From contig JBBTTA010000001.1 of assembly GCA_038064475.1 (NCBI GenBank), forward strand, positions 187,795 through 251,794: 64,000 bases of DNA. The letters are read 5' to 3'. The notes beneath the pieces are model-generated. The model was not told the DNA's origin. It saw only the letters and a list, made by a program, of their open reading frames with translations, and made no database searches. Below, piece by piece: positions 1-64,000 of this stretch (within the stretch, counting starts at the first letter, position 1; each line of letters begins with the position of its first letter). Source of the stretch: Patescibacteria group bacterium. GTDB lineage: Bacteria; Patescibacteriota; Minisyncoccia; Phycocordibacterales; EsbW-18. The translations under genes and the position numbers were made by a program.

Positions 1-1786
1 TTGTACGAACAAACTTCTTATCGTCGGTGGGAGGGTTTTTTACTTCAATATCTCCCTTCTCCGCAAACGAGTAGAGATAGAGTTCGCTGTAACCGTTCTC
101 AACCAAACAATCACGCACTTTATTCACGTAATAGAATGTTTTGTTTATCTCCGATGAAACCGAATTAGGAAGTGTTGCGGCAGGGATATTGTTGTAACCG
201 TACACACGACCAATTTCTTCGATGAGATCTTCAGTGACACGCACATCAATACGCTCAGATGGCACCGTTACAACAAAACGTTCTTCAGATGAAAGTAAGA
301 AGCGTTTGTACCCAACGATCGTCTTAAACGCAGGGCTTTCATCAAGACGCTCAACCACCACTTCCCCTTTGTGCCACAGACCTGATGCATGAATAATCTC
401 TCCATCTCCCAAGTAGATACCGCAGTGGCTCACCCCTCCTAAAACTACTGTTCCTGGCATCCATTCGCGCGAGACCTCTTGTATTGTCTTCTGTTCTACC
501 TCAACCCCGTCCGCTACTCGAGTAAACTTTGCGCTGTTTGATGCTTCTCTGCGTGAAAAAACAACATCTCCCGCTTGAAGATTTTCTTTTGAAACATCAG
601 CACCAAACACAAATTGGTCCACCGTCATGCGTGGAGTTGGTAAACCAACCTGCGCAAACAGAAAACTAACAAATGATGAACAATCAAAAGCATGCGGAGA
701 GTCAAGAAGCACACTTGCGCCGTATTTATACTTTGCACCAGCTAAACTCTTTGCTTTTTCAAGAAGTGTTGGAATTGGATCAACAACATCATGAGAAAAC
801 TGTAATCGTTTAAAAATATCTGCAATGTCTTTCTTTGTTATTGAAATACCGAGTGTTTTCTCAACTTCTTTTACAGAAACACCGAGCATGTAAGGATTTC
901 TTTTTTGGGGATAGAGATCGAACGTATCTGTCGCAATATGCCCGCTTGCATGTTGTGCGAACAGTTCAGATGCACGCTCAACGGCGCGTTCCACGAGTTC
1001 AGGTGTAATACCTTGCTCAAAACGCTTTGAGGCATCGGTGAGTAAACCAAGCGAGCGAGATGTTTTTCGCACAGACACAGGATTGAAGTTACATGCCGAG
1101 AGCACAATATGTTTTGTATTCTCATCGATGCCAGAATCTGCGCCGCCCTTCACGCCCGCAATATCAAGTGGTCCATTTTCGTCCGCAATCACTAACATGT
1201 TTTCTTTGAGCGTGTATGTTTTTCCATCGAGCGTTGTTACACTCTCTCCTTCTTTTGCGCCGCGTATCGTTATTGTTTTTGTATCTTTACCACCTGAAAT
1301 CTTGTCAAAATCAAATGTATGCACTGGCTGTCCTGTTTCAAGCATGACGTAGTTTGTAATGTCGACAATGTTGTTTATTGAGCGCTGACCTAATTTTTCA
1401 AGACGACCTTTAATAAGCTCTGGTGTTTTTCCAACAGAAACGTCCTTGATCAGCCGCACAGTTCCTCGCGGAACGAGTGTTGAATTCTCAACAGAAAACG
1501 TAATATGTTCTTGTGTGTTCACTTTCGCATCAGTTTTGTACGAGACAGGTGGTATACGAAATGTGAGTTCAAAAAGAGTTGCCACTTCACGTGCGATTCC
1601 GTGGTGTGACAAACAATCGTGTGCACGGTTTGGCAACACATCAACATCAATGATTGCATCTCCATCGGAAAGTACTTCAACGCCGTCGACTTCAAACGCA
1701 TGCATCGTCAATTTCTCCGCAATGTCGTTTGCAGACGGTAGTTTTTCTTCTATGAAATCTTGTAGCCACGAATGTAATACGTGCAT
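1..1786 (-). CDS. pheT: Phenylalanine--tRNA ligase beta subunit PheT. The 5' end is complete with ATG at 1786. The 3' end runs off the window.
   Basis: Hand translation of the minus strand from 1786 gives MHVLHSWLQDFIEEKLPSANDIAEKLTMHAFEVDGVE, which matches the E. coli PheT N-terminus. The B3/B4 region shows DITNYVMLETGQPVHTFD and the B5 end shows EEIGRVYGYNNIP. It sits directly downstream of pheS in the usual pheST order. The ORF track missed it because it has no stop codon inside the window. Confidence 0.85.
   Translation of the reverse strand, partial: MHVLHSWLQDFIEEKLPSANDIAEKLTMHAFEVDGVEVLSDGDAIIDVDVLPNRAHDCLSHHGIAREVATLFELTFRIPPVSYKTDAKVNTQEHITFSVENSTLVPRGTVRLIKDVSVGKTPELIKGRLEKLGQRSINNIVDITNYVMLETGQPVHTFDFDKISGGKDTKTITIRGAKEGESVTTLDGKTYTLKENMLVIADENGPLDIAGVKGGADSGIDENTKHIVLSACNFNPVSVRKTSRSLGLLTDASKRFEQGITPELVERAVERASELFAQHASGHIATDTFDLYPQKRNPYMLGVSVKEVEKTLGISITKKDIADIFKRLQFSHDVVDPIPTLLEKAKSLAGAKYKYGASVLLDSPHAFDCSSFVSFLFAQVGLPTPRMTVDQFVFGADVSKENLQAGDVVFSRREASNSAKFTRVADGVEVEQKTIQEVSREWMPGTVVLGGVSHCGIYLGDGEIIHASGLWHKGEVVVERLDESPAFKTIVGYKRFLLSSEERFVVTVPSERIDVRVTEDLIEEIGRVYGYNNIPAATLPNSVSSEINKTFYYVNKVRDCLVENGYSELYLYSFAEKGDIEVKNPPTDDKKFVRT
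380..760 (-). other. NlpC/P60-like papain-fold domain of about 125 aa, inserted in frame within the PheT B5 region.
   Basis: The inserted peptide reads AKYKYGASVLLDSPHAFDCSSFVSFLFAQVGLPTPRMTVDQFVFGADVSKENLQAGDVVFSRREASNSAKFTRVADGVEVEQKTIQEVSREWMPGTVVLGGVSHCGIYLGDGEIIHASG. It carries the Cys motif DCSSFV and the His motif HCGIYLGDGEIIHAS typical of NlpC/P60. It lies between the conserved B5 segments ...FKRLQF.. and ..SERIDVRVTEDLIEEIGRVYGYNNIP. E. coli PheT has only about 10 aa at this position. Confidence 0.55.
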
Positions 1787-1789
1787 AAT

Positions 1790-2527
1790 CTAGAACTGGT
1801 TTATAAGACGAACGTCACCTGACAGAAACATGCGAATGTCGGGCACGCCATACTTCACCATTGCCAATCGCTCGATGCCGACACCAAATGCAAAACCTTT
1901 ATACTTTCGCGGATCAATACCAACATTCGAAAGCACTTTTGGATGCACCGTACCTGCGCCCATAAGTTCAATCCAGCCTGTACCTTTGCAGACACCACAG
2001 GATTCATTTTTCCCTCCACACAAGAAACACTTTGCATCTACTTCAATTGTAGGTTCAACGAATGGAAAAAATCCTGGACGCATACGAATTGTTGCAGAGC
2101 TTCCAAAAAATTCTGACAACGCTTTCTCAAGTGTTCCTTTCAGTTGTGCGAGCGTAACATCTGTATCAACGACAAGACCTTCCATTTGATGAAAGACTGC
2201 TTCGTGCCGAGCATCTGTTGCTTCGCTACGGAATGTGCGCCCCGGCACGAGAATTCTGATTGGTGGCTCATGATTTTCCATGTAGCGAATCTGTACGTTC
2301 GATGTCTGTGTGCGCAAAACTGTTTTGTCTTTATCCTTGATCCAAAACGTGTCCTGCATGTCGCGCGCAGGGTGATCTTGCGGCACGTTGAGTGCATCGA
2401 AGTTGTGATATTCGTCGTCGATTTCAGGACCCTCAGCAATAGAAAAACCCATCTTTCTCATGATGCGTTCGAAATCGCGCTGAACAATCGTGAGCGGATG
2501 GTAGTGGCCTTTGTGTTCTGCCTCCAT
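1790..2527 (-). CDS. pheS: Phenylalanine--tRNA ligase alpha subunit PheS. This is a short 245-aa form that lacks the N-terminal coiled-coil region.
   Basis: Class II aaRS motifs are present: FRSEATDARHEAVFHQMEG and GFAFGVGIERLAMVKYGVPDIRMF. An in-frame stop lies 2 codons upstream of the ATG, so the short length is real. The stop at 1790-1792 abuts the pheT ATG at 1786. Confidence 0.9.
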   Translation of the reverse strand: MEAEHKGHYHPLTIVQRDFERIMRKMGFSIAEGPEIDDEYHNFDALNVPQDHPARDMQDTFWIKDKDKTVLRTQTSNVQIRYMENHEPPIRILVPGRTFRSEATDARHEAVFHQMEGLVVDTDVTLAQLKGTLEKALSEFFGSSATIRMRPGFFPFVEPTIEVDAKCFLCGGKNESCGVCKGTGWIELMGAGTVHPKVLSNVGIDPRKYKGFAFGVGIERLAMVKYGVPDIRMFLSGDVRLINQF

Positions 2528-2639
2528 AGAAACCTAGTATACCCTTGATTTTGAATGCCGAAAAGGATGTTTTTAGACATCGAACATGGAAGGGACTATA
2601 CTTGCGATGGATTCAAGTTCAAAAATGTAAGGGGGGGAT

Positions 2640-3074
2640 ATGTCTGTCTCTGGAGAATCACGAAGGATACACGAGAGTCGCCGCAAGCTTCCCGATACGC
2701 GGGAAAGCATCACGCACAAGTTCAAGATCGAGAACCACAAGGGGTACATCACTGTCGGTCTCTACGAGGATGGAATGCCTGGTGAGATTTTCATCGTGAT
2801 GGCGAAGGAGGGGTCCACGATTTCAGGACTCTTGGATGCGTTCGCGACTGCGGTTTCAATCGCGCTCCAGTACGGCGCGCCGCTCACCGTGCTCGCTGAC
2901 AAGTTCGTCTATTCTCGGTACGAGCCATCGGGGTATACAAAGAATCCCGACATCCCGCTCGCCCAGTCCATCGGCGACTACATTTTTCGATGGCTCATCA
3001 TTAAGTTCGGAACCGAAGAAGAGAAGGAAAATCTTCTCCCTACTCCGAAGACACTCACCGGTGAAAGCCTTTGA
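2640..3074 (+). CDS. Standalone TSCPD-domain protein, similar to the class II ribonucleotide reductase C-terminal domain. The Cys motif is absent.
   Basis: KGYITVGLYEDGMPGEIFIVMAKEGSTISGLLDAFATAVSIALQYGAPL resembles the C-terminal domain of B12-dependent RNR and TSCPD standalone proteins. The T-S-C-P-D Cys residues are replaced here (..DIPLAQSIGDYI..). A G-rich RBS, taagggggggatATG, precedes the start. Confidence 0.55.
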   Translation: MSVSGESRRIHESRRKLPDTRESITHKFKIENHKGYITVGLYEDGMPGEIFIVMAKEGSTISGLLDAFATAVSIALQYGAPLTVLADKFVYSRYEPSGYTKNPDIPLAQSIGDYIFRWLIIKFGTEEEKENLLPTPKTLTGESL

Positions 3075-3084
3075 GGCTTTCACC
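3060..3084 (+). terminator. Perfect 10-bp stem hairpin (GGTGAAAGCC-TTTGA-GGCTTTCACC) overlapping the stop codon of the TSCPD gene.
   Basis: The inverted repeat was read directly from the sequence. No U-run follows it, so termination function is uncertain. Confidence 0.3.
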
Positions 3085-3156
3085 CAAGAGCCCATTCTCG
3101 ACGCTAGCGTCGAAAATGGGCTTCGTTATTTTTCTAGCTTCTTGATTCTACTTAGT

Positions 3157-3171
3157 GAGCCGCCTCCCAGA
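3157..3171. repeat. 15-nt copy (GAGCCGCCTCCCAGA) of the tRNA-Thr 3' end, about 220 bp from the tRNA.
   Basis: Positions 3157-3171 are identical to 3390-3404, and 17 of 18 nt match when extended. The repeat is in the same orientation, which looks like an att-site or tRNA 3'-end duplication. Confidence 0.4.
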
Positions 3172-3387
3172 ATCTTCACGGTCTGGAAGCCCACGGTTTT
3201 CCAGTACCTTCCTTCACGGGGAAACTACAGTCTTTCTTACAGAATCTGTACACCTTTTGGATATTTTGCTCCGCAAACTATCTCAAAAGGTCTTGCGAAG
3301 CTTCGCTTCTCACCCGACCCCCTTCTAGTTCGAATCTGGACAGAATGTTCCTTCCCAACTTCCAACTAAAAACTTCTAAACTTATTT

Positions 3388-3463
3388 TGGAGCCGCCTCC
3401 CAGATTCGAACTGGGGACCTTCACTTTACAAAAGTGTTGCTCTACCAACTGAGCTAAGGCGGC
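3388..3463 (-). tRNA. tRNA-Thr with anticodon UGU, 76 nt, with an encoded CCA end.
   Basis: Reverse complement is GCCGCCTTAGCTCAGTTGGTAGAGCAACACTTTTGTAAAGTGAAGGTCCCCAGTTCGAATCTGGGAGGCGGCTCCA. It folds into a cloverleaf with a 7-bp acceptor stem, D-arm GCTC/GAGC, anticodon loop TTTGTAA, T-arm CCCAG/CTGGG and the TTCGAAT loop. Confidence 0.85.
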
Positions 3464-3469
3464 GTAGTG

Positions 3470-3871
3470 CTACTCTCCTATTTTATCATCTGAAACCTCC
3501 TCTTTCTTATCCATTTCACCCTTCAAACGCTTCAAGTAGAGCGATGGGGTGGTCTGTGAATATAACATCTTTTCACCCCGTACAGAACGTACCATACGGG
3601 CGGCCACCACAACAACAAGACCCCGGGTAGTTGCGCGAAGTTGTGCCAATGCACGGCGTCCGAAATCTTCTGTGCGTGCGCCGAAGGCGCGCGCTTTCAT
3701 TGCAACATGTGCCGCAAAACGATCGTAGCGATTCTCCCACACTGGTGAATGTGCAGAGAGTGTTCGCGTGAGTCGTCCCTGTACACCAGCCGTGAGCTCG
3801 CTTTGTTTAAAAAGAAAACGAGTTGCAAGAAGTCCGAGAGCGATAATGAAGACGATAAATGCGACAGTCAT
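3470..3871 (-). CDS. Hypothetical membrane-anchored protein with an N-terminal TM helix.
   Basis: The ORF has the hydrophobic N-terminus MTVAFIVFIIALGLLA. No family was recognised. Confidence 0.4.
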   Translation of the reverse strand: MTVAFIVFIIALGLLATRFLFKQSELTAGVQGRLTRTLSAHSPVWENRYDRFAAHVAMKARAFGARTEDFGRRALAQLRATTRGLVVVVAARMVRSVRGEKMLYSQTTPSLYLKRLKGEMDKKEEVSDDKIGE

Positions 3872-3874
3872 AGA

Positions 3875-4339
3875 TTAGAGCGCAAATTTCACGATGCGTC
3901 CAAGTTCTGTTCGTTCACCGAATTTTTGAACTGCACCGTCAATTAAACTACCCAACGTGCGTGATGGATCTTTGAAGAATGCTTCTTTAAGAAGTGCCTC
4001 GTTCCCCGCTGCAAGAAGTTCATCGTCTGTCGCAGCAACCTGCATAGCGATATCTTTTGCAATTTGCTGAAATTCTTCGTTGCGCGCAACGAAATCTGTT
4101 TCGCAGAGGAGTTCAACCATTGCACCCACAGCACCGTGGTTGTGAATGTATGCTTGCACCGTTCCTGAACCCAAATCGCGGCCTGCTTTCTTCGATGCAG
4201 TTAATGCCCCCTTCTCACGGAGAATATCCATAGCTTTTGTCATGTCACCATCCGCTTCCATCAATGCCTCGCGGCATACCATCATAGAGACGCCTGTAGC
4301 GTCACGGAGCTGCTTAATGTCTTGTGCAGTAACGGCCAT
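3875..4339 (-). CDS. tsf: Elongation factor Ts, short 154-aa form.
   Basis: AVTAQDIKQLRDATGVSMMVCREALMEADGDMTKAMDILREKG matches the EF-Ts N-terminal UBA-like domain. The gene sits downstream of rpsB, the classic rpsB-tsf arrangement. Confidence 0.85.
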   Translation of the reverse strand: MAVTAQDIKQLRDATGVSMMVCREALMEADGDMTKAMDILREKGALTASKKAGRDLGSGTVQAYIHNHGAVGAMVELLCETDFVARNEEFQQIAKDIAMQVAATDDELLAAGNEALLKEAFFKDPSRTLGSLIDGAVQKFGERTELGRIVKFAL

Positions 4340-4366
4340 ACAATATGAAAATTAAAATAACAAAAC

Positions 4367-5191
4367 TTACGCTCGCGGTGCCTCGCCCGTTTGGCTACGG
4401 CCAAGGGCGCGTTCACGACGTGGAGCACGTGAATGTGGCGCATCATCGCGTGTGCGAGAACGTGGAGCTTCAGGAACCACAATCTTTGGTGCATCCTTTG
4501 CGCCTTCACGGTAGCTCTCAACCAATCGGTCAACGAAGAATGCGATGCTGTGCACACTTGCATCGTTACCAGGAATCACGTGTGCAATTTTTGAAACATC
4601 ACAGTCTGAGTTTGCAAGCGCGATGATTGGAATACGCAATGTCATTGCTTCACGCACAACATTCTTTTCGTGCTTTGGATCAACAACAAACACAGCCCCA
4701 GGGAGTGAGCGCATTGGACGGAGACCACCAAATGTTGTTTCAAGACGCTTGATGTCGCGGTCAATCATGAGACGCTCTTTCTTTGTGTACTTCACGAGTG
4801 TTCCCTTCTCACGTTCATCCATGAGTGTCATGAGTTTTTCAACGCGCTTACGAATCAAAGCAAAGTTTGAAAGCGTACCACCCACATATCGTCCTGCAAC
4901 AAATGGTTGGTCAATTGCTTCACCTGCGCGACGAATTGCGCCTTGTGCTTCGAGTTTGCCACCGACAAAGAGAATTTGTTTTCCAACTTGAGCAAGGCCT
5001 TTTACGTAGCTTTCTACATCTGCGAGTGCTTCTACGCTCTTTTCAAGATCAAAGATATCGACACCGTTTTTTGCACCGAAGATGAACTTCTGTGCTGAAG
5101 GGTGGCGACGTGCTTTCGAATAGCCGTAATGAGCTCCTGTTGCAAAGAGCTTATCAACCATTGCTTTCGTGTCGTTTGAAACTGTAGTCAT
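4367..5191 (-). CDS. rpsB: 30S ribosomal protein S2 with a basic C-terminal extension.
   Basis: HYGYSKARRHPSAQKFIFGAKNGVDIFDLEKS and ...IPIIALANSDCD.. are S2 hallmarks. Confidence 0.9.
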   Translation of the reverse strand: MTTVSNDTKAMVDKLFATGAHYGYSKARRHPSAQKFIFGAKNGVDIFDLEKSVEALADVESYVKGLAQVGKQILFVGGKLEAQGAIRRAGEAIDQPFVAGRYVGGTLSNFALIRKRVEKLMTLMDEREKGTLVKYTKKERLMIDRDIKRLETTFGGLRPMRSLPGAVFVVDPKHEKNVVREAMTLRIPIIALANSDCDVSKIAHVIPGNDASVHSIAFFVDRLVESYREGAKDAPKIVVPEAPRSRTRDDAPHSRAPRRERALGRSQTGEAPRA

Positions 5192-5340
5192 TTGAATAAA
5201 TGGGGTTGATCCATTTTTTGGCTCCTCGGCTCGGAGATGAAAAAGTTACTTTTCCATCTCGCTCGCTCTACGTCGCCAATAAAAAGGCCCGTTTAGGGTA
5301 AAAGCACAATACCAAATTAGCGTGCTCTACGCAAGGTGCC

Positions 5341-6381
5341 TTAGGCTGCGTCCTCAGGGGTCATATCACCCGTGTATGCCGCCAAGCTGTCGATAATGCT
5401 AGGGTTTAGAAGAGTTTCTTTGAGCTTCTCGGTATTTCCACGACGTAAAAGTCCAAGGTATGACTGTGTCGTTCTAAAAGAAAACTCCTTTTCAAGTCGT
5501 CTCGACATCCTCCTTTTTGTCGTTGTCCTCAATACTCGGTGGTCAGGAAAATGTACCCATCCTAAGAAATCGACACCAGACGCAAGTGTTTTAATAAACA
5601 CTTTGTCAGGATGAGGTGCGAGTTTGAGTCGCTCTTCAAGAAAATCAGCAATTCTTGGAATCAACTCAGTAAGATAGTCTTTGTCATGAGATAGGACGAC
5701 AAAATCATCAGCGTACCGAATATAGTATTTTGCTTTGACTATGTGTTTCATCCACTGGTCGAATTCATTCATATAGATATTCACGAAAAGTTGTGAGGTG
5801 AGATTGCCTAGCGGCAGACCGACGCCGAGTCGCCCCACATAAAAACTTCCAGTAATCTCTTTGAGAAGCCCGAGTAACTCTCTGTCAAAAATATGTTTCT
5901 CTAGTATCTGTATCAGAATTTGGTGATCGACAGAAGCAAAGAACTTCCTGATGTCACACTTAAGAATCCAACATGTCCGAGTGTTATTTTTGCTCACTCT
6001 GTATCCAAATTGTTTGAATCGTTCAATTGCTTTATGTGTCCCCTTATTGAGACGACATGAATAGGAGTCCGCTATAAAACGTTTGTCGAAATAAAGATAC
6101 AGCTTTCTATAAATAGCATGGTGGAGAAGACGATCTTGGACAGTCGCCTTATGTATATTTCTTGGCTTTGGATCCGAAATGTTAAAAGCATCATAGCCTC
6201 CGTGACAATAGGTTCGTTGAGCAAGGTCGTGGTGGAGTTTCAATATGTTATCCATGAGTTTCCATTGAAAATCTTGCACGTCATTTTTTGACCGCTTCCC
6301 TTTTAAGAATTCGCGCCATGCGCCGAGAAGATTTTCGACGGAAATGATATCCTTGTAGTTATGAATGAAATTAAAAACCAT
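5341..6381 (-). CDS. DGR reverse transcriptase, Brt-like.
   Basis: The motifs are SVENLLGAWREF (cf. Brt TWENLLDAYRK), CRLNKGTHKAIERF (cf. YACRPDKGTHAGV), LKCDIRKFFASVDH, GLPLGNLTSQLFVNIY (the DGR-specific [I/L]GxxxSQ motif), RYADDFVV (the YxDD catalytic box) and GVDFLGWV. The last 15 aa derive from the duplicated prfA segment. Confidence 0.9.
   Translation of the reverse strand: MVFNFIHNYKDIISVENLLGAWREFLKGKRSKNDVQDFQWKLMDNILKLHHDLAQRTYCHGGYDAFNISDPKPRNIHKATVQDRLLHHAIYRKLYLYFDKRFIADSYSCRLNKGTHKAIERFKQFGYRVSKNNTRTCWILKCDIRKFFASVDHQILIQILEKHIFDRELLGLLKEITGSFYVGRLGVGLPLGNLTSQLFVNIYMNEFDQWMKHIVKAKYYIRYADDFVVLSHDKDYLTELIPRIADFLEERLKLAPHPDKVFIKTLASGVDFLGWVHFPDHRVLRTTTKRRMSRRLEKEFSFRTTQSYLGLLRRGNTEKLKETLLNPSIIDSLAAYTGDMTPEDAA
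5355..5399. repeat. Left direct repeat of the DGR insertion. It is a copy of the prfA 3' coding end that is read in frame as the RT C-terminus.
   Basis: CAGGGGTCATATCACCCGTGTATGCCGCCAAGCTGTCGATAATGC versus 8122-8166 differs at 1 position. It encodes IIDSLAAYTGDMTP in both ORFs. Confidence 0.8.
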
Positions 6382-6390
6382 ATAATAAAG

Positions 6391-6399
6391 CCCCCCCCC
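6391..6399. repeat. Homopolymeric C9 tract (G9 on the minus strand) in the 31-nt spacer between the divergent RT and avd start codons.
   Basis: Read directly. On the minus strand it forms the GAGGGGGGGGGC Shine-Dalgarno-like element 11 nt upstream of the RT ATG. Confidence 0.6.
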
Positions 6400-6412
6400 T
6401 CGATTAGTTTCA

Positions 6413-6757
6413 GTGGTTTTAAAGTTAAAAGATTGTTACGGAGTTTGGCAGCAGTACCTTCCCCACTTCCCGAAATCTCATCGTTTTACGTTAGGAAGCA
6501 AAATTGACGCTGTTTTTCTTGATGCTATCGAATCCTGTTTTTTTGCAAGCTATTCTTCCGGCCAGAAAAAAATAGATCTCGTTGATCAATCGATATCGAA
6601 GACAGATCTCACGAAGCTCCTACTCCAACTTGCTTGGGAAGTTCAGGCTCTGGATAACAATAAGTACGCGCACTTGAGCGAACTCTTAGGAGAGATTGGA
6701 AAGATGCTCGGAGGATGGAAACGACAACTCCTCAATAAAACTCCCGCCTCAAAGTAA
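6413..6757 (+). CDS. avd: Avd-like accessory variability determinant, a four-helix-bundle protein related to the 23S rRNA intervening-sequence protein family.
   Basis: Family signatures are YGVWQQY..FPKSHRFTLGSKIDAVFLDAIESCFFA...LSELLGEIGKMLGGWKRQLL, compared with LKVWQKA..FPKEERYGLTSQLRRAA..IAEG...EEIGKMLNGLIKSL. The gene is divergent from the RT and ends 22 nt before the TR. Confidence 0.7.
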   Translation: MVLKLKDCYGVWQQYLPHFPKSHRFTLGSKIDAVFLDAIESCFFASYSSGQKKIDLVDQSISKTDLTKLLLQLAWEVQALDNNKYAHLSELLGEIGKMLGGWKRQLLNKTPASK

Positions 6758-6778
6758 AGCGGGAGAACCGATGAAAGT

Positions 6779-6908
6779 GGCGAACGGCCAGGAACCGACA
6801 GGTGTCGTTCCAGTCGTCGTCCCGCCAGTTGAGGTTGAGGTTCCGCTTCGCGTCGTTCCTATTGAGGTACGGGACGTTGCGGTTGCCATTGACCAATCCG
6901 ACGGAGCC
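6779..6908 (-). repeat. DGR template repeat (TR). The sense strand is the minus strand, where the adenine-containing codons sit.
   Basis: The 130-nt segment is homologous to 7284-7416. On the minus strand the TR codons are AAC x7, AAT x2, GAC, AAG, AGG and ACC. The encoded peptide is GSVGLVNGNRNVPYLNRNDAKRNLNLNWRDDDWNDTCRFLAVR. Confidence 0.85.
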
Positions 6909-7151
6909 ATGTACGACGTGCCATCAGTACCACCACCCCTTGAACCACGTATCAATCGTAACAAAGTTTTTGGAGTTGTATCGTATTCGCGATCTTAAAA
7001 TATCGCAGAGCACATCGCACCAACTTTCTCTGGTTTTTATTCAGGACTCGGAAACACTCTTTCGACAGCCGTGACCGTCAAAACTCTCGCTCCCGAGCGT
7101 GCGAACAAACTATCTAAAGCCGTGACCGTAGATTTTTCGTCTGTTAGTTAC

Positions 7152-7159
7152 ATTATACA
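7152..7159 (-). promoter_or_regulatory. Extended -10 element (TGTATAAT) positioned to start the TR transcript just upstream of the TR.
   Basis: The reverse complement of 7152-7159 is TGTATAAT. It lies immediately after the hairpin terminator of the target gene. No clear -35 box is present. Confidence 0.35.
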
Positions 7160-7169
7160 AAAACGAAAG

Positions 7170-7199
7170 CCCGGCGCCACCTTGGTAGGTTGCGCCGGG
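7170..7199 (-). terminator. Hairpin (CCCGGCGC.ACC..GGTGGCGCCGGG) followed by CTTTCGTTTTTG on the minus strand. It is a candidate terminator for the DGR target gene.
   Basis: The stem is about 12 bp with 1 mismatch. It sits about 60 nt after the target stop, and a partial U-run follows. Confidence 0.4.
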
Positions 7200-7260
7200 A
7201 AGGTCCAAGACCAGAGTGCTCTACGCCTGAAGGCGTTGCAAAGGGTCAAAAACCAGAGAA

Positions 7261-7923
7261 CTACTTGCCTGCCTGCGCAGGCAGGCGAACGGCCAGGAAC
7301 CGACAGGCGACGCCCCAGCCGACGCCGTCCCGCCAGCGGAGGCCGAGGCTCCGCCCCGCGTCGTGCCCATGGAGGTACGGGACGCGGCGGTCGCCACCGA
7401 CCAAGCCGACGGAGCCGAGCGCGATCACCGGGAACTGTCGCTGAACCTCGGGGAAGCTTGCCCCGAAGGCGAGCAACTCTGCGATGGTCGCAGCGCGGTA
7501 TCCCGCCTTGTCGAGCTCACGCTCGACTTCGTCGGTGGTGGTGTTGCGGTTGAAGTGGAAGAGCTTCCCGTCCACCATGACCGTACCACCACCCGTGATC
7601 GGAAACCGCGCAGCGGTGATCTCGTTGTTCCGCCAGTCATACTTACCGGCGGCGATCATCTCCTCGAGCGACTTCCCGAAATCGATGGTGAAACGGCAGA
7701 TGCCCGTCGCGAGGTCGATCGCCGGAGCGAGGGGCGCGACGAGAGCGTTCACGAGGGCGTCGATGACGCGCTCCATGTCCGTCTTGCCTTTGTCGGTGAC
7801 GAGCGCATGAATGCGCTCGTTGTCCCAGCCGCGGGACAGAAGCCCTTTCACGAGTCCGAGTGCGAGCTGCATGAGCCAGCCTGCCCCGGAAATGATCGCT
7901 ACGGGAGTGTTCTTGCTTGCCAT
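7261..7923 (-). CDS. DGR target (variable) protein of 220 aa. The VR encodes residues about 171-214. GC content is high, about 60%.
   Basis: The ORF has an AAGGAG RBS and a consensus promoter. The C-terminal 44 aa (SVGLVGGDRRVPYLHGHDAGRSLGLRWRDGVGWGVACRFLAVRL) are encoded by the VR. The N-terminal about 170 aa belong to no family I recognise. Confidence 0.8.
   Translation of the reverse strand: MASKNTPVAIISGAGWLMQLALGLVKGLLSRGWDNERIHALVTDKGKTDMERVIDALVNALVAPLAPAIDLATGICRFTIDFGKSLEEMIAAGKYDWRNNEITAARFPITGGGTVMVDGKLFHFNRNTTTDEVERELDKAGYRAATIAELLAFGASFPEVQRQFPVIALGSVGLVGGDRRVPYLHGHDAGRSLGLRWRDGVGWGVACRFLAVRLPAQAGK
7267..7286 (-). promoter_or_regulatory. Perfect GC-rich palindrome (GCCTGCCTGCGCAGGCAGGC) immediately 3' of the VR and overlapping the target stop codon.
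   Basis: The 20-nt perfect inverted repeat was read directly. Its position matches the DNA hairpin/cruciform required for homing downstream of Bordetella phage VR1. Confidence 0.65.
7284..7416 (-). repeat. DGR variable repeat (VR) at the 3' end of the target gene.
   Basis: The VR differs from the TR at about 25 positions, all at TR adenines (A to G, C or T on the minus strand). One 3-nt in-frame indel is present. The 3'-terminal about 23 nt are identical to the TR and look IMH-like. Confidence 0.85.
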
Positions 7924-7989
7924 CGTCGTACTCCTTTTTCTGACGTGCTCCCCACCCTCACCACAATGGTTCGGGCCTCGAGCTTGTCT

Positions 7990-8040
7990 GTTGGTTACAG
8001 CTTTTAAGGCACTACAGATGCTCTAAAAGCTGTAACCAAC
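7990..8040 (-). promoter_or_regulatory. 17-bp stem hairpin in the 5' UTR of the DGR target gene.
   Basis: GTTGGTTACAGCTTTTA ...15 nt loop... TAAAAGCTGTAACCAAC. The two arms are perfect complements. Confidence 0.5.
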
Positions 8041-8071
8041 GAGTAGTTCTCTCAATGTTCTTCTGCTGACC

Positions 8072-8100
8072 ATTATACACCTATTATGAGTGTATGTCAA
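8072..8100 (-). promoter_or_regulatory. Consensus sigma70 promoter (TTGACA, 17 nt spacer, TATAAT) driving the DGR target gene.
   Basis: The minus strand reads ctaTTGACAtacactcataataggtgTATAATggt. It sits 12 nt beyond the prfA stop. Confidence 0.6.
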
Positions 8101-8107
8101 TAGTCTG

Positions 8108-9082
8108 TTATTCTTGATCCACAGGTGTCATATCACCCGTGTATGCCGCCAAGCTGTCGATAATGCGGTCCATATTGCCTCCCAAGATGCCTGGAAGGTT
8201 TGACCAGCTCTCTTTGATGCGGTGGTCGGTAATGCGATCCTGTGGGAAGTTGTACGTGCGAATTTTTTCAGAACGGTCCCCTGTTCCAATCTGGGCCTTT
8301 CGCTCACTTGAGAGCTTTTTGGCATCTTCTTCAACTTTGAGCACATCAAGCTTTGCCTGAAGAATTTCAAAGGCTTTCTCACGGTTTCTCTGCTGGCTTC
8401 GCTCTGATTGTGATTTCACAATAATCCCCGTTGGTGTGTGTACAAGACGAACAGCTGTTTCCACTTTGTTTACGTTCTGTCCTCCCGCACCACCTGAACG
8501 CGTAAATGTCATTTCAACATCTGCCATATTAATCGGAACCATTCCTTTTGCGCGCATAGGAAGGATTGCAACTGATGCAGTTGATGTATGTACACGTCCC
8601 ATCTTTTCTGTAGCGGGAATTCGCTGTACACGATGAATACCTGTTTCAAATTGGAGTTCCTTGTACACGTCTTTTCCTTTTATTTCAAATGAGGCGTCTT
8701 TGTAGCCACCCATCGTTGCACGCGCTTCATCGACAACTGACGATGACCACCCTTTCCTCTCGGCGTACTTTCGATACATGTTTGCAAGTTCTTCAGCAAA
8801 AAGTGCCGCCTCTTCTCCGCCAGCGCCTGCACGCACTTCAAGAATAATTTCATTTGGAAATTCATCCTCTTCTTTTTCACTCTCAAGAATGCCTTTGATC
8901 TGTCCTTCGATAAAAGCATATTGCTCATCAATGCGAAGAATGTCTTCCTTTGCGAGATCTGCGAGTAGAGGATCATCCCCCGCTGCCGCTTCAGCTTCGG
9001 CACGCTCCTTTTGCAGACGCTCTAATTCAAGCGCTAAGTAGGCAGTTGTATGATTTTTTTTGAGTTCGTCGAGATCCATCAC
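8108..9082 (-). CDS. prfA: Peptide chain release factor 1.
   Basis: The GGQ motif (RSGGAGGQNVNKVETAVRL), the RF1-type PAT tripeptide (RIPATEKMGRVHTS) and the RTYNFPQDRITDHRI C-terminal region are all present. Confidence 0.9.
   Translation of the reverse strand: MMDLDELKKNHTTAYLALELERLQKERAEAEAAAGDDPLLADLAKEDILRIDEQYAFIEGQIKGILESEKEEDEFPNEIILEVRAGAGGEEAALFAEELANMYRKYAERKGWSSSVVDEARATMGGYKDASFEIKGKDVYKELQFETGIHRVQRIPATEKMGRVHTSTASVAILPMRAKGMVPINMADVEMTFTRSGGAGGQNVNKVETAVRLVHTPTGIIVKSQSERSQQRNREKAFEILQAKLDVLKVEEDAKKLSSERKAQIGTGDRSEKIRTYNFPQDRITDHRIKESWSNLPGILGGNMDRIIDSLAAYTGDMTPVDQE
8122..8166. repeat. Right direct repeat. This is the authentic prfA 3' coding end.
   Basis: It matches 5355-5399 at 44 of 45 nt. 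Confidence 0.8.
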
Positions 9083-9336
9083 GTTAGAGACAGGAAACGT
9101 TTGAGACGATTCTTGATATACCGTTCTCCCATTCCTGATTTTAAATATTTTTCCCTTGCCCTTGCGTCATCCTCATTATGGCATGCCTCGTAGTATATAA
9201 CCGACCAAGGAGTATATCTTTTTGTCCAATAACTTTTACCTTTGTTATGTTCATTCAAACGTTTCCGTAAATCTTTCGTTACTCCCGTATACAGTTTGTC
9301 TGCCTTTTTACTTTTTAGAATATATACGTAAAACAT
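9079..9336 (-). CDS. GIY-YIG nuclease-domain protein of 85 aa.
   Basis: MFYVYILKSKKADKLYTGVTKDLRKRLNEHN...WTKRYTPWSVIYYE is the GIY-YIG/UPF0213 signature. It overlaps the prfA start by 4 nt. Confidence 0.7.
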   Translation of the reverse strand: MFYVYILKSKKADKLYTGVTKDLRKRLNEHNKGKSYWTKRYTPWSVIYYEACHNEDDARAREKYLKSGMGERYIKNRLKRFLSLT

Positions 9337-9423
9337 ACTGTATGGTCTCTAACGTGATCCATAGATCAATGCTAGCACAGAGAAAGCGCCGCCCGCTTCA
9401 TGCGGACGGCGCTTTCAAAAACG

Positions 9424-9699
9424 TTACGCTTCTGTCTTCTTAGGAGCTCGTGGCTTCTTTGTTGCCGCAACCTTCTTCACGCTCTCGCGCTTTGATGTCG
9501 CAACACCCTGACGAGTCTTGAACTTCTCAAGACGGCCGGCGAGGATCTTCTTACTGTCGTCCCCGATATAGAACGGATGGCACGCAGAACACACTTCAAC
9601 ATCAATAGTTTCCTTGGTTGAACCAACCGTAAACGTGTTCCCACAGGCGCACTTAACAGCCGCCTTTGGGAAATATGTTGGGTGTATATCGGTCTTCAT
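9424..9699 (-). CDS. rpmE: 50S ribosomal protein L31. The start is at the internal Met of the 138-aa ORF.
   Basis: MKTDIHPTYFPKAAVKCACGNTFTVGSTKETIDVEVCSACHPFY is the L31 signature with its CxxC...C zinc ribbon. A Lys-rich C-terminal extension follows. Confidence 0.8.
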   Translation of the reverse strand: MKTDIHPTYFPKAAVKCACGNTFTVGSTKETIDVEVCSACHPFYIGDDSKKILAGRLEKFKTRQGVATSKRESVKKVAATKKPRAPKKTEA

Positions 9700-9764
9700 A
9701 TAAAGTAGAGGTTGGAAGTTAGAGGTTGGAGATTGGTACACGGAACCACCTAACAGCCGAAGCA

Positions 9765-9794
9765 TACTAGCACAAAATATGCGTTTTCTGCAAG
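9765..9794 (-). promoter_or_regulatory. Sigma70-like promoter (TTGCAG, 18 nt spacer, TAGTAT) for rpmE.
   Basis: The minus strand reads TTGCAGaaaacgcatattttgtgcTAGTAT, about 60 nt upstream of the rpmE ATG. Confidence 0.4.
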
Positions 9795-9870
9795 TTCCCA
9801 GTTCTTTTTTCTTTACGGTAGAGCGAGCATACTCTTCCAATCCTTCTTTCTTTACGGTGGAGCGAGCTTG

Positions 9871-9975
9871 CTACACCACAATGACTCGCGCAGACCGACG
9901 GGCCGAACGGGAGTGCCGTTTCAGCAGAAACGGACACGTGTCATTGTGGTGTGGCCAAGCGAGCACTTTTTTTGG
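9871..9975 (+). other. Structured intergenic element. A 12-bp outer stem (CACCACAATGAC/GTCATTGTGGTG) encloses an inner 7-bp hairpin and is followed by a T7 run on the plus strand. Two 21-nt direct repeats (TTCTTTACGGTnGAGCGAGC) lie nearby.
   Basis: Read directly. It may be a plus-strand terminator or an r-protein leader. No known RNA family was recognised. Confidence 0.3.
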
Positions 9976-9982
9976 CAACTTT

Positions 9983-10573
9983 TTACTCTAGCCCCTGCTG
10001 TGCCAAAAGAAGTGCGATGAGTTCTAGTATGAGCTCTCGAAGCCGTTCGAGAATGACTATACGAGCCGCAGAATCTAATTCTGTTATAACAGGTGTCTCT
10101 GGTGCAACAACTACTTCAGGTTGTGTAAGAGCTACAGGAGGTGGAATAACACGACTTGATGAGCCCCCTCCGCCACCTCCAGCGTCAGGGTCAGTACAAG
10201 TACCTGATGGCGTTACTGTAATCGTTACCGTTCCTCCCAGAAGACCGAGCCGTGATTCTCCTCCTGAACAATATTCACTAGTCACATACCCCTCTGGCCC
10301 GTTGTGTGTAAAACCAACACCATCGGCAGAAGCGACAATAATCGCTGAACTAAACGGCAGTGTCACGACGAAATTTGTCGGATTGATGATAATTTGTTCA
10401 ATGAGTGCGCTTGAACCATATATCGTGAGTTCATATCCATTGACATCCAGAATCGTTGTCGTCTCAAGTATAACATCATTAAACACCGCATTCGATATAA
10501 ATGGCAGACAAAGAAGAACAAGAGCTGGAATAAATAGTCTTTTCATAAATTGAAGGAGAAAGATTATGAGCAC
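9983..10573 (-). CDS. Secreted hypothetical protein with a signal peptide and a Gly-rich segment.
   Basis: The N-terminus is hydrophobic (MLIIFLLQFMKRLFIPALVLLCLPFISNA). There is a GGGGGGSSS linker. Confidence 0.45.
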   Translation of the reverse strand: MLIIFLLQFMKRLFIPALVLLCLPFISNAVFNDVILETTTILDVNGYELTIYGSSALIEQIIINPTNFVVTLPFSSAIIVASADGVGFTHNGPEGYVTSEYCSGGESRLGLLGGTVTITVTPSGTCTDPDAGGGGGGSSSRVIPPPVALTQPEVVVAPETPVITELDSAARIVILERLRELILELIALLLAQQGLE

Positions 10574-11265
10574 GTTCCTGCTCCATCAACCGCGCTCCAT
10601 GTAGAACCGTCGCACTGACAAAGGTCTGGACCAGTTGTGTCTACGTAGTATGCGTAGTATCCAGAAGGAGCAATCGTTGTGTTACACGTAGGCAAAGTTG
10701 CTGCCGCAGGGATTGCAAATGCATCGGCAGATTTTACCGCCCCACCTGTTGTGTTAAATGTTATTTGATCGGCCGCAGTGATATTCACATCTGCACCTGT
10801 ACCTCCTGCGTTTAACGTTATGGAAGAGTTTGTTCCTGAAGTAAGAAATTGAACAAACCCTCCTGCACCATTTGAATTGACCTCACAAGATGCTGAATCT
10901 CCATCACAATCAAATTCAACAGTATTTGAACTACCATCATCAGCTATATATATATTAAAGTTTTCAGAGCCTGGAAAAAGTGTAAGCGAGTCTCCGCTTG
11001 CACTTTGTAAAGTAAAGCCCCCTGCGCCAGCTTCAAGAAGTTGAATTTCGTATTCGCCACTTAATTCCGTGTTTATGTCCGTTGCGGATAGTACAAATTG
11101 ATCTGATGCGCGAAGCGTAATGTCAGCTCCCGCCGTTGTCGTTGATGCAGTGAATGTACCTGTCGTCGTTATGTTAGTCCCAATCGTCGTTGCCGCAGTC
11201 ACGGCAAGAGCCGTTGAGAAGAAGAGTGCAACGATCGGTGTGAGCCATTTAGAAAATTTTTCCAT
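10564..11265 (-). CDS. Secreted Thr/Ser/Gly-rich hypothetical surface protein.
   Basis: It has a signal peptide (MEKFSKWLTPIVALFFSTALAVTAA) and low-complexity T/S/G-rich sequence. It overlaps the downstream ORF by 10 nt. Confidence 0.45.
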   Translation of the reverse strand: MEKFSKWLTPIVALFFSTALAVTAATTIGTNITTTGTFTASTTTAGADITLRASDQFVLSATDINTELSGEYEIQLLEAGAGGFTLQSASGDSLTLFPGSENFNIYIADDGSSNTVEFDCDGDSASCEVNSNGAGGFVQFLTSGTNSSITLNAGGTGADVNITAADQITFNTTGGAVKSADAFAIPAAATLPTCNTTIAPSGYYAYYVDTTGPDLCQCDGSTWSAVDGAGTCS

Positions 11266-11353
11266 AGCAAAAATTAAAAAAATAATATGAACTGTTTTCT
11301 ATAGGGTACCCCCTCTCAAAGAAAAAGATACCCTTCTGTTGAAAACTCGGGAA

Positions 11354-12745
11354 CTAATCGTCATCTTCTTCCGCGCGTTCAATGGGGTCAATCATAGTCG
11401 TCTGAATTGTCTGTGCATGTGCAATCACACTTGAAGCATAGCCTTGGCCAAGAGTTGCCCAGTTACCACCCGCGTAGTAGCGAGCCGCCGCTTCGTGTTC
11501 TGCGCTGTATCCTCCAATACCTGCACCAAGGTCAGCAAGATAGACGGCCGATGCAATGAAAGCATGTCGTGGGTTCCATGGATCAGGATACTCATCAAGC
11601 ATGTCTTCAAGACGTGGAATGTATGCGCTCCATGTTGAAGGGATAAACTGCGCAGGCCCCATTGCACCTCCGTATCCTGTTGAGAGTGGGCACGACACTT
11701 TTGTTTCAAGAGGTTCTCGATCAAGCTCTTTCATAATTGTTTGGAACACGGGAAGATCGCGAAGAGGATGAATACCGTTCAAGAACGTATTGCCTGAATT
11801 AACACTGCGTGTCTCTCCTGTTTTGAGATTTGTAATGATACATGAACCCACGTTTTGTCCGATGTTACTTTCTTGTTTCAAAATACCAAGTAAGAATGCG
11901 GGACGAACACCGGTGAGACGTTCTGCTTCCTTCGCATACACAAGAGCTTCACCGAATTGAATACCATCAGAATCACGGAGTGAGAAGAGTTCTGCACTGA
12001 TACGCGCCGCTTCGGCGCGGCGCTCCGCAATCAATTTATTGTAGAGAGCCTCCTGTCCTTTGGTAATACCAAGCACGTACTGCTTCTCATCTTCTTGCGC
12101 TTCAATCTTTTGCTTTTCGATTTCTTGCGCGTATTTGTGATCAATTTCTTGTGTTTGCGCTGTTTGAAGTGACGCTCGCTCTACCTCCGTATCCTCTTTT
12201 GTATCTTCAATTTCACGAAATGATTTTTGAAGTTCCAAACTGACCACTTGAAATGCGTCGAGATCGGTAAAAAATTCTGAGATATTGTCTTTTGAAAGCG
12301 CGAGTTCAATAATCGTACGGTCATCAAGTTTGTGTGTTGCCTGCAACAAGTGTGCCAACGAAACTTGCTGTCGTGTGTATTTTTCACTGAGTGCCTGAAT
12401 CGTTGTTTTACGCTCCGTGATTTCTCCGCCAAGTTGTTTAATTTTTATGTTACGCGCCTGAATTTCAAGTTGTGCTTTTTTAATATCAGCCTCGAGAAGC
12501 GCTACGTCCCGTTCAAGTGATGCTCGTTCTGCACTCTTTTCTTGTGCAAACACAGACAGTGCAGCGATTTCACGCATCTTTGCTTCAAGCTCTTTTTGAA
12601 GCTCTTCCTCACGCTCTTCGAGCGCGTCATCGTCGTCGTTCGATGCAGCAAAAACAGTAAGAGGTGCCCCATACAAAACAACCGCGCATAAAAACGCGAT
12701 TGTAATGATGCTTGTCGTATACAAATAGTTTCGTGCGAGTGTCAT
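11354..12745 (-). CDS. Coiled-coil protein with a C-terminal lytic-transglycosylase-like domain. The start is at Met53 of the ORF.
   Basis: It has a signal/TM region (MTLARNYLYTTSIITIAFLCAVVLYG), a long Glu/Lys/Gln-rich coiled coil, and a C-terminus with RPAFLLGILKQESNIGQNVG...AFIASAVYL in the style of an SLT/MltB-like domain. Confidence 0.55.
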   Translation of the reverse strand: MTLARNYLYTTSIITIAFLCAVVLYGAPLTVFAASNDDDDALEEREEELQKELEAKMREIAALSVFAQEKSAERASLERDVALLEADIKKAQLEIQARNIKIKQLGGEITERKTTIQALSEKYTRQQVSLAHLLQATHKLDDRTIIELALSKDNISEFFTDLDAFQVVSLELQKSFREIEDTKEDTEVERASLQTAQTQEIDHKYAQEIEKQKIEAQEDEKQYVLGITKGQEALYNKLIAERRAEAARISAELFSLRDSDGIQFGEALVYAKEAERLTGVRPAFLLGILKQESNIGQNVGSCIITNLKTGETRSVNSGNTFLNGIHPLRDLPVFQTIMKELDREPLETKVSCPLSTGYGGAMGPAQFIPSTWSAYIPRLEDMLDEYPDPWNPRHAFIASAVYLADLGAGIGGYSAEHEAAARYYAGGNWATLGQGYASSVIAHAQTIQTTMIDPIERAEEDDD

Positions 12746-12785
12746 AGATGCTTCCCGACATCTACCATCGCGGCACTCTGTTGTG

Positions 12786-13454
12786 TTATGCCGCAGGGGT
12801 TTCTTCAGGAGCTGATGCCTCCCCTTCACCTTCCTCTTCTTTCTTACCCTTCTTCTCAACTTCGATAGCGTCCATGTCGATTGCTTCGACTGGTACTTCA
12901 ACTTCTTCTTCCTTAGGTTCAGTCACCGATACAATTGTATCATCTGGATTTCCGATGATTTCTACTCCGTGAACGGCTCCAATATCTTTTATGGAGATAT
13001 GCGACTGGAATGTTTCAAGACTTGAAATATCAATTTTGATTGTGTGTGGAAGATCCTTCGGCAATGCTTCAACTTCGATCTCGTGAACAACCTTCATCAA
13101 GGTACCGCCAAGGTTCTTCACTGCGGCAGATTCGCCAATGAATTCGAGAGGAACGTGCGTCTTCACCTTCTTACCCTTTTCAACAGCATAGAAATCAACA
13201 TGCTGCACAATGTCAGTTACAGGATGTACATCCACTTCGTGGATCAAGACATCTTTGTCTTCATCAATACCCTGAAGCACAACAACGGTTGTTTCTCCGG
13301 CCGCTCGCCACACCTTCTCGAATTCCTTACGATTGAGAGTCACTGGAGTTGATGCTTCTTTTGGACCATAGAAAACAGCCGGAACCTTGCCTTCCTCGCG
13401 AAGTGTGTCCGGAGCTACCTCCATGTCTCGTGCTGTGACGTTTAGTGTCTGCAT
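12786..13454 (-). CDS. rplY: 50S ribosomal protein L25 / general stress protein Ctc.
   Basis: LNVTARDMEVAPDTLREEGKVPAVFYG...LQGIDEDKDVLIHEVDVHPVTD matches the L25/Ctc family. An acidic C-terminal tail is present. Confidence 0.8.
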   Translation of the reverse strand: MQTLNVTARDMEVAPDTLREEGKVPAVFYGPKEASTPVTLNRKEFEKVWRAAGETTVVVLQGIDEDKDVLIHEVDVHPVTDIVQHVDFYAVEKGKKVKTHVPLEFIGESAAVKNLGGTLMKVVHEIEVEALPKDLPHTIKIDISSLETFQSHISIKDIGAVHGVEIIGNPDDTIVSVTEPKEEEVEVPVEAIDMDAIEVEKKGKKEEEGEGEASAPEETPAA

Positions 13455-13519
13455 AATGAAAACGCTCGAAAGCGCTTATGGAATGAGTATTACACAAGAA
13501 AGAGGTGAAATCAACCCCA

Positions 13520-14383
13520 TTATTTCCCCGCAAAGAGTTTGATGTAGCGTTCAACAATCGCCTCAACTGACGTAATGGCCTCTCGAGAAAGTTTGTAAGG
13601 AGCGAGTTCGTCGGCGTTTTCCGAGAGCGATTTTGTCATTGCTTGCCGGTCTGCAAGGCGAAGTTCAGTTGAAATATGTATAACACTGATACCTGCTTTA
13701 ATTGCGTCAATAAAATCTTGGTCTGTGATGCCTGAGCCGCCATGAAGCACGAGGGGTATCCCCGCGGCGGCGGCAACATCTCGTACACGCTCGATTGAAA
13801 GCTTTGGGTTTCCATAACCTTTAATCAATCCATGAATATTCCCAACCGCTGGCGCAAAAAGATCAACATCTGTTTCTTTCACAAAACGTTCTGCTTCATC
13901 TGGCTTCGTCATCATGTCTTCTGTTGCTACCGCGCCTTCTGGAATTGCATCAAGTAATTGTGAACCACTCCCGATGTATCCCAATTCTGCTTCGACAAGT
14001 ACTTCATAATCTGATTTTTTTGCATACACAACACACTCTTTTGCTTTTGCGATGTTTTCTTCAAGCGATAATTTTGCTCCGTCAAAAATGACAGAATCAA
14101 ACCCTGCGTCAATTGCTTCTTTAACACGCTCAACACTGTACGTATGATCGGCATTTAAATAGACAGGAAGTCCTTCCTCTTTGTAGACACCAATGAGCGC
14201 GGCAATCTGCGCGACGCCGAAGGCGTCGCGCTCCCCCTCTGACACTCCGACGATTGCTGGCAGTCCTGTTGCTCGAATGGCGTTCACTACCGCTGTAAGC
14301 ATCTCTAGATTCCCCACATTAAAATGCCCAATAGCACGGCCCTCCTTCTGAGCATCCTGTATTTCGTCGCGAAGCGTTTTCAT
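13520..14383 (-). CDS. fba: Class II fructose-bisphosphate aldolase. The start is at Met144 of the ORF (MKTLRDE...).
   Basis: AIGHFNVGNLEMLTAVVNAIRATGLPAIVGVSEGE...YLNADHT...LHGGSGITDQDFIDAIKAGISVIHISTEL carries the class II FBA motifs. Confidence 0.85.
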   Translation of the reverse strand: MKTLRDEIQDAQKEGRAIGHFNVGNLEMLTAVVNAIRATGLPAIVGVSEGERDAFGVAQIAALIGVYKEEGLPVYLNADHTYSVERVKEAIDAGFDSVIFDGAKLSLEENIAKAKECVVYAKKSDYEVLVEAELGYIGSGSQLLDAIPEGAVATEDMMTKPDEAERFVKETDVDLFAPAVGNIHGLIKGYGNPKLSIERVRDVAAAAGIPLVLHGGSGITDQDFIDAIKAGISVIHISTELRLADRQAMTKSLSENADELAPYKLSREAITSVEAIVERYIKLFAGK

Positions 14384-14431
14384 AAAAATAGTGTACCACA
14401 AGGCCATAAAGCTCCATGCTATACTTTTTCC

Positions 14432-15430
14432 ATGTCTACCTACGATTTCATAGCCATTGGCGACACGGTTACCGATGAATTCATTAAACTCAAAGATGCG
14501 CGTGTTCATTGCAATGTAAACGACACCGACTGCGAACTCTGTGTTCGTTTTGGTGATAAAGTGCCCTTTGAATCCGTTGAAACTGTCTATGCTGTCGGTA
14601 ATGCAGCAAATGCGGCAGTATCTGCAACACGACTCGGCCTTACAACCGCATTTGTATCTGACGTTGGTGGTGATGAACTCGGAGAGAGAATGCTTGAATG
14701 GCTCACGCTTCACAATGTGCACACATCGTTCATCCGTGTGCACGAAGATATGATGAGTAATCATCACTACGTATTGCAGTACGAAGCTGAACGAACTATT
14801 CTCGTAAAACACCAGCCATATCCCTACGCGCTTCCTGACATCGGTGAACCGAAATGGGTATATCTTTCATCCCTCGGTGAAAACTCTCTCCCCTACCACG
14901 AAGAAGTCGCAGACTATCTTGCTGATCACAAAAACATTAAACTCGCTTTCCAGCCTGGCACGTTCCAAATAAAACTTGGTGCAGAGAAATTGAAGAAACT
15001 CTACAAACACACAGAAGTATTTTTCTGTAACAAAGAAGAAGCTCAGCATATTTTGGGTAATGAAGAAAAAGATATCAAGAAACTTTTGAAAGGTGTGCAT
15101 GACCTCGGACCAAAGACAGTTGTAATTACCGATGGACCAAAAGGCGCGCACGCATTTGAAGCTACTACAGGCGACTTCTGGTCTGTACCAATGTTCCCTG
15201 ACACAAAACCCCCCGTTGACCGAACTGGTGCCGGTGATGCCTTCGCCTCAACAATTGCCGCGGCACTCGCGTTGGGTGAGCCACTTGAAAAAGCGCTTTT
15301 GTGGGGCCCAATAAATTCTGAGGCCGTCGTACAAGAAATTGGGGCTCAAAAAGGTCTTTTGACTCGTGAGAAACTCGAAGCCGCACTTACAGACGCCCCT
15401 GACGACTACAAAGTTGAGAAAGTTTCATAG
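14432..15430 (+). CDS. PfkB-family carbohydrate kinase, ribokinase-like. The start is at Met37 (MSTYDFIAIGD...).
   Basis: FIAIGDTVTDEF is a GG-like N-terminal motif and PVDRTGAGDAFASTIAAALALG is the PfkB signature 2. The substrate is unknown. Confidence 0.7.
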   Translation: MSTYDFIAIGDTVTDEFIKLKDARVHCNVNDTDCELCVRFGDKVPFESVETVYAVGNAANAAVSATRLGLTTAFVSDVGGDELGERMLEWLTLHNVHTSFIRVHEDMMSNHHYVLQYEAERTILVKHQPYPYALPDIGEPKWVYLSSLGENSLPYHEEVADYLADHKNIKLAFQPGTFQIKLGAEKLKKLYKHTEVFFCNKEEAQHILGNEEKDIKKLLKGVHDLGPKTVVITDGPKGAHAFEATTGDFWSVPMFPDTKPPVDRTGAGDAFASTIAAALALGEPLEKALLWGPINSEAVVQEIGAQKGLLTREKLEAALTDAPDDYKVEKVS

Positions 15431-15515
15431 ATAGGCGTTCACCCAGCACGTAACTTTCAGGAAAGTTACGTGCTGGGTATACTTAAAGTAGATTCGAAAC
15501 CAGAGAGGAGGCACC

Positions 15516-16688
15516 ATGCGCCGAGTTGTTTTGTGTGTGTGCCTTTCCTTGGCACTGTTCCTTCACACAGCTGTTTCAGCCGAACAAGCACTTTTCACAC
15601 GTAGTGAACCCTGCCCCGTTGATGTGTTGTTTCCGCTTGCACGAGAAATGGCGCTACGCACACCGGTATCACACAGTGAGAAAGTTGTTTCATTTTTTGA
15701 AACTCAGATTCACAGCGACAGCACAAGCCCACGACGCGGTTCTGATTTCTCAACACGAACTATTCCACTCGTTCTCATGAATCTTTCAACATGCGAACTC
15801 GTGGAAACTTCAGTTACCCGTCACATCAACCAAAGTGCTGTTGCAACGATGCTCTCTAGTAATGACGGGCGCTTCATTGTTTTTGTGGAGCCACGCCCTT
15901 ACGGAGCTCTGTGGAACTGGTGGAACACGCCCCTTCAAGTACTCGCACCAGAACAGTGGGTTGTCGCAGCGATTCACTGGACCTTACGCCCATCTGGAGA
16001 GTCTGTCGCGTACACGCCGGGGTCTGCCGACCTTATGAATTCATTTCCATCCCTTGTCGAAATCGGCAGATACCATGTTCGCGGAGATATCCAGAAGGCG
16101 TATGAGATTCTTGAGAAAACAAATTCTCGAGCGCTCCCTCATCAGACTATCCCCGACGTTATTGAAACGTACTTCCCGCGACTTCTTGAATCCATCATCT
16201 CAATCGAGCATGCCGACGATCACGAAGTTGCGGAGTATCGGTCTGGTGCATATGCGGTAAATCCCATTGACCGCCCCTTCGCTGTTATTGGTGCAAACCC
16301 TGAGCGAGCATATTCGATTACGCGCAGCCCTGTCGGCGCACGTGGTCTCATGCAGGTAATGCCAAAAACGTGCAGGGAAACGCGCCCACTCTACGGATAC
16401 CCAGTTCCAGCAGGGTGCTCTACGGATTCGCACAGCCACCCAACGGAACTCGCGTCGGCAATGATTATCATCGACGATCATCTCTCAGCCCTCATGCAGA
16501 GATTGAGGAAAGGGACGGAGTCTCGAGATGCATTCTGCCGACGCCCAGAGATTAAGCTAATGCTCCGGGCGTCCTACAACACAGGTCCGAGACGTGTTGG
16601 CACAGCGATAAAGAAAGAGAAAGACTGGGCCTCACGCCTTCTACGAGAAACACGAGGCTATCTCGTTAAAGCCTTCGGCCTCGACTGA
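15516..16688 (+). CDS. Secreted lytic transglycosylase (SLT domain).
   Basis: It has a signal peptide (MRRVVLCVCLSLALFLHTAVSA) and the SLT catalytic motif ...ARGLMQVMPKT... plus YNTGP. GC content is somewhat higher than that of its neighbours. Confidence 0.65.
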   Translation: MRRVVLCVCLSLALFLHTAVSAEQALFTRSEPCPVDVLFPLAREMALRTPVSHSEKVVSFFETQIHSDSTSPRRGSDFSTRTIPLVLMNLSTCELVETSVTRHINQSAVATMLSSNDGRFIVFVEPRPYGALWNWWNTPLQVLAPEQWVVAAIHWTLRPSGESVAYTPGSADLMNSFPSLVEIGRYHVRGDIQKAYEILEKTNSRALPHQTIPDVIETYFPRLLESIISIEHADDHEVAEYRSGAYAVNPIDRPFAVIGANPERAYSITRSPVGARGLMQVMPKTCRETRPLYGYPVPAGCSTDSHSHPTELASAMIIIDDHLSALMQRLRKGTESRDAFCRRPEIKLMLRASYNTGPRRVGTAIKKEKDWASRLLRETRGYLVKAFGLD

Positions 16689-16726
16689 AACAGAACGCCG
16701 CCCTTCAACGTTGAGGGGCGGCTTTT

Positions 16727-17206
16727 TCAAATCTCGTCGACTTCGTTAATCTCCTGTTCAAGAATTGTACTTGTGAATTCAGAGCCCGAAGGTTTATCAA
16801 ATTTGAATCTCGCTTTAAACTTTTTTCTCTCTAGGAAATATGGAAACCAGTGAATATCGTCGGGCCACATTTGTGCAAAAGGTATATCGTCCACATGAAA
16901 CCACTCTGGCTTCATCTCCTCAGTCTCCATCGGCTCTCCTGAAATATCTTCGGCGCGAAAAAGATGTACTTCAAGTTCTTTTGCATCATCTTCAAATTCA
17001 AACTTTAAAATCCCCACCTTATCTAAATCATTTAGCGTGAGCCCTACTTCTTCAGAAACTTCCCGCCGTGCTGCTTCTTCGACTGTCTCCCCTTCCTCAA
17101 CCTTTCCGCCAAAACCGTTCCATCGGCCTTCACCGAATCCTCGTTTCTTAAGTCCAAGAAGCACTTTGGGATGCTGATGTACCAAAACAAGAGTTAACTG
17201 TTTCAT
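16727..17206 (-). CDS. NUDIX hydrolase. The start is at Met40 of the ORF.
   Basis: The Nudix box is GGKVEEGETVEEAARREVSEEVGL. Met40 (MKQLTLV) abuts the tkt C-terminal subunit stop. Confidence 0.75.
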   Translation of the reverse strand: MKQLTLVLVHQHPKVLLGLKKRGFGEGRWNGFGGKVEEGETVEEAARREVSEEVGLTLNDLDKVGILKFEFEDDAKELEVHLFRAEDISGEPMETEEMKPEWFHVDDIPFAQMWPDDIHWFPYFLERKKFKARFKFDKPSGSEFTSTILEQEINEVDEI

Positions 17207-17207
17207 A

Positions 17208-18197
17208 TCACTTTCGTGAAATCGCTTTCTTTGCGGCAACGATGATTGAATCAACATCCATGCCGTAGTGTTTGATAAGCTCATCCGGCTCTCCCGATTG
17301 TCCGAACTGATCGTGTACTCCAATAAATTCTATTGGCACAGGATTATTTTGTGAAAGTATTTCGGAAACTGTTGAGCCCATACCCCCTGCAATCTGATGT
17401 TCTTCAATCGTCACCACAGCACCACATTCTTTTGCAACAGCAACAACACTCGCAATATCCATTGGCTTCACGGTGTGATTATTTAAAACAGTCGCATCAA
17501 TTCCCTCTTCGGCTAATTGTTTTGCGGCGGTCAAAGCATTGTGGAGAAGTGCCCCGCATGCAATCAAAGCAACTTGCGGTTTCTCCCCTTTCCAAAATAT
17601 TTCCGCGCGTCCTATTTCAAATGGTGTGTCTGCTGTTGTTATAACTGATGTCGACGAGCGACCAAGACGAAGATACGAAGGGCTGTCTGTTTTTGCGATG
17701 GCAAGCGTTGCCTTTCGCGCCTCTTCGCTGTCACACGGAACAATGACGACCATGTGTGGCAACATACGCATCAGACCAATGTCTTCAAGCGCTTGGTGCG
17801 TTGCGCCATCAGGACCAACGGACACCCCGGCGTGTGAACCAATAATTTTTACCGGCACATTATTGATTGCAATCGTCGTACGAATTTGTTCATTGTTTCT
17901 CCCTGGAGAAAATGTCGCATACGATGTGATGAAAGGAATTTTTCCATAGTTTGCAAGTCCTGCACCGATTGTCGCCAAATTTTGTTCAGCAACACCAATC
18001 TCAATGAATCGTTCAGGAAATTCTTTTTTGAACCATTCCACACGTGTTGACTCTGCTAAATCGGCGCACAAAGCAACAATGCGTGGGTCCGCCTTCCCTG
18101 CTTCAACGAGCCCTTTGCCGAAACCATCACGCGTCGGAATTTTCTTCGCGTCTTTGTTCCAGATATCCGGAGAAAGTTTTTTATCTTGGTTTAACAT
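17208..18197 (-). CDS. tkt: Transketolase C-terminal subunit (pyrimidine-binding and C-terminal domains).
   Basis: FIEIGVAEQNLATIGAGLANYGKIPFITSYATF, GPDGATHQALEDIGLMRMLP and FDQFGQSGEPDELIKHYG are transketolase motifs. Confidence 0.85.
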   Translation of the reverse strand: MLNQDKKLSPDIWNKDAKKIPTRDGFGKGLVEAGKADPRIVALCADLAESTRVEWFKKEFPERFIEIGVAEQNLATIGAGLANYGKIPFITSYATFSPGRNNEQIRTTIAINNVPVKIIGSHAGVSVGPDGATHQALEDIGLMRMLPHMVVIVPCDSEEARKATLAIAKTDSPSYLRLGRSSTSVITTADTPFEIGRAEIFWKGEKPQVALIACGALLHNALTAAKQLAEEGIDATVLNNHTVKPMDIASVVAVAKECGAVVTIEEHQIAGGMGSTVSEILSQNNPVPIEFIGVHDQFGQSGEPDELIKHYGMDVDSIIVAAKKAISRK

Positions 18198-18238
18198 TAT
18201 ATTTTTCTTTCTTGATTCTTGATTCCAGCTTCTTGATT

Positions 18239-19102
18239 CTAATCAGAGTGTCCTGCTTCTATTTTTCCTCCAAGCGTGCGGAGTTCTTTCAAAAACTTTT
18301 GCTCTTCTTCTTTTGTTGGTGGCTTACCGTGCCACGTGTAATCAAATTCAATTTCCTTAATGCCTTTGCCGGGAATCGTGTGTGCAATGATAACTGTTGG
18401 TCGCTCGTAAATTGCTTTTGCTTCCTCAACAGCATCAACGAATGCTTTGATATTATTGCCGTCAACTTCAATCACATGCCAATTAAATGCACGGTACTTA
18501 TCCGCCAAAGGCTCTAAAGGCATCACGTTTTCCGTCATGCCGTCAATTTGAATATTATTTCTGTCGATAACTGCGGTGAGATTTGAAAGTCGGTTGTTGC
18601 CCGCAAACATCGCACCTTCCCACGTATTCCCTGCTTCCTGCTCGCCATCAGACATCAAACAGTACACACGGAATTTTTTTCCGTCCATGCGCGCGCCGTA
18701 TGCCATTCCTGTTGCCTGTGACAAACCCGAACCAAGCGGACCTGATGTTGTTTCAACTCCAGGTAACTTTTCGCGTTCTGGATGTCCTTGGAGTCGCGTT
18801 CCAAATTTGCGAAGTGTTTTTAATTCTTCAAGAGGAAAATAGCCAGCGTGCGCCATCGTTGCATAGCGAATCGGCGTGATGTGTCCGTTTGAAAGAATGA
18901 GTCGGTCACGATCTTCCCACGCAGGGTTTTTTGGATCGTGATTCAGAATATGAAAATAAAGTGCGGTGAAAATGTCCGCCATGCCGAGTGGCCCTGCTGT
19001 ATGACCACTTCCCGCGTCTTCAAGCATGTCGATAAGCGAGATGCGAATGTCGTTAGCCTGTGCCTCAAGACGGAATAGTTTTTCTTCTGGTAAGTGTGTC
19101 AT
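18239..19102 (-). CDS. tkt: Transketolase N-terminal (TPP-binding) subunit.
   Basis: GSGHTAGPLGMADIFTALYFHIL, DRDRLILSNGH, GHPE and GPLGSGLSQATGMAYGA are the motifs. This is the split-tkt arrangement. Confidence 0.85.
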   Translation of the reverse strand: MTHLPEEKLFRLEAQANDIRISLIDMLEDAGSGHTAGPLGMADIFTALYFHILNHDPKNPAWEDRDRLILSNGHITPIRYATMAHAGYFPLEELKTLRKFGTRLQGHPEREKLPGVETTSGPLGSGLSQATGMAYGARMDGKKFRVYCLMSDGEQEAGNTWEGAMFAGNNRLSNLTAVIDRNNIQIDGMTENVMPLEPLADKYRAFNWHVIEVDGNNIKAFVDAVEEAKAIYERPTVIIAHTIPGKGIKEIEFDYTWHGKPPTKEEEQKFLKELRTLGGKIEAGHSD

Positions 19103-19108
19103 GGAAAT

Positions 19109-19207
19109 TTAATAGAACCACGTCACGCCCCGTACTAAGCTTCGCTTTAGTGCGGGGTCATTCGCCTGCTTTTCGAGCTGAAAAAGTTTTTCTTCAGGAA
19201 GATGCAT
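19109..19207 (-). pseudogene. In-frame degenerate duplicate of the transketolase N-terminal subunit start (32 codons then TAA). A promoter-like TTGACA...TATACT lies directly upstream.
   Basis: MHLPEEKLFQLEKQANDP... compares with the tkt start MTHLPEEKLFRLEAQANDI. The copy is in the same frame, 2 codons upstream of the real ATG. Many of the nucleotide differences are synonymous. Confidence 0.4.
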
Positions 19208-19291
19208 ACTGAAAACAGTATAACAGGTTGCACATTGTCAAACACTGAGTGTTAACCTATTCTCTAATTCGCACGAATTAGAGAATAAGGA

Positions 19292-19960
19292 CTAGCCCAA
19301 ACTTTCGAGTGCTGTGATGGTTTCTTTTGGATCAGCGCTTCCGAATATCGCAGAACCTGAAACAAGCTTCGTTGCACCCGCTTCAACAAGAAGGGGTGCC
19401 GTCTCTTCATTCACGCCAATATCAACAGCAATCGGCATATTAGGATACATCTCACGAAGCATACGTACTTTGTCATACACACGTTCGTCGAGCGCTACAC
19501 CATTTCGTCCTATCTCGTCGTTCCCCATGCACTGTATGAAATCAATATGTTCGATAAGAGGTTCAAGATTTTCGATATCAGTTGAAGGTGAGATACCTAC
19601 GCCAACTGATATGTTTCGCTCGTGTAACACATCCGCAACTGATTCAAATGACTCTGTTGATTCAATGTGAATAATTGCCGCCGTTACTCCTGCCTGCGCC
19701 CAATCATCGATGTACTGTTCAGGATTTTTCACCAACATGTCTACTTCATATTCAATGTCTTCCCAAAACGGCAATCCTTCGTCTTCGTGAAGTATCGATT
19801 CCCAATGATCGTTGTGTGAAAATGGCCACGTTTCTGTTGGAGCGTAAGAACCGTCAGCAATATCAATCTGCACAACACGCACAAGTCCGCGCACGCGAGA
19901 AACGCGTGCGCTTAAATCCTCATATGATTCCGGTAATATCGCAGGGACTACTTCAGTCAT
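19292..19960 (-). CDS. rpe: Ribulose-phosphate 3-epimerase family (RPE-like TIM barrel).
   Basis: VVQIDIADGSYAPTETW resembles the D-ribulose-phosphate binding barrel, and ...CMGNDEIGRNG...SGSAIFGS is consistent. The gene sits among tkt and rpiB. Confidence 0.6.
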   Translation of the reverse strand: MTEVVPAILPESYEDLSARVSRVRGLVRVVQIDIADGSYAPTETWPFSHNDHWESILHEDEGLPFWEDIEYEVDMLVKNPEQYIDDWAQAGVTAAIIHIESTESFESVADVLHERNISVGVGISPSTDIENLEPLIEHIDFIQCMGNDEIGRNGVALDERVYDKVRMLREMYPNMPIAVDIGVNEETAPLLVEAGATKLVSGSAIFGSADPKETITALESLG

Positions 19961-20408
19961 GTAAATGTTCGGTTTCTATTTTTTGTATACGACGAACGTG
20001 ACGCGCGTCTCCAGAAAATGGTGTTGCAAGCCACAACGCGACGATATCTTTCGCTTCATCGATTGAAAGAAAACGCGCACCGAGTGCCAATACGTTTGCA
20101 TCATTGTGTTCGCGTGACAACACCACAAGATCTCGTGCGCCTCCATAAAAAACTGCGGCGCGTACACGAGAAAATCGATTCGCTACCATCGCTTCACCTT
20201 GCCCCGAGCCACCTAAAAGTATTGCCCTATCCGTGCTTCCTTCAGACACCATACGCGCTGCCTTTCCAATAAAGTCAGGATAGTCATCGGCTTCGTCGGG
20301 AACCGTTGCTCCACAGTCAACAGCCTCATGTCCTTCATCACGAAGAAACGCCTTGAGCGCTTCTTTCATTTCAAATCCCGCATGATCTGCAGCCAGAGCT
20401 AGTTTCAT
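19953..20408 (-). CDS. rpiB: Ribose-5-phosphate isomerase B (RpiB/LacAB family).
   Basis: MKLALAADHAGFEMKEALKAFLRDEGHEAVDCG...AILLGGSGQGEAMVANRFSRVRAA... matches RpiB. Confidence 0.8.
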   Translation of the reverse strand: MKLALAADHAGFEMKEALKAFLRDEGHEAVDCGATVPDEADDYPDFIGKAARMVSEGSTDRAILLGGSGQGEAMVANRFSRVRAAVFYGGARDLVVLSREHNDANVLALGARFLSIDEAKDIVALWLATPFSGDARHVRRIQKIETEHLHD

Positions 20409-20409
20409 A

Positions 20410-20712
20410 TTATTTTTCTCCTTTTAGTATATACCGTGCATCAAAAGCCCCTTTTTCTTCCCTTTTATTTTTCCGAATTTCTTCGACATCCACAAACTCT
20501 GGAAGTTTCTTAAGCGCCTCAATAACCTCAATAAGATCCCCTAATTCTTCGGAAGAAAGATTCTCTTTGAACTCTGCAAGCTCCTCTTCAAGTTTTCTGA
20601 CAAGCTCTTGTTTGTACTCTTCTTCAGTCGCCTCACGCTGTTCATACGAAACACCTTTCGCAGTAAGAATTTCTGGAACCCTATCTCGCACTAATTTTTC
20701 GTATGAAATCAT
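20410..20712 (-). CDS. MazG-like all-alpha nucleotide pyrophosphohydrolase family protein (small).
   Basis: MISYEKLVRDRVPEIL... then ...LEEELAEFKENL...ELGDLIEVIEAL is the usual layout of the all-alpha NTP-PPase family. Confidence 0.45.
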   Translation of the reverse strand: MISYEKLVRDRVPEILTAKGVSYEQREATEEEYKQELVRKLEEELAEFKENLSSEELGDLIEVIEALKKLPEFVDVEEIRKNKREEKGAFDARYILKGEK

Positions 20713-20782
20713 GATTAGAGTGTCTTGCCGAATTTTTCAACGTGACGAACTAAAGTATATATCGTTTTGTAACTGCACCAGA

Positions 20783-20956
20783 TTATTTTAATTTTGAAAC
20801 ATTATAGAGTAGTACCAGACCAAGCAATATCTCAAAGATTCTTAGAACTATTCCATGCTGAAGAAAGTCTCCGAACGGTTGCATTGCTCCTGTGACCCCC
20901 GCGATAATAAATACCAATGCACCAATCACAGATAAAACCTTAATAACAAAATTCAT
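20783..20956 (-). CDS. Small hydrophobic membrane protein of 57 aa. It is below the ORF-track size cutoff.
   Basis: Hand translation gives MNFVIKVLSVIGALVFIIAGVTGAMQPFGDFLQHGIVLRIFEILLGLVLLYNVSKLK. It fills the gap between the MazG-like gene and gap. Confidence 0.3.
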   Translation of the reverse strand: MNFVIKVLSVIGALVFIIAGVTGAMQPFGDFLQHGIVLRIFEILLGLVLLYNVSKLK

Positions 20957-20968
20957 AATATTGACAGA

Positions 20969-21991
20969 TTAGTTATTAATCATCTTCCCTGTTTTTATAA
21001 CATGATCAACAAGCGTGTGCGTGTACCCCATTTCGTTGTCATACCATGAGCAAATTGAACAGAGGTCTCCATCAACAACACGTGTCATGGAGAGATCAAT
21101 AATCGCAGGTGTTTCTTCGCCGATGATGTCAGATGAGACAATCTGATCTCGTGTTGTTTTCAATAAACCTTTCCATCGTTTATCTTTTTCTGCTTTCTCA
21201 AACAAACCATTAATTTCTTCAACCGTCGTTCCACGCTCACTGACAAATGAAATTTGTGAAATAGAACCAACAATTACAGGTACGCGCATTGAGATACCAT
21301 CAAACTTTCCCTTGAGTGCTCCTATTGCGCGTGCGACAGCAATTGCTGCTCCCGTTGATGAGGGAACAATGTTTTGTGCTGCTGCGCGTCCACGACGATA
21401 GTCATCACCTTTTGTCGGGCTATCAACAATGCTTTGTGTTGCGGTGTAGCCATGCACTGTTGTGAGAAATGCTTTTTTGATACCAAGGTTCTCCGTAAGG
21501 ATTTGCATCACTGGAGATGCTGAGTTTGTTGTACATGAACCGTTTGATGAAAGCGTACATGTTTTGAGCGCTTCTTCATTCACACCCATGAGCACAGTCT
21601 GTGCGTCAGGACCGTCATCATCTTTTGCGGGAGCAGACAACACAACGCGTTTTGCACCGGCAGTAATGTGCACACGTGCTTTTTCGTAACTCTCGAACGC
21701 GCCTGTTGATTCAACAACAACATCAACGTCGAGATCTTTCCATGGCAGTTTTGTCGGATCTCTTTCTTGGAGGAATGCAATTTCTTTCCCCCCAACAATG
21801 AGCATGCCGTCTTTCATCGACACGTCTTTGTCCCATGTGCGATACACAGAATCGTATTTGAGAAGGTACACAAGATGTGCAAGATCGCCGAGATCGTTAA
21901 TCGCAACGATTTTCAATTTAGAATCTTCAAGTGCGGCCTTGAGAAACTGTCGTCCGATGCGTCCAAAACCATTGATTGCTACGCGTGTCAT
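20969..21991 (-). CDS. gap: Glyceraldehyde-3-phosphate dehydrogenase. The start is at Met118 of the ORF.
   Basis: MTRVAINGFGRIGRQFLKAALE..., the active-site SCTTNSASPV and WYDNEMGYT are the GAPDH motifs. Confidence 0.9.
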   Translation of the reverse strand: MTRVAINGFGRIGRQFLKAALEDSKLKIVAINDLGDLAHLVYLLKYDSVYRTWDKDVSMKDGMLIVGGKEIAFLQERDPTKLPWKDLDVDVVVESTGAFESYEKARVHITAGAKRVVLSAPAKDDDGPDAQTVLMGVNEEALKTCTLSSNGSCTTNSASPVMQILTENLGIKKAFLTTVHGYTATQSIVDSPTKGDDYRRGRAAAQNIVPSSTGAAIAVARAIGALKGKFDGISMRVPVIVGSISQISFVSERGTTVEEINGLFEKAEKDKRWKGLLKTTRDQIVSSDIIGEETPAIIDLSMTRVVDGDLCSICSWYDNEMGYTHTLVDHVIKTGKMINN

Positions 21992-22169
21992 ATGAGTAGA
22001 AGCTGGAATTAAGAATCTGGAATCAAGAATAAATACAATAAAAGTATACCCCGCACTGACTTTTTCCCCAAAAAGTAAGTGCGGGGTACAGCATAGGGCG
22101 TTTCTTAACTTTTTGACAAAAACCTTCTCAGTGCCTATATTCCGTATAGATTGTAGAGAGGAGGAAATC

Positions 22170-22466
22170 ATGGCTACTCTGGGTGATGCACGAAATCTAA
22201 AGAAAGCTGTCGAGGAGTTCGTAAGTCCCCAGAACGAAGCGTTCTGGGACGGATACTGGGAGATTCGACGGAGTCTTGTTAGAGCGTTCTGTGAGGAGCG
22301 CAAAATAACACTTGAAGAAGCGTCTCGCCGAATATTTCCCAATCATGCCCATCTGGGTTCAGTTGGGGACGTCGTCTTCTCTCAACTCAATACATATCTC
22401 GTCCAACACGGGTATGGATACGTCTTGAAGAGTGCCTGCTCCTTTCCGAACAAAATCCCCGCGTAA
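22170..22466 (+). CDS. Hypothetical protein of 98 aa.
   Basis: A strong RBS (agaggaggaaatcATG) precedes it. Its stop codon lies in the loop of a perfect intrinsic terminator. No family was recognised. Confidence 0.45.
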   Translation: MATLGDARNLKKAVEEFVSPQNEAFWDGYWEIRRSLVRAFCEERKITLEEASRRIFPNHAHLGSVGDVVFSQLNTYLVQHGYGYVLKSACSFPNKIPA

Positions 22467-22482
22467 TTCGCGGGGATTTTTT
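22453..22482. terminator. Bidirectional rho-independent terminator (AAAATCCCCGCG-TAAT-TCGCGGGGATTTTTT) between convergent genes.
   Basis: The stem is a perfect 8 bp of GC-rich sequence. A-runs and T-runs flank it on both sides. Confidence 0.7.
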
Positions 22483-23881
22483 ATGACAACTTTTTCTTGA
22501 AGAGGTCTTGGAGTATTTTTGGATTTCCGGCACCCTTTGTTGCTTTCATTCCCTGCCCTACAAAGAATTGGAGAAGTTGTTCTTTGCCAGACTTATAGTC
22601 AGCGACCACTTTTGGATTTTCGGCGATGATTGTGTCGGCAATGGCTTCAAGCGCACCAACATCACTTTGTTGTATCAATCCTTCCTTCTCTGCAATTTCT
22701 TTTGCATCCCCTCCCTCTTTTACAAGTGTTGAGAGAATGGTTACAGCCGCACCAGATGAAATCGCATCTTCCATGCGCAGTGCAACAAGCCCAGCAAAGT
22801 TTTCTTGTGTGAGTTTTGTTGTGGCAGGATCAGAAGTCAAGGAAGCGAGGTTTGTTGCGACAAGATTAATACCAAGTTTTATTGCTCTCTCATCTTTTTC
22901 TTGTTCCAAAAATGCATCCGCAAACATACCAAACGGCACATTCGTGAGGAACATGTTTGCATCTTCAAGATTCAAACCAAGTGAAAGATATCGCTCGCGT
23001 TTCTGCCATGGCAATTCAGGAAGACTTGCTTTAAGTGTTTTAACATTGAATTCAGGAATCTCTGAAAGCTTTAGTTTTGGAAGATCTGGTTCAGGGAAAT
23101 AACGATAATCGTGTGATGGCTCTTTCTTTCGCTGTGAAAATGTCTCACCTTTTATGTCATCCCATCCGCGAGTCTCTTGCACAATCTCTCCGCCCTCTTC
23201 AAGCACTGCACTTTGTCGTTCGATTTCAAATGCAATTGCTTTTTCTGCAGCACGGAATGAGTTGATGTTTTTAATTTCTGTTTTTGTACCAAGCGTTTTG
23301 TTTTTTGAAACAGAAATGTTTACTTCCACACGCAAATGTCCTTTTTCCATATCAGCATCAGATACACCAAGCGTGCGGAGCAATAGCTGAAGCTCACGCG
23401 CAAAATCTCCTGCCTCTTTTGCAGAGTGAATGACGGGTTCTGTCACCAATTCCATCAACGGCACACCGGCGCGGTTAAAATCAACGAGTGAATGATCCCC
23501 TTCGTGTTGTGAACGTGCTGTGTCTTCTTCTAAGTGGATACGCGTGAGTTGTACGCCACTAACTGTGCCACCTTTTACCAATGGGTATGCGTACTGACTA
23601 ATTTGGTAGCCCTTTGGAATATCTGGATAGAAATAGTTCTTGCGATCAAATTCTGTGTAGTCAGCAATTTCTCCGCCCACGGCAACACCCACGCGAAGTA
23701 CATGCTTCACCGCTTCTTTGTTCATTGTGGGAAGCGTTCCGGGATGCCCCATACATACAGGACATACGTTCACGTTCGGACGCTTTTCGTCCGGATCGTT
23801 CTTTGAATTACAGAACATCTTTGTCTGCGTCTTCAATTCAGCGTGGATTTCGAGTCCTATCGTGGGCTTATAGTCGGTCAT
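22481..23881 (-). CDS. gatB: Asp-tRNA(Asn)/Glu-tRNA(Gln) amidotransferase subunit B.
   Basis: MTDYKPTIGLEIHAELKTQTKMFC...NVCPVCMGHPGTLP matches the GatB N-terminus. The length is 466 aa. Confidence 0.9.
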   Translation of the reverse strand: MTDYKPTIGLEIHAELKTQTKMFCNSKNDPDEKRPNVNVCPVCMGHPGTLPTMNKEAVKHVLRVGVAVGGEIADYTEFDRKNYFYPDIPKGYQISQYAYPLVKGGTVSGVQLTRIHLEEDTARSQHEGDHSLVDFNRAGVPLMELVTEPVIHSAKEAGDFARELQLLLRTLGVSDADMEKGHLRVEVNISVSKNKTLGTKTEIKNINSFRAAEKAIAFEIERQSAVLEEGGEIVQETRGWDDIKGETFSQRKKEPSHDYRYFPEPDLPKLKLSEIPEFNVKTLKASLPELPWQKRERYLSLGLNLEDANMFLTNVPFGMFADAFLEQEKDERAIKLGINLVATNLASLTSDPATTKLTQENFAGLVALRMEDAISSGAAVTILSTLVKEGGDAKEIAEKEGLIQQSDVGALEAIADTIIAENPKVVADYKSGKEQLLQFFVGQGMKATKGAGNPKILQDLFKKKLS

Positions 23882-23903
23882 AAGTACAGTATATCTGAAG
23901 GAT

Positions 23904-24887
23904 TTATTTTCCGCCCAATACCTTTGTGAGTGCTTCTCCTATTTCCTTTAATGAAGCGTCGTCATATACCGAAACACTCAAAATATTCTTCTCAGAAATT
24001 TTTGTCGCTTTTGCAAACACTTTTTTTCTTTTTGTAAATTCTTTTGTGTCGATGAGGTCAGTTTTTGTGAGAATCACACGTTCTGGTTTTGTAGCAAGCT
24101 CTTCACTGTATGCAGCAAGTTCTTCACGAATTGTTTTGTACGTTGTAACAAGATCTTCGTGCTCAAGGGAAATGCAATGCAAAATCATTTTTGTTCGCGT
24201 TACATGGCGCAAAAATTGATGCCCAAGTCCTTTGCCTTCTGATGCCCCTTCAATGAGTCCGGGAATGTCGGCAAGAATGTAGCCGTACAACATACCGAGG
24301 TTTGGGTTGAGTGTGGTGAACGCATATGCTCCAACTTTTGCGTGCGCGCCCGTGAGTTCGTTCAACAAACTTGATTTGCCGGCATTTGGTAGACCAATCA
24401 ATCCCGCATCAACAACAAGACGAAGTTCAACATGAAAATCCGCTTCTTCGCCCGGCTTTCCTTTTGTTGACTGCATCGGTGTTACGTTCTTTGAACCTTT
24501 GAAGTGTTCATTACCATATCCGTTCGATCCCCCCTTCAATACTTTGTGACGTTCGCCTTCCTGCAACAATTCCCACACTTCCCCTGTGTGTTCATTTGTC
24601 ACAACAGATCCAACAGGAAATTGCATTACGAGATCTTCACCCGCCGCACCTTCTTTGCTTTGACCTTTTCCTGCAAAACCATTTCGCGCAGCATAATTCT
24701 TCTCATGCATGTAGCCAGAGAGCGCCGTAACGTCACGCACACCTTCAATATAGACGCTACCACCGCGGCCTCCGTTGCCTCCTGCGGCTCCCGAATATTC
24801 TTTTCCTTTCAGGTGAAGCCAGCGTACGACACCGTCGCCGCCCTTGCCCGCCTTCAAGTGGAGGTTTAGTTCATCAATAAATGCCAT
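23904..24887 (-). CDS. obg: GTPase Obg/CgtA.
   Basis: MAFIDELNLHLKAGKGGDGVV...GGNGGRGGSVY is the Obg fold N-terminus. G motifs are ADIPGLIEGASEGKGLG and TKTDL. Confidence 0.85.
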   Translation of the reverse strand: MAFIDELNLHLKAGKGGDGVVRWLHLKGKEYSGAAGGNGGRGGSVYIEGVRDVTALSGYMHEKNYAARNGFAGKGQSKEGAAGEDLVMQFPVGSVVTNEHTGEVWELLQEGERHKVLKGGSNGYGNEHFKGSKNVTPMQSTKGKPGEEADFHVELRLVVDAGLIGLPNAGKSSLLNELTGAHAKVGAYAFTTLNPNLGMLYGYILADIPGLIEGASEGKGLGHQFLRHVTRTKMILHCISLEHEDLVTTYKTIREELAAYSEELATKPERVILTKTDLIDTKEFTKRKKVFAKATKISEKNILSVSVYDDASLKEIGEALTKVLGGK

Positions 24888-25016
24888 GGTAGTAGAAGCA
24901 GGAATCAAGAATCAGGAATCATGAATAAAAGAAAAATCCTTTCAAACCTTGATTCTTGATTCAAACTTCTTGATTCTGCCTTGCTCACTGTAGCGTACTT
25001 GCATGTAATTAAAAAG

Positions 25017-25040
25017 CAGACCCCGCTATGAGCGGGGTCG
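25017..25040 (-). terminator. Rho-independent terminator on the minus strand (GACCCCGC-TCATA-GCGGGGTC then TGCTTTTT).
   Basis: The 8-bp GC stem is perfect and a U-run follows. It sits 13 nt after the stop of the 88-aa ORF. Confidence 0.6.
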
Positions 25041-25052
25041 AAATGCGGTTTG

Positions 25053-25319
25053 CTAGTAAGGCCAACCGCGTCGGGCTGGAATCACCAAAACCGGCGATTG
25101 ACTGAGAAGCGAAAGCCTGTGCTTGCTGTACGGAACCGAGCAATTCGCGCAGAGAGGGTCGGGATTGACACCCCCCTCCAAGTGCGCAAACTGCCCACAA
25201 CTCTCGCGCTCTTGAGGAACTTCGGCACCGTACACCTCCAGAGGGTCCCCCGGAAAGATGATGTCTGAAGGGAAACTGAACTCGTCTACTTTTTTGGAGT
25301 TGACGGGATCTTCACTCAT
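25053..25319 (-). CDS. High-GC hypothetical protein of 88 aa.
   Basis: It has a consensus RBS (cttaaaaggagcagcgtATG), an 88-aa ORF and an intrinsic terminator. Local GC is about 60% against about 42% in flanking DNA. No family was recognised. Confidence 0.45.
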   Translation of the reverse strand: MSEDPVNSKKVDEFSFPSDIIFPGDPLEVYGAEVPQERESCGQFAHLEGGVNPDPLCANCSVPYSKHRLSLLSQSPVLVIPARRGWPY

Positions 25320-25387
25320 ACGCTGCTCCTTTTAAGAGTTGTTGTTCACCTATAAAAGACTCTATGCCGCAAAAAGTATGTTGTCAA

Positions 25388-26287
25388 CTACGTTTGAAGC
25401 GCGAGCTGTGCGAGCGCGAGTGCTCCTTCTTTTGTTTTTGCGACTGCCATAAAGCGTTTGTTATGACAAAAGACTGAATCAGAGACTCCGGATACTTCCG
25501 CGAGTTCTGCATCGCGTTTTCCCGCCCATGACTCTGGCAAACTTTTTCTATTTTTATAAACACGAACATCATCAACTGCACAGACCACTTGCCATATTCC
25601 TGTTTCATGCGAACGAATGAAGTAATATACCTCAGGAAATACTTCGCAAGCTTCCATAAGAAGTTCTCGGGAAGCACGTTCTTCTGTATCAAAAACTAGA
25701 ATGCTTTTATCGGTTGTTGCCAAATACACTTCTCTAGCGTATTCAAAAACACGCATACGCTCTTTTGAAAATATAATTTCTTTCTCAAGAAGCAGAGCCG
25801 CCCACGTTACAGCTTCAAGAAAAGCATCATACATTTTCCCTTCGGTATCTGCACCTGTTTTGAACGCAAACAAAGCAACTGAAAGTGTGTATGATGACAC
25901 ATCGGGAAAAAGTGGAGAAGCAATATCAACACCATTATCATGCGCATCAATAGGTTGTACGACACGAAGATCAACATCATCAGCAACCTCCTGTGCGCCA
26001 CACAAGTCCTTTCCAAATTTCTTCCATATCAAACCAAATGCTGCATATGGAATTTTATTTGTGCGTACGCCAGCACCACCTGCTTGGTGGTGATCAAATC
26101 TATGTGCAGAAGGATCGTCAATACCACCCATATCGAGCACGTAATCACCTATTGCAATAATTTCTGGATCACGTGTACGTACTACTTCAATATTTTCTTT
26201 TCCTAAAAGGAGTGAGAGAGCAGCAACACCAAACACATCATCTGCGTGAAAACCACCACTATGCGTAACAACTTTTATCTTAGTCAT
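25388..26287 (-). CDS. MYG1/UPF0160-family metal-dependent hydrolase.
   Basis: MTKIKVVTHSGGFHADDVFGVAAL and ...DHHQ are the family hallmarks. Confidence 0.65.
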   Translation of the reverse strand: MTKIKVVTHSGGFHADDVFGVAALSLLLGKENIEVVRTRDPEIIAIGDYVLDMGGIDDPSAHRFDHHQAGGAGVRTNKIPYAAFGLIWKKFGKDLCGAQEVADDVDLRVVQPIDAHDNGVDIASPLFPDVSSYTLSVALFAFKTGADTEGKMYDAFLEAVTWAALLLEKEIIFSKERMRVFEYAREVYLATTDKSILVFDTEERASRELLMEACEVFPEVYYFIRSHETGIWQVVCAVDDVRVYKNRKSLPESWAGKRDAELAEVSGVSDSVFCHNKRFMAVAKTKEGALALAQLALQT

Positions 26288-26621
26288 CCTTTGAGAAGCG
26301 CCCAACAATCCATGACACTACAGAAATAAGCAACGCTCCGATGAATGCTGGGATAAATCCGTCAATTGAGAAGCCATCGATGAAGCTTGCGACGAACCAG
26401 AGCAACAATGCATTGATGACGAATGTAAAAAGTCCGAGAGTAATAATGTTTATTGGAAGCGTCAAAATGACGACGATTGGCTTGATGATGAGATTCACGA
26501 GACCAAGCACAACAGCAACGATAAGTGCTGTGACAAAACTTGCGACAGCAAATCCTGGCACAACGTAGGCAACCAAAAGTAATGTTGCCGCAGTTACAAT
26601 CAATTTAATGAGTATGTGCAT
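26280..26621 (-). CDS. DUF360/holin superfamily-IV-like 4-TM membrane protein.
   Basis: VPGFAVASFVTALIVAVVLGLVNLIIKPIVVILTLPINIITLGLFTFVINALLLW is the typical pattern. Confidence 0.5.
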   Translation of the reverse strand: MHILIKLIVTAATLLLVAYVVPGFAVASFVTALIVAVVLGLVNLIIKPIVVILTLPINIITLGLFTFVINALLLWFVASFIDGFSIDGFIPAFIGALLISVVSWIVGRFSKDD

Positions 26622-26660
26622 AAGAGAGTAAAAAGTAATATGTAAAAAGTAATGAGTAAC

Positions 26661-27332
26661 TTATTCTACCGAACCTTCCTCTGTAGGTAGTATAACATTT
26701 GCCGCCTTCTTCCGACGCCACCACAAGAAGCCGGCAACAGAGACAACTAAAAGAATGAGAACGATGTTGTTGATATGCTCGACCACCGTCGCATATCTGT
26801 GATAGATCGAAGCGAATTGCCACCCCACAAACCCCGACCACAAGGCACGAATAATAGAACCAAAAAAAGTATGGAATAAAAACGAGCCCAAGGGCCAGCG
26901 CACGATGCCACAAAAGATATTGATTGCTAAAGACGGCATGAGTGGAAACGATCGAGCGGCAAAAAGAATCACTTCATCTGTTCGATGCCCTTTCATGTAC
27001 CCCTGTAATTTCTCAATATCGTTCCACGAAAAACCTATTTTGCTTCCCCACTTCTCGACAATTGGACGGCCCCCCAAATACACAACGCCGTAGACAATCG
27101 TAGCTCCAAGTGTAAGCCCTGCGGCAATAGGAAGACCTACCATCCAAAAAAGTTTGAGTAGTGAAGCAAACGATAGCGACGCGCCTTCAAGAAAAACAAA
27201 TCCCGCAGTTACAGTAACAAGTGTTGATGGAATCGGAGGAATAATCTCCTGAAGAAAAGCAAGCCCAAATACCCCCCATGGTCCAAAAGCGAGAAAAGTT
27301 GTTTGTACACTAGCAATGAGTGTTTCAAGCAT
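26661..27332 (-). CDS. dedA: DedA/SNARE-associated family membrane protein.
   Basis: The topology and motifs are DedA-like (..LQEIIPPIPSTLVTVTAGFVF.. and G...YLGGRPIVEKWG). Confidence 0.6.
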   Translation of the reverse strand: MLETLIASVQTTFLAFGPWGVFGLAFLQEIIPPIPSTLVTVTAGFVFLEGASLSFASLLKLFWMVGLPIAAGLTLGATIVYGVVYLGGRPIVEKWGSKIGFSWNDIEKLQGYMKGHRTDEVILFAARSFPLMPSLAINIFCGIVRWPLGSFLFHTFFGSIIRALWSGFVGWQFASIYHRYATVVEHINNIVLILLVVSVAGFLWWRRKKAANVILPTEEGSVE

Positions 27333-27335
27333 AGA

Positions 27336-29861
27336 TTAGAGCATCTTCCATTCCCCTGTCGCAATGAGCGATTCTGCTTTTTTAAATTTCATCTCACGCG
27401 TTTCGCTACCATTAGTAATTTTCACTGTATCATTTCGTCCAATCTTTTCTTTTGTGTGAAGAGGTGTGTTTGTCGTCGTGCCATCACCACCGAGTGTCTT
27501 CAATTTTTCATGCTCTTTGCGGAGCCGTTCTTCTTCGCGCGCAAATGCACCTGCACCAATTCTTGGAATCATTTCCATAATCTGATTCGCAACAGCCTCC
27601 TGCATTTCACGAAAGAGACGAATGCCCTCGCGTTGGTATTCAACAAGAGGGTCACGCTGACCATATGCACGAAGACTTACTGATGAGCGTGTGTAGTCCA
27701 TAAGCTCGAGATGTTCAACCCAGAGCATATCGATTGTTTGGAGAATAAGACGACGTGCTGCTTCAAAAAAGGCTTCGTCACCAAGTGTTTTTCGTTTTTC
27801 TTCAATCGATTTGAGTATTGCCTCATCTCCTGCAACATATTCCAGAAGCACAGTCTCAACATCGTCTTGTGTTCCCAACAAAATTTGTTTACGACGACTG
27901 TAGACTGCAGTACGTTGTGTATTCAATACATCGTCAAACTCAAGCACGTGTTTTCGCGCATCAAAGTTCAATCCTTCAATCTTTTTCTGTGCAGATTCAA
28001 GTGAGCGATTAATGAGACTGTTTTCAATTGGCATGTCCTCTGGTATACCGAGCTTCCCCATCATTGTTTTTACGGTGTCAGATGCAAACACACGCATAAG
28101 CTGGTCTTCAAGAGAAACAAAGAACTGCGTTTCACCGGGGTCTCCTTGGCGACCGGAACGTCCACGGAGCTGATCGTCGATGCGTCGTGCTTCATGACGC
28201 TCTGTACCAAGCACAAACAAACCACCGAGTGATTTCACGTCTTCGTACTCCTCTTTTGATGCGAGCGCACCACCGAGTTTGATGTCGACACCACGACCGG
28301 CCATGTTTGTTGCAACGGTCACCGATCCTTTGTGTCCCGCCTGCGCAACAATCTCACCTTCGCGTTCGTGGTTTTTCGCGTTCAAGATTGTGTGTTCAAC
28401 GCCCTCTTGCTCTAGATACATCGACAACATTTCGTTTTTCTCAACAGACACCGTACCAATCAACACCGGCTGTCCTTTTTCTTGAAGTTCTTTTGTTTTC
28501 TTTGCAATCGCGGCAAATTTTCCTTGTTCGGTTTGATAAATGAAATCGTTTTTATCAGAACGCTGAATTGCCTTATTTGTTGGCACGAGAATTACCTGAA
28601 GTCCATACACTTTGTAGAACTCTTCTGCGCTTGTCTGTGCAGTACCCGTCATGCCCGAAAGCTTTTTGTAGAGACGGAAATAGTTTTGATATGTGATTGA
28701 CGCGAACGTACGAGATTCATCCTGAATACGTACACCCTCCTTCGCTTCAATTGCTTGGTGCAATCCTTCTGACCATCGGCGTGATGGTTGCATTCGGCCC
28801 GTAAACTCATCGATGATGACAATCTCATCGTCTTTCACCACATATTGCTGGTCGCGTTTATAGAGTGCTTTTGCACGAACAGCAGTTTGCAAATGATGCA
28901 CGTATCGTGTGCCGGCATCTGTATAAATATTTTCTACCCCAAGAACCTTCTCTGCTTTTTGAATTCCCGCATCGGTGAGCAAGACTGCATGCTTCTTTTC
29001 ATCAACTTCGTAGTCCTCAACTTCGTTCAGGGTGCTCGCAATACGCGCAAATGTCGTGTAGAGCTCTCCTGTACCACGTGCCGTCATCGAAATAATGAGT
29101 GGTGTGCGCGCTTCATCGATGAGAATAGAGTCAATTTCGTCGACAATAGCATAGTTGTGTCCCCCCTCATCTGGCATCCTCTGTGCCAAGTCCTCTTTTC
29201 GATACACCGTATTATCACGAAGGTAGTCAAAGCCGAATTCGCTGTTTGTTCCGTAGGTAATATCCGCGCGATAGACGTCATGTTTTGACGCGGGACGCAA
29301 AAATTCATGTACAACTTTGAAAGACCCTTCCGCATCGCGTTCTTTATCTGCTTCTGTATGTGATGGATCGTAGAGGAACGATTGATTCTGCCCATTAATA
29401 ACTCCGACCGAAAGTCCAAGGAATGCGTAAATTTGTCCCATCCATGTTGCATCACGACGTGCGAGGTAATCGTTCACCGTTACGATGTGCACGCCCTTGC
29501 CACTAAGCGCATTTAAATATGCAGGCAATGTTGCAACGAGTGTTTTTCCTTCACCAGTGCGCATTTCTGCAATTGAGTGATTGTGCAAAATAATGCCACC
29601 CATGAGTTGCACGTCGTAGTGTCGCTGTCCAAGTGTACGCTTTGAAGCTTCACGCACCGCTGCGAATGCGCGTGGCAAAATATCATCGAGAGCTTTTCCA
29701 TTCGCGAGTTCTTGTTTTAGTTCAACCGTAACATTCTTCAAGTCAGCGTCAGAACGTTTCTCCATCTCTTGTTCAAGTACATTTATAGATGCAATTAAAG
29801 GATCGTATTTCTTGAGAAATCGTGTTGTGTCACTTCCAAAAAGTCCTTGTAAAAAGCTCAT
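27336..29861 (-). CDS. secA: Preprotein translocase ATPase SecA.
   Basis: The 841-aa protein shows the HYDVQLMGGIILHNHSIAEMRTGEGKTLVATLPAYLNAL DEAD-like motor, IDEARTPLIIS and TNMAGRGVDIKLGG. Confidence 0.95.
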   Translation of the reverse strand: MSFLQGLFGSDTTRFLKKYDPLIASINVLEQEMEKRSDADLKNVTVELKQELANGKALDDILPRAFAAVREASKRTLGQRHYDVQLMGGIILHNHSIAEMRTGEGKTLVATLPAYLNALSGKGVHIVTVNDYLARRDATWMGQIYAFLGLSVGVINGQNQSFLYDPSHTEADKERDAEGSFKVVHEFLRPASKHDVYRADITYGTNSEFGFDYLRDNTVYRKEDLAQRMPDEGGHNYAIVDEIDSILIDEARTPLIISMTARGTGELYTTFARIASTLNEVEDYEVDEKKHAVLLTDAGIQKAEKVLGVENIYTDAGTRYVHHLQTAVRAKALYKRDQQYVVKDDEIVIIDEFTGRMQPSRRWSEGLHQAIEAKEGVRIQDESRTFASITYQNYFRLYKKLSGMTGTAQTSAEEFYKVYGLQVILVPTNKAIQRSDKNDFIYQTEQGKFAAIAKKTKELQEKGQPVLIGTVSVEKNEMLSMYLEQEGVEHTILNAKNHEREGEIVAQAGHKGSVTVATNMAGRGVDIKLGGALASKEEYEDVKSLGGLFVLGTERHEARRIDDQLRGRSGRQGDPGETQFFVSLEDQLMRVFASDTVKTMMGKLGIPEDMPIENSLINRSLESAQKKIEGLNFDARKHVLEFDDVLNTQRTAVYSRRKQILLGTQDDVETVLLEYVAGDEAILKSIEEKRKTLGDEAFFEAARRLILQTIDMLWVEHLELMDYTRSSVSLRAYGQRDPLVEYQREGIRLFREMQEAVANQIMEMIPRIGAGAFAREEERLRKEHEKLKTLGGDGTTTNTPLHTKEKIGRNDTVKITNGSETREMKFKKAESLIATGEWKML

Positions 29862-29918
29862 ATGGGCGTTGATTTTTCATATTTTAGCACAAAACGCGAC
29901 TTCGGAGAACAGAAATAC

Positions 29919-29946
29919 AAATCCCCGCGTAAGCGGGGTTTTGTAT
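29919..29946. terminator. Bidirectional intrinsic terminator (AAATCCCCGCG-TAA-GCGGGGTTTTGTAT).
   Basis: The 7-bp GC stem has A- and T-runs on both sides. It lies between secA and the small basic ORF. Confidence 0.55.
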
Positions 29947-29963
29947 AAGTGGAACAAAGATGA

Positions 29964-30056
29964 CTAGCGTCGTGATCGCTTTGACTTCTTTGCAGCCTTG
30001 CGCTTCGTTGTGCGCTTTGCTGTCTTCTTCTTTGCTGCCTTTCGTTTTTTGGCCAT
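29964..30056 (-). CDS. Tiny Lys/Ala-rich basic protein of 30 aa (MAKKRKAAKKKTAKRTTKRKAAKKSKRSRR).
   Basis: The ORF sits between a perfect 18-bp palindrome (9 nt upstream of the ATG) and an intrinsic terminator. Its composition resembles histone H1/Hc1-like or ribosomal-tail peptides. No SD sequence is evident. Confidence 0.35.
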   Translation of the reverse strand: MAKKRKAAKKKTAKRTTKRKAAKKSKRSRR

Positions 30057-30064
30057 ATGTGTGA

Positions 30065-30082
30065 TTACAATCTAGATTGTAA
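30065..30082. promoter_or_regulatory. Perfect 18-bp palindrome TTACAATCTAGATTGTAA, an operator-like site.
   Basis: Read directly. It lies immediately upstream of the small basic ORF. Confidence 0.45.
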
Positions 30083-30391
30083 CGGTAAACTTTTTGTAAA
30101 GGTCGACCCTGCACATCCCGCGTCGTAACACGCATGACATGCTGTGCACTACATTTAGTATCGTGCAATGCACACACGAACACAATGGTTTTTTCACATT
30201 GTTGTGGATAACTATTCGCTCACAAAAAGTTCTAAAAATCACGAAAAAATCCTGCTAGATTTTTTCTCTGTACAATGCCGTCGCATCTCCCAAGGATTTT
30301 TAGAACTTTTTGTTCACTCCTTGCGCAAATACGAGGTTTTTAAAATAAAAAACACTCATTCCCCCGTTAAAATACAAAAAATACTTATCCC

Positions 30392-31396
30392 CTAAAGAGA
30401 GACAACCTCACGTTCTATGTGTATTCCAGTTGCAGCAAAAACTTTTTCTTCAACATGATGCGCAAATGAATGTATCTCTTTCTCTGTTGCCCCCGCGTAT
30501 GCAACAAGTACGAGTGGTTGGTGCTCAAACAATGCGACGTTTCCTTCTCTATACCCCTTGAGATGGCACACCTTGTCCAGAACCCATGCGAGCGAAATCT
30601 TGCTCATTGTTTCTGACACAGGAAATACAGGGATATCTGGATATACCCCCTTCAGGCGAGTGCTTTCCTCTATAGATACAATGGGGTTCTTAAAAAATGA
30701 CCCCGCCGTACCAACGTGCGTCAGGTCAGGAAATTTTTTTGAACGAATCTGCAATACTCCCTCTCGAATTTCAGATAGTGTCGGATTTTTCTCACCAAAA
30801 CGCTCTCTGAGATCTTTGTACGCAATAGTAGGCTGTACTTTTTTTGAAAGAGAAAAAGATACGTTTGTAATAATGTACTGTCCTTGTGGCGCGTGTTTGA
30901 AAAAACTATCGCGATACGCAAACTGACATTCTGTATTTGAAAATACGCGCATCGATTCTTTGTGAGTGTCGTATGCTCGCACGTCGGTGATAACACCCTT
31001 CACCTCAACACTGTACGCTCCAACATTTTGAATTGGTGTTGCTCCAACTGTTCCTGGTATTCCTGAAAGATTTTCGACTCCCCATACACCTTTCTCAACC
31101 ATCTGTGAAACAAATGCATCCCACGAAACTCCAGCACCAGCATGAATATGTACATTCTCATTCTCTTCTGCAACATGCACACCTTGTATATCCATTTTAA
31201 TAACACAACCATCGAATCCATCATCTGAACACAAAATGTTTGAGCCACCACCAATCACATTCCATCGAATGTGTTTGTGTTTTAGCTCACGAATGATACC
31301 AACAAGTTCTTCTTCACTTGAAACAGACACAAAGAAGCGCGCCTTTCCTCCGGCGCGCAGTGTGGTGTGATCGCCCAGCGACACATTCTCCTCCAT
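30392..31396 (-). CDS. murB: UDP-N-acetylenolpyruvoylglucosamine reductase MurB. The start is probably at Met41 of the ORF.
   Basis: The FAD-binding domain motifs are LGDHTTLRAGGKARFFVSV and IGGGSNIL, and the C-terminal MurB domain is present. Confidence 0.8.
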   Translation of the reverse strand: MEENVSLGDHTTLRAGGKARFFVSVSSEEELVGIIRELKHKHIRWNVIGGGSNILCSDDGFDGCVIKMDIQGVHVAEENENVHIHAGAGVSWDAFVSQMVEKGVWGVENLSGIPGTVGATPIQNVGAYSVEVKGVITDVRAYDTHKESMRVFSNTECQFAYRDSFFKHAPQGQYIITNVSFSLSKKVQPTIAYKDLRERFGEKNPTLSEIREGVLQIRSKKFPDLTHVGTAGSFFKNPIVSIEESTRLKGVYPDIPVFPVSETMSKISLAWVLDKVCHLKGYREGNVALFEHQPLVLVAYAGATEKEIHSFAHHVEEKVFAATGIHIEREVVSL

Positions 31397-31570
31397 GTGC
31401 GGTCCGTCCATGCATGACCGGCGGGTGCTAAGCTCCACGGTATGTTCTATGTGAGTGCAGCCGCCGGCCGTGCCTAGAAAGACAATCGTCATGGTATCAC
31501 CCATACTCGTGTGCAAATCGTGAAGTGTGAACTTCCTGTGGAAAGCGTTTGAACTAAGTTTTAGCTATGC

Positions 31571-33091
31571 TTACTGGGCTCCAAAACTATAGAGTCGTTT
31601 AACCTCTTCTGCCCTTAACCCCCGACTATAAACACGCGCATCATCAAGAGTTCCAGAAAGGAGAGACCCATCACTTGCACACGTCGCAGCACCAGCCTCA
31701 CGTCCAATACAAAGTGTATTGCTGTTTGCATACGACACGACACCACTGAATGAAGAGTTTGTATCAACCGCTACACCGTTTAAATAAAGAACAAAGGTAG
31801 AACCGTTGTATGTTGCAAATACGTGATACCACGTATTATTCGAAAGGTTTGATGCAGCATACGTAACTGTACGATATGCACCTCCCACAAAAACAACTGC
31901 GCACAACGTACTTGCCGCACATGTACTGTTTTCATTTAAGCTCATCTGATAGCCCCCACTTTCTGTTTTCGAAAATAATTTTTGATTGAGTGCAGTCTTA
32001 TCAGAAAATTTTACCCATGTACCAAAAGAAACGGCAGCTGTTGGCGCAAGACCAGCAACATATGGAACAGTAACGTGGTCATTAACACCATCAAAATTAA
32101 GTCCTTGCCCAATGCGACCAATTGCCGTTGTTGTTGATGTAAACGAAGCAAGTGTACCGTTGTTACTATTTCCACTCGAGTCCATAACTTTTGGTGTCAT
32201 GTTCTTGCCGTCAAACGTCCAATGCCCCACGAGACTTGATTGAAGAGACGCTGCAAGTGATCCTCCGCTTTGTGGCACTACTCCTACTTTTGATCCAGCA
32301 CCAAGTGTGTAAAGCCGATTAATTTCTGCAACAGACAGCGCTCGGTTATATACGCGCATATCGTCAATAACACCAGGAAAATATGATGTGGACAATAAAC
32401 TATTTCCTCCGAGCTGTACGCCGGTGCTTTCTGGAATTATTGTTGCTGTGGCACCCGTACCATCTGCAACTCCATTGAAATATGTTTGTGTCACACCAGC
32501 ATTTGAAACAACAGAAATATGTGTCCATACATTTTCAGGTACTTTCGTTGTTGTTGTAACATCAATACCTCCAGCACCGCCAATGAAAAAGCGAGCTGCG
32601 TCGTTGCCGTTTGCGGCTCGGGAGTCAGCCGAAAAAATAGTGCGCCCTGTTCCTGCGTTATATTGAGAAAAGACAATATATTCTCTTTCTATCGAGAGTG
32701 CTTCGTTGTTTAATTTTATCCATGCACTTAAGGAAAATGTGGTGGTTGTAAGAAGTGGGCTGCTCCCTACCGTGACTTTATCGTCACTCCCATCAAAAAT
32801 CAGTGCCTGACCTATACGACCAACCCCTGTGGTTGTTGATGTAAATCCAGCAAGCACGCCCGTGTTCTCCTGTCCACTCGAGTCCATAACTTTTGGTGTC
32901 ATGTTCTTGCCATCAAACGTCCAATACCCGACAAGCCCCGAATTAAGCGATGAGCCAATATTAAAAAAGGATTTTACAAAAGAAATAAAGCTTGCGTGGG
33001 TAGCCAGAGGCACCACGCTTAACCAGCATATGAGTAGTACTGCACAAAAACGGACCAACCCCTGTTTCATGCCTACAGTATACACAAACAA
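31571..33091 (-). CDS. Secreted protein with two tandem LamG-like (concanavalin A-like lectin) domains.
   Basis: It has a signal peptide. The motif LVGYWTFDGKNMTPKVMDSSG....GRIGQ.L.FDG.DD.VTV occurs twice, so there is an internal duplication. Confidence 0.65.
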   Translation of the reverse strand: MFVYTVGMKQGLVRFCAVLLICWLSVVPLATHASFISFVKSFFNIGSSLNSGLVGYWTFDGKNMTPKVMDSSGQENTGVLAGFTSTTTGVGRIGQALIFDGSDDKVTVGSSPLLTTTTFSLSAWIKLNNEALSIEREYIVFSQYNAGTGRTIFSADSRAANGNDAARFFIGGAGGIDVTTTTKVPENVWTHISVVSNAGVTQTYFNGVADGTGATATIIPESTGVQLGGNSLLSTSYFPGVIDDMRVYNRALSVAEINRLYTLGAGSKVGVVPQSGGSLAASLQSSLVGHWTFDGKNMTPKVMDSSGNSNNGTLASFTSTTTAIGRIGQGLNFDGVNDHVTVPYVAGLAPTAAVSFGTWVKFSDKTALNQKLFSKTESGGYQMSLNENSTCAASTLCAVVFVGGAYRTVTYAASNLSNNTWYHVFATYNGSTFVLYLNGVAVDTNSSFSGVVSYANSNTLCIGREAGAATCASDGSLLSGTLDDARVYSRGLRAEEVKRLYSFGAQ

Positions 33092-33237
33092 AAAGGGACT
33101 GACATGTATCTAGAAACAAAAACTCCGCCGAAGGCGGAATCTTTGCGAACATATCAGTGTGGAGCGTAGAACGCCGCCGCACTCACACGAGCACTATAGC
33201 ATGTCTCGACTCATTTTGCAAGCACTCTACAAATAAT

Positions 33238-35346
33238 CTAGGGTGTTTTTATCTCTACCTTGTATCCAGATTTAATTGCATCAATAATCGAGCGCCCTTG
33301 CGCCTCAAATTCTTTATTAAGTTCGATGGCTTTCTCAAAATACACAACTGCTTTTGTTTCATTCCCGGTGTTGAGATGAGTTGTCCCAAGCAAGAAGTAT
33401 GTTTCTGCGTCTTCTGGTTCTTCGGCAAGATATTGTTCAAGTACTTCAATTTGAGTCTTCACGAGTTGCGTATCTCCCAAAAGATATGCAGCAACAATAT
33501 ATTGGAGACGTGCTTCTTTAAAGTCAGGCGCAAGTTCAAAGGTATATTTATACACATCAAATGACTCTTGATATCGCTCTAACTTTCGCAGAACTATGCC
33601 CTTTTCAAGAAGCGTGATCTGTCGGTTTGGGTTGATAGCAAGTGCATCATTGATTGGTATAAGTGCCTCTTCGAACGCCCCAACATCGACGAGCGTTGAT
33701 GCCATGAAATAAAGCGGACGAGTGTTTGTCGGATCCTGCACTGTTTGCTCATGTAACTCATTCAGTGCCTGATTGAGAAACGTTACTTTTGTGTCTTCGG
33801 GTAGTTCGCTTCTCACAACACGCAATGCCGTTTGTCCGAATTGCTCACGTGTTTCCTCCTTGCCCAAAAAACCTTTTGTGAGTGCAGTTTGAAAATCATT
33901 GTAAATCCCTCCAACATCACTACCGCCTAATGCCTTGATAAGCGTCTGTGCTCTCGAAAACGCAGGGACGTTAACGGTATAGAGCACAACAACACCCACA
34001 ACAACAGTTGTAATACTCAATGCAAGACGGGTGCTTTCTCCTAATCCTTTCGTTTTGTTTTGCGCAGGAACAATCTCTTTTTCAACACGAGCGTGCGTAT
34101 GTAGGTATGCAAGCAAGAATACAAAGAGAATGTAGCTGATGAGGTTATCAAACACAAAAAGATTATGGAAGAAATATCCTGCAAAAAGTCCCGTAAAGAT
34201 TGCTTTTTCAACAATGCTCAAACCGTTTGTTTTTTTCCACAATACAACAAGCGCTGTACCGAAGAGGAACAGATATGCCAAAAGCGCGAGTACCCCACCT
34301 GCAACAAGCCAATCAAGAAAGACGTTGTGGGCGCGATCAAACCATGGTTCCTGACGGTGCATTTCAGGCGCATAGTATTTTCCAAACACATGTATAAAGT
34401 TGTCCTGTCCCCATCCAAGAACTGGGTGCTCTTTAAAACCTTCCCATGCAATCTTTTCCCATAAAATAAAACGGGATTGCGTTGTTATTTCAGTGAACGA
34501 GATGGTTCCAAACCGATTTAACACAGGGTTTCCTTTTACAAATTCTGTTCCGCGCCCGAGGTATACACTTGCGGCAAGTGCGGCAATACTAATAATGATG
34601 GCCGCAGAAATACGGCGCGCACGTGGATGTTCTTTTCCAAAAATCGCAACGAGAAGTGCCGCCAAACCAAGTCCCCCAATTACACCTAAAATAGTTCCTC
34701 GTGTTGCGGTGTGATACAGCGCAAAAAATTGAAGAAGAAGTGCGCCTGCATAGACGAGGCGCATTATTTTTTCCTGTCGTGCACGGTATAGGAGCCAGAG
34801 CGCAAGAAAGATGTGAAAGAGCATATACACCGCAAGGTATGTTGGATTACCGAACGTCGCACCAAGACGCGCGCCGACGTGGTATGTGCCAAAGAGACTC
34901 GCAGTTTCTCCAATGACATAGAGCCCGATAAATGCACTCACCCCAACTGTTGTTGCGAACAAGCGTTTCCATGCCTGTTCCGTTTTCAAAAATGATCCCA
35001 GTACGAGGAAGTACGCGAAAAGATGAAGGAGTGTGACATACCCTTCCATGCGCTCGAAGTTACTCCAGAAACTTCGTAGCGGGCTTTCGCCAAATATTGT
35101 TGCAAGTCCCATGATACCGACGAGTCCCGCAAGTGCCCATGCAACAAGAGAACGTCGTGGGCGATATGTTGCATCTCGCATGATGAGCAACAACCACGCG
35201 GCAAAGATAATTTCAACCGTGATGCGAAATGCAAATGCTTTTCCGGTGATAAACGGAAAAAACATCGAGTTCGTTACGATGAGCGGTATAAAGGGAACAA
35301 AAAAAATACCGCACTGAATGATCCGCCGCGAAATTCGTTCAACCAT
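33238..35346 (-). CDS. O-antigen ligase/polymerase-like (Wzy_C) polytopic membrane protein with C-terminal TPR repeats.
   Basis: It has more than 10 predicted TM segments and a C-terminal TPR-like region (..YFLLGTTHLNTGNETKAVVYFEKAIELNKEF..). Confidence 0.6.
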   Translation of the reverse strand: MVERISRRIIQCGIFFVPFIPLIVTNSMFFPFITGKAFAFRITVEIIFAAWLLLIMRDATYRPRRSLVAWALAGLVGIMGLATIFGESPLRSFWSNFERMEGYVTLLHLFAYFLVLGSFLKTEQAWKRLFATTVGVSAFIGLYVIGETASLFGTYHVGARLGATFGNPTYLAVYMLFHIFLALWLLYRARQEKIMRLVYAGALLLQFFALYHTATRGTILGVIGGLGLAALLVAIFGKEHPRARRISAAIIISIAALAASVYLGRGTEFVKGNPVLNRFGTISFTEITTQSRFILWEKIAWEGFKEHPVLGWGQDNFIHVFGKYYAPEMHRQEPWFDRAHNVFLDWLVAGGVLALLAYLFLFGTALVVLWKKTNGLSIVEKAIFTGLFAGYFFHNLFVFDNLISYILFVFLLAYLHTHARVEKEIVPAQNKTKGLGESTRLALSITTVVVGVVVLYTVNVPAFSRAQTLIKALGGSDVGGIYNDFQTALTKGFLGKEETREQFGQTALRVVRSELPEDTKVTFLNQALNELHEQTVQDPTNTRPLYFMASTLVDVGAFEEALIPINDALAINPNRQITLLEKGIVLRKLERYQESFDVYKYTFELAPDFKEARLQYIVAAYLLGDTQLVKTQIEVLEQYLAEEPEDAETYFLLGTTHLNTGNETKAVVYFEKAIELNKEFEAQGRSIIDAIKSGYKVEIKTP

Positions 35347-35529
35347 ATGGCGAAACTATAGCATCTAGCAGAGGCCCCTTCAATTATGTACACCCCGTTA
35401 GAGATTGTGTTTTATGCACAAAATGATCCCCCTGACGCATGGGGTGTTTCTTCCATCATTTAAAAACAGCCTTCTCTTCCAATCTCTAACGGGGTACACT
35501 ATCCCTATCATTCTTTTGTTTGAACACCT

Positions 35530-36273
35530 ATGACACAGCAGACACTGTCTTCAAAACAAGAAAAGCAAGAAAAAGCCTACGCAACACCCTACCACTGGCT
35601 CATTGACCCTGCGACTGAGAAAGGTCGTTTGTATTTTGGCTATATCAATTTTTGTAGTGCGTTTGCAAAAGACGTGTCAGGACCGATCCTAGATGCAGGA
35701 TGCGGCGATGGGCGACTGCTCGGCGTACTTAGAGAGACAACAAAAAATACAAAGCTTTACGGAGTCGACTATTCAGAGAGTGCGTTACGTTTCGCACGAG
35801 CGTTTGTGCCAGGAGCCACATTCAGCGCTGACGACCTCGCACACCTTTTATACTCAAATGATTTTTTTGATCAAATATATCTTATTGAAACACTTGAACA
35901 TATTCCCCCTGAGCACATTGAAACATTGGTACGTGAATTAAAACGAGTTTTAAGAAAAGGCGGAACACTCGTCGTCACCGTCCCCTCTTCACTCATGGGT
36001 GAACCGAGTGCAGAAAGCAAACACTACCAGCACTTCACGCCAGAGTCTCTTCGTGGAGCGCTTGGAAATGAATTTCATATAGAAAAGATGCATGGACAAA
36101 ACAAAGATGGATTTCATCCATTAAAAATCTTCTACAGACTCATCGATAATCCGTGGTTCGAAATAAAACCTCTCCGCCGCTTCTACAACACACGTGTGTG
36201 GCCACGCTATTTCAATATCTGCGAACCGGAACGTGGCAGACGACTCATTGCAATTTGCACAAAAACGTCCTAG
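35530..36273 (+). CDS. Class I SAM-dependent methyltransferase.
   Basis: ILDAGCGDGRLLGVL is motif I, with LVVTVP further along. Confidence 0.65.
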   Translation: MTQQTLSSKQEKQEKAYATPYHWLIDPATEKGRLYFGYINFCSAFAKDVSGPILDAGCGDGRLLGVLRETTKNTKLYGVDYSESALRFARAFVPGATFSADDLAHLLYSNDFFDQIYLIETLEHIPPEHIETLVRELKRVLRKGGTLVVTVPSSLMGEPSAESKHYQHFTPESLRGALGNEFHIEKMHGQNKDGFHPLKIFYRLIDNPWFEIKPLRRFYNTRVWPRYFNICEPERGRRLIAICTKTS

Positions 36274-37202
36274 CACAGTGGCTGTATAAGCTGCTCGAGC
36301 TTTTTCGCAAACGTATCGTACGAGAATTCTTCTTTTCGCGCCTGTGCCCCTTTCTCAAGCGTTGCTAAAAACCCTCTGTCTTCATAGAGTCGTGTAATCG
36401 CATCACGATATCCGGACACATCCCCCGGCGCGACAAAAATCCCTGTGACATTGTCTTTGATATATTCATCGACACCCGCATCTTTAGTTGTAATAACCAC
36501 CTTTCCAAGAGATGCTGCCATACTCAAATCACTGTGCCCGTGCGCTCCTATACCTTTCTGAAGTGGCACAACGACAAAGCGGGCATGTTGCATTACAGAA
36601 ATGTATTCATCCAAAGGTAATTGACTACGAACTTCGCAATTATGTGGAATTGGAACGGTGAGGGCTACGTTTGTTCCAACAACGGCCTTATAGGGAAGCC
36701 CCTTCATAGCTTCTAAAAATGCCTCGTGATCTCGTGAGTGATTTCCTCCTGAAAAAATATATTCTTCTTTAGTTTGTTGTGTCTCTCCTGTCCGCACCAC
36801 TTTTGAAGGGTAGAGCAAAAAAACAAATCGACCACGAACGTGCGGCTCATGTAACTCAATCTCTTTTTTTGAGTACACCCAAACACGCTCAAATGCTTGC
36901 ACGTCCTTGCTTTGTAAAAACTGGTGGTCAGTTAGCGCACGAGTGTTTTTTAAAAAACCCCAATGACGAAGTGTGGCATATATTTTTGCGTACGGCATCG
37001 TTGTGCCAAACACAATGAGATACGGTCGCTGAAAAAATATTGAAAGAAAAACATATGGCGCATACACAAAATACGAAAAACCATTCATGGCTGCAGGAAG
37101 CAATATATGGCGCGGAAAAAGCTCTTGCGCTCTATCAGTTTCCCAAAATCCGCGCGCACGAGCGATAAGAAGAGTATTCTGTGGTACGGGAGTGTTTGGC
37201 AT
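36270..37202 (-). CDS. Glycosyltransferase family 4 (GT1 fold).
   Basis: The C-terminal GT4 motifs are ..ARFVVVPLQKGIGAHGHSDLSMAASLGKVVITTKDAGVDEYIKDNVTGIFV. Confidence 0.6.
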   Translation of the reverse strand: MPNTPVPQNTLLIARARGFWETDRAQELFPRHILLPAAMNGFSYFVYAPYVFLSIFFQRPYLIVFGTTMPYAKIYATLRHWGFLKNTRALTDHQFLQSKDVQAFERVWVYSKKEIELHEPHVRGRFVFLLYPSKVVRTGETQQTKEEYIFSGGNHSRDHEAFLEAMKGLPYKAVVGTNVALTVPIPHNCEVRSQLPLDEYISVMQHARFVVVPLQKGIGAHGHSDLSMAASLGKVVITTKDAGVDEYIKDNVTGIFVAPGDVSGYRDAITRLYEDRGFLATLEKGAQARKEEFSYDTFAKKLEQLIQPLC

Positions 37203-37258
37203 ATATCTAAAAACTATAGGTTGTCCTTAGAACGCTCTCAGGATACACTAGAAAATTA

Positions 37259-38551
37259 ATGGCTTCCATGAACTCCATAAAAGGAAAGATTGAAGGATAT
37301 CTCACTGTTCTCGGAAAATATCTCCATACTGATGCCAACTATCTCGCTCGAAGCACCTTTTGGTTAAATGCGAACGTTGTTATCTCAAGTCTTTTGGCTT
37401 TTGGTATATCAGTTACACTGGCACGCCTCCTTCCTAAAGAAGCATACGGTACATATCAATTCATACTCTCCCTTGCCTCTTTCGTAGGCGCGTTTACGTT
37501 GACCAGCATGAATGTGGCAATTATTCGTGCTGTGAGTCGCGGATATGAGGGTTCATTTATAAAGTCGATATGGTATCAACTCAAGTGGTCTATCGGAGCA
37601 TTCGCTCTCGCTTCGGGAATATCAATCTACTATTTTATTCATGACAACACAGTACTGGGTCTTGCCATGGTACTAGTTGCCCTTTTCTCTCCAGTCCTCA
37701 ACACATTCAATACCTATTCCGCGTTCATCACGGGCAAGTCTGATTTTCGAAGACTTTTTGGAAGCTATCAAGTACTCAATTTTTCTTTCAGTGGAGCGAT
37801 GTTCCTCGCTCTTCTTCTTACTGACAGCCCCGTGTATCTTGTTTTGGTTAATTTTGGAGTTAACTCAATTGTTACTATTTTTCTTTTCTTTCGAACAATT
37901 CGCCACTATCAACCAAATGAAAAAGAAGACCCTGAAACATTTAGCCTCGGCAAACATTTGAGTCTCTCGGGGTTAATCTCAAATGCAATCGCAAGCTTGG
38001 ATAAGATTTTGATCTTCCACTATGTAGGCGCGATTGACCTAGCTATTTATACATTCGCAGTCAATATTCCAGATCGTCTTTTCAATATCATTCGAAGCAT
38101 CACGGTGAGTGCTCTCCCTCGCTTTTCATTGAGGACAAGCACCGAGATACAAAAAGTCATCACCAAGAAGTCTTTGAAGTTTTTCTTTCTCTCGCTCATT
38201 GGTGCAACTATATATCTTTTTCTCGCACCGTTTTTTTTCAAAATCTTCTTCCCCACATACCTTGAGTCAATTTCATATTCCCAGATCTATTTCTTCATGA
38301 TTGCTCTTTCGGCCCTTTCTATGCTCCCGTATACGGCGTTAAATGCTCTTGGTCTTCATAAAGAGCTGTATGTATTCAACACCGCAAGCGCGCTCTTTAA
38401 AATTCTCGTTATCTTTCTCTTAATACGTTTTTACGGACCGTGGGGATTAATCTTTTCAAGAGGAGTCATAGGTATTTTTAGCTACGCTCTCTCAACATGG
38501 CTCATCAGACGCGCCGCTATATCTGAAGCCAATCAAGTCCCGAAGGTATAA
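37259..38551 (+). CDS. wzx: Wzx-like oligosaccharide flippase (MOP/polysaccharide biosynthesis protein family).
   Basis: The 430-aa protein has about 12 TM segments with a Wzx-like N-terminus. Confidence 0.6.
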   Translation: MASMNSIKGKIEGYLTVLGKYLHTDANYLARSTFWLNANVVISSLLAFGISVTLARLLPKEAYGTYQFILSLASFVGAFTLTSMNVAIIRAVSRGYEGSFIKSIWYQLKWSIGAFALASGISIYYFIHDNTVLGLAMVLVALFSPVLNTFNTYSAFITGKSDFRRLFGSYQVLNFSFSGAMFLALLLTDSPVYLVLVNFGVNSIVTIFLFFRTIRHYQPNEKEDPETFSLGKHLSLSGLISNAIASLDKILIFHYVGAIDLAIYTFAVNIPDRLFNIIRSITVSALPRFSLRTSTEIQKVITKKSLKFFFLSLIGATIYLFLAPFFFKIFFPTYLESISYSQIYFFMIALSALSMLPYTALNALGLHKELYVFNTASALFKILVIFLLIRFYGPWGLIFSRGVIGIFSYALSTWLIRRAAISEANQVPKV

Positions 38552-39365
38552 GATCCGAGTCATCGGCATCGTCCGCTCTATATTTTTTTGGTGCAACAAC
38601 AATTGCTTTGTCATTTTGATTAAGCCACGCTGCCCATAGACTAAAGGTGCTGTTCGCAATAATGTTGTGTTTGCATTTACTCATGAGAACCATCTCTTCA
38701 AAATCGGAAAGATGCGACTCGGAAACATACACAACATCTTCACCAAAAAGCTCGTGAAAGTGCGTTTTCACATATGCGCCATCATCAGAGAAAATAAAAA
38801 ACTTTGGGTGTGCGGTTCGTTCGCGCAGTATTGAAACAGCCTTTTCGTAGTAGTCTTTTTTGAGTTCAATAAATTTACTCTGGTGCTGTACGTAATCCCC
38901 TCGTCGTATGTGCACTGATACAGAGTTAGAAGATTCTTCTTGTTGTAAAATCCGTGCCCCCTCTTCGCTCAAGGGGTTTTTCAGAGTGAATTCTTTTAAT
39001 AGAATTTGTTTTATTGGAGTGCCATACCGAAAATTCGCCCAGTTTCCCAAAAAATATGCTTTCGATGTGTGTATGAGTACAGACCCATTGAACACGAATG
39101 TGGTTTTATCATGTACAACGTGCATTGTTTTAAGAAAATTTGTTCTTATTTTCCTGAGGACATTCTGTACCAAAGTTGTTTTTTTAAGCGTCACATTGAA
39201 GCAATCGAGTGCAAAATCCCTCGGCGTTATCTTGCCTTGAAGTAGTGGATGAAATTTTGAAACATCAATACGCACTTCCTCTTGTGCATTTTCTTGAAGA
39301 CGTCGCGCCAGAGCATATTGGAAGAGCTGATTTCCTAAGCCCCCAGAAATTCGTACGATAATCAT
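38517..39365 (-). CDS. Alpha-1,2-fucosyltransferase (glycosyltransferase family 11).
   Basis: MIIVRISGGLGNQLFQYALARRL is the GT11 signature (cf. FutC/WbsJ). Confidence 0.75.
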   Translation of the reverse strand: MIIVRISGGLGNQLFQYALARRLQENAQEEVRIDVSKFHPLLQGKITPRDFALDCFNVTLKKTTLVQNVLRKIRTNFLKTMHVVHDKTTFVFNGSVLIHTSKAYFLGNWANFRYGTPIKQILLKEFTLKNPLSEEGARILQQEESSNSVSVHIRRGDYVQHQSKFIELKKDYYEKAVSILRERTAHPKFFIFSDDGAYVKTHFHELFGEDVVYVSESHLSDFEEMVLMSKCKHNIIANSTFSLWAAWLNQNDKAIVVAPKKYRADDADDSDLIPSGLDWLQI

Positions 39366-39416
39366 AATGGTTATTGTGGGCCTGATTATATAGCACCCAC
39401 ACCATGTTAGGATAGT

Positions 39417-40772
39417 GTGATGAAAGTGTTTATAGACTTGGGTGGATACACGGGCGATAGCCTTGAGCTCGCATTACGTCGATATTCAGACTTCGATGCG
39501 TTCCATGTATTTGAACCCTATCACACAAACTTCGAACACATCCAAAAGGGTTTTGCTAATCACCCAAAGGTGCATCTCCATGAGGAAGCGGCTGATGTAG
39601 CAACAGGATCAGGAAAGCTTTTTCTCCACAAAGAAATCAAGACTCCCCTGTCCGTGTCTGAAGGAAGCTCTCTTTTACAAGAAAAAATCAATGTCTCAAA
39701 AGACACATTTGAAACTGTAGCCTGTATCGACTTTGCTGAATTCTTGAAAAAAAATCTTAGCCCCGAAGATTATGTTGTTCTCAAAATCGATATTGAGGGA
39801 AAAGAGTATGACATTCTTGAACATCTCATTACGACCAACACCATCAACCTTATCGACAAAATATTCTGTGAGTGGCATTACCAAAAAATTCCATCCCTTT
39901 CGCTACGCCATGCGCCACTCGTAGCAGCTCTCCAAAAACTTGGATTCGACCTCACAGGAGAGAATGTGCACGATGAATGGAGCCGCACCGTGTTGAACGA
40001 TATGCTTCTATCAATTGTTATTGCAACGTTCAACAGAAAAAATGTGCTCAAAGAACTTCTAGATAGCCTCCAGCAACAAACCGATATGCATTTCGAAGTA
40101 GTCGTTGCTATAGATGGTTCTTCAGATGGCACAGAGGACATGCTTTCTGAATACAAAAAAACCTCCCTTTTCCCCCTACGTTGGGTTAATACAGGTTTAA
40201 AAGATACATATGGACTCGCGCGTGCACGAAACCTTGGCATTCATGAGGCGCGCGGAGAAGCAATTGTTATTCTCGACGATGATAGTTTCCCTGTGCCAGA
40301 GTTCGTTGAAGAGCACAAAAAGACCGTACATTCAAAAACATTCACAGGAGGAGCGCGTGAAAGTACAGATCCTCAAGATAACGTACATGAAAAAAACCGC
40401 TTGTATTTGGAAACATTCGGAGATTCAACACCCCATAAATTCGTTCCTGTACCAAAATATAAATGGGTGGTCGAAAACAACACGTGCATGCTGCAAAAAG
40501 ATTGGATTGAAAGCGGACTTTTTGATGAATCAATTACCGCATATGGTCTCATCGGCCAGACATTTAATAAACAACTAATTCGTCTCGGATACCAGTATCA
40601 ATTCAACCCACGTGCGCGGATTATCCATCGCACGGAATTCAAACAAAACTTTCTATACAAGAGGGTGCGTCCTTCTGCTGTAAGCACCGCGCTCCGTGGT
40701 TTTTTAAAAAAAGTTTTTCCTTCTCTATTTTCTGTAGTAAAAAGAATAAAGTTGTGGATTCAGTATCGTTAA
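39417..40772 (+). CDS. Fusion protein with an N-terminal FkbM-family methyltransferase and a C-terminal GT2 glycosyltransferase.
   Basis: The N-terminus has MKVFIDLGGYTGDSLELA...FHVFEP (FkbM). The C-terminus has LSIVIATFNRKNVLKELLDSL...VVVAIDGSSDGT...ILDDDS (GT2 DXD). Confidence 0.6.
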   Translation: MMKVFIDLGGYTGDSLELALRRYSDFDAFHVFEPYHTNFEHIQKGFANHPKVHLHEEAADVATGSGKLFLHKEIKTPLSVSEGSSLLQEKINVSKDTFETVACIDFAEFLKKNLSPEDYVVLKIDIEGKEYDILEHLITTNTINLIDKIFCEWHYQKIPSLSLRHAPLVAALQKLGFDLTGENVHDEWSRTVLNDMLLSIVIATFNRKNVLKELLDSLQQQTDMHFEVVVAIDGSSDGTEDMLSEYKKTSLFPLRWVNTGLKDTYGLARARNLGIHEARGEAIVILDDDSFPVPEFVEEHKKTVHSKTFTGGARESTDPQDNVHEKNRLYLETFGDSTPHKFVPVPKYKWVVENNTCMLQKDWIESGLFDESITAYGLIGQTFNKQLIRLGYQYQFNPRARIIHRTEFKQNFLYKRVRPSAVSTALRGFLKKVFPSLFSVVKRIKLWIQYR

Positions 40773-42001
40773 GCCCCCAATAGTTTTTCCCATTTCAAAA
40801 AAATTTCGTGCGGTCGAAGTGTTGCAACTCGTGTTTGACCGTGTTCGTATCGTTCTTTCCAGAATTGTTTTTGGGGAGCCTGAATCAAAAGATCCGAAAG
40901 ATTTTGTTCTGCTTTTACAACCTTGTGATGAGAGCCTCCAAACGGCTGCGTCAAAATACCGTGCGTTGCGAAATACGGATACGACAACCTCTCACCAAGT
41001 GGTGCACCAAGAATCTCTCGTGGTCCTGTAGGACAGTCCGTCGATATCACGAGTGTACTCATTGCAAGTGCCTCTAGAAGCACGTTGGGAAACCCTTCAA
41101 AAAGAGATGTCAATACAAATGCACGTGCAGCACGGATGTAGGGATATACATTTTCAACACGACCCAAAAATAAGACGTGTTGTTCGAGATTTTTCTGATG
41201 TACTAACTGTCGAAGCACCTCTTCGTGTATCCCTTGTCCAAGAATAAGTAGTATGCTCTCTGGAACTTGTTTCACCACACGAGCAAATGCATTGATGAGG
41301 TGTCTTTGCCCTTTTTGATTAATCAAGCGCCCAATATTTACAAATACTGACTTTCCTTTGATTGCTTGTGTAATGCGTTCAGGTAGAGGTTCCATTGATC
41401 TTTGGATACAAAACTCCACATCAATCGGATTTTGTATAACTACAACATGTGGGAGATGAAAAGTGTCTGTGAGTATATGTGCAAGCTCTGATGAGTTTGC
41501 CACAACAGCGTTCGCGTAACGATAGAACGTTTTGATGAACGTCCTGCCTAAGAATCCTCTGAATTCAGGATTATTTCTGACGGCTAGAAATAAAGTAGGA
41601 ATTCCCCCCAACATTTTTGCGAGAAGACACGCAGCATTTGCTTCCTCCGTAAAAGAAAGGACTTTTTGAATGCTGTGCTCTCGGCAAAGACGTCGTATCT
41701 TCCATGCATTCTTTACTAACCCAACAATGCCTCCTCGATATCGTGTATCGAGAACATGACGCGTTCCAGAAACCTTGTGCTCATTTTCCCGCTCCACAAA
41801 AGTAATCAGGTGAACGTCCGTGTTGTGCTGTGCAAGCTCATTGGACAGCCACGCACATATTTTTTCTGCACCACCCCCTTGACGCATATAGGGAATAACA
41901 AGTGCAATTTTTTCTGGTGTGGGATTCATCCCGTACGAAGTTTCTGAACCAGCTTTATTTTGTTTTTCCTGAAAAAAATTCATGTATTGTAACGCTATCA
42001 C
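40769..42001 (-). CDS. Glycosyltransferase family 4.
   Basis: ..EGFPNVLLEALAMSTLVISTDCPTGPREIL.. is the GT4 motif. Confidence 0.65.
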   Translation of the reverse strand: MIALQYMNFFQEKQNKAGSETSYGMNPTPEKIALVIPYMRQGGGAEKICAWLSNELAQHNTDVHLITFVERENEHKVSGTRHVLDTRYRGGIVGLVKNAWKIRRLCREHSIQKVLSFTEEANAACLLAKMLGGIPTLFLAVRNNPEFRGFLGRTFIKTFYRYANAVVANSSELAHILTDTFHLPHVVVIQNPIDVEFCIQRSMEPLPERITQAIKGKSVFVNIGRLINQKGQRHLINAFARVVKQVPESILLILGQGIHEEVLRQLVHQKNLEQHVLFLGRVENVYPYIRAARAFVLTSLFEGFPNVLLEALAMSTLVISTDCPTGPREILGAPLGERLSYPYFATHGILTQPFGGSHHKVVKAEQNLSDLLIQAPQKQFWKERYEHGQTRVATLRPHEIFLKWEKLLGA

Positions 42002-42680
42002 AACAACACTTCTTTACTTCGTACGGGATTCATGCGTAAGCTTTCTTTCAATTGAAAGGCTTCATATATCAGCGTATACTCAAGCAATGCAACACACAAG
42101 TTTGATACAAAAAATCTACCAGAAGAGCGGCCGAGCTGTTTCTTTCGACGGTACACTAAAGGTATACAACCTTGGCGCGGGCAAGCAGGACTTCCCTGGA
42201 ACAATTGCTGTCGATTGGAACGACATGAAGCATCTTGGTATCAAACATGATCTTGGAAAGTTCCCTTGGCCAATCGAAGACAATTCTGCGGATGTAGTGC
42301 TCGCCTTTCATTTCATAGAGCACATGCCTGATCTTTTTAAAACGTTCGAAGAGATCTATCGCATCAGTAAGAATGGAACAAAAGTATTAATCGAGGTTCC
42401 TCACTTCAGACACTCATCATCATTCAAGGACCCCACACACTGCAATCATTTTTCTGGAAAGACCATCAATTATTTCTGTAAAAACAATCATACGTTCACA
42501 AACTTGCCTTTCACTTTCAATCTTGTTGAACGATCATTTGGGTGGCCAGCAGCAAATAGCTCATTCCTAAAAAAGAAAATCAAAGCTTTTCTCGAACGAC
42601 ACATCGATTTGTATGAAAACTACCTCCACCTTTTCTGGAGAGTGAATATTCTCGTATTCGAACTTGAAGTCGTAAAATAG
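41982..42680 (+). CDS. Class I SAM-dependent methyltransferase (Methyltransf_11-like).
   Basis: ..YNLGAG.. and ..DVVLAFHFIEHM.. are the motifs. Confidence 0.55.
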   Translation: MYCNAITTTLLYFVRDSCVSFLSIERLHISAYTQAMQHTSLIQKIYQKSGRAVSFDGTLKVYNLGAGKQDFPGTIAVDWNDMKHLGIKHDLGKFPWPIEDNSADVVLAFHFIEHMPDLFKTFEEIYRISKNGTKVLIEVPHFRHSSSFKDPTHCNHFSGKTINYFCKNNHTFTNLPFTFNLVERSFGWPAANSSFLKKKIKAFLERHIDLYENYLHLFWRVNILVFELEVVK

Positions 42681-42681
42681 G

Positions 42682-43627
42682 TTACGACGCACTTCCTCCT
42701 CGAACCGAGTCGATGTTTTCAACAAACCATTGATAGGTACTTTCTACTCCCTCGCGAAGGCCTATCTTTGGTGCCCATCCAAGTGCCTTAACACGATCAA
42801 CGTTAAGTAGTTTTCTTGGCGTTCCGTCAGGTTTTGATGTGTCCCAAACAATATCTCCAGAATATCCAACAACGTCTTTAATCATGTTAGCCAATTCGCG
42901 AATGGTGACATCTTCACCGGTTCCGATATTGAGCGGCATTGATCCTGAATATGCATTCATCAAAAATACGCATGCGTCTGCGAGATCATCAACATGCAAA
43001 AACTCTCTATACACCTCACCACTTCCCCACAACGTTATTGATGGCGTCCCATTTTTCTTAGCATCATGAAATTTTCGAATGAGTGCAGGAAGTACGTGTG
43101 AATTCTCAAGATCAAAATTGTCATTGGTGCCGTACAAATTTGTGGGCATAACTGATATAAAATCTGTTCCGTACTGTTTGTTATACGATTCCACCATTAT
43201 CACCCCTGCGATTTTTGCAATCGCGTATGCCTTGTTGGTCGGTTCAAGGTCCCCCGTCAAAAGATATTCTTCACGTATTGGTTGTTCAGCAAGTCTTGGA
43301 TATATGCACGAACTCCCAAGAAAAAGTAGTTTCTTTGTTTTATGTAGATACGCCTGATGTATGAGATTGTTTTGTACAACGAGGTTTTCTCGTATGAAGT
43401 CCGCGGGATTATTTTTGTTCGCCATGATTCCCCCTACCCTTGCGGCGGCATCAAACACATAGTCTGGTGATTCTTTTTCAAAGAAAGCCGCTGTCGCGTG
43501 TTCATCTAAAAGATCGAGTTCACTTCTTGATCGTGTAACAATATTTTCGAAACCAGAACGTTTGAGCGCGCGAACAATCGCGCTTCCTACAAGACCGTTA
43601 TGCCCCGCAACAAAAATTTTTGCATTC

Positions 43628-43635
<8 letters not shown>
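42682..43635 (-). CDS. fcl: GDP-L-fucose synthase (GDP-4-keto-6-deoxymannose 3,5-epimerase/4-reductase).
   Basis: [19 protein letters not shown], ..YAIAKIAG.. (YxxxK) and the conserved C-terminus match Fcl. The start was taken at Met10. Confidence 0.8.
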
Positions 43636-44665
<1,030 letters not shown>

Positions 44666-44786
44666 AAATAGTGGCAGAGGTCTTTTGTCAGAAAGAGTAT
44701 AGTCGAATGGTACTGAAATTTCAATAGTGCTTTTTTAAAATTTAAAAAATATACATTTCTGCGGTAAAAAATGTTACAGTGCTTGC

Positions 44787-45860
44787 ATGAAAAAGGTCTG
44801 TTTTCTCTGCCCCTTCAATTTAAACCGCCTCACGGGCACGCCTATTCGGGCAAAAACGGTTATTCGCACGGCAATGACCTTTACTGACGTCTCTGTGGTT
44901 ACGACGCGTGAATATTCTGAAGCAACAAATGTGAGCAAGCTTGATAAGGCAACTGCCCTTCCCTATACACGTCTTGCATTTGCGCATCTTCGAAAAAACG
45001 CCCCCGATATCGTACATTGTATAACTCCACTTGGTCTTCTCGCTGCGCTTCCGTACGCCCTTTTTCGTTTTGGAAAGACAAAGGTCGTCTTTGAAGTGCA
45101 CGGCCTCACCTGGTTTGAACTTAAAGGAACAAACCTATTCCGCCGTGTAGCATTTGGACTCATCGATTTTTTTGGGCTCCTCTTTGCACACCACATCATT
45201 GCAATGAGCTACTCTCAAACTACATTCTACAAATCATTTGTATCTCCACAACGCTTGAGTGTTGTATGGGGGCCAGTCGATTTTGATGTTGCATATAGTG
45301 CACGCATTCCTCAGGAAAAATGCATCGTCGGCTATTTGGGGAATCACGCATGGTGGCAAGGACTGCCTGCCTTGATTGAAAGCGCCCGTATACTGTCTGA
45401 TCGAACCGATATCCATTTCAACATTGGTGGTTTTGATGCGAGTGACGACGCTCAGTTTCCAAAACTCCCAAACATCACCTATGCTGGCCGCGTTGAACAC
45501 AGTAACGTAGTCGCTTTTTTACGCGACTGCGATGTGCTCGCATCTGTTCGAATCAAAGACACCGTGAGTGAAACTCAGTACCCACAAAAACTCTCCGCGT
45601 ATCTAGCTTCAGGACGCCCTGTGGTCGCTTCTGATGTCAGTGACCAGCGTCGAATTATCGAAAGCGCAAATTGCGGCATCGTCATCGACGAACGCGCGAC
45701 ACCAGAACGTATTGCCACCGCACTACGCACCATCGCAAGCCTCCCTCCTGACACACGCGCCGAGTGGGGCCAACGCGCGTTCTCGTTCGCACAAAATAAC
45801 TTTTTCCCCGAAGTCTTTAAAAAGAAAATGGAAAGTGTATACACCGAACTCTATGCTTAA
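44787..45860 (+). CDS. Glycosyltransferase family 4.
   Basis: ..LSAYLASGRPVVASDVS.. is the GT4 motif. Confidence 0.6.
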   Translation: MKKVCFLCPFNLNRLTGTPIRAKTVIRTAMTFTDVSVVTTREYSEATNVSKLDKATALPYTRLAFAHLRKNAPDIVHCITPLGLLAALPYALFRFGKTKVVFEVHGLTWFELKGTNLFRRVAFGLIDFFGLLFAHHIIAMSYSQTTFYKSFVSPQRLSVVWGPVDFDVAYSARIPQEKCIVGYLGNHAWWQGLPALIESARILSDRTDIHFNIGGFDASDDAQFPKLPNITYAGRVEHSNVVAFLRDCDVLASVRIKDTVSETQYPQKLSAYLASGRPVVASDVSDQRRIIESANCGIVIDERATPERIATALRTIASLPPDTRAEWGQRAFSFAQNNFFPEVFKKKMESVYTELYA

Positions 45861-46671
45861 TGCAATATATCAAGCTTCAGTGCGCCAACCACGCATCATA
45901 AAACGCTTTGTCCGTATGCTCGCCAATTCAGGCGTACGCGTGCTCTCATTTCTCACCAGATTCAAACCAGCTGAAGCTGGCACCGTCATGAGCTATGAAA
46001 TGCTTTTTGGCACATGGGATCGTGGTGTCTCAACTCTTTTGGAGCGCGTACTAACGTCTGGCATGACGGTCATCGATGTAGGGGCACATGTTGGCTACTT
46101 TGCAATTGAAGCAAGTAAACTCGTTGGCCCACAGGGCACTATCCATGCATTTGAACCCAATGCAGAAAATTTTGACAAGCTTTCATACAATATCCGTCGG
46201 TACAAAAATATTGTTCCCCACACAGAAGCAGTATCAGACCATGTTGGTGAAATGACGTTGTATGATTCAAGTACAGGAACAGGAAGCAACAGTCTCATCG
46301 CAGAACGTGGTGCGTACAAAAGCACGCACACGGTACCTGTCACAACACTCGATACTCTTTTTGCAAACACACCAATTGATCTCATCAAAATCGATGTTGA
46401 GGGCGCGGAACATCTCGTATTCAAAGGCATGCAAGCAATCGTAGAACGTAATCAAAATCTCAAACTGGTCGTTGAGTTGTATCCAAAAGTGTACACCGAC
46501 CAAGGCCTTCCCTCTCACCTTATCCTTACAGAACTTACTGCCTTAGGTTTTGTAGTAAGCGTTCTTGATGACGACACGGGCACTATCTCAGAACCCCTAG
46601 AACCTGCTATATTTGAGTCATTCGCACGTAACCTTCCGAAGAAATACGTCAACCTGTATGCACACCGATAA
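45856..46671 (+). CDS. FkbM-family methyltransferase. The start is at the internal Met of the ORF, which overlaps the upstream stop.
   Basis: VIDVGAHVGYFAIEAS...IHAFEPNAENF is the FkbM motif. Confidence 0.6.
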   Translation, partial: LNAIYQASVRQPRIIKRFVRMLANSGVRVLSFLTRFKPAEAGTVMSYEMLFGTWDRGVSTLLERVLTSGMTVIDVGAHVGYFAIEASKLVGPQGTIHAFEPNAENFDKLSYNIRRYKNIVPHTEAVSDHVGEMTLYDSSTGTGSNSLIAERGAYKSTHTVPVTTLDTLFANTPIDLIKIDVEGAEHLVFKGMQAIVERNQNLKLVVELYPKVYTDQGLPSHLILTELTALGFVVSVLDDDTGTISEPLEPAIFESFARNLPKKYVNLYAHR

Positions 46672-47095
46672 TGACCCTTTGCACGTAAAGATTGCCGTAC
46701 GCTTTCTTGTTTCGGGAGGTACCGCTGCAGGACTTCTTTTGGGGATTCTCTTTGTGCTTCATGAAATTGCTGGCTTGTGGTATGTGCTCGCATCAACAAT
46801 TGCATTTGGTATTGCCGTCATCGCGAGTTTTTTGTTACAAAAATTTTGGACATTCCGTGATAATTCACGACACATGGTGCATCGCCAGTTTGTATTGTTC
46901 GTACTCTTGGCACTTTTCAATATGGGAGCAAACGCTCTCCTCATCTACACATTCACGGATATATTCCACGTGTGGTACATCTTTTCTCAAATAGCAGCTT
47001 CTCTCATCGTCGCTGTGTGGAGTTTCTTCATCTATCGACACTACATCTTTTCTCGTCCCACAGAGGCTCCTGTTGCTATTCATGAACACGCGTAA
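46658..47095 (+). CDS. GtrA-family membrane protein.
   Basis: RFLVSGGTAAGLLLGILFVLHE....FWTF with 4 TM segments is the GtrA pattern. Confidence 0.55.
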   Translation: MHTDNDPLHVKIAVRFLVSGGTAAGLLLGILFVLHEIAGLWYVLASTIAFGIAVIASFLLQKFWTFRDNSRHMVHRQFVLFVLLALFNMGANALLIYTFTDIFHVWYIFSQIAASLIVAVWSFFIYRHYIFSRPTEAPVAIHEHA

Positions 47096-48548
47096 GACAA
47101 AAGTATTAATTGTTGGTGCTGGTCCTGCGGGACTTGCCTGCGCCCGAGAACTCTCAAAAGCAGGTGTTCCTTTTATTCTCCTTGAAAAAGAATCGTCTGT
47201 TGGTGGTCTCGCACGCACGTATACATTCGAAGAAGATGGTTTGGTGTTCCGAACTGATAACGGTCCACACCGATTCTTCTCAAAAAATAAATACCTCTAC
47301 GAATTCATTGAGGAGTTACTACAAGAAAAATGGATTACCGTACGCCGACAAACACGACAGCTCATTGATGGAAAGTTTTACGATTACCCTATCAATCTCA
47401 TGCAGGCACTCCGGAATATTGGGTTTTTGAATGCCGTACTCATGGGTATTGATTACGCATACGCCCAAATACACTACAAACTTTTGAAGAAACCAATCGT
47501 CTCGTTCGAAGATTACGTGGTTGCCAACTTTGGTAAGCGCCTCGGCCGATTCAACATGATCAATTACACGGAAAAGATTTGGGGCATTCCGGCAACAACA
47601 ATTCACCCTGACTGGGCAGGACAGCGTATCAAAGGTCTTGATTTTGGCTCCGTTATCAAAAACGCGCTCCAGAGAATTTTCAAACGCTCTCGAAACGAAG
47701 GCCCCAAAACACTCATTGAAAGTTTCTACTACCCACAATTTGGCACCGGACTTATTTACGAAACAATAACAAACGATCTCAAAGAGCGTGGCTATGAAGT
47801 TATATGTGATGCAAAGGTTCGTTCTGTCGTCCACAACAAACACACTATAGAAAAAGTAATTGTTGAAAAGGATGGCGAAGAATTTGCTATTGAATGCGAG
47901 ACGCTTATTGAATCAATTCCTTTGCCCGCATTTACACGTTTGTTTTCGCCTTCCGTACCGCAAGAAATTGAAATGGCAGCACGTGAACTTCGTCATCGAA
48001 GCCAGGTCTACCTCTTCATCACACTCGACAAACCATCGATTACTCTCGATCAGTGGATTTACTTCCCCACAGAACGCGTACCGTTTGCACGCGTGAGTGA
48101 AATGAAAAATTTCAGCGCCGACATGTCACCTCACGACAAGACGTCTCTCTTCGTTGAGTTTTTTTGCTTTAAAGATGATGCGGTGTGGAACATGTCACAA
48201 GATGAATTGTTTGAGCTTGCAATTCCGCATTTTGAGGAGTTAGGTTTCTTTACACGCAGTGAGGTGCGCCGACACTACCACATCAAAAAAGAGGATATTT
48301 ATCCTATCTATGACTTGGAATACAAAAAGTATCTCTCCGTTGTGAAAGACTATCTTGATCGTTTTGAAAATCTCTATTACATTGGCCGCCCAGGACGATT
48401 TAAATACAACAACCAAGACCACTCTCTTGAAATGGGTATTCTTGCGGCAAAAAGTATTATCGACAATACGCGCTACGACATCGAATCAGTCGGCGAAGAA
48501 AAAGAATATTTTGAGAAAGGCGCCGTACCAACAAAGACTACTGAATAG
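47073..48548 (+). CDS. FAD/NAD(P)-binding oxidoreductase (amine-oxidase / UDP-galactopyranose-mutase-like flavoprotein).
   Basis: KVLIVGAGPAGLACARELSKAGVPFILLEKESSVGGLART is a Rossmann FAD motif. This kind of enzyme is common in polysaccharide loci. Confidence 0.5.
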   Translation: MLFMNTRKTKVLIVGAGPAGLACARELSKAGVPFILLEKESSVGGLARTYTFEEDGLVFRTDNGPHRFFSKNKYLYEFIEELLQEKWITVRRQTRQLIDGKFYDYPINLMQALRNIGFLNAVLMGIDYAYAQIHYKLLKKPIVSFEDYVVANFGKRLGRFNMINYTEKIWGIPATTIHPDWAGQRIKGLDFGSVIKNALQRIFKRSRNEGPKTLIESFYYPQFGTGLIYETITNDLKERGYEVICDAKVRSVVHNKHTIEKVIVEKDGEEFAIECETLIESIPLPAFTRLFSPSVPQEIEMAARELRHRSQVYLFITLDKPSITLDQWIYFPTERVPFARVSEMKNFSADMSPHDKTSLFVEFFCFKDDAVWNMSQDELFELAIPHFEELGFFTRSEVRRHYHIKKEDIYPIYDLEYKKYLSVVKDYLDRFENLYYIGRPGRFKYNNQDHSLEMGILAAKSIIDNTRYDIESVGEEKEYFEKGAVPTKTTE

Positions 48549-49950
48549 CCTTTCGTCCTCGCATCTTTTCTAGACAAGCGACAAGTCCTCCAAATCCAGC
48601 GAGAAATATAAATGGTTCTGCAGGAATACGATAGCGCGGAATTGATACAGGGCCGGTGAGTAGTGCAAAAATACAAACAAGCCCAATGAGTAAAAGAAGC
48701 GCGCGACGCGCTTCTTTTTTGTATAGACATAAACCAACAAACCCAAAAAGGACGAGAAATCCCCACGCAAGACGTTCAAAGGTAAACGGTAGTTCACGAA
48801 GTGCTTTTTGTATAAGAACCTGTATGCGTCCTTGCATAAGTTCATCTTGAAGAGTCTGTTGAACCCCTCCCGTATGTTCAGGCGACGTAAAAATCCCAGC
48901 AAAAATCGTCGTCATGTTTTTTAGATCACTTCCGACAAAGAAAGGAAGTGTTTTTACACTATGAAAAAAGCTATACGAAAGCATATTCCCTGAAAGATGT
49001 TCACGTGTTATTTCTTTCATGTGAGTCGTGTAGGCAAATGTTTTCAATTCCTGATCGGTTGGCATACCGAGCTCATCAAGAATTTGTTTTCGAGATTCAT
49101 CAGATGAAATATTTTTATGGTATGCATCAAAGAACGCAACATTGTAGAAAAGTGCATTATATGAACCGATTGATGAAAAAGATTTTGTTCCTGCGATTTG
49201 ATCATTACGAACAATCCACGGCGTAATACAGAGAAGTCCAACGATTCCAATAACCAGGCTACGAACAAGTACTGCTCGTATGGTATTCAACGAACAGAGA
49301 GTGTACACAAAAAGAAATGCTGGTATCGCAAAAAGTGCTATGGATCGAATATACACAAGTGCACCAAAAAGAATTCCTTGGAGAAGTGCTATGCGAAGTG
49401 GTTTATGACTCTCAACGAAAAAGAGAAGGGTGAAACATACGAGTATAAAAGTAAAAAGTACGTCACTAAACAGAGTAAGTGTATGCATAATGACTACAGG
49501 ACTTATTCCGTAGAAAAATGCTGCAGAAAAACCCGCTGTCGGAGAAAGTGTTTTTCTCCCCAGTTCATATATACCGAGACTCGTACATATAACAAGAAGA
49601 ATCTGGGCGACAATCACCATGTACATTGAACCAAATACATACAGGATATACGCAATGAATACGGGGTACCCAGGGGTACGAAATACTTCGTGTGCTCGAA
49701 TACCGTCCCGTTCTTGAACGAATGTATGCTCCTTAAGAATACTCGTCCCTAACACGGCATATTCTTTTGAATCATCATCAAGGAGAAGAAATGATTCGAC
49801 TGGATCTATGTTATTTGTTTTTAAAAAAACAAGGGTGGTTGTAGCAAGTACAAGGTATAACGCGCACAAAAAAACAATTAAAAAAGTATATACGCGTGGA
49901 GCGTCATTTGTCCAAGAAACAAAACGATCAAAGATACCTTGAAGTTTCAT
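48538..49950 (-). CDS. ArnT/PMT-like polytopic glycosyltransferase (GT39/GT83-like).
   Basis: The 470-aa protein has more than 10 TM segments and the N-terminal loop ..RDGIRAHEVFRTPGYPVFIAYI.. typical of the PMT_2 family. Confidence 0.5.
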   Translation of the reverse strand: MKLQGIFDRFVSWTNDAPRVYTFLIVFLCALYLVLATTTLVFLKTNNIDPVESFLLLDDDSKEYAVLGTSILKEHTFVQERDGIRAHEVFRTPGYPVFIAYILYVFGSMYMVIVAQILLVICTSLGIYELGRKTLSPTAGFSAAFFYGISPVVIMHTLTLFSDVLFTFILVCFTLLFFVESHKPLRIALLQGILFGALVYIRSIALFAIPAFLFVYTLCSLNTIRAVLVRSLVIGIVGLLCITPWIVRNDQIAGTKSFSSIGSYNALFYNVAFFDAYHKNISSDESRKQILDELGMPTDQELKTFAYTTHMKEITREHLSGNMLSYSFFHSVKTLPFFVGSDLKNMTTIFAGIFTSPEHTGGVQQTLQDELMQGRIQVLIQKALRELPFTFERLAWGFLVLFGFVGLCLYKKEARRALLLLIGLVCIFALLTGPVSIPRYRIPAEPFIFLAGFGGLVACLEKMRGRKAIQ

Positions 49951-49955
49951 AGAAA

Positions 49956-50672
49956 TTACGCTCGTATAAAGACGCCGTCTTCGAACAACGGCATTCCGTC
50001 TTTGCCCAGCTTTGTATTTATGCCTCCGGCATAGGTAAACCCTAGCTCCGTGAGTGTTGTATGGAGTTCTTCAAAAAGGGCCTGCCCTTCATAGAGTTCT
50101 TTAAAACAGAGTTCCATGAGCACTACCTTTGCCTGTGCAACAGTTTCTCGCCCGCCCGCGAGTATGTGTCGCTCAAATCCTTGGGCATCGAATTTTACGA
50201 GAAGGTTTGGTGTTACGGTGAATTCTTTCACAACAGTGTCTAGACGTCGCACCTGAATCGTTTCTGTTGCTGTTTCAAGAGATGTTGGATACGTATCTTT
50301 ATGTGCAGATGCAAGAGGAAGCAACGACGAGCTCGGTGAGTGTACATTTATGTGCATCGAAACAGTTTCTTCTTTTTCTCCAAGCGCATAGGGAAATGCC
50401 TTGAAATACGCGTCTGACTTCATCTCTTCAACCAATTGTTCATATGTCCCTTGTACCGGTTCAAATGAATAAATCATTGCTTCAGGCAGTACGTCACGAA
50501 TTTCACGCGCAAATTGTCCCACATTCGCCCCGATGTCGATAACCGTTTTGATGTTGTATTCTCTCGCCCACGCAAGCGGATTCTTTTTTGTTTTAAAACG
50601 CACGACATCAATGCCGAGCGCATGAATAGCTTTTTTTATTCCCTGTTTTATAGAACGCGTCATAGTATTCAT
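49956..50672 (-). CDS. FkbM-family methyltransferase.
   Basis: VIDIGANVGQFAREI....IYSFEPVQGTYEQL is the FkbM motif. Confidence 0.6.
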   Translation of the reverse strand: MNTMTRSIKQGIKKAIHALGIDVVRFKTKKNPLAWAREYNIKTVIDIGANVGQFAREIRDVLPEAMIYSFEPVQGTYEQLVEEMKSDAYFKAFPYALGEKEETVSMHINVHSPSSSLLPLASAHKDTYPTSLETATETIQVRRLDTVVKEFTVTPNLLVKFDAQGFERHILAGGRETVAQAKVVLMELCFKELYEGQALFEELHTTLTELGFTYAGGINTKLGKDGMPLFEDGVFIRA

Positions 50673-50763
50673 GAATATATGTGTGCTGGTATACGCGCTT
50701 TTGGTATAGAAAATGGCCCCTAATGAAGACAGACTACCACGTTTATATGACTTGGTCTAAGAC

Positions 50764-51765
50764 TTAAAAATACGAGAGGGTCTTTGTGACGAGAGATTTG
50801 AGCGTGTGTGTATTGAGAAGCCACTCATGCACGTGCTCTGTGTTTTTCTTACGATCCTCGGGAGAAGTTTTGTAGAACTCTTCTAGTTTCTTTTGTGGAT
50901 CTGTCACCGCAAAATCAAATGCGGTATTCGTTGTCACAATAGGAAGCTTCGCAGCCGCCGCATCAAGAAGTGCCTTATCAAGACTTCCTGTTATTCCAAG
51001 ATTAAAGAATACGTCATATGCGTACAATTTCTGTGTTAGTTCTGCATATGGCATACCACCAAGAAATTCTACATACTCAGAAACATTTTTTGAACGAGCG
51101 TGTGCAATAAGTGTTTCTGTATATGCTGTATCTCCTGATCCAATGAGCGTGAGTGTTGCGGGAATTTTTTTTGTGCGAAGATCAGAAACAGTGTCAATCA
51201 TCTTTTCAATCTGTTTTGCAGACGTGATACGCCCTGCAGTCACAAGTTTGAATGTATCTCCAATTATATAGTCGGTCTTTTGTACAAAGAGTGTTGGGTC
51301 AATCCCCTGCCCTACAATACGTTTTTTCTTTGTTTCTATACGAAATCCTTCTTTTGTTGAGGTAACAACACTCTGTGTAAAAAACGTTGCGAGACGAAGT
51401 GAGAACGTTGTTTTACCGTGTGCATACCAAAGCGAAACCTTCTTTCCCAATAACCACCACAACTTCCAACCAAGAATCACATATATCTGATTCATGTGCA
51501 CAAACACAACATCGTAGTGTTTTCTCTCTTTCCAAATGTATGTATAAAAACGCACCAAATATGTGAGTTTGGAAACCCCTTTTTCTTTTCCGAGAGATAA
51601 CACGGAAACATTATTTGGAAGTGCATGCTTCCCCTCAAATAAACAAATCACGGTCACTTTCTCACATTGCTTTGCAAATTCCTCAATCCAGCGATGAAAA
51701 AAACCAAGGTTATCATCAGCACTATCTACCTTTTGTGTGAGAATGAGAAGGCGCATATTAGACAA
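50764..51765 (-). CDS. Glycosyltransferase family 4.
   Basis: It has the GT1 fold and a C-terminal nucleotide-sugar-binding region (..VSEYVEFLGGMPYAEL..). Confidence 0.55.
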   Translation of the reverse strand: MSNMRLLILTQKVDSADDNLGFFHRWIEEFAKQCEKVTVICLFEGKHALPNNVSVLSLGKEKGVSKLTYLVRFYTYIWKERKHYDVVFVHMNQIYVILGWKLWWLLGKKVSLWYAHGKTTFSLRLATFFTQSVVTSTKEGFRIETKKKRIVGQGIDPTLFVQKTDYIIGDTFKLVTAGRITSAKQIEKMIDTVSDLRTKKIPATLTLIGSGDTAYTETLIAHARSKNVSEYVEFLGGMPYAELTQKLYAYDVFFNLGITGSLDKALLDAAAAKLPIVTTNTAFDFAVTDPQKKLEEFYKTSPEDRKKNTEHVHEWLLNTHTLKSLVTKTLSYF

Positions 51766-52837
51766 AAAGTTGATTCAAGAGCCACACAATATGCGAAATG
51801 AGGATACATACAACAAGAAAGACACGCACAGAATTCTTCATTGTTAGACGCTCAATTCCCCATACACAGAGGATTGCAAGTGCTGGCACAAAGACATAAA
51901 AGAGTCGCGACGAGATGGCACCCCATACAAGCGCTAAAAATGGTACCGAGGCTGCCAAGAAAAGAAAAAGTTTGGTGAGATAGTTTTGTTCTCGTATCGT
52001 ACGATAGGCAAATGGAATCGCAAACCATCCGATCATAAGGAGTGCGAAGAAACTTTTGGTAATCATGTAGGTGCGTCCTTCATTGTAGAAATATGGAAGT
52101 CCCCCGTTCAAATACCAATCGAGATATGTGTAGTGATACGTGGACCACACGTACAGTTGCCAGAGAGCTGTAAGTACGACCCATACACCGTTACCGTAGA
52201 TAAGATATTTTATTTTCTCCTTAACAGAAAGTGCTGTTCGTGGATAGAAAATAATAATGACATTGAAAATAATAAGGTGCACAATACTGTACTCTTTCAC
52301 TAAAAAGCCCACGCCAGCAATGACAGCATTTATGATTACCAATGACAATTTTGGTGTACGTATGAAAAGAAGTGTTGCAAGAAGCCCCGCAACGTAGAAA
52401 AAGAGTGCGCCTGTTTCGGTGTAGAAATCCAATCCATACCGGAGCATTGGATACGACAATGAAAACAGTGCCGTTGCAGAAAGTGCGGCAAATAATGAAC
52501 CATTAAAAAATGTTCTGAAAAAGAGGTACGAAACAAGAACAAGAAGCACATAGAAAAAGAGCATTTGTATGAGAAATCCCCCTTCAACATCTCCGTCCGG
52601 TGAAAGGAACGTAACAAATGCGGGTGCAAGTGGTTTTAAGATTCGTGAAGGAGACTGTTCGGCGGTAAGGTCCCCTCCAAAAAACTTTGCTGTCTCAATG
52701 TATTGAAGATAGTCGCTATTGCGATCAAGGTGATGTGTGCTTGTTTTGTAAAGGAAGAAAGAAAACCCAACTGCGATAATACAAAAAAGTGCTATACCTT
52801 CTGTCTTCGTTATTTTCCACCACGATTGTTCCTGCAT
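51758..52837 (-). CDS. Polytopic membrane protein, possibly a Wzy-like polymerase or GT-C.
   Basis: It is about 10 TM segments with no soluble domain. It sits inside the glycan cluster. Confidence 0.4.
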   Translation of the reverse strand: MQEQSWWKITKTEGIALFCIIAVGFSFFLYKTSTHHLDRNSDYLQYIETAKFFGGDLTAEQSPSRILKPLAPAFVTFLSPDGDVEGGFLIQMLFFYVLLVLVSYLFFRTFFNGSLFAALSATALFSLSYPMLRYGLDFYTETGALFFYVAGLLATLLFIRTPKLSLVIINAVIAGVGFLVKEYSIVHLIIFNVIIIFYPRTALSVKEKIKYLIYGNGVWVVLTALWQLYVWSTYHYTYLDWYLNGGLPYFYNEGRTYMITKSFFALLMIGWFAIPFAYRTIREQNYLTKLFLFLAASVPFLALVWGAISSRLFYVFVPALAILCVWGIERLTMKNSVRVFLVVCILISHIVWLLNQLFV

Positions 52838-52840
52838 ATA

Positions 52841-53536
52841 TTATGGAAAAAGGTTGAAACGAAGAATATGCCAGAGTGCAGCCACACCATCTTTCCACGT
52901 GATCTTTTTCCCATCGCTGTATGTGCGCCCATAATATGAAATACCCACTTCGTAGACCCGACACTTTTTCTGGGCAACTCGTGCGGTAATTTCCGGTTCA
53001 ATACCAAAACGTTCTGCATGAAGGTTGTTTTTAAAACTATCAAGGGCAGATCGTGTAAATACTTTGTAGCAGGTTTCCATATCAGTAAGATTGAGCCCCG
53101 TGAGAAGATTTGAGAAAAGCGTCAAAAATCTATTGCCTAAATAGTGGTACGTGTACAAAACGCGATGTGGCCTGCTTCCCACAAAGCGTGACCCATACAC
53201 AACATCGGCGTGCCCAGCGAGGATTGGCTTGAGAAGAATTGGATACTCATTCGGATCATATTCGAGATCTGCATCTTGAATAAGAACGATGTCTCCTGTG
53301 GCCTCGCGCATACCTGTTATAAGCGCCCCGCCTTTGCCTTTATTGTATTCGTGTTTGTACACACGAATATCTGGAAATGTTGCTGCAATCTCTACACTTT
53401 TATCCTTTGACGCATCATCAACAACAATGATTTCTTTTTGTAGCCCACACACATCCGCCTTTTGCACAGCGGTAATAACCGTTGCAAGCGTTTTTTCTTC
53501 GTTGTAACACGGAATGATAATAGAAACTGTTTTCAT
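52841..53536 (-). CDS. GT2 glycosyltransferase (dolichol-phosphate mannosyltransferase-like).
   Basis: MKTVSIIIPCYNEEKTLATVI....IIVVDDASKDKS...QDADLEY shows the GT2 DXD motif. Confidence 0.7.
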   Translation of the reverse strand: MKTVSIIIPCYNEEKTLATVITAVQKADVCGLQKEIIVVDDASKDKSVEIAATFPDIRVYKHEYNKGKGGALITGMREATGDIVLIQDADLEYDPNEYPILLKPILAGHADVVYGSRFVGSRPHRVLYTYHYLGNRFLTLFSNLLTGLNLTDMETCYKVFTRSALDSFKNNLHAERFGIEPEITARVAQKKCRVYEVGISYYGRTYSDGKKITWKDGVAALWHILRFNLFP

Positions 53537-53537
53537 A

Positions 53538-55082
53538 CTAGTGTAGTGTGCGTCTACGTGAGACGAAAATATGTCGAGAGTATATGTAAAAGGTTAGAAA
53601 AGCGAGGAGTCCACTCGCGATGACTTGCGAGACAATATAGTGGAACCCAAGGATGCTCGTACACACATACAATATAAGTGCATTACCCCCTACTCCGAGG
53701 ATACCCGTGAGAAGGAACAGCCACGCTTGGTAGTGAACGGTGTCTTTCTGAAAATCCTCAAATGTCCAAAGTTTCTGAAGCACAAAACTCGTTGTCTGAG
53801 AAAAAATAAAGGCAAGAGTTCCTGACAAAAGATACCACAGGTGCAGATTCTCCGTAAGGAAATAGAGAAGGCCAACCTGCACCGCAAAACCCATTCCTCC
53901 CGACACCAAAAAACGAGGAATACGGGCTGCTGATGAACGCGCACTCAACTCATGTGTTTCGACAAAATGTGCGAGAGGGCGTTGAAAGTCAAGGATGCTC
54001 TTATCGCCGTATTCTTTTTGGTACACACGTCGTATCTCTTTTGAAAAAAGGTCGAGTGTTTCAGGATGCTGTATATATGAGTCTATTTTTTCAACCCAAA
54101 CTTCTGGTGCGCTTCCCTGTTCAACGATGTGCCCCGTGACACCGTCAATAACGAGTCCCTGAAGACCGCTCACGCGCGACGAAATAATCGGCATACTCGA
54201 GAGCGCAGCTTCCATAAACACTTTTGGAAATCCTTCGTAATAGGACGTGAGAATAAGGAGATGGTGTTTGCTATATGCCTCGATAAGTTCTTCTCGGCTT
54301 AAAAGCCCAAGATCATGAAAAATACTTTCAACATTGTCCTCTTTAATTCTCTCTAGAAACTCCTGTTTGCAAGGACCATCGCCCGCAACAGAAAAGTGTA
54401 CCTGTTCTCCTAAAAGCTCTTTTGATTTCTTCACTATCTCTGAAAACAAAGGAATATTTTTTTGCTTTACAAAACGCCCGACAAACAAGATACGCAAAGG
54501 TAACGCAAACGATGGTATGTGTGCATGAGCAAACCGTCCCTGATCCGGAGGCAGTACAGGTTTGAAAAATACTTTGTCACCATATTTTTTCTGAAGCGGA
54601 GGAATAGTTTCTGGTCCATCAGTTTGAATGGCTGTGGCTTGCGGCACTATACATCGCGCAATGAGTGTATAGATGCGACGTGATAGTGATTCTGTACGCA
54701 CATGTTTGTTGAAAATATCTGTACCAAAAACACTCACCACAAAAGGTATTTGTTGCGTCACATTCACTATAAACGCGCAGAATCCAAACATGAATGGGTC
54801 CTGCGCAATGATTGATGAGTATTTCTTTCCACGCGCGAGTCCGCGAGCGCGGAACACCATACGCACGAATTGTTGGATTTTTGTGTTTCCGTAGATTGGC
54901 TCCACTGACACATTCCCTCGCTCGGCTCTTTGTATGCCACGCACAGATGTAGGCACAAGTACTGTCACCTTCTCATACAATCGCCCATACTCTTGCATAC
55001 GCAAAAATGCATCACTTGTCGCATCAAAGAGTGCTTTGTCACTTCCGAGTATAAGAACGGGTTTAAAAATTATCTGCTGCAT
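53538..55082 (-). CDS. GT4 glycosyltransferase fused to a C-terminal GtrA-like membrane domain.
   Basis: The GT4 core shows EGFPKVFMEAALSSMPIISSRVSG. The C-terminus has RFLVSGGMGFAVQVGLLYFL....KLWTF (GtrA). Confidence 0.55.
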   Translation of the reverse strand: MQQIIFKPVLILGSDKALFDATSDAFLRMQEYGRLYEKVTVLVPTSVRGIQRAERGNVSVEPIYGNTKIQQFVRMVFRARGLARGKKYSSIIAQDPFMFGFCAFIVNVTQQIPFVVSVFGTDIFNKHVRTESLSRRIYTLIARCIVPQATAIQTDGPETIPPLQKKYGDKVFFKPVLPPDQGRFAHAHIPSFALPLRILFVGRFVKQKNIPLFSEIVKKSKELLGEQVHFSVAGDGPCKQEFLERIKEDNVESIFHDLGLLSREELIEAYSKHHLLILTSYYEGFPKVFMEAALSSMPIISSRVSGLQGLVIDGVTGHIVEQGSAPEVWVEKIDSYIQHPETLDLFSKEIRRVYQKEYGDKSILDFQRPLAHFVETHELSARSSAARIPRFLVSGGMGFAVQVGLLYFLTENLHLWYLLSGTLAFIFSQTTSFVLQKLWTFEDFQKDTVHYQAWLFLLTGILGVGGNALILYVCTSILGFHYIVSQVIASGLLAFLTFYIYSRHIFVSRRRTLH

Positions 55083-56131
55083 AGCGTCAAAAATTCTTTC
55101 GCAATATCCGCGTACGTGTGCGCAAACGACAATCGCTGTACCTTTTCAACATAGCTGCCATACGTTGCCGAATTACACATAGAAATAATTGCCGTCGTAA
55201 TCTCTTCCTGATTTCTCGGATCAACGTAGAGTGCCGCATCCCCGATGCGCTCCTTTAAACCATTCTCTGATGTCAGCACAACAGGCTTTCCGTAGGAGAG
55301 GGCACGCAATACGTGGTTTGGACTTATGTCACCAAGCGAAACAAGAAGACATGCATACGCCTCTTTAATGCGACGCAGAGCCTCTTCGTGAGGAAGCCCA
55401 AAGAGAAACTCAAGATGTGCTTCTGGAACTCGTTTCCGAACATCTTCAAATGCTTTCTTTGCTATATCAATGTTCTTCCACATGAGAGGCCGCGCCGCCG
55501 CGTACACAAATACCTTATCCGTTGGTATCTGTGCTGTGTGTGCGGGCTCAAAACGATTTTCAATGATTGAAACTGACGGCATTTCAAAGAGTCTATACGG
55601 ATTCATCCAAATACCTTTTTGGTAGTTTGTGCTAAACACCACATGCGTCATTTGTGAGAGTGTGAAGTGCGTGAGTGCAAATACGACTTTCTCTTTGAGC
55701 GTCAATGAGCGTTCTTTCGCGTAAAATTCCGAGAGAAGAATCTTTTCTTTTGTTCGTTCAATATACTCCTCCCATAAAAAATCACCGCCCGTGCGAAGAA
55801 TTGCTTTTCCTCCAAACAATGTGTGCAGACATGCCACAGGCAATCCAACACTGAACGTGTCGAGAACCAACGTCCAATCACTCGTAATATATGCAGGAAA
55901 TGTTTTGAAAAAATAAAAAAGATGGCGAATGCCTGTGGGAAGTTTTCTCTCAACACCGAATGTGCGGATAGTTACTGTATGTCCAAGTTTTTCGAACTCG
56001 TCTTTGAGCGACTTTGCGTAGTACGATGGACCACCCGCATGCGGTGGATAGACTCCTGTTGCGATGAGGATTTTCATCCCGTTAGAAGTTTCTGAACCTA
56101 CTTTATTTTGTTTTCTTTTGAAAAAACTCAT
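55070..56131 (-). CDS. Glycosyltransferase family 4.
   Basis: GT1 fold. The gene overlaps its neighbours in operon fashion. Confidence 0.55.
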   Translation of the reverse strand: MSFFKRKQNKVGSETSNGMKILIATGVYPPHAGGPSYYAKSLKDEFEKLGHTVTIRTFGVERKLPTGIRHLFYFFKTFPAYITSDWTLVLDTFSVGLPVACLHTLFGGKAILRTGGDFLWEEYIERTKEKILLSEFYAKERSLTLKEKVVFALTHFTLSQMTHVVFSTNYQKGIWMNPYRLFEMPSVSIIENRFEPAHTAQIPTDKVFVYAAARPLMWKNIDIAKKAFEDVRKRVPEAHLEFLFGLPHEEALRRIKEAYACLLVSLGDISPNHVLRALSYGKPVVLTSENGLKERIGDAALYVDPRNQEEITTAIISMCNSATYGSYVEKVQRLSFAHTYADIAKEFLTLCSR

Positions 56132-56177
56132 CTCTCATTAATGTTATCGCACCACCTCTCTATACTTCTAACGGGAT

Positions 56178-57473
56178 TCATAGACGTTCAAAAAGTTTTT
56201 TCATGTCGAGAGCGATTACCGACCAATCGTAGCGCTCTTTTACCATTGCGCGCGCATTCGCAATAATGCGAAGACGAAGCGCCTTGTCTTGCATGTATCG
56301 CTCGACATTCTGCGCAATGCTTTGTGGGTCTTGTACTTTACAAAACAATCCTGTTGGGGTTACTTTGCCCATTGGTGTTGCAGGATCGATCAAAAAGTCA
56401 GGGATACCACCAATACGTGTGCCAATTGTAGGAATGCCTGCCGCCATCGCTTCGATAAAACTATTTCCCATACCTTCTGAACGTGAAGGACGTACAAACA
56501 CATTCGAAACGTAGAGATACATCGGCAATGTTGCATGTGGAACATACCCTGTAAAACGAACTCGTTTTGAAACTCCAGCTGCATGCGCAACATTCCACAG
56601 TGTCTCACCGAGAGGTCCTTCGCCTACGACAATGAGTTTAACGCGATCAGGAAGATACTTGAGTGAGCGAATGATGTCGTCGATGCCATTCTTTGGAACG
56701 AGACGTGATGTGGTAATGAGAAAGAAGTCGTCGTCATTTTTTTGAAGTTTTTTTGCAAGTGTTTCGCCCTTCTGCATCCATCGTGGATCAGCAAAATGCT
56801 CGTAATCAACACCATTCGGAATAACTGAAACAGCACCGCGATACCCCATATGTTTTGCGAATTCTCCTAAGTACACTGAAATTGCTTGCACATGTCGCGC
56901 CTCCGTAAAAATGCGTTTCAAAAGAGGCGCGACGAGACGGATGCGAAAACGTTTGGTGATGTGATCAACCGTATCGCCATCTTGCAGTGTCAAAAGAAAT
57001 GGTGTCGTATCGCGTGCAAACATACGCAATAACACAGCAGGAAATCCCATGTTCGTCATGAGCGACCAATAAAGGTCGTAGGTGTGTTCGCGCGAAAGTA
57101 TGCGCGCTTTTTTATACGCCCACCATACATATGCAACTTTTATGAGGTGCCACGGAAATTTTGAAAGTTCTGTGAGCGGGAGTGCTTTTTTTGCACGTCC
57201 AACACGATGAATCGTAATATTTCCTACCTTTTCTGTTTCAGGAAGATCCGTATCCACTCGAAGCGTAATCATGTCAAAAGCAACCGACGATGAGTCAATT
57301 CGATCGGTTATTTCCTTCACAGCCACTTCGGCACCCCCCACAAAAGGTTGGTACATAAGGGAGAAAATGAGTACCCGCTTCTTCTGCTTCCCCGGCATAC
57401 TGGCATCATAGCACGCTCTACGTTTCTTTTGGTGTTGTGTCGATAATCGTAAAATCTTCTGCACGAAGCTCAC
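56178..57473 (-). CDS. Glycosyltransferase family 4.
   Basis: ..EGMGNSFIEAMAAGIPTIGTRIGGIPDFL.. is the GT4 motif. Confidence 0.65.
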   Translation of the reverse strand: MSFVQKILRLSTQHQKKRRACYDASMPGKQKKRVLIFSLMYQPFVGGAEVAVKEITDRIDSSSVAFDMITLRVDTDLPETEKVGNITIHRVGRAKKALPLTELSKFPWHLIKVAYVWWAYKKARILSREHTYDLYWSLMTNMGFPAVLLRMFARDTTPFLLTLQDGDTVDHITKRFRIRLVAPLLKRIFTEARHVQAISVYLGEFAKHMGYRGAVSVIPNGVDYEHFADPRWMQKGETLAKKLQKNDDDFFLITTSRLVPKNGIDDIIRSLKYLPDRVKLIVVGEGPLGETLWNVAHAAGVSKRVRFTGYVPHATLPMYLYVSNVFVRPSRSEGMGNSFIEAMAAGIPTIGTRIGGIPDFLIDPATPMGKVTPTGLFCKVQDPQSIAQNVERYMQDKALRLRIIANARAMVKERYDWSVIALDMKKLFERL

Positions 57474-58872
57474 CTACATTCATTTTTGGTGTCGCGAGCA
57501 TTCGTGAAGATACAACATACAGAACACCAAGTCCCGCGACAATACAAAGTGTAAAAAAGAGAAGTTGACCAAGTGGTTGTTCGCGCTGTGTGCTTTCACG
57601 AACACTTGCGACAACAGAAGACGCAGTTACTATGCTTACCTTTTCTTCTTCACTAGTTGTTGCTTCCTTTTTCTCTTCCTGTTGTACCTCATCGGGCATA
57701 AATGCTGTTTCCAAAATTGGTGAAAGTGTAATCGGTGTCATCTCAACAACATCAGTCCCCACAACAACATTCTCATATTCAGTTACACGACGTTCATTGG
57801 GATACAAAAGAGATACTTCATCCCCTTCTTCTGGTCGCAGACCTGTGGTGTACGCAGAAAACTTAACGGGAACATCTGAAATAAGAAATGTATTCTCCGG
57901 AAACGTAAATGTGCGGTCCATTCCTGATCGCCGACGATATTCCACATATATTTTCCAATCCGAAATATCAAGTTGGCTTCCTGTCGTATTAAGAAGCTCA
58001 ATAAACCCCTCTTCTCCCCATACCACGTGTGAAATAACAATGTCCGCCGACACGACAGTTACCATACGCTCATCTTTTGATTTCTGATTGTTTGAAGAAA
58101 TAGAAAACACAGCAACATACATACCTGGTTCACGATATGCATGTGTCACGTCTTTACCAGATTTCGTATCCCCATCACCAAATGTCCATGTGTAATGCAC
58201 CCCGCTTAACGATTCATTCTTATCGTTCACTGCATAGCCCTCGAACGTAACATGTGCCCCTGCGGGGACGGTTACGTCATCCCCAGCATATGCAAAGACA
58301 ACTTGTTTGTATCCTCCTGTTATCTTTGGTTTTGAAGTAGTCCCGCCTGTTGAACCAGTTCCTCCACTACCCGTATCTTGTACACTGTTTTCTGCCTTTG
58401 GCGTTGGTGTACCCGTAATCCACGACGCATCTGTTTGCCGTTGCGCTGTATGCTTCGTCGTATTATTGCCACCAAGCGACCAATTGCTTCCCCCCACTGC
58501 TGTATCAATCACTGTGTGTGTCGAATCATACAGGGTTAGTATCTCGCCTGTATTTCCGAGTGTTCCTGAATATATAAGGTCGGCAGAAACATCCGGCGCG
58601 CTTTCATCATCCGTTCTCTCAAGAATATAGAAAGTTCCAGCAGCAATTGTTCCTGAAAGGGTGACAGAGGGATCACCGTCTAGAGCAATGAGTGTCCATC
58701 CTAAAAGATCGACACTCTCTACACCATTGTTGTAGAGCTCAATCCACTCATCACTCGCAGACACCGTCGTTCCCATCCATGCAATTTCATTAATGACGAT
58801 ATTTGCATGCACCAAGTGTGGCGAGAGAAAAAATACTGCAAACAAAAATATATACTGCGGAACATATTTCAT
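57418..58872 (-). CDS. Surface protein with two lamin-tail domains, a PKD domain and a C-terminal TM anchor. The start is at Met41 of the ORF.
   Basis: The signal peptide is MKYVPQYIFLFAVFFLSPHLVHA. The first lamin-tail domain shows INEIAWMGT..SASDEWIELYN and the second shows VVWGEEGFIELLNTTGSQ. The PKD-like segment is VHYTWTFGDGDTKSGKDVTHAY. The C-terminal helix is LLFFTLCIVAGLGVLYVV. Confidence 0.6.
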   Translation of the reverse strand: MKYVPQYIFLFAVFFLSPHLVHANIVINEIAWMGTTVSASDEWIELYNNGVESVDLLGWTLIALDGDPSVTLSGTIAAGTFYILERTDDESAPDVSADLIYSGTLGNTGEILTLYDSTHTVIDTAVGGSNWSLGGNNTTKHTAQRQTDASWITGTPTPKAENSVQDTGSGGTGSTGGTTSKPKITGGYKQVVFAYAGDDVTVPAGAHVTFEGYAVNDKNESLSGVHYTWTFGDGDTKSGKDVTHAYREPGMYVAVFSISSNNQKSKDERMVTVVSADIVISHVVWGEEGFIELLNTTGSQLDISDWKIYVEYRRRSGMDRTFTFPENTFLISDVPVKFSAYTTGLRPEEGDEVSLLYPNERRVTEYENVVVGTDVVEMTPITLSPILETAFMPDEVQQEEKKEATTSEEEKVSIVTASSVVASVRESTQREQPLGQLLFFTLCIVAGLGVLYVVSSRMLATPKMNVGELRAEDFTIIDTTPKET

Positions 58873-58913
58873 GCGATGAGTGTACACATGTGTGCTCAAG
58901 AAAAAGTAAAAAA

Positions 58914-58947
58914 CACGGCTCGACAAAATGTCGAGCCGTGTTTTTTT
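58914..58947. terminator. Bidirectional intrinsic terminator (CACGGCTCGAC-AAAAT-GTCGAGCCGTG then T7) downstream of the coupling-protein gene.
   Basis: The 11-bp stem is perfect. A-runs and T-runs flank it on both strands. Confidence 0.65.
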
Positions 58948-59017
58948 GGGGTCAGACCCCACCTTTCGATCTGTTTCCTTCCACCTTCCCAACTTTTTAA
59001 CTTAAAAACTTCCTAAC

Positions 59018-61180
59018 TTATTTACCCTCGCGTTCAAATAGCTTCTTCAAAACGTGTTCAGGAACTTCTTTTTGCCTGTCCTCTAATTTTCCGTGTGTAG
59101 TCTGTGGGGTCTGACCCCCTTCGGTGGGGTCAGACCCCACTTTTGTCGGCTTTGGTTCGTGTCGTTTTTCTTGAACAGGTTTTGATTCTTCTCGCTTCTG
59201 TTCTTTTGGTTGAATATTCTGTGTAGCCGCTTGTACTCCTGCATCACCCAGCACGGCCGCAAGCGCATCACGGAGTTCAGCAACGTGCTGTGGTGTTGGT
59301 CCTTTTGCACGCCTCTGTTCTTCACGATTTTCTTGACGCAATTTATCCAGTGACATTGCCTTCCGCACTTCTGCTTCGCGATCTTCTGCTTTTTTCTGTG
59401 GCGCTCGTTCCGCTTCGAAACGCCTCTGCCCGCCACTCATACCACCTCTATTTTCCGCACCCTCAGGACGTCTCTCGGAACGCTCAGGCCGTCGTTCTCC
59501 CCCACCTTGTCGTGGTGCTCCCCCCTCGCGACGTGGCACCTCACTACGACCTCCTCCCCCGCCTTCTCGTTCTCCTTCTCGTTTTTGACCAAATGATTTC
59601 TTGTGCCACTGAATAATGTCCTCCTCAATCGCCTGTCGTGGGCGTGCAAATTGCTCTTGTGAACGCCCAATCGCAACATCACGATATGACACCGTTGGAA
59701 GTTCAATTGGGGGTAACGTACGAGCAGAAAATGGAGATGAGGCAATATCATCAATCATCAATTTTAAATACACCTGATACTTATCAAGGTTTACGAGATC
59801 CTCTGCAGTAAACACCGGCGCAAATTCTTTCTCCAAATATTCTGCATCCGTTGCTCCCACGCGGAACGTCAGCATGGTTCCGACGTTACCAAACACAGCC
59901 GCACGCACTTCGTCAGACATTTGTTCAATGTACTGGTGCGCCATTGTGAGGTTCAGTTTGTATTTGCGCGCTTCAGAAAGAATGTTTGCAAATGATTCGT
60001 TCGCAAATGACTGGAATTCATCCACGTAGAGATAAAAGTTTGGAAGTTTATTGAGTTCTTTTTCCGTGAGATCTGCGCGTGACATCGCCGCAAGATAAAT
60101 TTTTGTGATAAGCATTGAACCAAGAAGACTCGCGCTGTCTTCACCTATTTGTCCTTTTGAGAGGTTGATGATGATAATCTTTTTCTGATCCATCATCTCG
60201 CGGATATTAAATGTGGACTTTGCCTGCCCGATGATATTTCGAATAACAGGGTTTGCAGTAAATTGTCCAACCTTGTTTTGAATTGCCGGTGTTGCTTCCT
60301 GCGCAAAACGTTCAGTATAGTTTGCAAATTCATCTTCCCAGAATGACTTCACGCCTGGATCTGTCACATGTGACACTACAAGTTTTCGATATTCTTTATC
60401 CGCAAGCATGCGATTGATACCGAGAAGTGTTGAGCCTGGATATTCAAGCAACGCCAAAATCGTGTTGTTCAAAATGTACTCCATGCGCGCCGACCACGCA
60501 TCAACCCAAATCTTTTTGAATGCTGACATAAGACCCGCAGCAACAAGGTGGCGCTTATCCGGTCCAATATCTTCCATCACGTTGAATGCGACCGGATGCT
60601 CGAGGTCAAATGGCGCAAAATAAAGCACATCATTCAAACGGTGCTCAGGAATGTAATTCAAAAGAAGGTCGGCAGTCTTTCCGTGCGGATCGATGAAGGC
60701 AAACCCTTCCCCATTCTGAATATCCTGCACCGCCATATTTTCGAGCAACACTGACTTACCGACACCAGTCTTACCGATGACGTAGATATGTCGCGTACGG
60801 TCTTTTGCTTTGATGCCAAACTTCACCCGCTTGTTGCGGTGGTCTGTTTCTCCTATGTACGTAACACGAGCGGGATTGTACGGTTCTTGAGGAGCCATTG
60901 CTGTAGACAGTATACGACTGAGTTGGTAAAAAGAAAACCGCCCAGCTCCAGTTTCGTAAAAACTGGGGCTGGGCGGTACTACTGGCATCCGACGCCGGCG
61001 TCGGATGCCCTTGAGAGCGAACACTACCCAGAAAAGAAAGACTGTCAGGAGCACTTGCGGAGTGTGCCTCCCGCTCACCACGACACACCCGAGACTTGCA
61101 AGGGTTGCTGTAACAAACGGAATGAAGAGTCCCCCTGTTCCGGACAAGACGAGAGCGAGTGGAAAAAGAAATCGCTTCAT
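59018..61180 (-). CDS. VirD4/TraD-like type IV coupling-protein ATPase. It has two N-terminal TM helices and a long Arg/Glu-rich disordered C-terminal tail.
   Basis: Walker A is YVIGKTGVGKS and Walker B is FYLYVDEFQSF. ..NLTMAHQYIEQM.. is also present. The N-terminal TM helices are LFPLALVLSGTGGLFIPFVTATLASLGCVVV and VLLTVFLFWVVFALKG. The C-terminal about 200 aa are low-complexity R/E/G-rich. Confidence 0.6.
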   Translation of the reverse strand: MKRFLFPLALVLSGTGGLFIPFVTATLASLGCVVVSGRHTPQVLLTVFLFWVVFALKGIRRRRRMPVVPPSPSFYETGAGRFSFYQLSRILSTAMAPQEPYNPARVTYIGETDHRNKRVKFGIKAKDRTRHIYVIGKTGVGKSVLLENMAVQDIQNGEGFAFIDPHGKTADLLLNYIPEHRLNDVLYFAPFDLEHPVAFNVMEDIGPDKRHLVAAGLMSAFKKIWVDAWSARMEYILNNTILALLEYPGSTLLGINRMLADKEYRKLVVSHVTDPGVKSFWEDEFANYTERFAQEATPAIQNKVGQFTANPVIRNIIGQAKSTFNIREMMDQKKIIIINLSKGQIGEDSASLLGSMLITKIYLAAMSRADLTEKELNKLPNFYLYVDEFQSFANESFANILSEARKYKLNLTMAHQYIEQMSDEVRAAVFGNVGTMLTFRVGATDAEYLEKEFAPVFTAEDLVNLDKYQVYLKLMIDDIASSPFSARTLPPIELPTVSYRDVAIGRSQEQFARPRQAIEEDIIQWHKKSFGQKREGEREGGGGGRSEVPRREGGAPRQGGGERRPERSERRPEGAENRGGMSGGQRRFEAERAPQKKAEDREAEVRKAMSLDKLRQENREEQRRAKGPTPQHVAELRDALAAVLGDAGVQAATQNIQPKEQKREESKPVQEKRHEPKPTKVGSDPTEGGQTPQTTHGKLEDRQKEVPEHVLKKLFEREGK

Positions 61181-61425
61181 GTGGTTCTCTCACGGAAACC
61201 AAAGGTGTTGGTTTTGACCGTTCCGACCATCTCCCACCCTGCGTTGTTGCATGCTTCTTCGACTCTGATGACAACTTGGTACTTCACCTCATACGAAATT
61301 GTCTTCGGAAACTCGAAAGATGCATGCCCATGGAGAATGAGTGCGGGGGTGATGGTTTCAAGAATGTGGTCCGTAAGCCACTGATAATTGTTTCGAAGCT
61401 CTTTTGCTCCCTCAAAAGTAACCAT
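61177..61425 (-). CDS. Small hypothetical protein of about 82 aa, translationally coupled (TGATG) to the upstream ORF and overlapping the coupling ATPase start.
   Basis: The peptide is MVTFEGAKELRNNYQWLTDHILETITPALILHGHASFEFPKTISYEVKYQVVIRVEEACNNAGWEMVGTVKTNTFGFRERTT. No family was recognised. Confidence 0.4.
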   Translation of the reverse strand: MVTFEGAKELRNNYQWLTDHILETITPALILHGHASFEFPKTISYEVKYQVVIRVEEACNNAGWEMVGTVKTNTFGFRERTT

Positions 61426-61649
61426 CAGCCGGCCGCCCTTTCCGTGGGATGCTCGTTGTACCGACTCCAGAAACAGTGCTTGCACTCGTCAGGGTCGTCC
61501 ATCATTGGCTCTCCGCAATTCAAACAAGGCGGGTAGTCTTGTGGGTCTTGAGACAATGGAACTCTGGGTTCCTGCCCCTCCAACAACTCCTTGAACCACG
61601 CCATCGCATCTCCTCTTATGGTTAGATAGCGTCGTACAGCTTGCGACAA
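61425..61649 (-). CDS. Small zinc-ribbon-like protein of 74 aa.
   Basis: CLNCGEP...CKHC is a C4 ribbon-like motif. The gene lies in the operon with the coupling ATPase. Confidence 0.4.
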   Translation of the reverse strand: MSQAVRRYLTIRGDAMAWFKELLEGQEPRVPLSQDPQDYPPCLNCGEPMMDDPDECKHCFWSRYNEHPTERAAG

Positions 61650-62104
61650 TGAAGTCGTATGCGACGACGCTCTTTCACACTCACGAACGTCGAGCGTCGT
61701 AATCTGCGCTCTGATTCACTCTTGTTTTCGACAGTACGAAGAAAGAGATTTGGAAAGTTCGGTCGTGATTCAAGAATAAAACGGAACTTGCCATGAAGCC
61801 AGTACTCCGTCTTTTTGAATTTATTCGTCAACATCCTATGAATTCGTTCTGATTCAGGGAGGCTACCTAGAGAAGCCTCGAGAAGTCTTGCCTGCATTTT
61901 AAGCATGGCTTCTGCATCAGAAGCATCCCGGTTCATCAATACACGTTCTTTGAACCTGTCGATCGCATGCTGTGATACAAGAGCCTCCCGTCCATCGGGA
62001 AGCAACATAATGAAACGGATTACAGTCACCCCATTCTCCTTTCTCTGAACAGTTAAAGAGCCTGTGTCTGCCAAGACACTATCAAAAAAATCGTATAAGA
62101 ACAA
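61622..62104 (-). CDS. Hypothetical protein of 160 aa.
   Basis: The ORF is upstream of and overlapping the zinc-ribbon gene. No family was recognised. Confidence 0.35.
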   Translation of the reverse strand: MFLYDFFDSVLADTGSLTVQRKENGVTVIRFIMLLPDGREALVSQHAIDRFKERVLMNRDASDAEAMLKMQARLLEASLGSLPESERIHRMLTNKFKKTEYWLHGKFRFILESRPNFPNLFLRTVENKSESERRLRRSTFVSVKERRRIRLHCRKLYDAI

Positions 62105-62210
62105 GGAGATTAGTTTTCATCTGTTTCACTCGTCGAAGGAGTTACCGAGGCTTCAGTCAATAATGCCGCTTCTGTGTAGGTATTGCCCGCGTCCCCCTCC
62201 TTCGCCAAGG

Positions 62211-63536
62211 CTACGGCAGGGCAGGCACAGTGCCCAATTCATCAGGGTGTAAAGCAGCTTCTGTATACGTATTTCCTGCATCCCACAAAGCCCACGAGTT
62301 TAAACCGGCATCGTATGTTGCGGTGATCTGTGCGCGAACCATGTCGGCTGTGTACGTCGCGCCGAGATTAAAATCTTGAAGCCATGGACGAAGTTGAAGT
62401 GCGTTGATATTACCGTGACCTTTTTCTGCCTGTTCACGAAGCGCAATCATGTCGGTTGATGTAGATGTTGAGTCTTTTGCGGCCGCAAGGATGTTCGCGC
62501 GTCGAACTGCTGCATCCATTGAGTATTTCACGACTGCATACGGATCGGTAGCTGGCTTTGCAATACCAATAAAGCCTGCGTTGTAGTGCGAGGGATACAC
62601 CATCGGCATGACGAAATTAAAGTATGGAAGCGCACGTTCAATGACCTGCCCAATACCAAGATCATCAGTGTTTGTTGTGGTGTAGCCAAAGAGATCAACA
62701 GAGAGTGCCGGCACATCGTCAACTTCGTCCCATGGTTCTGATAATTCATCGTAGAGATATGCAAAAAAACTTTCAAGTACATCTGCTTTTGGCTTTCCTT
62801 CAGAAAGCGTAAAGGCAATATCTTTCATGTTGCCGTCTGATGGATAGCGTACGTAGTCATAGTTCAACTCATCAAAACCAATCTCAAATGACTCTTTTGA
62901 AACTTCAACAATGTATTTCCAGAAATCACGCGCACCGACATCAATAAATGAAAGCCCTTTGTGATCCTTCCATACCGTGCCATCGCTCGCTTTCTTTACC
63001 GCGAGCTCTGGGTGCACCGACGAGTAGAACGGGTCTTGGAACACCGTGATGCGACCGATGATGTAGATATCTTTGTCGTGGAGCCGCTGTACGAAATCTT
63101 TCATGTCGTGTGCCCCGCACGCATCAGACACCGACGGAGCAACTGCAGGGTTGCCCGTCGGGAATGCGACCTTGCCCGTGTAGTCTTTGATGTCGATGAC
63201 CACAGCGTTGAGTTCGGTCTCGTCAATGAGCGCAACAAGTTCGTCACGGAATGATGGTGTGCCCACAACACACTGGGTCATGTAGATCGCCTTCACGACA
63301 TCAGGAGTTTTTATATGTGGCACTGTATCTTTCTTTGGGGGCAACAGTGCCTCAAGAATATTTGTCGTTGTTGCTGTGCCACCCCGTTCATACGTGCGAG
63401 AAAAAAGTCGCGGAGCACCGAACATAAAGAAAAGAAAACACAACACAAAGAAACCGAGCCCCACTGCGGAAAGATGGCCTTGTTTTTTTGGCTTTTGATT
63501 TTGTGCCTTTTGTTTTTGTTCGAGATTCGGAGGCAT
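62211..63536 (-). CDS. Membrane-anchored putative glycoside-hydrolase-like TIM-barrel protein (DUF4015-like).
   Basis: It has an N-terminal TM helix (HLSAVGLGFFVLCFLFFMFGAP). An Asp/Glu-rich catalytic-like core is ..NYDYVRYPSDGN.. and ..VYPSHYNAGF... The assignment is tentative. Confidence 0.35.
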   Translation of the reverse strand: MPPNLEQKQKAQNQKPKKQGHLSAVGLGFFVLCFLFFMFGAPRLFSRTYERGGTATTTNILEALLPPKKDTVPHIKTPDVVKAIYMTQCVVGTPSFRDELVALIDETELNAVVIDIKDYTGKVAFPTGNPAVAPSVSDACGAHDMKDFVQRLHDKDIYIIGRITVFQDPFYSSVHPELAVKKASDGTVWKDHKGLSFIDVGARDFWKYIVEVSKESFEIGFDELNYDYVRYPSDGNMKDIAFTLSEGKPKADVLESFFAYLYDELSEPWDEVDDVPALSVDLFGYTTTNTDDLGIGQVIERALPYFNFVMPMVYPSHYNAGFIGIAKPATDPYAVVKYSMDAAVRRANILAAAKDSTSTSTDMIALREQAEKGHGNINALQLRPWLQDFNLGATYTADMVRAQITATYDAGLNSWALWDAGNTYTEAALHPDELGTVPALP

Positions 63537-63854
63537 ACTACATCGTTTGTTTATTATGCACAGACACTAAAAGAATAATGAGTGCGCCTGCGATTGCCGC
63601 AATCCAACCTTTCCATGCGTACGGCACGGCAATAAAAGGCATGAGACAGAGCAGGACGCCAATAGCAATAAGCATTTTGTGGTATATATTCATACGCCAA
63701 CTAGTATACCCAGCACATAACTTTTGCGCCAGAAAAAGTTATGTGGCTTCGGTATACCCGTCTTAGCCTCTAGGAAAAAAATGGAAAAGGGTGTAGCTTA
63801 GATACAGGAAGTTCTTCACGGCAGGAGGGTAACCTCCGGAAAGGAGAAGTGGGT

Positions 63855-64000
63855 ATGCAGCCACGAGGACCGACGAGAGGGGCTGTCAAAAAGCGCGGCT
63901 TCATCGACGGCCGGCAGCGCGGCAGGAAAGCAATCATCAGGTTCAGCTCGCCTTCCGGCTCGCAACGCAGTGGATTTGTCCGCTGTCGGCAGCGCGGAGT
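63855..64000 (+). CDS. 5' end of an Arg-rich, high-GC ORF (MQPRGPTRGAVKKRGFIDGRQRGRK...) that runs off the window.
   Basis: A strong SD (ggaaaggagaagtgggtATG) precedes it. Local GC is above 60%, unlike the surrounding DNA. Confidence 0.3.
   Translation, partial: MQPRGPTRGAVKKRGFIDGRQRGRKAIIRFSSPSGSQRSGFVRCRQRG

Follow-up and report, generated by a model that had tools for sequence, protein, structure and literature searches.

An apparently composite open reading frame carrying an orphan T4CP-type ATPase gene of Patescibacteria

The features described here lie towards the end of a 64,000-nucleotide stretch of DNA from a Patescibacteria genome (the window) and are encoded on its minus strand (Table 1). 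Read in the direction of the genes, they comprise a small two-TM (2-TM) ORF, a gene for a DUF4015 protein, three small ORFs (p160, a zinc-ribbon ORF and p82), a 720-aa ORF containing a P-loop ATPase, and a gene for an LTD- and PKD-containing surface protein. A preliminary description of the window had presented this block as a single operon for a membrane-anchored, VirD4/TraD-like coupling ATPase with three small partners. The 720-aa ORF was indeed found, with both Walker motifs, and the lamin-tail/PKD surface protein reported next to it was recognised by Pfam through both domains; its N- and C-termini are hydrophobic.

Table 1. Position and nature of the features of the locus (window coordinates).
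Feature	Position	Strand	Details
51-aa 2-TM ORF	63538..63693	minus	Directly upstream of DUF4015; conserved small membrane-protein family
DUF4015 protein	62211..63536	minus	Putative glycoside hydrolase, one N-terminal TM anchor; Pfam PF13200, E 3e-84
p160, 160-aa ORF	61622-62104	minus	Probably 128 aa from M33 (62008)
Zinc-ribbon ORF (p74)	61425..61649	minus	74 aa from TTG; CxxC-x10-CxxC
p82, 82-aa ORF	61177..61425	minus	NCBI hypothetical protein AAB458_01285
720-aa ORF	59018-61180	minus	Read from the window
94 N-terminal codons of the 720-aa ORF	60899..61180	minus	Small 2-TM gene (~65-70 codons) plus a stretch that is intergenic in relatives
Two strong hairpins within linker codons	60937..61009	minus	Inverted repeats I2, I4
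Conserved ATPase gene	59018..60898	minus	626 aa from M95 of the 720-aa ORF; soluble VirD4/TrwB-like P-loop
Walker A, GKTGVGKS	60752-60775	minus	Residues 136-143 of the 720-aa ORF
Walker B, YVDEFQ	60011-60028	minus	Residues 385-390 of the 720-aa ORF
Disordered E/R/G-rich tail	59021..59590	minus	Residues 531-720 of the 720-aa ORF; from composition and low pLDDT
Intrinsic-terminator-like hairpin	58908..58946	minus	18 bp then T-run, just past the ATPase stop
LTD + PKD surface protein	57418..58872	minus	Signal peptide, C-terminal TM anchor; likely start MKYVPQ at 58872; Pfam

The ATPase had been credited with two N-terminal TM helices and, with them, the layout of a coupling protein. Hydrophobic windows in the 720-aa ORF are confined to residues 4–61. 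M95 is the approximate start in 18 of 18 aligned homologues, and the NCBI gene call for the identical sequence is of 626 aa. No TM segment precedes the conserved core in any of 108 homologues (0/108), and in most of 82 related loci the frame stays open for no more than 40 codons 5′ of that core. In the close relatives L083, L085 and L002, the 2-TM peptide is encoded by a gene of its own (71, 74 and 79 aa, respectively) with its own stop codon; these separate genes occupy the same position and are 33–37% identical to the 2-TM region of the window. The helices are therefore not to be counted as part of the ATPase, and the N-terminal membrane domain of the supposed layout arises by read-through of a separate small gene.

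The linker between the 2-TM part and M95 encodes MPVVPPSPSFYETGAGR. Its codons contain a perfect 26-nt palindrome (60984–61009) and an 18-bp stem (60937–60977) followed by UUUUCUUUUU; the fold energy of this region is –56.6 kcal/mol (z –6.6). To judge from the sequence, these hairpins look like a terminator or attenuator, and equivalent hairpins with U-runs lie where L083 and L085 have a genuine intergenic spacer. An Rfam scan of positions 58700–64000 returned chance-level matches only. The 720-aa ORF would best be explained as three pieces joined in one frame: codons 1 to ~66 would represent the small 2-TM membrane-protein gene that is separate in the closest relatives, codons ~67–94 the counterpart of the intergenic terminator-like hairpin region, by chance open in frame here, and codons 95–720 the true conserved gene, specifying a soluble P-loop ATPase of 626 aa. 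The junction between the 2-TM and ATPase parts is identical in three independent assemblies, so that, in the DNA itself, the frame does run through from one part into the other; because of this, a TM-anchored 720-aa product might be made in the source organism, and might even be functional.

Profile searches, which the preliminary description had proposed as a check on the family, supported the VirD4/TrwB branch, three Pfam families scoring above their curated cut-offs: T4SS-DNA_transf (PF02534; 34.8 bits, cut-off 20.1), TrwB_AAD_bind (PF10412; 32.9 bits, cut-off 20.5) and TraG-D_C (PF12696; 23.5 bits, cut-off 22). Scores against the curated NCBIfam models for characterised T4CPs (TraD and VirD4-like CD1115) all remained below cut-off (TIGR03743, 53 versus 366; TIGR03754, 41 versus 648; NF045973, 38 versus 250). 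Both Walker motifs are invariant across 48 homologues. The AlphaFold model contains an all-helical insert between core strands (model residues 116–237), a candidate for the all-alpha domain of T4CPs, and the PF10412 alignment spans this region; VirB4 and DptH score equally well in structural superposition. When tested as an FtsK-type motor (motor domain with gamma domain and membrane linker) or as HerA (central domain over the threshold, beside NurA or a comparable partner), the ATPase did not qualify; membership of the FtsK/SpoIIIE or HerA groups, which the preliminary description had named as competing assignments, was not borne out. The FtsK Walker A motif was absent from the ORFs of related loci, a result that is uninformative. 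At the Pfam level, these profile matches place the ATPase in the VirD4/TrwB/VirB4 branch of the FtsK-HerA superfamily.

The long R/E-rich disordered tail noted earlier is present. E, R and G account for 16, 14 and 13% of its 190 residues, most of which are modelled by AlphaFold with low confidence. Three motifs within it (DRExExRKAxSLxxL, KGPTPExxxxLRxALAAVL and the terminal EVPExVLxKLFE) are conserved in two sets of homologues, of 19 and 48 sequences, in contrast to the remainder of the tail, and short helices are predicted at the motifs. In TraD and DotL the long C-terminal tail is a docking region. The terminal motif also has what we take to be a loose likeness to the FtsZ C-terminal peptide, on which no weight is placed.

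The ATPase family comprises more than 8000 protein clusters from at least 584 GTDB species, all of them Patescibacteria, with identities of 55–88%; ~60% identity is retained across class-level lineages which, on these sequence comparisons, is unusually high for a conjugation-type protein. The gene is chromosomal, looks vertically inherited, and is found across Paceibacteria-type Patescibacteria. It has conserved neighbours on both sides: DUF4015 upstream, and genes of the LTD/PKD or GT4 type downstream. The 51-aa ORF upstream of DUF4015 carries a motif, LxPFxxxPxxWK, that matches ‘cluster 6’, a group whose members immediately precede DUF4015 in 24 of 28 loci. Homologues of this kind have been reported before: Quiñonero-Coronel et al. 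(2025, Microb Genom; PMC12102498) counted 5,713 VirD4-type homologues in 2,918 of 3,035 Patescibacteria genomes, only 148 of which were near virB4, with VirB4 found in 2,417 genomes and only 109 relaxases in all. The function of the orphan homologues was left open. The ATPase of the window is one of these already catalogued ‘orphan’ T4CP homologues: it shares with them the phylum, the kind of Pfam/HMM signature, a position far from virB4 and the lack of a relaxase nearby, and several Paceibacteria genomes carrying its family belong to that dataset, a link made by genome rather than by a single table row. In the available text of that paper, the soluble, tail-bearing subfamily is not set apart from other homologues, and no mention was found of the absence of a TM domain, the C-terminal motifs or the DUF4015/LTD neighbourhood. 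With orphan T4CP homologues already described in 2025, the ‘undescribed transport system’ of the preliminary description was an overstatement. Little that is new on the ATPase family itself comes from this window.

The locus is probably explained by a composite ORF, an orphan T4CP ATPase whose role is most likely linked to a T4SS, and lineage-specific small ORFs. Like its structural relatives, the ATPase would form an NTP-driven ring; it would dock to partners via the three conserved tail motifs and would most likely recruit substrate for, or energise, the FATA-type T4SS whose chromosomal genes lie at another site in these genomes. That it works with a T4SS we infer. A variant of the same explanation would have its function split off from the T4SS role. 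Four points stand against a T4SS role: the membrane domain that canonical coupling proteins possess is absent from the family; VirD4-type homologues are more widely distributed than VirB4 (2,918 versus 2,417 genomes; PMC12102498); the homologue of Ca. Southlakia epibionticum was reported to be non-essential, whereas the T4SS genes are essential (PMC12102498); and the ATPase is unusually well conserved, even between class-level lineages.

Some of this evidence would suit a different explanation, in which the ATPase has been exapted into a T4SS-independent, envelope-associated housekeeping module with the extracytoplasmic, glycoside-hydrolase-like DUF4015 protein, the LTD/PKD protein and small TM tethers, serving DNA or polymer uptake or envelope assembly. 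We regard this as unlikely. In its favour, 45 of the 63 loci with at least 3 kb of upstream sequence have DUF4015 ahead of the ATPase gene and in the same orientation, within 250 nt in 17 of the 45 and sometimes only 8–10 nt away, and the LTD protein is often separated from the ATPase by a gap of 0–40 nt. In L060, L063 and L071, type IV pilin-like genes separate DUF4015 from the ATPase, and Mur ligases, alanine racemase and GT4 glycosyltransferases surround the locus. The very high conservation of the ATPase and its natural in-frame fusion with a 2-TM peptide in the window also favour such a module, and the authors of the earlier survey did not rule out exaptation (PMC12102498). Against it, the LTD protein directly follows the ATPase in only ~20 of 83 related loci, the ATPase gene of this lineage has terminator-like hairpins on both sides, and adjacency may reflect general synteny rather than function, because the whole region is collinear across the class. 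Published work on lamin-tail domains and competence offered no help. A narrower form, in which the ATPase would act in Paceibacteria as part of a near-essential envelope module with DUF4015, LTD/PKD and a 2-TM tether, independently of any T4SS, seems quite unlikely; if it were true, the in-frame TM-ATPase fusion would be a ‘Rosetta stone’ for the 2-TM membrane tether, the conserved C-terminal peptides would be docking sites, and the role could be DNA/polymer uptake or cell-envelope assembly.

Returning to the preferred explanation, an orphan ATPase with lineage-specific small ORFs beside it, the three small upstream ORFs exist much as first described, although two of them probably start further downstream. 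NCBI starts p160 at M33; alignments with its remote relatives begin only near residue 31. The zinc-ribbon ORF more likely starts, on sequence grounds, at an ATG at 61604 that is preceded by a Shine-Dalgarno sequence, GAGGAG, and would then encode 59 aa; the gene callers behind L088 and L089 do not call this ORF, and in L083 a 73-aa CxxC...CxxC ORF occupies its position. The TGATG stop/start overlap between the 74-aa and 82-aa ORFs was confirmed, and p82 in turn shares an ATGA overlap with the downstream 720-aa (2-TM) ORF; through these overlaps, p82 is translationally coupled to both neighbours. These overlaps, the common strand of all the genes, the 2-TM ORF in frame with the ATPase in three assemblies, and the recurrence of a small ORF followed by a 2-TM ORF upstream of the ATPase in the nearest clade are what favour the original proposal of one operon, with three partners of a membrane-anchored coupling ATPase in an undescribed DNA-translocation or transport system.

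That proposal now looks very unlikely. The single operon is doubtful because a terminator-like hairpin with a U-run separates the small genes from the ATPase start, here and in relatives. As for the partners, no homologue of the small ORFs was detected by phmmer among all the ORFs of 82 related loci; their identity is at most ~36% even where the ATPase of the relative reaches 88%; and DUF4015 abuts the ATPase, with no small ORFs in between, in ~17–20 lineages. The ORFs of 78–97 aa at the position of p82 in L083, L085 and L002 show no significant similarity to it. Among 5.8 billion proteins, p160 and p82 matched only themselves, and nothing useful on the small ORFs came from Pfam, NCBIfam, PADLOC or PHROGs. 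A full HMMER scan of 1.84 billion representatives yielded four weak relatives of p160, which belongs to a rare small family with the motifs HAxxRFxER and YWxxGxWRFV; one p160 relative sits at another locus, where no T4CP-like ATPase gene adjoins it. The predicted fold of p160 resembles RelE/ParE toxins, but no RelE/ParE sequence-profile match and no recognised antitoxin were found, and the order of p160 and zinc-ribbon ORF recalls MqsR/MqsA only loosely. The small ORFs would not, then, be dedicated subunits of the ATPase; all three, like the 2-TM peptide, would be fast-evolving genes specific to this lineage and situated between the conserved genes for DUF4015 and the ATPase.

That no other T4SS genes lie in the window was borne out. 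The 26 larger ORFs returned housekeeping and cell-envelope families in Pfam and no T4SS family; no prepilin motif was found in any of the six reading frames; and neither the scanned ORFs nor the 10 kb past the window end, inspected as the preliminary description had suggested, contained VirB4, relaxase or pilin genes. Relaxase and mating-pair-formation genes (VirB4 and others) were likewise absent within 10 kb on either side in 80 related loci. An origin as a conjugative or mobile-element remnant, or as an ATPase of phages or defence systems (packaging, DptH or MADS), is suggested by relatives on plasmids and in Bacillus phages and by matches to phrog_5156 (E 2e-59) and PADLOC mad8 (E 4e-16), but is extremely improbable for a family of at least 584 species with conserved chromosomal neighbours, a GC content (0.47–0.48) inside the range of the window, and a window and flank in which integrase, relaxase, dnd, MADS and phage genes did not appear; the conjugative remnant was rejected on distribution and neighbourhood, since it does not fit a near-universal, vertically conserved, chromosomal gene.

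Patescibacteria account for a large part of bacterial diversity, and their T4SS is essential in the one cultivated model. An anchorless ATPase that is more widespread than VirB4 and ~60% identical class-wide probably has an important role, not yet understood. In practice, the analysis yields the 626-aa gene model, evidence against the small ORFs as conserved partners, the conserved DUF4015–ATPase–LTD/GT4 neighbourhood, and three conserved tail motifs that can steer partner searches.

With TrwB (R388), VirD4, TraD, DotL and Cagbeta, the ATPase of the window shares a P-loop nucleotide-binding domain, a long C-terminal tail and, as a candidate feature, a helical insert in that domain. In contrast to canonical T4CPs, its family has no N-terminal TM domain, no relaxase or Mpf genes adjoin it, and its scores against the TraD and VirD4 NCBIfam models fall far below cut-off (53/366 and 38/250); identity to solved T4CP structures is only 10–15%. 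It differs from the VirB4 C-terminal ATPase (4ag5) in lacking the VirB4 N-terminal domain and any VirB4 Pfam match, and from the DptH/DndH C-terminal domain (7es4) in having no dnd or dpt genes nearby; between these and the VirD4/TrwB families, its sequence profiles favour the latter. The best profile match was phrog_5156 (E 2.4e-59), which groups T4CP-like proteins from large phages of Bacillus (phage G gp156, CP-51, D6E ORF23) and covers the whole ATPase core at 24–27% identity. These phage proteins, of ~750–825 aa, have an extra N-terminal half of ~390 residues that is missing from the ATPase of the window, which bears a long tail instead; in phage G, the gp156 gene adjoins a gene annotated as VirB-like.

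The preliminary description had placed a VirD4/TraD-like coupling ATPase in the window, read from a 720-aa ORF and preceded by small ORFs of 160, 74 and 82 aa (p160, p74 and p82). The sequence itself bears out much of this: a TGATG overlap joins p74 and p82, p82 runs into the 720-aa ORF through an ATGA overlap, Walker A (GKTGVGKS) and Walker B (YVDEFQ) occupy residues 136–143 and 385–390 of that ORF, E, R and G are enriched over its final 190 residues, and Pfam recognises LTD (lamin-tail) and PKD domains in the product of the downstream gene, the upstream gene product being a DUF4015 protein. The 20 other large window ORFs scanned were housekeeping or cell-envelope genes (among them SecA, RF, GatB, GAPDH, FBA, Obg, MurB, Wzy/TPR, glycosyltransferases, SLT and a reverse transcriptase); none matched a T4SS family, and a prepilin motif search of the window gave no match. 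The claim that T4SS genes are lacking nearby also held past position 64000, where the next 10 kb, read in another assembly with the same junction (L088), contain no VirB4, relaxase or pilin gene and encode a TP_methylase (rsmI-like), a Mur ligase, an alanine racemase, a TIMP-like protein and hypothetical proteins. The TIMP-like protein (184 aa; L088:3493-4047, ∼6 kb past the window end) scores 26.5 bits with Pfam TIMP against a cut-off of 23.1; TIMP is the tissue inhibitor of metalloproteinase, unusual in a bacterium. Overall, the earlier observation is partly confirmed and its interpretation partly supported.

Features of the ATPase locus and other elements of the window
Feature	Position	Strand	Basis
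51-aa 2-TM ORF directly 5′ of DUF4015	63538-63693	minus	conserved small membrane-protein family, motif LxPFLGFPxxWK
DUF4015 gene	62211-63536	minus	Pfam
160-aa ORF (p160)	61622-62104	minus	sequence
74-aa ORF, zinc ribbon (p74)	61425-61649	minus	sequence
82-aa ORF (p82)	61177-61425	minus	sequence
Two linker hairpins inside the open reading frame	60937-61009	minus	fold energy, inverted repeats
720-aa ORF	59018-61180	minus	sequence
Inverted pair of 13-mers	59104-59140		
Region with three 13-mers	58948-59140		
Terminator-like hairpin 3′ of ATPase stop	58908-58946		
LTD/PKD protein	57418-58992	minus	Pfam
Reverse-transcriptase gene	5341-6381	minus	RVT_1

The gene model of the 720-aa ORF is wrong at its 5′-end. 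The identical NCBI protein is just 626 aa long, all 18 aligned homologues begin at about M95 of the ORF, leaving residues 1–94 without any aligned sequence, and the two N-terminal TM helices once ascribed to the ATPase do not belong to it: a hydrophobic segment 5′ of the conserved YIGETD motif occurs in 0 of 108 homologues. Across 82 related loci, most open frames extend no more than 40 codons 5′ of the core. L083, L085 and L002, the three closest relatives (ATPase identity to the window 88%, 73% and 71%), encode the 2-TM peptide in a gene apart, of 71–79 aa and with its own stop codon, equivalent in gene-row position and 33–37% identical to window residues 1–66 (36% in L083). In the window ORF, the 28 'linker' codons (MPVVPPSPSFYETGAGR) form two strong hairpins (fold energy −56.6 kcal/mol, z −6.6), the first a perfect 26-nt palindrome (GGCATCCGACGCC/GGCGTCGGATGCC) coding for an RRRRR stretch, the second an 18-bp stem followed by the U-run UUUUCUUUUU; L083 and L085 carry equivalent hairpins with U-runs in true intergenic spacers. 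An assembly error does not explain the read-through, since its junction is identical in L088 and L089, two further independent assemblies. The conserved gene is therefore 59018-60898, besides which a 720-aa TM-fused product may exist in this organism.

The small ORFs and the ATPase had been read as a single operon; terminator-like hairpins lie both in the linker and after the ATPase stop codon, and that reading is therefore weak for this lineage. A TATACT box 15–21 nt 5′ of the ATPase ATG is kept in L083 and L085 and may be a −10 element yielding a very short leader. The near-palindromic 13-mer GGGGTCTGACCCC is present in three copies around the 3′-end of the gene (chance expectation 0.01) and is absent from the rest of the 64-kb window; two form a 15-bp inverted pair within the tail coding region, while the third lies in the spacer directly 5′ of the terminator. 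It may serve as a protein-binding site or represent a small inserted repeat.

As partners of the ATPase the small ORFs fared poorly, with no matches in the 82 related loci, and searches for p160 and p82 among 5.8 billion proteins returned self-matches only. Against L083, DUF4015 is 76% and the LTD protein 65% identical, the zinc ribbon aligns in its CxxC region only, and for p82 and p160 nothing aligned. A pair of small ORF and 2-TM ORF recurs in the nearest clade only; the other small ORFs do not. On the whole, the small ORFs are fast-evolving accessory genes. Downstream of p160, which has a predicted RelE/ParE-like fold, a zinc-ribbon ORF of 59 aa with a strong Shine-Dalgarno sequence begins after 18 nt (61425-62104, minus strand), an order loosely resembling toxin-first MqsR/MqsA modules; the two may form a new toxin-antitoxin-like pair.

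The ATPase has at least 8000 homologous protein clusters, and two peptide patterns matched at least 584 GTDB species. Every named homologue among the 120 matches listed is from Patescibacteria, the best 80 loci come only from Patescibacteria or from unnamed metagenome bins, and GTDB class Paceibacteria holds the three loci looked up. Of the 63 loci with ≥3 kb of upstream sequence, 45 have DUF4015 on the same strand 5′ of the ATPase, directly adjoining it in 17 (spacing down to 8–10 nt); otherwise the gap holds small ORFs as in the window, type IV pilin-like genes or MurD. The pilin-like genes (GFTLIELLVVIAIIGIL...) are at L060:9330-9791, L063:3303-3800 and L071:6121-6558. A small 2-TM protein gene lies 5′ of DUF4015, with a TP_methylase (rsmI-like) gene usually farther upstream. 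The family of the 51-aa ORF (called as 45 aa in L088 and L089) holds the equivalent position in 24 of 28 member loci. In L083 a bAvd + RVT_1 pair resembling diversity-generating retroelements (4724-6102) adjoins a TP_methylase gene, three called genes 5′ of the DUF4015 gene. Downstream of the ATPase, ∼20 loci encode an LTD/PKD protein and 54 encode GT4 glycosyltransferases. The main rival explanation, a T4SS-independent envelope module of ATPase, DUF4015 and LTD protein, draws on these neighbours and seems to us unlikely.

A VirD4/TrwB-type ATPase was upheld by the Pfam profiles T4SS-DNA_transf, TrwB_AAD_bind and TraG-D_C, all above curated cut-offs; DUF87/HerA scored slightly under its own, and the NCBIfam TraD and VirD4 models far under theirs. 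A PDB search with the family profile matched TrwB alone, in the P-loop surroundings only. Subfamily motifs are FKKIWVDAWSARMEY and HQYIEQM. The C-terminal tail is disordered yet keeps three conserved motifs, including a terminal EVPExVLxKLFE, as expected of docking peptides such as those that the TraD and DotL tails carry. We consider the protein most likely to be a soluble VirD4/TrwB-like ring ATPase, one that would dock to partners via tail peptides and that probably acts for the chromosomal T4SS or in a role derived from it, the small ORFs being bystanders and the apparent TM domain a neighbouring gene read through.

Quiñonero-Coronel et al. 2025 (PMC12102498) report 5,713 VirD4-type T4CP (type IV coupling protein) homologues, spread over 2,918 of the 3,035 Patescibacteria genomes and just 148 of them near virB4; VirB4 was present in 2,417 genomes, and relaxases numbered only 109. 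According to the authors, the T4CP homologue of Southlakia is non-essential and exaptation is possible. That such homologues are dispersed from virB4 has been known since 2025. The supplementary tables give 2–3 dispersed T4CP matches in each of two Paceibacteria genomes checked, one of which contains the present family. On these counts and tables, the ATPase is a typical member of this known kind.

Its best profile match is phrog_5156 (E 2e-59), T4CP-like proteins of large Bacillus phages that are longer than the Patescibacteria ATPase; in phage G the member adjoins a VirB-like gene. Relatives, stand-alone or N-terminally extended, also occur on plasmids. Beyond Patescibacteria, the closest relative is encoded on the non-mobilizable Sulfitobacter plasmid NZ_CP081110.1, adjoining a recombinase and transposases: a stand-alone ATPase of 395 aa with 40% identity. 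Large Bacillus phages, including phage G, and a Bradyrhizobium plasmid encode longer versions of 700–825 aa. The Patescibacteria ATPase lacks two defining features of T4CPs, a TM domain and genetic linkage with Dtr (relaxase) or Mpf (mating-pair-formation) genes, and 'T4CP-like ATPase' describes it better than bona fide coupling protein.
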